IMG/VR virus record: IMGVR_UViG_3300025264_000101
Location: 1 to 25,715 of that record
Reading direction: 5' to 3' (one strand)
DNA: 25,715 bases
Source: a virus
Taxonomy: Duplodnaviria; Caudoviricetes
Position numbers and translations under genes: made by a program. A model generated the notes under the pieces. The model was not told the DNA's origin and searched no databases. It worked only from the letters and a program-made list of their open reading frames with translations. Positions 1 to 25,715 of this stretch are shown piece by piece. Within the stretch, counting starts at the first letter, position 1, and each line of letters starts with the position of its first letter.

Positions 1-795
1 CGGGCGGTTTGCTTCCGTGTTCTGAGTATATTGGTCGCGTAATTTCTGGGTTGTTTCCCTTGTATCCTTCCAATCCCTCGCTGTCGGCGTCGGCCATCCC
101 GCCGTCTTGTATTGCTCTGACGGCGGTACTGGCTTGCCCATTAGGTAGCCCGTCATTCGGCTTGACTCCCCGCACTCGTCTGTCACTGGCGTCGGCCATC
201 CCGCTTCCTTCATTCGCGGTGACGGTTGGCCCATGTAGGCGTTCAGATGTTCCGGCAATGGACTTTGCGGCATGTGATCGTTCGCTGATGTTGTCGGCCA
301 CCCGGCTGGCAGCGCCTCCTCCGGTGATAGGCTGTCGCAACCCTTGATGAACTCCGGCGACCTCGGCGGGTTGCCGCGCGCTGTCGGCGTGGCCCACCCA
401 CCATAATCTTTGCCTGATGTGCGGCGCCCCGACGCCCGCAGCCGGTAGATCGGCGGCCCCGACGGCATATCGACTGCTTTCCAGATCAGCGCGAACTCCA
501 GCGAGCCATTCAAGTCCAAGTTTTGAACCAACCTGTTCTCCAAAGACCGTTGTAGGTTGGCACTCGGCGATGAGGCCGTAAAAAGCGGGCCAGATGTGTC
601 GTTCGTCGGCATGGCCTTTTTGCTGTCCCGCGCTCGAAAGCGGCTGACAAGGACATGACCCGGTCCAGACTTCTCTGTCGTCGGGCCATCCTGCAAGTCT
701 GAGGGCGCGGGACCATCCGCCGATCCCGGCGAAGAAGTGAACTTGTCTGTATCCTCTGAGGTCGTCGGCGGGAACATCGAGTATTGATCGCTCAT
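1..795 (-). CDS. Overlapping +1-frame ORF inside the methyltransferase gene, with W(P/A)T(P/T) repeats (possible second MTase subunit)
   Basis: ATG at 795 preceded by AAGGGGG. The frame is stop-free to the window edge: MSDQYSMF...SLENRL...IYRLRASGRRTSGKDYGGWATP...GWPTT...GWPTP...GWPTPTARDWKD. Confidence 0.6.
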   Translation of the reverse strand, partial: MSDQYSMFPPTTSEDTDKFTSSPGSADGPAPSDLQDGPTTEKSGPGHVLVSRFRARDSKKAMPTNDTSGPLFTASSPSANLQRSLENRLVQNLDLNGSLEFALIWKAVDMPSGPPIYRLRASGRRTSGKDYGGWATPTARGNPPRSPEFIKGCDSLSPEEALPAGWPTTSANDHMPQSPLPEHLNAYMGQPSPRMKEAGWPTPVTDECGESSRMTGYLMGKPVPPSEQYKTAGWPTPTARDWKDTRETTQKLRDQYTQNTEANRP

Positions 796-886
796 CAACG
801 TCCCCCTTTGCGATCAGGCCGTCCGCGATCAGCTCTCTGAGCCATGCCGCGGCAAAGGGTTCGAATTCGTTGTAGTAGGCGGTCAT
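1..886 (-). CDS. C5 cytosine DNA methyltransferase (3' end runs off the window)
   Basis: Not in the ORF track; translated by hand from ATG 886, which overlaps the upstream stop (ATGA). Reads MTAYYNEFEPFAAAWLRELIADGLI...HFFAGIGGW (motif I)...GSCPCQPLS (catalytic PC, motif IV)...FGEQV (VI)...HIRQRLWWV (VIII). No stop before position 1. Confidence 0.9.
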   Translation of the reverse strand, partial: MTAYYNEFEPFAAAWLRELIADGLIAKGDVDERSILDVPADDLRGYRQVHFFAGIGGWSRALRLAGWPDDREVWTGSCPCQPLSSAGQQKGHADERHIWPAFYGLIAECQPTTVFGEQVGSKLGLEWLAGVRADLESSRYAVGAADLPAAGVGAPHIRQRLWWVGHADSARQPAEVAGVHQGLRQPITGGGAASRVADNISERSHAAKSIAGTSERLHGPTVTANEGSGMADASDRRVRGVKPNDGLPNGQASTAVRAIQDGGMADADSEGLEGYKGNNPEITRPIYSEHGSKPP

Positions 887-1155
887 TCTTCATCTGCCGC
901 CAACTCGCCAGCCAATGCCTTGTAGCCACAGCCGTCCGTATAGTTGTCCATTTCCTTTGGACTGGCGTTCGTTCTACAGGTCTTGGCCCAATCAAAACAC
1001 AGACCGACCTTGTAGATTGGAATTTCAACTCCAAGAATGACTTCCCAGCCCTTCGCTATATTGGTGAAGTTTTCTTTCGCGTCGCCATGCTGCTTATGGC
1101 GGTCGCCAGAAATCAGGCTGGACGCTTCTTTTAAGATCCGTTTCCGCGCCTTCAT
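883..1155 (-). CDS. DUF6378-like phage protein (90 aa)
   Basis: ILKEASSLISGDRHKQHGD...NF..IA..W...DNYTDGCGYKAL pattern. ATG 1155 overlaps the RusA stop, so the track's start at 1416 is probably too early. Confidence 0.75.
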   Translation of the reverse strand: MKARKRILKEASSLISGDRHKQHGDAKENFTNIAKGWEVILGVEIPIYKVGLCFDWAKTCRTNASPKEMDNYTDGCGYKALAGELAADEE

Positions 1156-1604
1156 GCCAAATCTTCCTTGGCGATATTTTTGGCGGCGTGAATTTTCAGC
1201 GGTGTGATTTTCACCTGTACGCAATCCCGGTAGCCGTAGGATTTTTTGATATCCATTTCGGTAATCTGGGAATCGTCTTCGTAGACGATCCCATTCAGCG
1301 CATCGCTGATTGCCTTGCCAAGATTGTCCAGATCCGGTCGGTGTGTATGGCCTAGCAGCCCAGCTTGTGCGGCCAGCCGTTTCCATGTCGGCCACGAAGC
1401 CGGAACTCTGAAACATGCCATCACCTCCATTTTGACTGCACCGCCTAGCGGCGGCTTGCTCTGCATTTCGCGTCTGGCGATTTCAGCAACGCGGTCTTCA
1501 TACTGTTTGGTTTTTTTGGGCGTGTAGGTACGCCTCCTTGAAAACCGCGGACGGCCCTTTGCGACGGGTTCAGACCAGATGATGAAGACAACCGGATCGC
1601 GCAT
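1152..1604 (-). CDS. rusA: RusA-family Holliday junction resolvase
   Basis: EPVAKGRPRF, YTPKKTKQYE and PDLDNLGKAISDALNGIVYEDDSQI motifs. Confidence 0.9.
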   Translation of the reverse strand: MRDPVVFIIWSEPVAKGRPRFSRRRTYTPKKTKQYEDRVAEIARREMQSKPPLGGAVKMEVMACFRVPASWPTWKRLAAQAGLLGHTHRPDLDNLGKAISDALNGIVYEDDSQITEMDIKKSYGYRDCVQVKITPLKIHAAKNIAKEDLA

Positions 1605-1798
1605 TACTCCGGCAGATCCATAAAATCATCGGCAGTGACGTGGCCGTGGGTCTGTTCCCAGATCCGCGTCATGATTTTTTTCGTGGGGAAGCGGTCGCCT
1701 GCGCAATATCTGTTTACTGCCTGACGGCTGGTGCCAATCTGGCGGGCGAAAGCTGCGCGGGTGGTGGAATTTTCTTCAATGAAGTCGGTCAATTTCAT
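1604..1798 (-). CDS. Cro-like HTH regulator
   Basis: 64 aa with an HTH (RAAFARQIGTSRQAVNRYCAGDRFP), divergent from a CI-type repressor. Confidence 0.85.
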   Translation of the reverse strand: MKLTDFIEENSTTRAAFARQIGTSRQAVNRYCAGDRFPTKKIMTRIWEQTHGHVTADDFMDLPE

Positions 1799-1804
1799 GG
1801 CGCG

Positions 1805-1833
1805 ACCATACGCACCTAAATGGTGCGGGTCAA
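1805..1833 (-). promoter_or_regulatory. Lytic (cro) promoter with an operator in its spacer
   Basis: Minus strand reads TTGACC-N17-TATGGT. The 17-bp spacer (1811-1827) is the palindrome CGCACC-TAAAT-GGTGCG. Confidence 0.7.
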
Positions 1834-1841
1834 TTATAAAA

Positions 1842-1887
1842 TGTCACCAAATTGGCGACAGACAAAAAATAATACTACATCTATGAT
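1842..1887 (+). promoter_or_regulatory. Second operator and candidate PRM-like cI promoter
   Basis: Near-palindrome TGTCACCA-AAT-TGGCGACA (1842-1860) overlapping the start of CAGACA-N17-TATGAT (1859-1887). The cI ATG is at 1893. Confidence 0.6.
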
Positions 1888-1892
1888 TGACC

Positions 1893-2549
1893 ATGAAAAA
1901 TCGAATCAAGGAATTCCGCACGACGAGGGGCTGGAGCCAGGAAAAATTAGCCCAGTCTGTAACTCCTGCATCCACACGTCAGCAAATCGCCCGACTGGAA
2001 ACCGGCCAGCGCCGACTGACCATGGAATGGCTGACCAGGCTGGCTACAGCATTACATTGCGCACCAGCGGATTTTTTTTCTGGTACTGAACAACCGCCTT
2101 CAATTCCTTCTGGTACAGTCGCCATGGTGCAAGAAGTCGATGTTTTTGCGAGTGCGGGCGCCGGTAGTGTTATCGACCATGAGAATGACGGCCAGCAGTG
2201 GGCTTTCCCCGCCGGTTGGGTGCGGGCTGAATTATCCGCTCCCGTTTCTGATCTGCGTATCATCACCATCGAAGGTGATTCCATGCAATCGGAACCGTCT
2301 CGGCGCGGAGACTTAGATCCTGGCGATAAGGTGATCGTAAACATCGCCGCCAGGTCGCCAACGCCGCCAGGCATTTTTATTGTCCATGACGGTATCGGTC
2401 TGGTCGCCAAGCGGGTGATGTTTCTTTCTGGTAGTGATCCCCATGCCGTTCGTCTTGTTTCGAATAATTCCGAATACCCCGACTACGAACTCACTGCTGA
2501 AGAAGTTCACATCATTGGTCGCGTGGTCGGACGCTGGCAGCGTCTATAA
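1893..2549 (+). CDS. CI-like phage repressor (HTH plus S24 peptidase)
   Basis: N-terminal HTH (IKEFRTTRGWSQEKLA...RQQIARLETG), cleavage region ASAGAG, catalytic GDSM and VAKR. ATG 1893 preferred over TTG 1887. Confidence 0.92.
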   Translation: MKNRIKEFRTTRGWSQEKLAQSVTPASTRQQIARLETGQRRLTMEWLTRLATALHCAPADFFSGTEQPPSIPSGTVAMVQEVDVFASAGAGSVIDHENDGQQWAFPAGWVRAELSAPVSDLRIITIEGDSMQSEPSRRGDLDPGDKVIVNIAARSPTPPGIFIVHDGIGLVAKRVMFLSGSDPHAVRLVSNNSEYPDYELTAEEVHIIGRVVGRWQRL

Positions 2550-2575
2550 AAAAATGGCCCGATGCACCATGATTA

Positions 2576-2736
2576 CTCCGTAAACAAATAGGGTATTTAA
2601 TTGCGGAGGGATGGAGCCGGGGTATTTCCCTGCAAAAGTCCCCTGCAAAACTCTCTTTTTGCCCGGAAGTTTTGCCGGGAGAACCGGGCTAAACAAATAG
2701 GCTATTTAAATAGGCAGGTTTTTTTATTGCCGTCCC
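2576..2736 (+). repeat. Intergenic structured/repeat element downstream of cI
   Basis: 20-bp direct repeat TAAACAAATAGG(G/C)TATTTAA at 2581 and 2690, flanking a long imperfect inverted repeat (2615-2690) with paired GCAAAA/TTTTGC units. Confidence 0.5.
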
Positions 2737-2751
2737 GATGCTCCCCTGATC

Positions 2752-2805
2752 TGTCACCATTTTGGTTTTTATATCTTGACTTGTCACCATAATGGTGCGC
2801 ATGAT
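2752..2805 (+). promoter_or_regulatory. Early (PL-like) promoter with two operators
   Basis: TGTCACCA-TTT-TGGTT (2752) and TGTCACCA-TAA-TGGTGCGC (2782) match the cro/cI operators. TTGACT (2776) and CATGAT (2800) bracket the second site. Confidence 0.7.
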
Positions 2806-2810
2806 GCGAC

Positions 2811-3011
2811 ATGCACCAGGAAATCACAGCGACATGGCGACACTTTGTACAGACGCGCCTAGACGACGTTCTCAATGAAATCGACTACCTGGACGCCGGA
2901 GAAACCACCTACAGCAACCGCGATACCCGCGACCGGATGAAACAACTCTGGGAAGCCAGAAATGTCTTCCGCCGCGAACTGGCGCTGCTGACGCCTGACG
3001 AGGCCGCCTGA
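2811..3011 (+). CDS. Hypothetical early protein
   Basis: 66-aa ORF directly after the promoter; its stop overlaps the next start (TGATG). Confidence 0.7.
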   Translation: MHQEITATWRHFVQTRLDDVLNEIDYLDAGETTYSNRDTRDRMKQLWEARNVFRRELALLTPDEAA

Positions 3012-3235
3012 TGACTGACGGGGTTTACCATCGCGGCTACCTGCCGATCGACTGCGGCGATGAAGCGCGCCGGAAAACGGACCTGACAGAAGAACAAAGG
3101 TCTCTTTGTGAACTGCGTGACGCCATGTGGCTCCGGTCGGAAAGAGGCCAGGTCCATCTTTTTCAGAAGCGCCATGGCGAACTTGATTACAGCTACATCG
3201 CCGTGGCCATCCCACCAACAGAGGTCAAAAAATGA
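3011..3235 (+). CDS. Hypothetical phage protein
   Basis: 74 aa, translationally coupled at both ends. YHRGYL..D / GQVHLFQKR / YIAV pattern resembles small alphaproteobacterial phage proteins. Confidence 0.7.
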   Translation: MTDGVYHRGYLPIDCGDEARRKTDLTEEQRSLCELRDAMWLRSERGQVHLFQKRHGELDYSYIAVAIPPTEVKK

Positions 3236-3495
3236 AATCCGAATACGAGCCGCAGCTTGGCGATCAGGTTGTTTACAGCACTGATTACAAGCGCCGTGAA
3301 GGCCGAATTGTCGGTCGCACGGTTGAATTAGACCCGAAATTCAATGTGGAAATTTATGAAGCCATTTTGCCGAATACAGAAAAAAAGAAATTAGTTGTCA
3401 CCAATGTGCCGATGACAGCGTTACGCAAAAAGGAACAGAAAAAATGCCCGACACAAAAGACGACGGCATCATTCACATTGACGACAGTCGCGTAA
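3232..3495 (+). CDS. Hypothetical protein
   Basis: GAGG RBS, ATGA overlap, beta-rich N-terminus. Confidence 0.65.
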   Translation: MKSEYEPQLGDQVVYSTDYKRREGRIVGRTVELDPKFNVEIYEAILPNTEKKKLVVTNVPMTALRKKEQKKCPTQKTTASFTLTTVA

Positions 3496-3605
3496 AGATC
3501 ATTTGCCCAGAATGTCATGGCAACGGCTTCTATCGAGAAGTCGATGACCACGGTTCACTTGTAATCAAACAGTGCCAGCGGTGCGACAGCGAGGGTGAAC
3601 TATGA
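3444..3605 (+). CDS. Small DnaJ-type zinc-finger protein (53 aa)
   Basis: Not in the track. MPDTKDDG...ICPECHGNGFY...QCQRCDSEGEL has two CxxC motifs; AAGGA RBS. Confidence 0.75.
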   Translation: MPDTKDDGIIHIDDSRVKIICPECHGNGFYREVDDHGSLVIKQCQRCDSEGEL

Positions 3606-3706
3606 TCGCGCGAATTTCCCAGCACCTTGTTGAAGGTGTTCTTTTCAGCGTTGTCGTCTTGTCGCTAATTTTTTGGGCTGACATTTTAGAGACGTTGCTG
3701 AAATGA
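3602..3706 (+). CDS. Small single-pass membrane protein (34 aa)
   Basis: Not in the track. MIARISQHLVEGVLFSVVVLSLIFWADILETLLK, with ATGA overlaps at both ends. Confidence 0.6.
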   Translation: MIARISQHLVEGVLFSVVVLSLIFWADILETLLK

Positions 3707-3942
3707 CGGCAACCTCAGCACAATGGTCTTGTGCCTGCGGCTATAGCGGCGCCATGGGAGTGACGGATAGCCGCTGGTCTTTTTCACGGGACTGCGTACG
3801 CCGCCGTCGCGAATGCCCGAAGTGTCAACATAAATTTACGACGTACGAAACAACTGAATGCCAGCCAATTCTCACGTTGGTATCACCTGAGGAAAAACAA
3901 CTTCTGGATTTCATTGGCACTTGGATGCAGCGGCATGACTAG
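3703..3942 (+). CDS. NrdR-type zinc-ribbon protein (no ATP-cone)
   Basis: CAC...VTDSR...VRRRRECPKCQHKFTTYE matches the NrdR N-terminal zinc ribbon; only 79 aa. Confidence 0.75.
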   Translation: MTATSAQWSCACGYSGAMGVTDSRWSFSRDCVRRRRECPKCQHKFTTYETTECQPILTLVSPEEKQLLDFIGTWMQRHD

Positions 3943-4741
3943 CGCGCTTGAACGCCACAACATATTTTGGCTGTCATCATCTTCCTTGAACTTGGCAAGG
4001 GCGTCTCTGGCTCTGTGGATGCTTCAGTACCTGTACAAAATTCGCGGCCCTGCATCGCTTCATATGTATCGCGGGATTGCCGGCGAAGACGGCGTTGCCG
4101 CTGCGCTGGCCAACCCCGACATGGAAATCGAAGAAGCCATTGCCATCTCCGAAAGTGTTCTGAAAAGCAATACAACCGGCGGCAAGATCACCGGCAGCAA
4201 ATTCGACCCGGATGAGGTTGAGAAGACGCGCCAGCTTCTGGCCGGATATTCAACCAGCCGCATGGAATACCCCGGCGTCGTTCGTAATGCCGTTGAAGCG
4301 TTGCGCCCATATGGCAAGCCATCGTCCGCCCAGGAACGCATTGAAGTCATGCTTGAAGGTGTGCCGGTGCCGATCACCGGCTTCAAGGATTTCAGCTATG
4401 ACGACCACGGCGTTGATATCGATCTGAAATGCCCAGCGAAGTTGCCGTCATTCATGGCCGCGGATCACAGGCTACAGGGGTCAATCTACTGGGCGGCCAG
4501 CGGCAACCGGGCGCAGCGTTTTTGTTACGCCACCGCCAAGGAAGCACAAATTCTGGAGCTGGATGCCGATACCTGCCGCACATCATTGCGCACGGCAACG
4601 GGCATCGCGCAGACCCTTGAAAGATTTTTGTCCATTTCCAATGACCCCGCCGAATTGGCGGCACTGGTTATCCCTGACTATTCGGGGTTCCGGTGGTCAG
4701 AGCCGCAAATTGAAGAAGCACAGAAAATTTTTGGATTTTAA
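3935..4741 (+). CDS. PD-(D/E)XK exonuclease (RecB/Cas4-like recombination nuclease)
   Basis: LSSSSLN, MYRGIAGE, QERIEV, ITGFKDF, DIDLK and HRLQGSIY motifs. ATG 3935 preferred as start. Confidence 0.75.
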   Translation: MTSALERHNIFWLSSSSLNLARASLALWMLQYLYKIRGPASLHMYRGIAGEDGVAAALANPDMEIEEAIAISESVLKSNTTGGKITGSKFDPDEVEKTRQLLAGYSTSRMEYPGVVRNAVEALRPYGKPSSAQERIEVMLEGVPVPITGFKDFSYDDHGVDIDLKCPAKLPSFMAADHRLQGSIYWAASGNRAQRFCYATAKEAQILELDADTCRTSLRTATGIAQTLERFLSISNDPAELAALVIPDYSGFRWSEPQIEEAQKIFGF

Positions 4742-4765
4742 CCCCAGAGCAAAGGAGAAAAGATC

Positions 4766-5398
4766 ATGGGACTGGGACTGAATATTGGTAACAGTGAAGG
4801 GGGGGATTTTCTTCCCATAATAAAATTTGACGCCAGAGCCGGGAGATGGTCCCGCATAGACCGTTCGCAAGATGCGTCCGGAATATGGGGATCTGACGCT
4901 GTCGACATCACGGCGAGTTTTTCCGCTGCATTCGATGTCGCGGATTGCGAGGTCGGCTGGCTTAAATTCTATGAAGGCGTCAGCAAGGTATTGGTCCCCA
5001 TGGGCGAGCCATTACCGCCGCAGACATCTCCGGATCACAAGCAGGGTTTTTCCATGACTGTTAAATTGTCTGCTGACTGCGGTGGCGATCTGCGTGAATT
5101 TTCCTCATCGGCAAAAGTGGTCTGCGCAGCGATGGATGCGCTGGTAGACAAGGTGGAAGCATCGCCGGAATACAAAGAGGCGAAAATTCCGATCATCGGC
5201 TGCGCAAGCAGCAATGCTGTCGTGACGAAAACGCCAGGGGGGACCACAACTAACTACGCCCCTGTTTTTGAAATCACCGGCTGGATCACCCGAGATCAAT
5301 TCGGAACCCAGCCAGAACCTGCGGTTGAACAGCCAGCGGCAGTTGTGCCGCCGTCACCACCTCCTCCGGCTGGTGCGGTTGCCGCTTCACAGTTCTAA
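4766..5398 (+). CDS. Putative ssDNA-binding/annealing protein
   Basis: AAGGAG RBS; follows the exonuclease; beta-rich core and a Pro/Ala-rich tail ending in F. Function inferred from context. Confidence 0.55.
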   Translation: MGLGLNIGNSEGGDFLPIIKFDARAGRWSRIDRSQDASGIWGSDAVDITASFSAAFDVADCEVGWLKFYEGVSKVLVPMGEPLPPQTSPDHKQGFSMTVKLSADCGGDLREFSSSAKVVCAAMDALVDKVEASPEYKEAKIPIIGCASSNAVVTKTPGGTTTNYAPVFEITGWITRDQFGTQPEPAVEQPAAVVPPSPPPPAGAVAASQF

Positions 5399-5409
5399 CG
5401 GCAGTAGGG

Positions 5410-5446
5410 ACCGGGCGGCGCTAACAACGCCGTCCGGTATTTTTTT
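5410..5446 (+). terminator. Rho-independent terminator immediately before xis
   Basis: ACCGGGCGGCG-CTAACAA-CGCCGTCCGGT followed by A and T7. Confidence 0.75.
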
Positions 5447-5671
5447 ATGAGATTAATCAACAAGCGGCAACTGGCGGATTATTTATCCGTCAGCCTAACG
5501 ACCATTGGCCGCATGGCCAAAAGAGGTGAATTGCCTGACCCCATCAGACTGGGGCCGGGGATCGTCAGGTGGGATTTGCAAAAAATTGATTTATTGATCG
5601 ATTCCAAATCAACAACAAGCGGGTATGATGATCCGGACATACAACTATTGAAAAAGGTGAATCATGGATAA
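5447..5671 (+). CDS. AlpA/Xis-type excisionase
   Basis: LINKRQLADYLSVSLTTIGRMAKRGELPDPIRLGPGIVRW; overlaps the integrase start. Confidence 0.85.
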   Translation: MRLINKRQLADYLSVSLTTIGRMAKRGELPDPIRLGPGIVRWDLQKIDLLIDSKSTTSGYDDPDIQLLKKVNHG

Positions 5672-6524
5672 ACGACGGAAATATATTCTGGAAGGTTCTC
5701 TTGGAGCCTTGATCCAGGAATACCGCGCCAGCCCGGAATTTGACCGGCTGGTTGACGGAACCAGACAAGCCTATCTGAGATCGATAGATCGGCTGACGCC
5801 GCTATACCGCGTCAAGGTTGATGAAATCCGGCGGCGGCATATCATCACGCTCAGAAATCAGATCCGCCAGACCCCGGGCGCGGCAAATCATCTGGTTTCA
5901 GTTGTCAGCGTGTTGATGAAATTTGCGGTGATGATGGAGTATCGGGACGACCTGCTGGCGGGAATTGAAAAGCTGCCGATTGGCGAGCATAGCAGATGGT
6001 CAGATCAGGATGTGGAATTTGCCCTGGATAATTTTCCAGAGCATCTCAGGCGGGCTGTCGTTCTGGCCCTTCACACCGGCCAACGCGCCAGTGACCTGGT
6101 CAAGATGAAGTGGTCTGATTTTGATGGCGAAGGCATCACGGTCACCCAGAAGAAGACCGGCACCAGTTTGTGGCTGCCGTGCAATTTGGAATTGCGGCAA
6201 GAACTGGAAGCGTGGAAGGTGGACAGAACGACCATGACAATTCTGTCCAGGCCGAGTGGCCAGCCTTATTCCGCGACGGCGTTATGCGGTGCAATGTCAA
6301 AAATGATTGCCAGATGCCAGCCAAAATTACTTGGCTTGCGCTTTCATGGCTTGCGGATGACTGCCGCCGCCAAGCTGGCGGAAGCCGGTTGCTCTGTTCA
6401 CGAGATTGCATCAATCACCGGCCACAAGAGTTTGCAGATGATCGAGCATTACACGGCTGGTGCAGACCAGATCCGGCGGGCAAAAGCCGCCATTGTAAAA
6501 TTGGAACAATATTCGGCTAATTAA
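5664..6524 (+). CDS. Tyrosine recombinase/integrase (286 aa)
   Basis: Catalytic motifs TGQRASDL (R), QKKTG (K), FHGLR (HxxR), TGHKS (H) and EHYT (Y). Confidence 0.93.
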   Translation: MDKRRKYILEGSLGALIQEYRASPEFDRLVDGTRQAYLRSIDRLTPLYRVKVDEIRRRHIITLRNQIRQTPGAANHLVSVVSVLMKFAVMMEYRDDLLAGIEKLPIGEHSRWSDQDVEFALDNFPEHLRRAVVLALHTGQRASDLVKMKWSDFDGEGITVTQKKTGTSLWLPCNLELRQELEAWKVDRTTMTILSRPSGQPYSATALCGAMSKMIARCQPKLLGLRFHGLRMTAAAKLAEAGCSVHEIASITGHKSLQMIEHYTAGADQIRRAKAAIVKLEQYSAN

Positions 6525-6528
6525 GCCA

Positions 6529-6597
6529 TAACCCATTGATTTATATATGAATCATAACATGATTGATATCATGCGTTCATTATAAATCAAACACTTA
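6529..6597. other. Candidate attP / recombination site
   Basis: AT-rich region directly after int. Two oppositely oriented matches to the IHF consensus WATCAANNNNTTR (6529-6541 minus, 6585-6597 plus) flank the inverted repeat CATGA-TTGATA-TCATG (6558-6573). Confidence 0.6.
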
Positions 6598-6598
6598 C

Positions 6599-6639
6599 GG
6601 GGCAATAGGCGCGCATGGCGTGTCTATTGCCCCCTTTTT
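6599..6639 (+). terminator. Rho-independent terminator after int/att
   Basis: GGGGCAATAGGCGCGC-ATG-GCGTGTCTATTGCCCC followed by CTTTTT. Confidence 0.85.
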
Positions 6640-6767
6640 GTTCTACTTGCCGGTTGCTCTCCTTTTCATTGTTGAACATTTTTACAAAAACTTAAATGGG
6701 GGTGAAAAAAGCCCTTGTAAAAACATTATATGCACCCATATAAAGGGTGTAGCAAAGGAGAAAATCG

Positions 6768-7124
6768 ATGAAAAAGATCACTTTCAAAGGCAAAACCGAA
6801 AAGATCACCGCGCCTGAAGAGCGGTGCTTGCGCCAGATGGCCAGTAACGGCTTCGCAGCCGCAGTTTCTGATTTTTCGAGCCATCACCGCGGTGGCTGGC
6901 TTTCCACCGATTTGCCGCAAAATCCTGACCGGCTTGAGGCGCTGGGTATTCGCGTCGAATATAATCCGGCCAAAAGGCCATGGATTGTCGAAACCGCACC
7001 ATCGTCGCAGGCTGAAAAACGAGCCGCTAGGCTTTTTGCTGCGAGGCCTCGCGTTCAGCAGGCCGCGGTCGGCAATCCCCGCCGGATCAACGCGATATTG
7101 GCACGGCTGGAAGAGAATAGCTAA
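6768..7124 (+). CDS. Hypothetical accessory protein
   Basis: AAGGAG RBS, AT-rich upstream region with TTGTAA...TATAAA; 118 aa with no recognisable motif. Confidence 0.7.
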   Translation: MKKITFKGKTEKITAPEERCLRQMASNGFAAAVSDFSSHHRGGWLSTDLPQNPDRLEALGIRVEYNPAKRPWIVETAPSSQAEKRAARLFAARPRVQQAAVGNPRRINAILARLEENS

Positions 7125-7206
7125 TCCCCGCCCCACCGGCCTAAACGGCCCTCTTGCCCCGATTTTAGAGCGGGGCATTTGGGGTGAAAGTAATTTGGAG
7201 AAGGTT

Positions 7207-7392
7207 ATGGCCCTTAATAAAGAGATTGAAGTTTTCTATGAAAAACTTGCCAAGATCAAGGGCAAGACACCTGCCGATGAAGGCCGCAGAGCCGCCATAG
7301 AGGACGATATTGCGCGGTTGGAATTAAGGCGGAAAAAAGAAACCGGCGCCTTGGAAAACCGTTCCCATTTGGAAGCGCAATGGAATGACTGA
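7207..7392 (+). CDS. Hypothetical helical protein (61 aa)
   Basis: GGAGAAGG RBS before ATG 7207 (MALNKEIEVFYEKL...); this is the 3' part of track ORF 6892..7392. Confidence 0.65.
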   Translation: MALNKEIEVFYEKLAKIKGKTPADEGRRAAIEDDIARLELRRKKETGALENRSHLEAQWND

Positions 7393-7633
7393 TCAAAAAA
7401 AACTTGGCCGTCCGGTGGGCAGCCATAAGTGGCCGCACCGCATCAACGTATATCTGTCAGATGAAGACCGCGCGTTGGTGGACAAGGCCCGTGGTGACGT
7501 TTCAATTTCGCGGTACGTCAGGGATGCAGTTGTGGCAAAGGCAAAGCGGCGGGTGAAACAGCTATTTCTTCGTCGCCCTTGCCCTGCTCATGGCCCGGTT
7601 TCCAAACCAGAACGAAATGATGCAAGCCAATAG
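7385..7633 (+). CDS. Ribbon-helix-helix (CopG/Arc-like) DNA-binding protein
   Basis: KKLGRP...RINVYLSDEDRALVDKARGDVSISRYVRDAV. Confidence 0.7.
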   Translation: MTDQKKLGRPVGSHKWPHRINVYLSDEDRALVDKARGDVSISRYVRDAVVAKAKRRVKQLFLRRPCPAHGPVSKPERNDASQ

Positions 7634-8029
7634 CCCCATTTCTTCTTCCCCAAAGGCACTTTCCAGAGCCGTCGGCCAATCAACGTCTTGATTTGCAATC
7701 AGTGAGTATACCAAGCCCACCTCTACGGCTATAAATGTTCCCATGAAAAGATAGGTGATGACCGGCCTGACGCTGGCTTGAAGGGACACAACCCAGCCGC
7801 CATGTGCGGCCAGAGCCATGTCGTGTTCATAGAGTTTTTCCGTTTCTACTATATCAGCCTTGGCGTCCAGTTCCTGTAAATTCATGGTGGACAGAGCCTG
7901 AGCATACTGTGCCTTGGCTGCCAGCATGGCTAATTCCTGTTTGTTGGCTTGGCCCTGCCTAAAAAAACCGAGAATCTCAGGGATAATGGACGTGGAAAAG
8001 CCCAGAAGACTGCCTAAAAGTGCGATCAT
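7562..8029 (-). CDS. Holin-like membrane protein (3TM type)
   Basis: Start at ATG 8029 (ATGA overlap). MIALLGSLLGF..., LQASVRPVITYLF and IISFWFGNRAM motifs; lies in the lysis cluster. Confidence 0.7.
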   Translation of the reverse strand: MIALLGSLLGFSTSIIPEILGFFRQGQANKQELAMLAAKAQYAQALSTMNLQELDAKADIVETEKLYEHDMALAAHGGWVVSLQASVRPVITYLFMGTFIAVEVGLVYSLIANQDVDWPTALESAFGEEEMGLLACIISFWFGNRAMSRARATKK

Positions 8030-8352
8030 CTTTTGCGCCCGCTGGGCATCGGCGATCCGCCTTTTCCTACATAGAGTCCGAAGAACGCAGCACCCGCGCC
8101 CACGATTGTGGAAATAAATGCCGCCTGTGCATTGGTTGGATCTGACAGCGCCATGAACCACATCGTGGATTCATAAAAGGCGTATATATATGCCAGCATT
8201 ATCAGCCGGGGGATCACCCGGAACTTATCAAGCAACCCAGCCGTCTGATTGCACCAAGTTTGCGCGTCGTCCCCGGTGGGGGGCGCCAGATCAGAGGCCA
8301 GCAATTCGTATTCGCGGGAGGTCTCAACGACCTTGACCACATTGTCAGCCAT
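8026..8352 (-). CDS. Two-TM membrane protein, lysis cluster
   Basis: LDKFRVIPRLIMLAYIYAFY...WFM...QAAFISTIVGAGAAFFGLYV. Confidence 0.75.
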   Translation of the reverse strand: MADNVVKVVETSREYELLASDLAPPTGDDAQTWCNQTAGLLDKFRVIPRLIMLAYIYAFYESTMWFMALSDPTNAQAAFISTIVGAGAAFFGLYVGKGGSPMPSGRKR

Positions 8353-8950
8353 TGGTGTCTTCTTCCGCCTTCAAAAACAATGCTGAAATTCTGTTGGCCC
8401 GTTCGCCGACCTGGTCGGCCCACTGGCTGTCCAGGGCTTCCGTTGCGGCGGTGTCAAAATCACCATCCTTCAAGGCCGCCAGCATACGGGAAAATCCTCG
8501 TAATCTGGGCACCCCGAGATTGAATGCCATGTTCGCCAGACCGCGCTGGGCCGGTTCCGGCATCTTGCTCCACCACGGAAACCCGGCATTCAGTTCACTG
8601 ACAGTGCGCTTGATGTCGTTGTCCAGCAGATCCATCGCCTCGACGGCGGAAATACCTATGGCGTCTAAATTTCTGCCGGTGCCGATCGTCAAGGCGCCAG
8701 CCGTGCAATGGTACGGCTTCAGCTTGACGCCTTCGTCCATTTTCAAATCGTCGGAAAGTTGTTTTGCGTCCATTTTTTCTATCGGCTTGGGGCGGTTGAA
8801 AATACGTTCCGGCAATTCGCGGTAGACCAGACAGTCATAGTTTTCAGTATGGCCTTTCAACGGCCCGTTGAACTTCCAGCCGTTTATGATGTAGCCTTCA
8901 ATTTCGTGATATTCGGCATAGCGCAATTCAATTTCTGCGCGGTTTCTCAT
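8345..8950 (-). CDS. Endolysin, T4-lysozyme-like (GH24)
   Basis: DEGVKLKPYHCTAGALTIGTGRNL, LANMAFNLG and EALDSQWADQVGERANR. The lysozyme domain starts near M60 (8773). Confidence 0.9.
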   Translation of the reverse strand: MRNRAEIELRYAEYHEIEGYIINGWKFNGPLKGHTENYDCLVYRELPERIFNRPKPIEKMDAKQLSDDLKMDEGVKLKPYHCTAGALTIGTGRNLDAIGISAVEAMDLLDNDIKRTVSELNAGFPWWSKMPEPAQRGLANMAFNLGVPRLRGFSRMLAALKDGDFDTAATEALDSQWADQVGERANRISALFLKAEEDTNG

Positions 8951-9336
8951 TTACCGAATGCCTTTTTGAAACTCTTTTCTTCATTTTCTGGCGTCATCAT
9001 ATCGCACGCTATTGTCGATGTGAGGGTGGTGATGTCCTGCACTCGGCGAAATAAGCAAACGTCCAGATCGACGGCCACCAGGCAAACGATGTCGCAGTCA
9101 TCCTTCGTGAGTTTCCGCCGCCGTATTCCGCGGCTGGTCATAAATTGGTACCACCGGCCATCTTTTTGTGGTGATTTCGAAGCCTTGACCTGGATACGCT
9201 TGATGCGTTTGTCCTTCATGGCGATCAAGTCAACGCCTTCCGTCGTCGCCACGACCACGCGCCAGCCGTTCTTTTCAAGACAGGCCGCCGCCAGATATTC
9301 GCCTGCGCGACCAACATCATTGTTGTCGCCGACCAA
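8947..9336 (-). CDS. Free-standing PD-(D/E)XK endonuclease
   Basis: GRAGEYLAAACLEKNGW...VDLIA...IQVKAS...DCDIVCLV. Confidence 0.75.
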   Translation of the reverse strand: MVGDNNDVGRAGEYLAAACLEKNGWRVVVATTEGVDLIAMKDKRIKRIQVKASKSPQKDGRWYQFMTSRGIRRRKLTKDDCDIVCLVAVDLDVCLFRRVQDITTLTSTIACDMMTPENEEKSFKKAFGK

Positions 9337-9651
9337 TTAACTTGCCCGCGCCAGCCGACGAATTTCTTCTTTCAAATGCTCAACGTCTTTTCCCAGAGAC
9401 GTTAGTTCGCGAACTTTGGCTTCCAGATTTGACGGCGCAGAGATGTCCGTCAAAATGTTGACGCGCTGACGCAGGTTGTTGGTTTCTACGTCGATGCGGT
9501 CAAGACGATTATCGAGTTGCCTGATTGACGCCTTAAATTCTTCAAGTTGAGCGGTGATGGCGCCAATTTGATGTCTGGCGATTGCCATGGCAGCGACAAC
9601 GCTCGCAAAAACAGCGCCGACAGACAGGAGCATTCGAAGATCGAATTCCAT
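9337..9651 (-). CDS. Membrane-anchored coiled-coil protein
   Basis: N-terminal TM segment followed by a heptad-rich helix. Confidence 0.7.
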   Translation of the reverse strand: MEFDLRMLLSVGAVFASVVAAMAIARHQIGAITAQLEEFKASIRQLDNRLDRIDVETNNLRQRVNILTDISAPSNLEAKVRELTSLGKDVEHLKEEIRRLARAS

Positions 9652-9657
9652 ATGAAA

Positions 9658-9855
9658 TCACTTTTCTGCCGCGCTTTCCGCGCGCAACGCTTTCCGATTT
9701 ATGCGCCATCTTTGAATGAGGACAATAATCGACAGAGCGCCGATGGCCGTGCCGAGCAGAGTGTTGAAATCCCCGCCAAGAATAAAATTCCAAAGTGATG
9801 CGGCAAAACCCGATCCGGCGGCAGCGGCGTCTATGTTTTCAGGTCTGATCGTCAC
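9658..9855 (-). CDS. Small membrane protein (holin-like)
   Basis: Two hydrophobic segments and a basic C-terminus; start overlaps the upstream stop. Confidence 0.6.
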   Translation of the reverse strand: MTIRPENIDAAAAGSGFAASLWNFILGGDFNTLLGTAIGALSIIVLIQRWRINRKALRAESAAEK

Positions 9856-10172
9856 GCGGGGTCAGCTTTCGGTGGCGGGTACTTATTCCCGGTCATAGAG
9901 AGATCGGTCCCGGTCCCCTGGATACAAGCCAAATTATTCATGTTGGGCCGAGTGACGACGACTGTCCAGCTCCCGTGCGAACTCGCGAAAAGTTCGAATA
10001 GCGAATCCCCGGCAAGCCCATGGGCGACGACGATCTCCCGATATTCTTGCAACAGCCGGTCAGCTATCTTGTGATGAGCCTGGCAGATTAAAGGCATCTG
10101 CTGGGCCTGGACGGCAGGCATTAAAAAAGCCGCCACGAGGGCGGCTGCGAGGGCGGCGGCGAGGCGGGTCAT
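9852..10172 (-). CDS. Exported protein with signal peptide
   Basis: Signal peptide ending VQA; two Cys; ELFAS..GSWTVVVTRP...AC pattern. Confidence 0.7.
   Translation of the reverse strand: MTRLAAALAAALVAAFLMPAVQAQQMPLICQAHHKIADRLLQEYREIVVAHGLAGDSLFELFASSHGSWTVVVTRPNMNNLACIQGTGTDLSMTGNKYPPPKADPA
10123..10146 (-). terminator. Terminator-like hairpin inside the signal-peptide codons
   Basis: Minus strand AGCCGCC-CTCGT-GGCGGCT followed by T5. Confidence 0.55.
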
Positions 10173-10339
10173 TCGGGGGTGCCGTCTACTTCTTGGATCG
10201 TGGAGGTGCCCGCCTCGACCTCTTCCATCATGCGGGCGTAGTCCGTATTGTTAGGGTCTGGCGGAATATTCACATTCGGAGTACCTTCTGCTGCATAATA
10301 TTTTGTGCGGCCATTGTCGATATGCTTAAAATATTTCAT
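10169..10339 (-). CDS. Small tail-fibre-associated protein (56 aa)
   Basis: Not in the track. MKYFKHIDNG...IPPDPNNTDYARMMEEVEAGTSTIQEVDGTPE fills the gap directly after the fibre gene and ends in an ATGA overlap. Confidence 0.7.
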   Translation of the reverse strand: MKYFKHIDNGRTKYYAAEGTPNVNIPPDPNNTDYARMMEEVEAGTSTIQEVDGTPE

Positions 10340-10341
10340 AG

Positions 10342-11721
10342 TTATAACTCCGCTGCTGCTTCAAGTACCTGGCCAGATTTAAGTTCTACAAAAAGACCGT
10401 TTCCATCCACATATCCTGAACCACTGGCAATCGTAGCAGTTACACTATGAATCCCTGCCGCATTGGTGGACAGAGTGCCATCAACCCCGCCGGCAGATGA
10501 ATCGATGGTGTTAAAAGTTCCCCATGTCATGGTTGGCGCTGCCCTCATTGTGGTTGGAAAGTCTAACCCGCCAACAATACCAGTTGATGTACTCCTACAG
10601 GTTCCAGCCAGACCAACTCCACTGGCAGTAGTCCATTTAACGTAATAGCGTTGGCACTTAGCTAATGTCGTCCCGTAATCTTCTGCTTGAAACGATGTGG
10701 AGACACTACCTAATTCCAGTTGCACATTGGCTAGAAAGAAATCGTTGCCCGTGTTGTCGAGTAAATTCTGCTGGTTTGATGTTGCATACCCTTCTGTGCT
10801 GGTCTGCCATGCGTCCGCTGTGGATTGGTACGTGCCAGTCGCCATCAGCGGAAAAACCAGCCACAGGCTTGCATTAGCATCGTTGTCGATAACAGGGACA
10901 GAGGTGCCGGGGGCGGGGAAATCGACAGTTATGTATTCCCAAGTATTTGCCGACGTGACGGTATATTCCGTGCAGCATGAGTCATTTCCTTCCTGAAGAT
11001 ACACCGCAACGCAATGAGTGCCAGATTTTGGCGATTTAACCCAGAAGCTCAAAGCCAACGGATAATCGTCAGTTGCTTGCCCCCAATTCAAGTGCTGTAG
11101 ATTCTGCCCTTCCATCTTTTGGAGAACGGCACTGATGTTATTGCCCGAAGTGTCAGTGTCAGCCGTGGTCACGTCAATTTGTAGGCAATATCTAAACGGG
11201 CCATCTGTGGTGCCAGCAGTTGCTTGACTGGCGGTGTAACGGCCTGATGAGGATGTTCCGTAGTGTGTCCAACCATCAGTTCCGTAGTAAACATAGTTGG
11301 TGCCGCCAATACCCGTCACCGACGATCTTTGAGCCACTGTGAAACCGCCATTCAAAAGCAAATTCTTATTTCCGCCCGGAATTGGATTTGCGCCGCCAGT
11401 TATACTGCCGAACCGGAATTGCTCCGTGCCGCCAGCAGTCACTCCAACGGTATCGGCGGCGGGGAAATATAATCCAGTGTTAGTGTCCGCTGTCGCCTGC
11501 AATGAAGGCGCCGAAACCGTCCCGGCGGCTGCCGACAACGCGGTCGTGGTCTTCAATGTCGCCAGTGACTGGGTGCCGTCGTACAGCTCGGCCAGATCCT
11601 GCATAATCGCCCGCATCCAGTTATTTACGTCCGATGGGGCCATGCCTTCCGCGCACGAAATTGACTGCAACGTCGTGTTGGATGCCGCCGTTTTTGAATA
11701 GGCTGATATTGTGTCTGCCAT
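10342..11721 (-). CDS. Tail fibre / receptor-binding protein
   Basis: N-terminal anchor (AEGMAPSDVNNWMRAIM), DTNTGLYFPAAD, NLLLNGGFTVAQR carbohydrate-binding-like domain, VQLELGSVSTSF...LAKCQRYY. Confidence 0.8.
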   Translation of the reverse strand: MADTISAYSKTAASNTTLQSISCAEGMAPSDVNNWMRAIMQDLAELYDGTQSLATLKTTTALSAAAGTVSAPSLQATADTNTGLYFPAADTVGVTAGGTEQFRFGSITGGANPIPGGNKNLLLNGGFTVAQRSSVTGIGGTNYVYYGTDGWTHYGTSSSGRYTASQATAGTTDGPFRYCLQIDVTTADTDTSGNNISAVLQKMEGQNLQHLNWGQATDDYPLALSFWVKSPKSGTHCVAVYLQEGNDSCCTEYTVTSANTWEYITVDFPAPGTSVPVIDNDANASLWLVFPLMATGTYQSTADAWQTSTEGYATSNQQNLLDNTGNDFFLANVQLELGSVSTSFQAEDYGTTLAKCQRYYVKWTTASGVGLAGTCRSTSTGIVGGLDFPTTMRAAPTMTWGTFNTIDSSAGGVDGTLSTNAAGIHSVTATIASGSGYVDGNGLFVELKSGQVLEAAAEL

Positions 11722-11734
11722 AAATTAACTCCGT

Positions 11735-11761
11735 AAAAAACCCGCCATCGACGGGCGGGTT
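11735..11761 (-). terminator. Rho-independent terminator before the tail fibre gene
   Basis: Minus strand AACCCGCC-CGTCGAT-GGCGGGTT followed by TTTT. Confidence 0.7.
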
Positions 11762-11763
11762 GG

Positions 11764-13365
11764 TTATTGTCGCCGACCAGCGCTCTTGGCGTATGGCGGC
11801 TGTGGTTCCATGTCTTGCAGGCGGCCTGCCTGGAATGCGGCCCTCCCGCCTGGGCCAAGTAGCCCACCCCATTTGCCGCCGTAATAGGCGGTCTCACCCA
11901 TCAAGCGGGGGATGGTTAGCGGTAGCCCTGCAACAAATGTTGGATCACTGAAGGCGTATAGGGCGGCACCGGCAGCAGGCACCCTAGCCAATCCACGTGG
12001 GGCTTTTTCGTGTAAGGCTTGCCCCGCCAGTTTCGGCCTCAGGGTTGCTGCCCCGGCCTTCTCTAATTGTTTCGCCAACTGTCCGCGTCGGCCCCAATTC
12101 GTATAGACATTGTTTCGCATGATTGATTGCAGGGCCTTTAAGGATGAACCAACCTTTGCCTTTTTCCCCGCCAGCTTAAACTCGTCTTGGATCTCTAGGA
12201 TCAGGCCGGTGGCCCTCTCGTATTCGGACATGATGTCGGCGTAATCGGGGGCCTGTTCAGCTATCACTTCTCTGACGGCGTGATACATCTCGTCCGCTAT
12301 TTTACGGTCAGGCGTGCCGAACTTCGTATTTTGCCGGATGCTGCCTATGGCCTGCTTCAGAGCATCGAGGCCCTCGACGGTTCTGAATATGGCCGGATCA
12401 GCCTCGGCCCATTCTTGAACTTTATTTGCAATCTTTTCAAACGTACCCGCTACTTCTTCGCGGACGACTTTACCGTGGAAAAGTCCGGCCTCTCCGACAT
12501 CGCCCAGCTTCTTTGTAATGGGGCCAAAGTCTAGAATCTTTGGATCAGAGGTAACTTCCGCCATTTTACTGGTGTATGCCGCCGCTCGTTCTTCACGTAG
12601 ACGGGCCAACGCCTTATTAGCGTCATTCACAACCGTATCAAGAGGTGCCTTACCCCGCATATTATCCAGAAAATCCTTGGCCATCTGGCCGCCGGTTTTT
12701 CCTGCCTTTGCGGCTGCACTTAAAGCGTCAGAACCGACACCCGTTGTTAGTCCGACGCCTATCTTAGCGACAGGGGCGGCTACCTTTGTTGCTGCGGTGA
12801 CCGGATCAACAAAATCCGCAGCGGTTTGAACAGCCCTGCCAACTTTACCTAACGCAGACGGCGCACGGGCTGCTGCCCCACCAAATCCGGTTAATACAGT
12901 TGCGAGGTCTGCTAAAGATCCGGCTGGGTCTGTCGCCAATGTCCGCTTAATGTTTTCAACGCCCCAGTAACGGTCCATGAAAAACTGACCCACAGCGTCC
13001 GCAACAGCTTCGTCGGGCTGTTGGCCAGGAATTAATTTTTGATAAATACCTCTACCAAGAGCCGCTATAGATTTTGCCGTTCCTATCGGATCAGTGAATG
13101 GCTGTACTATATCGCTGCCTAACTGGACCGCGCTTTCAGGCAAATTAGAGACAGCTTGCGTCGCGACATCCGACCATGAAAGCGGCCCTGCTACTGGGTT
13201 ATCAGCAAGTTGAATATCACCGGCTGACATATATTTTTCCGCAGCCGCACTTGCAGAGCCACGAGTTTTATATTTGTCCTGGCCAAAGAATATTTGTCTT
13301 CCATCCGGGGTTTTCAGACCCCAACCGGGACGCCCATTCTTTACGGCTTCGACTAGGTCAGCCAT
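11764..13365 (-). CDS. Putative DNA ejection / internal virion protein (533 aa)
   Basis: Ala/Gly-rich helical protein; third of three such genes in the P22-like ejection-protein position. Confidence 0.6.
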   Translation of the reverse strand: MADLVEAVKNGRPGWGLKTPDGRQIFFGQDKYKTRGSASAAAEKYMSAGDIQLADNPVAGPLSWSDVATQAVSNLPESAVQLGSDIVQPFTDPIGTAKSIAALGRGIYQKLIPGQQPDEAVADAVGQFFMDRYWGVENIKRTLATDPAGSLADLATVLTGFGGAAARAPSALGKVGRAVQTAADFVDPVTAATKVAAPVAKIGVGLTTGVGSDALSAAAKAGKTGGQMAKDFLDNMRGKAPLDTVVNDANKALARLREERAAAYTSKMAEVTSDPKILDFGPITKKLGDVGEAGLFHGKVVREEVAGTFEKIANKVQEWAEADPAIFRTVEGLDALKQAIGSIRQNTKFGTPDRKIADEMYHAVREVIAEQAPDYADIMSEYERATGLILEIQDEFKLAGKKAKVGSSLKALQSIMRNNVYTNWGRRGQLAKQLEKAGAATLRPKLAGQALHEKAPRGLARVPAAGAALYAFSDPTFVAGLPLTIPRLMGETAYYGGKWGGLLGPGGRAAFQAGRLQDMEPQPPYAKSAGRRQ

Positions 13366-14405
13366 TAGCCTTCCTCTGCATTGTTAAAATCGGCGCGATC
13401 CCTCATCACAACATCTTTTGGGTCGTACTGATGTCGTATAGCCAAAGCTCTATATTTATCGCTGATGACATTAATTCGGCCCCGTGCGCGGTCGGATAGT
13501 TGAATGATCCGCTCTGCCATTGTCTTCGCAACCTTTGGATCGATGATGCCGCCCTTAGTAATTCTGTCGATTTGCAACATTATGGAACCGATCAGGCTTT
13601 GCGCTTGCCGACCCAACTTGACCTCACCCTCTCGGACGACACTTTCTGGGTCTAGGGCCGTGATAAATGAGTAGAGTGTTTCAAGCTGCGCTGTCGGACC
13701 AATTTCGGGAAGTTTCAGAATGTCCTGCGCCCTCATTCCCATATTTACAATCGGGCTGATGGCGTTGACTTTCTTGTCGTATTCCTTCCGCCATTTCGTC
13801 GTTGTATCCAGCATGCTCTGCCGCTTTGATTGGACATCTTGCTGACGCTGACGGGCCTCACCCTTAAATTCTCCCAGCGTCTTGCCAATATCCGGTGATA
13901 GAGCGAGGCGCATGGCATCGGTATCAGATAAAGGCGGTGGTCCAGCAGCAGCCATTGACTGAGGCGAACTAACCATTTGTGGGGATACGTTAAAAGCATC
14001 ACCGCTTTGCCCGGTAGGCGCAGAGACTAATTCAGAACTAGTGGGGGCTAGTGGTGTGCCCACGCCTGGGAGCGAACCCCGGCCACCCAAGTAGCGGCTC
14101 AATACCGCACTACGAATTTTTGCTTGTTGTTGAGCCAACGCTCCTGCCCGCAGTGCATTCTGGTATTGCAGCTTATTCATCTGTTGCTGCATCCCAGCAG
14201 CCTGGGCCTGACGGTAATTAGCGGTAGCGTTAGCCATTGCGTTCGCCATCGCCGCGCCCGTGCTGACCGGCATACGGGTTGGCCCGCCTGCTTGTGTCAG
14301 CGCCTGCGCGGCACCACCTAACGCCGCCCACCGGGGGTCGAGAAGGCCGCCAAAGCCAGTGCCACCGCCGACCTGGCCGAACAGTCCTGAAAATGGATTT
14401 GCCAT
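13365..14405 (-). CDS. Putative DNA ejection protein (346 aa)
   Basis: Gly/Ala/Gln-rich N-terminus, LDPESVVREGE motif, position in operon. Confidence 0.6.
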   Translation of the reverse strand: MANPFSGLFGQVGGGTGFGGLLDPRWAALGGAAQALTQAGGPTRMPVSTGAAMANAMANATANYRQAQAAGMQQQMNKLQYQNALRAGALAQQQAKIRSAVLSRYLGGRGSLPGVGTPLAPTSSELVSAPTGQSGDAFNVSPQMVSSPQSMAAAGPPPLSDTDAMRLALSPDIGKTLGEFKGEARQRQQDVQSKRQSMLDTTTKWRKEYDKKVNAISPIVNMGMRAQDILKLPEIGPTAQLETLYSFITALDPESVVREGEVKLGRQAQSLIGSIMLQIDRITKGGIIDPKVAKTMAERIIQLSDRARGRINVISDKYRALAIRHQYDPKDVVMRDRADFNNAEEG

Positions 14406-14414
14406 GGCCGCCCC

Positions 14415-15272
14415 CTAACCCAACAAACTCAAGCCAGCGCCGCCAAGCGCGCCCAGCCAAGGATTGACGCCCACCATATTTGCGAACTGCGCCCCAGAGA
14501 ATGCGCCGCCAAGACCGCTTGCCACGGGGTTCTCGTAGTACGGCGTGGCGGCTTGCCAACTTCCCGTGCCTGACAACGGCATCCCTTGGATTTGACTGAT
14601 GTATGCACTAAGCATGTCCCTCGGACGCTGCTGGTAGAAGCCGAAACGTGCGACCTTGTCGGCCAGTTCCCTTTGAGCCTGCGCCCCTTGGGTTGCGCCG
14701 ATTGCCGCCAGCCTTGCCGGGTCGGCGTAGTCAGTGGCTGCTATCTGCGGAGCCATGCCGATCATTTGATTTTGTCTCGCCCGTTCGGCTGCATATTGCG
14801 TAGCACCAACGTCGGCTAAACCACGACCGAATGCCTCTGTGGCCCTCTCGGTAGCTAGGGCCTGTGCGTTGCTGCCAAGCCTGCCAGAGCGGGCAAACTG
14901 CGACGTGATGCCTGGTAGTACCTGTTCCGTGAATTGCTGTGTAGCGGGCCTGACAGCGGCGTTATACATCTCAGTATATCGGGGACCGCCCAGCCAACTG
15001 CCGGACAGCGTGTCCACCGCGCCCTGTTGCGCCAGGGGATTCAGCGGATTGCCGCCAAGCGCCCGCAAGCGAATGAGGTTTTGCGCTGCGATGGTATCCG
15101 CCGATTGTGGCGCTACCGTGCTGAATGGATAATATTCCTGTGGCGCAGTCTGGTATTGCCGCTGCGCCTCACCAAGACCATACGATAGGTATGGCTGCAC
15201 GCCAGACCATGGGTCTCTATTTTCAGTCGTAACGATCTGTCCGCTAGGTTGCGATGATCCGCCTTTTGACAT
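14415..15272 (-). CDS. Putative DNA ejection / pilot protein (285 aa)
   Basis: MSKGGSS start, Gln/Ala-rich, Gly-rich hydrophobic C-terminus. Confidence 0.65.
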   Translation of the reverse strand: MSKGGSSQPSGQIVTTENRDPWSGVQPYLSYGLGEAQRQYQTAPQEYYPFSTVAPQSADTIAAQNLIRLRALGGNPLNPLAQQGAVDTLSGSWLGGPRYTEMYNAAVRPATQQFTEQVLPGITSQFARSGRLGSNAQALATERATEAFGRGLADVGATQYAAERARQNQMIGMAPQIAATDYADPARLAAIGATQGAQAQRELADKVARFGFYQQRPRDMLSAYISQIQGMPLSGTGSWQAATPYYENPVASGLGGAFSGAQFANMVGVNPWLGALGGAGLSLLG

Positions 15273-15671
15273 TCAAATCTCCTTAGCCAACACTGTGGCC
15301 ACTTCGTCATAATCTTTAAGTCGGCGTGCCCAGCCTTTTCGGCCAACCAGTTCGATACGCCGACACCCTCGCTGGCGCGCCCACGGGATCACCCGGTCGC
15401 GTTCCAGCCCCCGCAACTCTTCGTATTCACCGCCTGCCAACCAGATCCGGCAGTGGGAACCGTTGGGGTACCCAACAATCTCGGTCACCATGGCCGAGTT
15501 ATCCGCAGGCCAGAACTGGGCCTGGTCGTTCCTCAACAGATCGAGGATGTCATGCTCGGTATGCGTATCACCCGCGTGTTCAAGAGCCGCCAGGATGTGG
15601 TGACGCAAGCGCTTCCATTCATCCCAGAATGACGTAGCGGTAGGTTCTGTCGCTCTGGCTGTTGTTTGCAT
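15273..15671 (-). CDS. GNAT-like small virion assembly protein (start uncertain)
   Basis: MVTEIVGYP...IWLAGG...WARQRGCRRIELVGRKGWARRL; usual position before the ejection proteins. Confidence 0.65.
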   Translation of the reverse strand: MQTTARATEPTATSFWDEWKRLRHHILAALEHAGDTHTEHDILDLLRNDQAQFWPADNSAMVTEIVGYPNGSHCRIWLAGGEYEELRGLERDRVIPWARQRGCRRIELVGRKGWARRLKDYDEVATVLAKEI

Positions 15672-15942
15672 GGGTCAGCGTTAAAGTCTGCTTTCCTTGG
15701 GCACTCACGTAGATGGTACCGTTGCCAATCTCGGCAGCGGCATTGGCCGTGGTTGGCATCAGTCCGAAATAGCTAGTGGCGCTAAGGCGCTTATCAGCCA
15801 CTGCTGTCGTTGCTGCACTGGCCGTTAATGTCACGCTGCCAGTGGCGTTGATGCCGCCGTCTAAAGCTCTGTTGACGACTTCCGCGATCTGGCGGGGCGT
15901 AGCGCCAGCTTGTGGAAGCCTCCGAAATTGATTGTCAGCCAT
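15619..15942 (-). CDS. Virion structural protein (107 aa)
   Basis: Start ATG 15942 overlaps the upstream stop. MADNQFRRLP...IAEVVN...GSVTL...THANN. Confidence 0.75.
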   Translation of the reverse strand: MADNQFRRLPQAGATPRQIAEVVNRALDGGINATGSVTLTASAATTAVADKRLSATSYFGLMPTTANAAAEIGNGTIYVSAQGKQTLTLTHANNSQSDRTYRYVILG

Positions 15943-17387
15943 CAGCGCATACCGGCGGCCTGTACCTGAACATCGATGCCTTGGGCATTTGTCCAGACGC
16001 CGCTGACATTCAGCCGGACGCGGTGAAAGCGGCCATTGGCGCGAACAGGTGCCCATCCGTCCGCATTAACGCTAGCCGCCGTGGTTGCTGTCTCGTCGTC
16101 TTGCTGCCGGTTGCGGGTCAGCACCTGCACGGTTGTCGTCGGGCTGATCCCAGTGACCAACGGCGTGACCGCATTGACCATGGCGCGTTGGCCATCGGGC
16201 AATGCCTGTTCGCCGGTTTCGATAACGCTGGTCAGGGCGGTGCCGGTGAACGTGCTGATCTTACTGGCGTCACTGCCAGCAAAAGCGAACTCGCCGCCTT
16301 TCCAAATCGAACTGTCCAGACTAGCAGGCAAGGCGTCCAGGCTGCTGTTGACGTTGTTTAACTGTTCGAGTGTGTAGCCAGCCGTGAAAATTGGCGCGAC
16401 CACATCCGTCTCCACCTCGCCTCTTGACCAACGGCCCAGTGAATAATTGTAAATCAGTAACTTGTTTGGTTGTGATCCGCCGTTGCCACCGCTGTAGGCC
16501 AGGACATAGAGTTTGTTGACCGGGTCGATGGCCGCAGAACAGCGTTCGACGTCACCAAGGTTCAGGTCATCAGCAAAAAAGCGGTCCACCTTCTCGGTGC
16601 CGATTGGCGTCGATGCCGCGCCGTCAAATAAATAAAATCCGTCGTTGCTGTAATAAATTGTGTTGTTGCCGAGAGCTGCGACGCTACCGGGTATCGAACA
16701 GCCCCTGGTGGTTTCCACAGCATCGAACTGGAAGACCAAAGGCGAACCAGCGTATGTGCCGCGGACAATGCCTTTTTCGCATAAGATGGTCGCGAACTCA
16801 CCGCCGACCAGGCCGGTAATGGCACCCAATCCATAGATTGTTTGGGCGTCACTTTGCGTTGTAGCGCTGGCCGCCCAAGCCGTGCTGTCTCCTAAGCCGG
16901 ACCAGCGTACCTGTTGGTTGCTGGTCGAGGTGTTGGCGGTCATGACGAAGTCCCTGACGACCGCGATATATTTGGCTGTCGGTGCGCCGGAAACATCAGC
17001 GAAAAGCGATGAACTGCCGAGCGTGTAGGACTGCAATATCTGCGAATTACTGGCCGCGATGACGATGTTTCCGAACTGCACAAACCGCCAGGGTTCGTCG
17101 CCGGTCAGCGTGTAATTACCGGACTTGGAAACATTGTCGAGGTCGCTGTCACCAACACCAAATAGATATAGTTTCGTGCCATCCCCGGCAAACAACTTGA
17201 CTGTGCCACTGGACTGCTTGGCCGGGAAAATCCCCCGCAGGCGTGCGTCCGCAGCATTCGATAACGCCGATAAACTGGGCAATGGCCGGTAGCCACGCGC
17301 CGTAGGTATTACGTTCAGGGCGTCCGCACAGCCAGACCCCAGGCTTGGCTGGTCGGGCGTCCATTCGCCAAAATTAACTGCCGTCAT
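15942..17387 (-). CDS. Tail hub / packaged-DNA stabilisation protein (P22 gp10-like)
   Basis: 481 aa, beta-propeller-like composition (FGEWTPDQP, VRWSGLGD, IGTEKVDRFF). ATG 17387 has an ATGA overlap. Confidence 0.7.
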   Translation of the reverse strand: MTAVNFGEWTPDQPSLGSGCADALNVIPTARGYRPLPSLSALSNAADARLRGIFPAKQSSGTVKLFAGDGTKLYLFGVGDSDLDNVSKSGNYTLTGDEPWRFVQFGNIVIAASNSQILQSYTLGSSSLFADVSGAPTAKYIAVVRDFVMTANTSTSNQQVRWSGLGDSTAWAASATTQSDAQTIYGLGAITGLVGGEFATILCEKGIVRGTYAGSPLVFQFDAVETTRGCSIPGSVAALGNNTIYYSNDGFYLFDGAASTPIGTEKVDRFFADDLNLGDVERCSAAIDPVNKLYVLAYSGGNGGSQPNKLLIYNYSLGRWSRGEVETDVVAPIFTAGYTLEQLNNVNSSLDALPASLDSSIWKGGEFAFAGSDASKISTFTGTALTSVIETGEQALPDGQRAMVNAVTPLVTGISPTTTVQVLTRNRQQDDETATTAASVNADGWAPVRANGRFHRVRLNVSGVWTNAQGIDVQVQAAGMR

Positions 17388-17968
17388 TGCCTCACCCAAC
17401 TTTCATTTCCTGTCGATACCGTAGCCCAGACTTCAGACCCGGCGCTGATTTCTGACCATGTCTCGCTCTCGTCCGATACGGACGACCAGTCCTCGCCAAG
17501 GATTTCTCCAGCAGCAACCACCGTCACTGTTGGCGCCAGTGCGGCCTCACCAAGGGCTGTGCGTGTAGCCTCCGCGCTGATTGCGGCACTCACCGCCAGG
17601 GCGCTTTCACCCAATGCAACCCGCGTGCCAGCGGCAGCAACCGTAGCCGATACACTTGGCGTGGCTGCGCCTAGCGCAACCCGTACGCCAGCCGCTGCAA
17701 CTGTTGCTGAAACACTTGGCGTAGCCGCGCCTAGCGCGACCCTAGTTCCTGCCGCTGCAACTGTTGCCGAAACGCTTAGTGCTGCCGCACCGCCGATGAT
17801 CTTTTCGGCTGTCGCTGCAACCGTGGCCGAAACACTTAGCGCAGACGCACCATCCCTTAGTGTCGCAGTGTCCCAGAACGAGTTATCAAGCGACGTCGGG
17901 AAGTTATCAAGGTTCCCGCCATACCAAGAGTCGAGTTGGTCTAGTGTTGGGCCAACAATGTCGGCCAT
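17384..17968 (-). CDS. Virion protein with 20-aa tandem repeats
   Basis: About six copies of LGAATPSVSATVAAAGTRVA, then C-terminal W-x9 repeats (WSSVSDESET, WSEISAGSEV, WATVSTGNES). Confidence 0.75.
   Translation of the reverse strand: MADIVGPTLDQLDSWYGGNLDNFPTSLDNSFWDTATLRDGASALSVSATVAATAEKIIGGAAALSVSATVAAAGTRVALGAATPSVSATVAAAGVRVALGAATPSVSATVAAAGTRVALGESALAVSAAISAEATRTALGEAALAPTVTVVAAGEILGEDWSSVSDESETWSEISAGSEVWATVSTGNESWVRQ
17500..17850 (-). repeat. 60-bp degenerate tandem repeat (coding)
   Basis: Sequence lines 17641, 17701, 17761 and 17821 align at a 60-nt period. Boundaries approximate. Confidence 0.8.
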
Positions 17969-17972
17969 GTGA

Positions 17973-18362
17973 TTAGGCCGCCGTTATGGTAATCGCGCCA
18001 TTGGCGATCTGCATGACGTCCCCGTCAGAAATGACCTTGGAGGCCGTGAGGCTTCCGTGAAAGAGCAAGTTTCCAGAACTCACAGCGTCGTGTATTCCGA
18101 TATGTGTCAAAGTGCCCCAAGCTCCCCCTGAGGCCGTAGGGAAGGTCACCACGCCTGAAGAGGTGGCTACACCACCGGACGCTGCGCCGAAGTTAATATC
18201 CTGCCGCGCATACCCGTTCCCTGAAATTTCTGTCCCAGACCCGGCGTCGGTCGGGTCCGATGTCCAGAGTGAAAGGAACACGTTGGTCGGCGCTGTGTAT
18301 GACCCCGTTCCAAGCATGTGATCTAACATTTCGTTTTCGGCAAAATTACTTAAAGCTGCCAT
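17973..18362 (-). CDS. Virion structural / head-fibre-like protein
   Basis: AAGGAG RBS. LSNFAENEMLDH...LWTSDPTDAGSGTEISGNGYARQ...FPTA...GNLLF pattern. Confidence 0.8.
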   Translation of the reverse strand: MAALSNFAENEMLDHMLGTGSYTAPTNVFLSLWTSDPTDAGSGTEISGNGYARQDINFGAASGGVATSSGVVTFPTASGGAWGTLTHIGIHDAVSSGNLLFHGSLTASKVISDGDVMQIANGAITITAA

Positions 18363-18374
18363 TTAATATTCTCC

Positions 18375-18998
18375 TTACGGGGTAGAGCCGGTTTTCATTT
18401 GTAGAGGCGATCCGCCCCAACGCGCCTCGTCGTCCTCGGCCTTGATCTCGGACATCGCCCTACTGAATAACTGGTCAAAGTTGTTGGCTTGGTTGGGGCC
18501 CATCAAATATCTGTGAGCCTCTGTCAGCGTGCCGTACAAGTAGGCGTCTGGGGATCGCGTCAGATAGGTGTTGACCGCGTTGCTTGAACTTAGGGCCGGG
18601 ATGCCTTGGGTATATAAAATCTCGGCGGTGTAGCCGCTGTCCGGTGTCGGTGCCCATTTTATTTCGGTGCCGATCACCGTATAGACCAATGGCTTGCCGG
18701 TCGTCGTGCTGGGATAGGTCCGCTCTAGTTGGCTAGGCGGCATGTAGCGCAGCACCGTTGTCGGCGTGGTGTTCAACTGGACTGCCCTGATCGTGCGAAG
18801 ATCAGTAGGCAACGACGTGTAAGCATCGTCGGCCACCAGGGTCGCGGTAGAACGCACCTCTTGCGCACGCGCAAAAACGGTCCTGTTGATCCGGCCTTCG
18901 GCCAGTGCGATGAACTCCGGTATGCGGTCGGTCAGGTCATCTCTGCCCAGCCAATTCGCCGCCGCCGTCTTCAATTCATCGAATGTTGTGATAGCCAT
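18375..18998 (-). CDS. Head-to-tail adaptor protein
   Basis: MAITTFDELKTAAANWLGRDDLTDRIPEFIALAE...PDAYLYGTL; two genes downstream of the capsid gene. Confidence 0.75.
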   Translation of the reverse strand: MAITTFDELKTAAANWLGRDDLTDRIPEFIALAEGRINRTVFARAQEVRSTATLVADDAYTSLPTDLRTIRAVQLNTTPTTVLRYMPPSQLERTYPSTTTGKPLVYTVIGTEIKWAPTPDSGYTAEILYTQGIPALSSSNAVNTYLTRSPDAYLYGTLTEAHRYLMGPNQANNFDQLFSRAMSEIKAEDDEARWGGSPLQMKTGSTP

Positions 18999-19325
18999 CT
19001 AAACCAGCCTGCCGCCTGTGGTGCGGAAATGTTTGTTGTCTGGATCTTGCAACCAGCGCATCCAGCGTTTCTTGTTGTGCTTCGGGTCGCCGAACTTGGC
19101 CAGCAAGTCGAAGTAAATTGCAGTCGGTATCTCGGCCACTTTCTGATGGTGCTTCTGCGTGTTGCCAATCATCTGGCCGGGTCGCCAAGCGGATTCCTCT
19201 GCCTTGGCAGCATCCAAAACCGGCGAAGCATCTTGTTCAGTCCTGAAGCCCAGACCATCGGCGTCATCAGTCAGCCAGGTCTTTCTTCGCAAAAGTGGAT
19301 CAGATGATAAAAGTCTTTTACCCAT
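18999..19325 (-). CDS. Conserved hypothetical head-region protein
   Basis: EQDASPVLD...KVAEIP...WLQDPDNKHFRT..GRL; follows the capsid gene. Confidence 0.75.
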   Translation of the reverse strand: MGKRLLSSDPLLRRKTWLTDDADGLGFRTEQDASPVLDAAKAEESAWRPGQMIGNTQKHHQKVAEIPTAIYFDLLAKFGDPKHNKKRWMRWLQDPDNKHFRTTGGRLV

Positions 19326-19336
19326 GGCCTCGCCAT

Positions 19337-19389
19337 AAAAAAAGCGGCCTGAGCCGCTGGAAAAGGTGGGGGAGACCGAAGCCTCCCCC
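19337..19389 (-). terminator. Tandem hairpins/terminators after the major capsid gene
   Basis: GGGGGAGGC-TTCG-GTCTCCCCC (19368-19389), then AGCGGC-TCAG-GCCGCT with a T-run (19337-19358). Confidence 0.8.
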
Positions 19390-19403
19390 GTTAGATACTG
19401 GTA

Positions 19404-21099
19404 CTAGGAGCCGTTCAGGTCAGCTACCCACGCGCTTGCTTTTGGAGCTTTCATTATGAGAGTCCATTCTGAAAGCACGACGAACTTGGTAGCGTCTCCC
19501 GTTGGCGCTACAGATTCTACATTAAACATGCGGCCTGGAAGGTGGCCGATGCTGTAGAAATCCGAATCTAGCAACCAGATACGGTCGTCTTCATTGAATC
19601 TATCAATGACGACGTCCAACATGCCGAACTTGCTGTTTACTGCGAGGCTCTTTATCCCCGCTCCCACCTTTAGATGGGTGTCGGACTATATCATCACCCC
19701 GATGGGGTGTTCCGCGCTCTTGGGCCTTTACCGTCCCGGTGGGACTCCATGACCTAGTCTCTGGACCTGCCTGCCATTACTGACAGGATTGGCTGCTGAT
19801 TACCTTGCCTTACGGTTTAGGCTTCCAGCAATTCACGGAATTTTAGACGGACCTCGGCTAGTGAATTTGATCCGTCAAATACATCGAAACGCTTCCGATG
19901 ATTGTGGCTTCCTTCGGGGAAGTCATGTGCAACTGGTTGGTCACTGCGCTGCCCGAATTAAGGTCGGAGAAATTGACCTTGTTGGTGGGGCTAACCACCA
20001 TCATGTCGGGCTGGCCGCCATCGGTGTAGGCCGCTTTCATGGCCGTATCGATTTTAGCCAACGTCAACGCTGCGTTAGTCCCGGCGAGATCGCTGACATT
20101 TGAACCATCGCCCGTCGCTGTCGTAGACGGCGAAATCACGCTCTGGTTTGTCATGTACGAAGCCAATTTACCGGCTTTACGAGTGTCCGAAGCATTACGC
20201 GCTTCAACAGTGATGAGACATTTCTCAATGTCGCGTCTTTGCTCTAACCCTTTGCCTTTTGTTCAACAGAGTTCGCAAAACCCTGCCCGTCCAATATTGG
20301 ACTGCTGCATGTTTCCATACAGAGCGGACTATATCTTCACCCTATGAGGGGCTGGGCGCTTCGGATTGCTTAATCCTACTTCCTAGCGGAATAGTCTCTG
20401 AACCTTCCCCCGCAGGGGCTTGGCTGCTGATTGTCCTCGCCATCATGCGTTAGGATGTTCCAGCAATTCACCCAGTTGTTTGCTGCCTGTTACCAGACAG
20501 GCTACCCAAAAATACTAAGCAGCTTAACGTAGGCCGTTTCCTTGTCACGGCCTGCCTTATCGACCGCGTCCAATGTGCCGGATACGCTGGCGGCATTGGC
20601 CGAGATCTGATGGTAGTTACCCAATCTTGTGGTCATTATCTTCAGGACAGTTCGCTAAACCATCCCCGCCCCTCAGGGCCGCTGCATGTCGCCATGCAGA
20701 TGAGACTATATTATCACCCCGGTGGGGTGTTCCGCGCTTCCCCGCCGCTTGGCAGGTACTCCTTTCGGATAGTCGTTGAACCTTCCCTTGCGGGCTTGGC
20801 TGCTGATTATCTCGGAGAGACTTCCCAGCAATTCACGGAATTTTCAGTCACGCCTTGCGACGTAACGGGCCTACAAATTAAGCCGTTGGGTTAACATACG
20901 AATAATCGGCCCCTTCGTTTTTAGCATTACCATTATCTGCGGCTGCTAATTCCTGGACCTGCCATTCGTGAAACACGCCCTTAGTTACTTCCCGTTTGGC
21001 ATTCGAGAAAATGGGCGTCTCGTCTGGGTCGATTCTGGTTATGACATTAACCAAATCTTCCTTTTCGCCAATAGCTGACGAGGTTGTGTAGGTTGCCAT
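19404..21099 (-). CDS. Major capsid protein (SU10/DUF5309-like), spliced: join(20881..21099, 20518..20633, 19870..20254, 19404..19628), 314 aa
   Basis: AGGAGG RBS; follows the scaffold gene. Exons total 219+116+385+225 = 945 nt in one frame. Junctions read NPTA|TTRLGNYHQI, AYVKLL|KGLEQRRDIE and MYLTD|FGMLDVVIDR. The EDL..I..I.P.ETP and HEWQ..EL motifs fit this capsid family. Confidence 0.9.
19629..19869 (-). ncRNA. Group I intron 3 of the capsid gene (241 nt, no P2, no ORF)
   Basis: P AATTGCTGGAA, Q AATCAGCAG, R CCAGAGACTA, S ATGATATAGTCC. P1 GACGGAU/GUCCGUC; P10 GCCGAG/UUCGGC; P3 TTCCGTG/CGCGGAA; P8 CACCCC/GGGGTG; ends ...CAGCAAG. Confidence 0.93.
20255..20517 (-). ncRNA. Group I intron 2 of the capsid gene (263 nt, IA-like, no ORF)
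   Basis: P AATTGCTGGAA, Q AATCAGCAG, R TCAGAGACTA, S AAGATATAGTCC. P1 GCUGCU/GGUAGC; P10 UUUUUG/CAAAGG; P2 with GUAA loop; P3 CTGGGTG/CGCCCAG; P9 with GAAA loop; ends ...AAAAGG. Confidence 0.93.
20634..20880 (-). ncRNA. Group I intron 1 of the capsid gene (247 nt, IA-like, no ORF)
   Basis: P AATTGCTGGGAA, Q AATCAGCAG, R TCAACGACTA, S ATAATATAGTCT. P1 GGCU/GGCC with U-G wobble; P2 with GCAA loop; P3 TTCCGTG/CGCGGAA; P7.1, P7.2, P8 and P9 hairpins; ends ...GATAATG. Confidence 0.92.
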
Positions 21100-21110
21100 G
21101 ATGGCACCTC

Positions 21111-22151
21111 CTATCGTTCAAGCAGATATTCAACGGCTGCATCCATAGAATCTCTGCCCTTGGTTTGTGAAATGCGGGAGAGCTTGTCAGCCTGCCGCCT
21201 TGAGGATTTTTCGGCTTTGCTTTTAGGTCGGCCAGCGCGAACCATTCGGGGCGCGTTCTTGACTTTGACCTTGGCCTTGGGCGTTTCGTTCTGCAAGGCG
21301 TCGAATAACATTGCCTTACGCAAAATCGAAATTGCCCGACTATCAGATGCTTGGCTTAGCTCTTGCTCACTGAATCCGGAGCGCTGGGCGTATGTGATGA
21401 CGTCGGATTTCTCCTTCGCCGCCACGTCGTTATCCCGCCATTCGGGTATTCGCTCAAGAAGTGCTGCGTGTTCATTCTGGAGATGCGCCGCCCACTGCTG
21501 TTGCGTAGCGGCGGTGTGCTGGGCCTGCAACGCTGCCCGTTCTTCTTGGACTTGGCGTTGTTTTTCTTGACGGTCACGAAACTGATCCCGCTGAACCATG
21601 TATTCCATTGGGTCGTCGTCTCGCAACTGGTCCCAGTTTGGTTCCGGTTCCCCGGCACCTGTCTGCAACATCTCGTCGGCCATTTGCAGCCTGGTGGCGA
21701 GGTGCGCTCTCATCTCTGAAAGCTCCTGGCTCGCCTGCGCAAATTGCTGGCGTTCGCCATCGACCGCTTTACGGTCGGCAGCTAATGCCTGCGTCTTTTG
21801 CGTATAGTCGCCACCACGCTGATAGCCAGCGATCAGCTCGTCCGCCGATACATCAACATCCTCACCGGCAACCTTTACCGTGTAGTAGTCAATGGTGGCT
21901 TCATCACTGTCGTCGTCATCGTCGTCTGCGACCTGGTCTTGGTCATCCTCGGCGTCTGCGTTTGCCGCTTCCACGGGCGCGTCGTCCTCGGCGTCGTCTG
22001 TGCCAGCGTCGAGTATTTCCGGCGCTGGTTGCTCTTCCGCTTCGACCGGAGGTTCCTGTTCTGGAGCCGGTATAGACAGAAGGTGTTCGACCGCGCTGTT
22101 TACAGACAGCGGGCCGGTGCCAGTCCCTTCAGGGATGCTGGTATCAGCCAT
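21111..22151 (-). CDS. Capsid scaffolding protein
   Basis: Acidic low-complexity N-terminus, YTVKVAGEDVDVSADELIAGYQRGGDYTQKTQALA, coiled coil; directly upstream of the capsid gene. Confidence 0.85.
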   Translation of the reverse strand: MADTSIPEGTGTGPLSVNSAVEHLLSIPAPEQEPPVEAEEQPAPEILDAGTDDAEDDAPVEAANADAEDDQDQVADDDDDDSDEATIDYYTVKVAGEDVDVSADELIAGYQRGGDYTQKTQALAADRKAVDGERQQFAQASQELSEMRAHLATRLQMADEMLQTGAGEPEPNWDQLRDDDPMEYMVQRDQFRDRQEKQRQVQEERAALQAQHTAATQQQWAAHLQNEHAALLERIPEWRDNDVAAKEKSDVITYAQRSGFSEQELSQASDSRAISILRKAMLFDALQNETPKAKVKVKNAPRMVRAGRPKSKAEKSSRRQADKLSRISQTKGRDSMDAAVEYLLER

Positions 22152-22178
22152 AATTAATTAACCTTTCGATTGTGGCGG

Positions 22179-22427
22179 TTAGTCGATGCCTAGTTGCCGC
22201 CGGGAGAGTTCGCCTGTTACGGCGATTTGCTCGATGTGCCCGCGCACGTCGCGCAGGGCTGTGGTGAGCGCGAATAATCTCTCACGCTCGTCCGTTTGAC
22301 CTGTGGCTGTTGCTTTCCAACTAGCCGTGTAGGTCGATTCCAATGTTTCAAATGCTTCCGCTAACAGTTCGTTTCGAAGAAGCAACTCGGCGGCTTTGCC
22401 GCGTGCGATTTCCTCTTCGCGGTTCAT
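22179..22427 (-). CDS. Small conserved head-region protein
   Basis: RGKAAELLLRNELLAEAF...W...ERERLF; helical, located between portal and scaffold. Confidence 0.75.
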   Translation of the reverse strand: MNREEEIARGKAAELLLRNELLAEAFETLESTYTASWKATATGQTDERERLFALTTALRDVRGHIEQIAVTGELSRRQLGID

Positions 22428-23917
22428 GGGCCTAGGAACATGTCAGGATAAGATTGTTTCTTCGGCTTCACTCGCCTTTCGTCTTCAGGAAGGGAAAGGT
22501 CTGGCGGCGGTGGCGGCGGAGCCTGCCAAGTCACCGTGTCTGGATCAAATACCCTCGTATTTTCACCATACGGATTTGGCGGTGATCCCATCAGGCCATA
22601 CTCACCAATGTTGTACATGCCGCCATGTTGAGCCAGCCCACTCTCAGCCGCTACCCGCTCCAATTCTGGTAGGAACTCCCTAAACTTGGCAGGGACATCG
22701 CCCACCCACGGCACGATATTGGTTCCGCCGGATGTATGAACTGCGCCGGGCACGCCGCCTTCCGCGGCTCTCTTCATGACTTCAATCGATGCTGGGTTCA
22801 GAAAGACTTGTTGCCTTAGATTTTCCAGTTCGAGCGCTTCTTGTTCTGGGCCTTGCAACGCACGCTGGAAATAGTTCTCTAGCTGGTTAGCCATTCTGGG
22901 ATCAGCGGTCGGATCTGGGGCCATGCGTCGCATGCCGTACATCGCTAAGGCCAGCGGCAAAGCTGCGCCTGCAAATGAACCGGCAGCGGCAGAGCCTGGG
23001 CCGCCGAGTGCGCCGCCTGTTAGGGCACCGGATGCGAAACCCGACATTGGAGCGCCAAGGTAAGTCGTGCCTAAAAATGCTGGTGCTGCTCCAAAGCCCG
23101 TTGCGCCAATACCGCCTAAATCCATAACCGCTTGCTGTGCAATCGTTGGCGTTGCTCCAGAACCAAGCGCCTGAATGCCGCCCAAGTCCATAGCCGCCTG
23201 CTGCGCCGTTGTTAGCCCCGGTGTCGTGGTCCCATAAGCTGACTGAATAGCCTGAGCTTGTTCCGCCCAAGTCGGGGCGAATTCTGACGTTGCCAGACCG
23301 CCATCGCCATATAATTGAGTGGCATCAATAGGCAGGCCTAGGTTGCCAGGTTGCGCGGCAACTGAAGCAGGGTCAACCATCGGGAAGGCATCCACCATTG
23401 GCGGCGTCAACGATTGAACCGGGGCGTTTGAAAGTAAGCCACCGTCTAGCGTTGGTGCGATCCCCTCACCAAACGCGCCACCGGGCATCTCTGGGATAGC
23501 GCCGCTCTGGTAAGCCTCAATTAATCCCGCTGGCATATCGCTAGGCCCGAACGACGTGCTGAAGAAATCACTGAGCGGCACGTCACTGAATGGATTCAAT
23601 GCGTCCCAGTTCAGGTTGCCGGTATCGATGCCAGCATGGTCAAGCAGGCTTTTGCCCGTCAGTAGACTGGACAGGTTGTTGGCACCGCCAAGCACGGATG
23701 CAGCCGACAGTAAGCCGCCCAGCGTGCTGGTGTCCGCGCCGCCGCCGAAGTCGCCTGATGTCAAGCCTCCACCGCCACCGCCACCATAGCTCGGATAAGT
23801 GCCCGACCAGTCGCCGCCTGTCGGGGAATAGGCGTAGGCTCTTGTGGGCGCGTAGGTGGCAAAACCCGGTGCAGTCAGATATTCGGGCGTCGGTGGTGCC
23901 CAGGTTCCAATAGGCAT
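22424..23917 (-). CDS. Gly/Ala/Pro-rich low-complexity protein (497 aa)
   Basis: Long ORF abutting the portal stop and coupled to the next gene; internal repeat AQQA(A/V)MDLGGI. Confidence 0.7.
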   Translation of the reverse strand: MPIGTWAPPTPEYLTAPGFATYAPTRAYAYSPTGGDWSGTYPSYGGGGGGGLTSGDFGGGADTSTLGGLLSAASVLGGANNLSSLLTGKSLLDHAGIDTGNLNWDALNPFSDVPLSDFFSTSFGPSDMPAGLIEAYQSGAIPEMPGGAFGEGIAPTLDGGLLSNAPVQSLTPPMVDAFPMVDPASVAAQPGNLGLPIDATQLYGDGGLATSEFAPTWAEQAQAIQSAYGTTTPGLTTAQQAAMDLGGIQALGSGATPTIAQQAVMDLGGIGATGFGAAPAFLGTTYLGAPMSGFASGALTGGALGGPGSAAAGSFAGAALPLALAMYGMRRMAPDPTADPRMANQLENYFQRALQGPEQEALELENLRQQVFLNPASIEVMKRAAEGGVPGAVHTSGGTNIVPWVGDVPAKFREFLPELERVAAESGLAQHGGMYNIGEYGLMGSPPNPYGENTRVFDPDTVTWQAPPPPPPDLSLPEDERRVKPKKQSYPDMFLGP

Positions 23918-25715
23918 CTAAACCACCGCCTTAATATTGGTGCCCTGTTCACCAATCTTGTTAGCCAACTTGATACCTTGCAGCCGCGCTTCGTTTTCAA
24001 GCTCGGCCTGCTTGAGTTGCATTTCCATCTGCAATTTTTCTCTGGCCAACTGGATGTCGGCTTCCATTTTCTCGCGCTTGATCTGGATGTCGGCTTCGGC
24101 CTTGGCCTTATCGATCTCAACCGCAGCCATGGCGGCTTGCGCCATCGGGTCGGGCTGTTGCTCTTGCTGGCCCATCTGTTGCGCGACTTCCGGCGGCACG
24201 TCGTTAAAGAACTGTCCAGCGTCCTTGAAGCCAGCAGCCTCGACCATTTTGCGCAGGGTGCCGACATATTGATTGACGCCCACGACCGGATTGGCTGGGC
24301 CGAGTGTTTGCAATAACTGTTCTTGCTTGCCAGCGATCTGTGCGAGTAACGCTAATTTTTGATCTTGTTGTGTGGTGCCCAGGCCGACATTCACGATCAG
24401 ATCGAAACCGGAGGTCCACTCGCGTGGGTCCATTTCCACATAATTGTTAGTGAGTCTGATGATCTGCGGGGCATCCTGATAGTGGGTAACCAGACGTAGG
24501 ATGCCTTTGAACAGGTCGCGGAAGCCCGTTTCGGCAAATACCCTGGCGATCTGTTCAACTTTGCACTGGGCTGCGCTGACTGTGGCTGCGACTGCCGTGG
24601 CCGTAGTTGACTGCAATGCGTCAGGGTCTAAGCCCATAGAGGCTTTGCTGATCCCGGTGCGGGTCTCGCGCACGTTGTCGAGGTATTCCAGCAACGGGAA
24701 TGTGGACTGCCAGACCGGCTGTATCGGCAACGGCTGCACCATGCCCGGTGCGCGGACTCTCACTATGTTGCCGGGCCGGTTCTCCATCAGGTCGCTGATA
24801 TTGACTTGGCCCTCGACCGCCATCACTCGCGGATTTGTAGATTGGTAAGCACCATCCATGATCTGCCGCAGTACCGTGGACTTGATCAACTGCAAGTCTT
24901 GCGTGTCGTCGGTGACCGACCGGCCAACCAGGCGGTGCGGGATCAAATGTGGCGTTAATGTGGCAAAAGGTAGTTGGTCAAATGGCTCGTCTTCTAAAAT
25001 CTCGCGGCCCGCGCCGACGCAGAAGAAGCGCCGCAACTCGCTGACGCCCGTGCCGTCGTCTACTTTCATATAGGCTTCAACGCACTCGACCTCGCGCCTG
25101 CTTGGGTCGATAGTGCTGTCGCCGCCACCACTCGATAAATCTTGAAAGCGGGCCGTCACCTCCTCGCTCATGTTGCTCTCTTCGCCGCCGCTATACCGCT
25201 CGATGTCGTCGCGGTCGTAACCCATGGTGATCAGTTCGCTGACGCTCATCATGCGGCGGTGGCCGACGAAGTCCGCATCTTCCAGGGACTTCGCGTGGCG
25301 TGAATACAGAAACTCTTCGGGCGGCACGTTCTCCAGAACGCACTGGCCGTTTTCCAACTTGGTTCTGATTTTGACTGAATAGGTTGGCGGCAGGGCCTGC
25401 GCCATATCGCCGTATTCCTCGTCGGCCTCGTTGTCGGCGTAACCGCCGTAACCGATTTCCTGTTCAAGGATCTCGACCTTGGGGTCGTTGACCAGCATGG
25501 CCAGTTGGTTCTCGGTCAGGCCGTCGTAGGATTCGGGGCCGTCAAATTCCGGGTCACGCCAGTAGAACTTGACCACGCCAAGGCGGAACACCAGGGCGTC
25601 GTGCATCCAGTTCTGGATGACCTTGTAGCCGGGGTTCTGGTCGGTCACGATCCAGTTAACGTATTCGCTGGCTTGCTTGGCGGCGTCTTCGTCTTCAGGG
25701 TGGCGCGGCTGAAAG
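23918..25715 (-). CDS. Portal protein, P22-like (5' end outside the window)
   Basis: Frame is open to the right edge (FQPRHPEDEDAAKQASEYVNW). Motifs DALVFRLGVVK, ENVPPEEF, DLQLIKSTVLRQ, RETRTGIS, ARVFAETG, VNVGLG, then a Gln-rich barrel. Confidence 0.9.
   Translation of the reverse strand, partial: FQPRHPEDEDAAKQASEYVNWIVTDQNPGYKVIQNWMHDALVFRLGVVKFYWRDPEFDGPESYDGLTENQLAMLVNDPKVEILEQEIGYGGYADNEADEEYGDMAQALPPTYSVKIRTKLENGQCVLENVPPEEFLYSRHAKSLEDADFVGHRRMMSVSELITMGYDRDDIERYSGGEESNMSEEVTARFQDLSSGGGDSTIDPSRREVECVEAYMKVDDGTGVSELRRFFCVGAGREILEDEPFDQLPFATLTPHLIPHRLVGRSVTDDTQDLQLIKSTVLRQIMDGAYQSTNPRVMAVEGQVNISDLMENRPGNIVRVRAPGMVQPLPIQPVWQSTFPLLEYLDNVRETRTGISKASMGLDPDALQSTTATAVAATVSAAQCKVEQIARVFAETGFRDLFKGILRLVTHYQDAPQIIRLTNNYVEMDPREWTSGFDLIVNVGLGTTQQDQKLALLAQIAGKQEQLLQTLGPANPVVGVNQYVGTLRKMVEAAGFKDAGQFFNDVPPEVAQQMGQQEQQPDPMAQAAMAAVEIDKAKAEADIQIKREKMEADIQLAREKLQMEMQLKQAELENEARLQGIKLANKIGEQGTNIKAVV

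What the first reader, a model, noticed from the sequence alone, without database searches (positions are those of the whole stretch)
19404..21099. Major capsid gene interrupted by three ORF-less group I introns
Seen: the capsid gene appears in the ORF track only as fragments, separated by three non-coding inserts (20634-20880, 20255-20517, 19629-19869). Each insert has the group I P/Q/R/S core, a P1 helix placing a U-G wobble at the 5' junction, a terminal G and a P10 pairing (full in introns 2 and 3, partial in intron 1). Excision at these structure-defined sites gives an uninterrupted 945-nt, 314-aa ORF, including a split codon (CT|C) at intron 2. Known: phage group I introns mostly sit in DNA-metabolism genes (T4 td, nrdB, nrdD), and Staphylococcus phage Twort orf142 has three. 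I do not know of a described triple-intron major capsid gene in a temperate P22-like podovirus. Inference: the most abundant virion protein needs three splicing events, which could act as a timing or physiological gate on assembly. Automated annotation would call this a pseudogene or several hypothetical genes.
Basis: partly seen in the sequence, partly recalled or inferred. Interest (0 to 1): 0.95.

Follow-up and report, generated by a model that had tools for sequence, protein, structure and literature searches.

The report
Three self-splicing introns in capsid gene
A marine phage's major capsid gene is interrupted by three small group I introns with no protein genes; they are predicted to splice themselves out, and relatives carry changing sets of such introns at 16 sites, so they are likely mobile passengers rather than a control switch.

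Summary
Observation confirmed. Three Rfam group I hits (81-89 bits) lie at the stated places. Removing them gives a 314-aa SU10-type capsid protein, 87% identical to an intron-free 314-aa homologue, with no junction gaps in 97 of 97 homologues. Splicing itself is untested: no RNA holder was listed.

The 'assembly gate' reading is not supported. Close relatives lack these introns or carry other sets: 16 sites, three different triple sets, all mapped inserts 208-300 nt.

The kind is known: capsid introns (LittleE, Tuc2009), a five-piece crAss-like capsid gene, and three introns in Twort orf142. This scan also noted similar genes on other DNA (151 notes).

What this family adds:
- Intron 1 is 94% identical to an intron 57 nt away in a relative's gene, after the same 5' target.
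- Intron relatedness tracks target sequence across sites (rho 0.31, p 0.004).
- A 35-nt exon tract travels with intron 1.
- No reverse transcriptase, HNH or GIY-YIG gene was found in the complete genome.
- Unspliced products often end in Ala-Ala or hydrophobic-His, degron-like tails (16 of 24 lineages; only intron 3 here).

The parts
21111..22151 (-). Head scaffolding protein gene, directly upstream of the capsid gene
   Evidence: phrog_3927, E 4e-55
20881..21099 (-). Capsid exon 1 (codons 1-73); the first intron codon is a stop
   Evidence: PF17236 3-68
20634..20880 (-). Group I intron 1, 247 nt, site 73.0; P1, P2, core, P7.1+P7.2, P9-P9.2; partial P10; 94% identical to the site-54.0 intron of L041/L045/L275
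20518..20633 (-). Capsid exon 2 (116 nt)
   Evidence: PF17236 73-107
20255..20517 (-). Group I intron 2, 263 nt, site 111.2 (splits codon 112); P7.1+P7.2; 6-bp P10; unspliced read-through adds LSIFG then stops
19870..20254 (-). Capsid exon 3 (385 nt)
   Evidence: PF17236 112-222
19629..19869 (-). Group I intron 3, 241 nt, site 240.0; no P2; nested P7.1/P7.1a; 6-bp P10; unspliced read-through adds QIH then stops
19404..19628 (-). Capsid exon 4 with stop codon
   Evidence: PF17236 223-291
20858..20892 (-). 5' part (20881-20892, 12 nt) of the exon tract shared identically with distant phages carrying a site-73 intron, shown with the adjoining P1 guide region; the 3' part of the tract is 20611-20633 (23 nt)
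19343..19358 (-). Terminator-like hairpin plus T run after the capsid gene (consensus match only; the count in the region is not above shuffles)
8947..9336 (-). Free-standing PD-(D/E)XK_5 nuclease-like gene about 10 kb away, in the lysis region; not linked to intron presence
   Evidence: PF11645; homologue in intron-free G006 at a similar position
5664..6524 (+). Tyrosine integrase; with the CI-like repressor at 1887-2549 it marks a temperate phage

Best explanation
Three compact group I introns with no protein genes interrupt this temperate marine phage's major capsid gene, are predicted to splice themselves out to give a normal 314-aa capsid protein, and are likely near-neutral mobile passengers rather than a switch. 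Shown: the ribozyme anatomy, the gap-free protein, and a patchwork of intron sets among relatives. Inferred step 1: new sites likely arise when an excised intron reverse-splices into capsid mRNA at a short match to its guide sequence and is copied into DNA by a host enzyme. Inferred step 2: once in DNA, introns likely spread between co-infecting phages by recombination that carries short exon flanks along. Inferred step 3: an in-frame stop within 0-5 codons of each 5' splice site would keep ribosomes out of the core. In many family members the truncated product ends in a degron-like tail (Ala-Ala or hydrophobic-His) that would let host proteases clear it. My odds: splicing works 0.95; passenger rather than gate 0.8; guide-directed RNA route for new sites 0.45; tails selected as degrons 0.55.
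For: Splicing competence. Two-sided changes keep 39 of 58 predicted pairs across 10 introns and 16 of 68 across 6 site-240 introns (no shuffle control run). Passenger: intron-bearing capsid loci are 14 of 45, 19 of 35, 2 of 6 and 0 of 80 (ranked to favour intact genes), mapped; 8 of these loci are copies of the window's own phage. There are 15 sites plus site 114.2, with triple sets {73,111,240}, {22,101,240} and {76,101,114}. Ectopic movement: intron 1 and the site-54.0 intron are 94% identical and both follow CGGCT, a 5-mer found at 139 of 25,943 U-ending exon positions. Core identity, guide excluded, correlates with 5'-exon match across sites: rho 0.31, p 0.004, n 15; 0.26, p 0.016 with other representatives; 0.28, p 0.022 without three members of that clade. 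DNA-level spread: a 35-nt identical exon tract around site 73 occurs in phages only 68% identical, the longest among 112 distant genes (next 26). Intron-less close alleles differ at synonymous positions right at sites 73 and 111. No RVT_1, HNH, HNH_3 or GIY-YIG match in 0 of 5 records, including the complete genome G001, and no nuclease family among 56 flanking proteins (56 of 153 ORFs scanned). Tails: 16 of 24 lineages against 1 of 47 alternative frames, 0 of 262 later stops and a shuffle mean of 0.24. Two cases found later fit: C72C1 ends LTLH and site 114.2 ends SAAA. The Lon motif x-L/I-L/I/V-H is from PMC11986505 (passages).
Against: No splicing was observed. No reverse transcriptase was found in the phage, and PMC3984707 (passages) says the reverse-splicing route lacks direct experimental evidence. 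Short co-converted flanks are also what endonuclease homing leaves; LAGLIDADG and unknown nuclease families were not searched genome-wide, and co-infecting phages could supply one. Related introns in other genes do have endonuclease-sized inserts. The 94% pair could reflect one intron overwriting a related one, because site 73 also holds an 83%-identical version (L279-281). The correlation is modest and the boundaries are computed; one (L077) was first misplaced and then corrected. Tails: window introns 1 (PTA) and 2 (SIFG) do not fit, and His is absent in 2 of 16 site-240 hits. Many near-clade introns in other genes end in Asp. Natural ORF ends already show 31 of 299. The His class was defined after seeing the data, and in several lineages these bases can also pair with the P3/P4 junction.
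Confidence: 0.6

Rival explanations
1. Homing in trans: the introns splice, but they move because an endonuclease, free-standing or from a since-lost intron ORF or a co-infecting phage, cuts intron-less capsid alleles, and repair copies the intron with short flanks (collaborative homing).
For: Short co-converted tracts at sites 73 and 111. Sites lie in slightly more conserved codons than average (0.845 vs 0.802, p 0.036). Related introns in other genes carry endonucleases. A PD-(D/E)XK_5 gene lies in the genome. The mechanism is described in PMC3984707 (passages).
Against: No mapped capsid insert in this family exceeds 300 nt (44 loci; 16 of 16 site-240 hits are 237-241 nt). No nuclease family was found next to the capsid gene. 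The PD-(D/E)XK gene is 10 kb away and also present in an intron-free relative. One nuclease would not explain 16 sites or the guide-target correlation.
Confidence: 0.25
2. Regulatory gate: three splicing steps delay or condition capsid production on GTP level or host growth state, and this is selected for.
For: Group I splicing needs guanosine, and T4 intron splicing is reported to depend on translation and growth state; 'on-switch' ideas are in print (PMC11878797, passages). The ribozyme structures are conserved.
Against: Most retrieved relatives have no capsid intron, and close strains differ in intron content. Sixteen sites in shifting combinations fit turnover, not a fixed device. Structure conservation is required in any essential gene. 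No sensor domain was found by Rfam.
Confidence: 0.1
3. The 94% pair records recombination between related introns already sitting at two sites (conversion), and shared introns mainly act as homology islands for exon exchange between phages.
For: The site-54 intron shares some loops with the other site-73 version rather than with the window's. L028 matches the window to codon 240, then carries an exon 4 that is 95% identical to another lineage.
Against: It does not explain how sites arise, nor the family-wide correlation that persists without three members of this clade. L028 could be an assembly chimera.
Confidence: 0.3
4. Dead gene or assembly artefact: the inserts inactivate the capsid gene or are misassembled.
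For: No RNA evidence is available.
Against: The same gene occurs in at least 8 other contig records, and 12 runs hold 97% or more of its words, 10 of them possibly its source. The exons are intact and the structures are compensated. It is the only capsid match in the window, and none was found in the rest of the complete genome.
Confidence: 0.02

Closest known systems
Staphylococcus phage Twort orf142 (tail tube gene with three group I introns)
   Same: Three group I introns in one late structural gene; two of them highly similar, subgroup IA2 (PMC10136302 and PMC11878797, passages). That they lack ORFs is recalled, not seen.
   Different: Here the gene is the major capsid gene of a temperate ~36-kb marine phage. 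The three introns are only 63-69% alike, and the near-identical sibling sits at another site in another phage.
Mycobacteriophage LittleE capsid intron and BAKA/Optimus tail intron; lactococcal phage Tuc2009 capsid intron
   Same: Capsid-gene intron in a temperate phage, spliced by RT-PCR. An ORF-less 265-nt relative in a tail gene shares 156 bp at 98% (PMC3706429, passages): a precedent for related introns at unrelated sites.
   Different: Single intron per gene; the LittleE intron encodes an endonuclease.
crAss-like Zeta-group MCP gene (OLRF01000054)
   Same: Major capsid gene split into five fragments by group I introns (PMC7886860, passages).
   Different: Large gut phages; three of the four inserts encode intron-type protein domains, whereas all mapped inserts here are 208-300 nt.
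Phage IA-type group I introns (T4 td/nrdB/nrdD, Bastillevirinae)
   Same: P7.1/P7.2-type insert between P7 and P3, in-frame stop just inside the 5' end (PMC3073962, passages), up to three introns per gene.
   Different: Mostly DNA-metabolism and terminase genes, and mostly with homing endonucleases (32 of 45 in Bastillevirinae).
Related group I introns at different rDNA sites (circumstantial reverse splicing)
   Same: Sibling introns at different positions of one highly expressed gene (PMC3984707, passages).
   Different: Here a phage protein-coding mRNA, with a 94% identical pair and exon co-conversion visible.
Phage C72C1 (OQ984150)
   Same: Homologous capsid gene (53%) split by a 251-nt group I intron at site 107.1.
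   Different: One intron, unannotated; no paper found under its name.

Membership tests
Group I intron (RF00028) | Covariance-model match above gathering score | tested here: met
   89.0, 88.9, 81.0 bits vs 50
Group I intron (RF00028) | P1 with U-G at the 5' splice site and terminal G | tested here: met
Group I intron (RF00028) | P3-P7 core with P4/P5/P6, P8, P9 | tested here: met
   two-sided changes in P3, P4, P5, P6. P7 was read from the conserved motifs, not from folding.
Group I intron (RF00028) | Removal restores the host gene without indels | tested here: met
   0 of 97 homologues gapped near junctions
Group I intron (RF00028) | Guanosine-dependent self-splicing | not testable with these tools
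   No RNA holder listed; needs in vitro or in vivo assay
Subgroup IA | Extra helices (P7.1/P7.2 or P7.1/P7.1a) between P7 and P3 | tested here: met
   Two hairpins in introns 1 and 2, a nested pair in intron 3; the subgroup definition is recalled
Subgroup IA | Best score to subgroup-specific models (IA1/IA2/IA3) | not testable with these tools
   Only RF00028 is held
Mobile (homing) group I intron | Intron-encoded homing endonuclease | tested here: not met
   241-263 nt, stops in all frames
Collaborative homing system | Free-standing endonuclease linked to the intron-bearing gene | tested here: inconclusive
   None adjacent; HNH, HNH_3, GIY-YIG absent; distant PD-(D/E)XK gene also in an intron-free phage; cleavage not testable
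SU10-type major capsid protein (PF17236 / phrog_1328) | Profile match over full length, next to scaffold, portal and adaptor genes | tested here: met
   solved relatives 9ny2_A and 7z45_A
P22-like podovirus | P22-type coat and portal as best families | tested here: not met
   Window proteins hit SU10_MCP, SU10_portal and SU10_adaptor; P22_portal matches only weakly in relatives
C-terminal degron on unspliced product | Ends in Ala-Ala (ssrA-like, recalled) or L/I/V-His (Lon-type) | tested here: inconclusive
   1 of 3 window introns; 16 of 24 family lineages. QIH lacks the L/I at position -3 of the published motif. Degradation untested.

The most novel reading that the evidence does not exclude
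A family of group I introns with no nuclease or reverse transcriptase of its own is still colonising new sites in the capsid mRNA of marine temperate phages by guide-directed reverse splicing. It leaves a 94%-identical pair at two sites as a fresh record, and it is tolerated because the introns append ClpXP-type or Lon-type degrons to capsid fragments made from unspliced RNA. The Lon-type hydrophobic-His tail was not in the earlier scan notes I was shown, and my one paper search on intron-encoded degrons listed nothing relevant.
Probability: 0.3. Interest if true: 0.8.

Novelty: new member of a known kind. Interest (0 to 1): 0.5.

Why it matters
How ORF-less group I introns reach new sites is an open question; the review I read (PMC3984707) cites only circumstantial rDNA evidence for reverse splicing. 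This family offers 16 sites in one 945-nt gene, a 94% identical pair at two sites, and close intron-less alleles, so the question can be tested with short RNAs. It also shows that capsid genes are common group I intron hosts in uncultured phages: 22 of 50 identified host genes in a motif-biased sample, and 4 of 13 in a tighter census. Standard annotation fragments these genes, which affects capsid-based phage surveys. If the tails are degrons, introns offset their own cost at the protein level.

Tried and rejected
RNA evidence: no RNA holder listed. A contig of run X20 (RNA is a guess) skips introns 1 and 2 but has different codons beside both junctions, so I read it as an intron-less allele, not spliced mRNA.

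X16 and X15 have 303 letters in place of 275 around intron 1; I could not identify that insert.

The PD-(D/E)XK gene as a homing enzyme: no solved-structure match, and it is not tied to intron presence.

The intron-1 guide motif was found at no site other than 73 and 54 (7 of 7 hits). The direction of the move could not be fixed: pairing with the site-54 3' exon is longer but offset.

The first correlation (n 18) included same-site pairs and one wrong boundary, and was replaced. Site labels 104.0, 118.0, 234.2, 245.0 and 246.2 were corrected to 113.0, 119.0, 233.2, 240.0 and 237.2.

No sigma-70-like promoter was found near the gene. Named phages hold only about 70%-identical intron relatives over most of the length.

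Paper searches listed no description of introns in SU10-type capsid genes. The library lacks most subscription papers, and the supplement of PMC11878797 that lists known phage introns could not be read. PMC10580990 and PMC12350094 (passages) did not bear on the point. Look-ups of earlier scan notes by place and by sequence returned nothing. The full-length spliced protein was not folded or searched as one piece; exons and homologues were used instead.

Full report
Observation. The window is a fragment of a temperate phage: integrase, CI-like repressor, excisionase-like gene, SU10-type portal, scaffold and adaptor. A record of the same phage, G001, carries one gene twice 36,046 nt apart, so the genome is about 36 kb. 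The best-holding runs are marine metagenomes, 10 of them flagged as possible sources. The host is unknown. Relatives at 70-73% lie in bins labelled Alphaproteobacteria, Nisaea and Rickettsiales, which may be misbinned. Rfam finds exactly three group I introns, all in the capsid gene, and no others in the complete genome.

Boundaries. Intron-free homologues are mostly 314 aa, the best is 272/314 identical, and 0 of 97 full-length homologues have a gap near a junction. P1, the core, the P7 extensions, P9 and P10 are present as described. Helices show two-sided changes across relatives: 39 of 58 and 16 of 68 predicted pairs, without a shuffle control. The three introns are 63-69% identical to each other, so they are separate arrivals rather than local duplicates. 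Splicing is inferred, not observed.

The family. Intron-bearing capsid genes were 14 of 45, 19 of 35, 2 of 6 and 0 of 80 loci in four searches (mapped). The last search ranks intact genes first, and 8 positives are copies of this phage. Rfam confirmed 16 hits in the 9 intron-bearing loci of 13 tested, and none in the 4 intact ones. After corrections there are 15 sites, and a 16th appeared later. All mapped inserts are 208-300 nt. Sets vary: three different triples, several pairs and singles. An allele 87% identical to the window has none. Contigs nearly identical in the flanks lack intron 2, one of them also intron 1, and another carries an extra intron-like insert at window 20957. This turnover is the main argument against a selected gate.

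How they move. Intron 1 (site 73.0) is 94% identical to the intron at site 54.0 of L041, L045 and L275. That is closer than the 83% to another site-73 version. Both follow CGGCT, which precedes 0.5% of U-ending exon positions, and the same clade also sits after GGCT at 187.0 and, with a compensated guide, after GCCT at 76.2. Across 15 sites, core identity correlates with 5'-exon match (rho 0.31, p 0.004; 0.26-0.28 in three sensitivity runs). This is what guide-directed insertion predicts, but conversion between resident introns could also explain the close pair.

Spread between phages is at the DNA level. Phages 68% identical share 35 identical exon bases around site 73, the longest tract among 112 distant genes. 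Intron-less close alleles differ at synonymous positions beside sites 73 and 111. L028 switches to a foreign exon 4 at intron 3, by recombination or misassembly. No RVT_1, HNH, HNH_3 or GIY-YIG match was found in five records, one of them complete, and none among 56 flanking proteins. The one nuclease-like gene of unclear role is 10 kb away and also occurs in an intron-free phage. Homing in trans remains open.

Unspliced products. Each window intron has an in-frame stop within five codons, a known trait (PMC3073962, passages). Following a lead from an earlier scan note, I tallied the tails. Sixteen of 24 hand-picked lineages end in Ala-Ala (9) or L/I/V-His (7), against 1 of 47 alternative frames, 0 of 262 later stops, a shuffle mean of 0.24, and 31 of 299 natural ORF ends. 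By site the count is 10 of 15. Two later cases fit. A terminal His after hydrophobic residues is a published Lon degron (PMC11986505, passages); the link of Ala-Ala to ClpXP is recalled. Against this: only intron 3 of the window fits, and only partly; 2 of 16 site-240 hits lack the His; near-clade introns in other genes often end in Asp; the His class was defined after the fact; and those bases can pair with the P3/P4 junction in some lineages, although L279 keeps Ile-His without that pairing.

Wider context. A core motif taken from these introns hit 124 loci in 4 of 64 parts of IMG/VR. Of 125 upstream segments scanned (127 computed, 2 duplicates dropped), 59 had no family, 16 were endonucleases and 50 were host genes. 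Of those 50, 22 were major capsid (10 PHROG families), 11 psbA, 3 each RNR, DNA polymerase, thymidylate-synthase-like and unknown, and 5 singles (counted by hand). A tighter census of 33 segments gave 4 capsid, 3 portal, 2 terminase, 4 other host genes, 5 endonucleases and 15 without a hit. Both samples are motif-biased and partly redundant.

Known systems. Spliced capsid introns are published for LittleE and cited for Tuc2009, with an ORF-less sibling in a tail gene (PMC3706429, passages). A crAss-like capsid gene is in five pieces (PMC7886860, passages). Twort orf142, a tail tube gene, has three introns (PMC11878797 and PMC10136302, passages; the 1999 paper was seen only as a reference title). 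On-switch hypotheses are in print. My searches listed no paper on this capsid family's introns, but one relevant supplement was unreadable. The scan has 151 similar notes in at least 127 genomes; these are unchecked and I use them only as leads.

Verdict. The feature is real and accurately described. It is a new member of a known kind, and the gate interpretation is unlikely. Its value lies in the population record of how nuclease-free introns move and are tolerated. Interest 0.5.

Noticed in passing
window 20957 (run X16, record of 1348 nt): A contig identical to the window over 444 nt carries an intron-like insert after codon 47, a further site not held as a locus.
   Followed up: partly
window 20607-20881 (runs X16, X15): Close strains that keep introns 2 and 3 (X16, one contig) have 303 other letters in place of this stretch, perhaps an intron at site 79.1 instead of 73.0.
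   Followed up: partly
L028:7472-7687: Exon 4 is 95% identical to L256 while exons 1-3 and the downstream DNA match the window: an exon swap at intron 3, or a chimera.
   Followed up: partly
site 111.2: window 20255-20517 vs L117:1432-1715: One site holds two intron lineages only 64% identical, suggesting independent invasions.
   Followed up: partly
window 19861-19867 (intron 3, P1 loop): Seven bases of the P1 loop, under the QIH-stop codons, are complementary to the P3/P4 junction; a terminating ribosome could block this alternative pairing.
   Followed up: partly
L043:5530-5798 vs L277:3216-3439: Otherwise 99% identical site-22.2 introns differ by a 45-nt insert in P9.
   Followed up: no
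L361:4323-4573 (phage C72C1): Unannotated group I intron in a GenBank phage capsid gene, annotated as two capsid genes and three hypothetical genes.
   Followed up: yes
window 8947-9336: PD-(D/E)XK_5 nuclease-like gene between lysis-region genes, at a similar position in related phages (34-49% identical).
   Followed up: partly
window 22424-23917; L360:7726-10778: Long low-complexity Gly/Ala-rich ORFs without clear family matches flank the portal gene; their lengths vary among relatives.
   Followed up: no
L036:7551-8603: Two DUF2589 genes are inserted just after the capsid gene in one relative.
   Followed up: no
L306, L308, L329, L335, L336, L342: Close relatives of these introns sit in a gene with weak portal matches, most with about 1-kb inserts that could hold endonuclease genes.
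   Followed up: no
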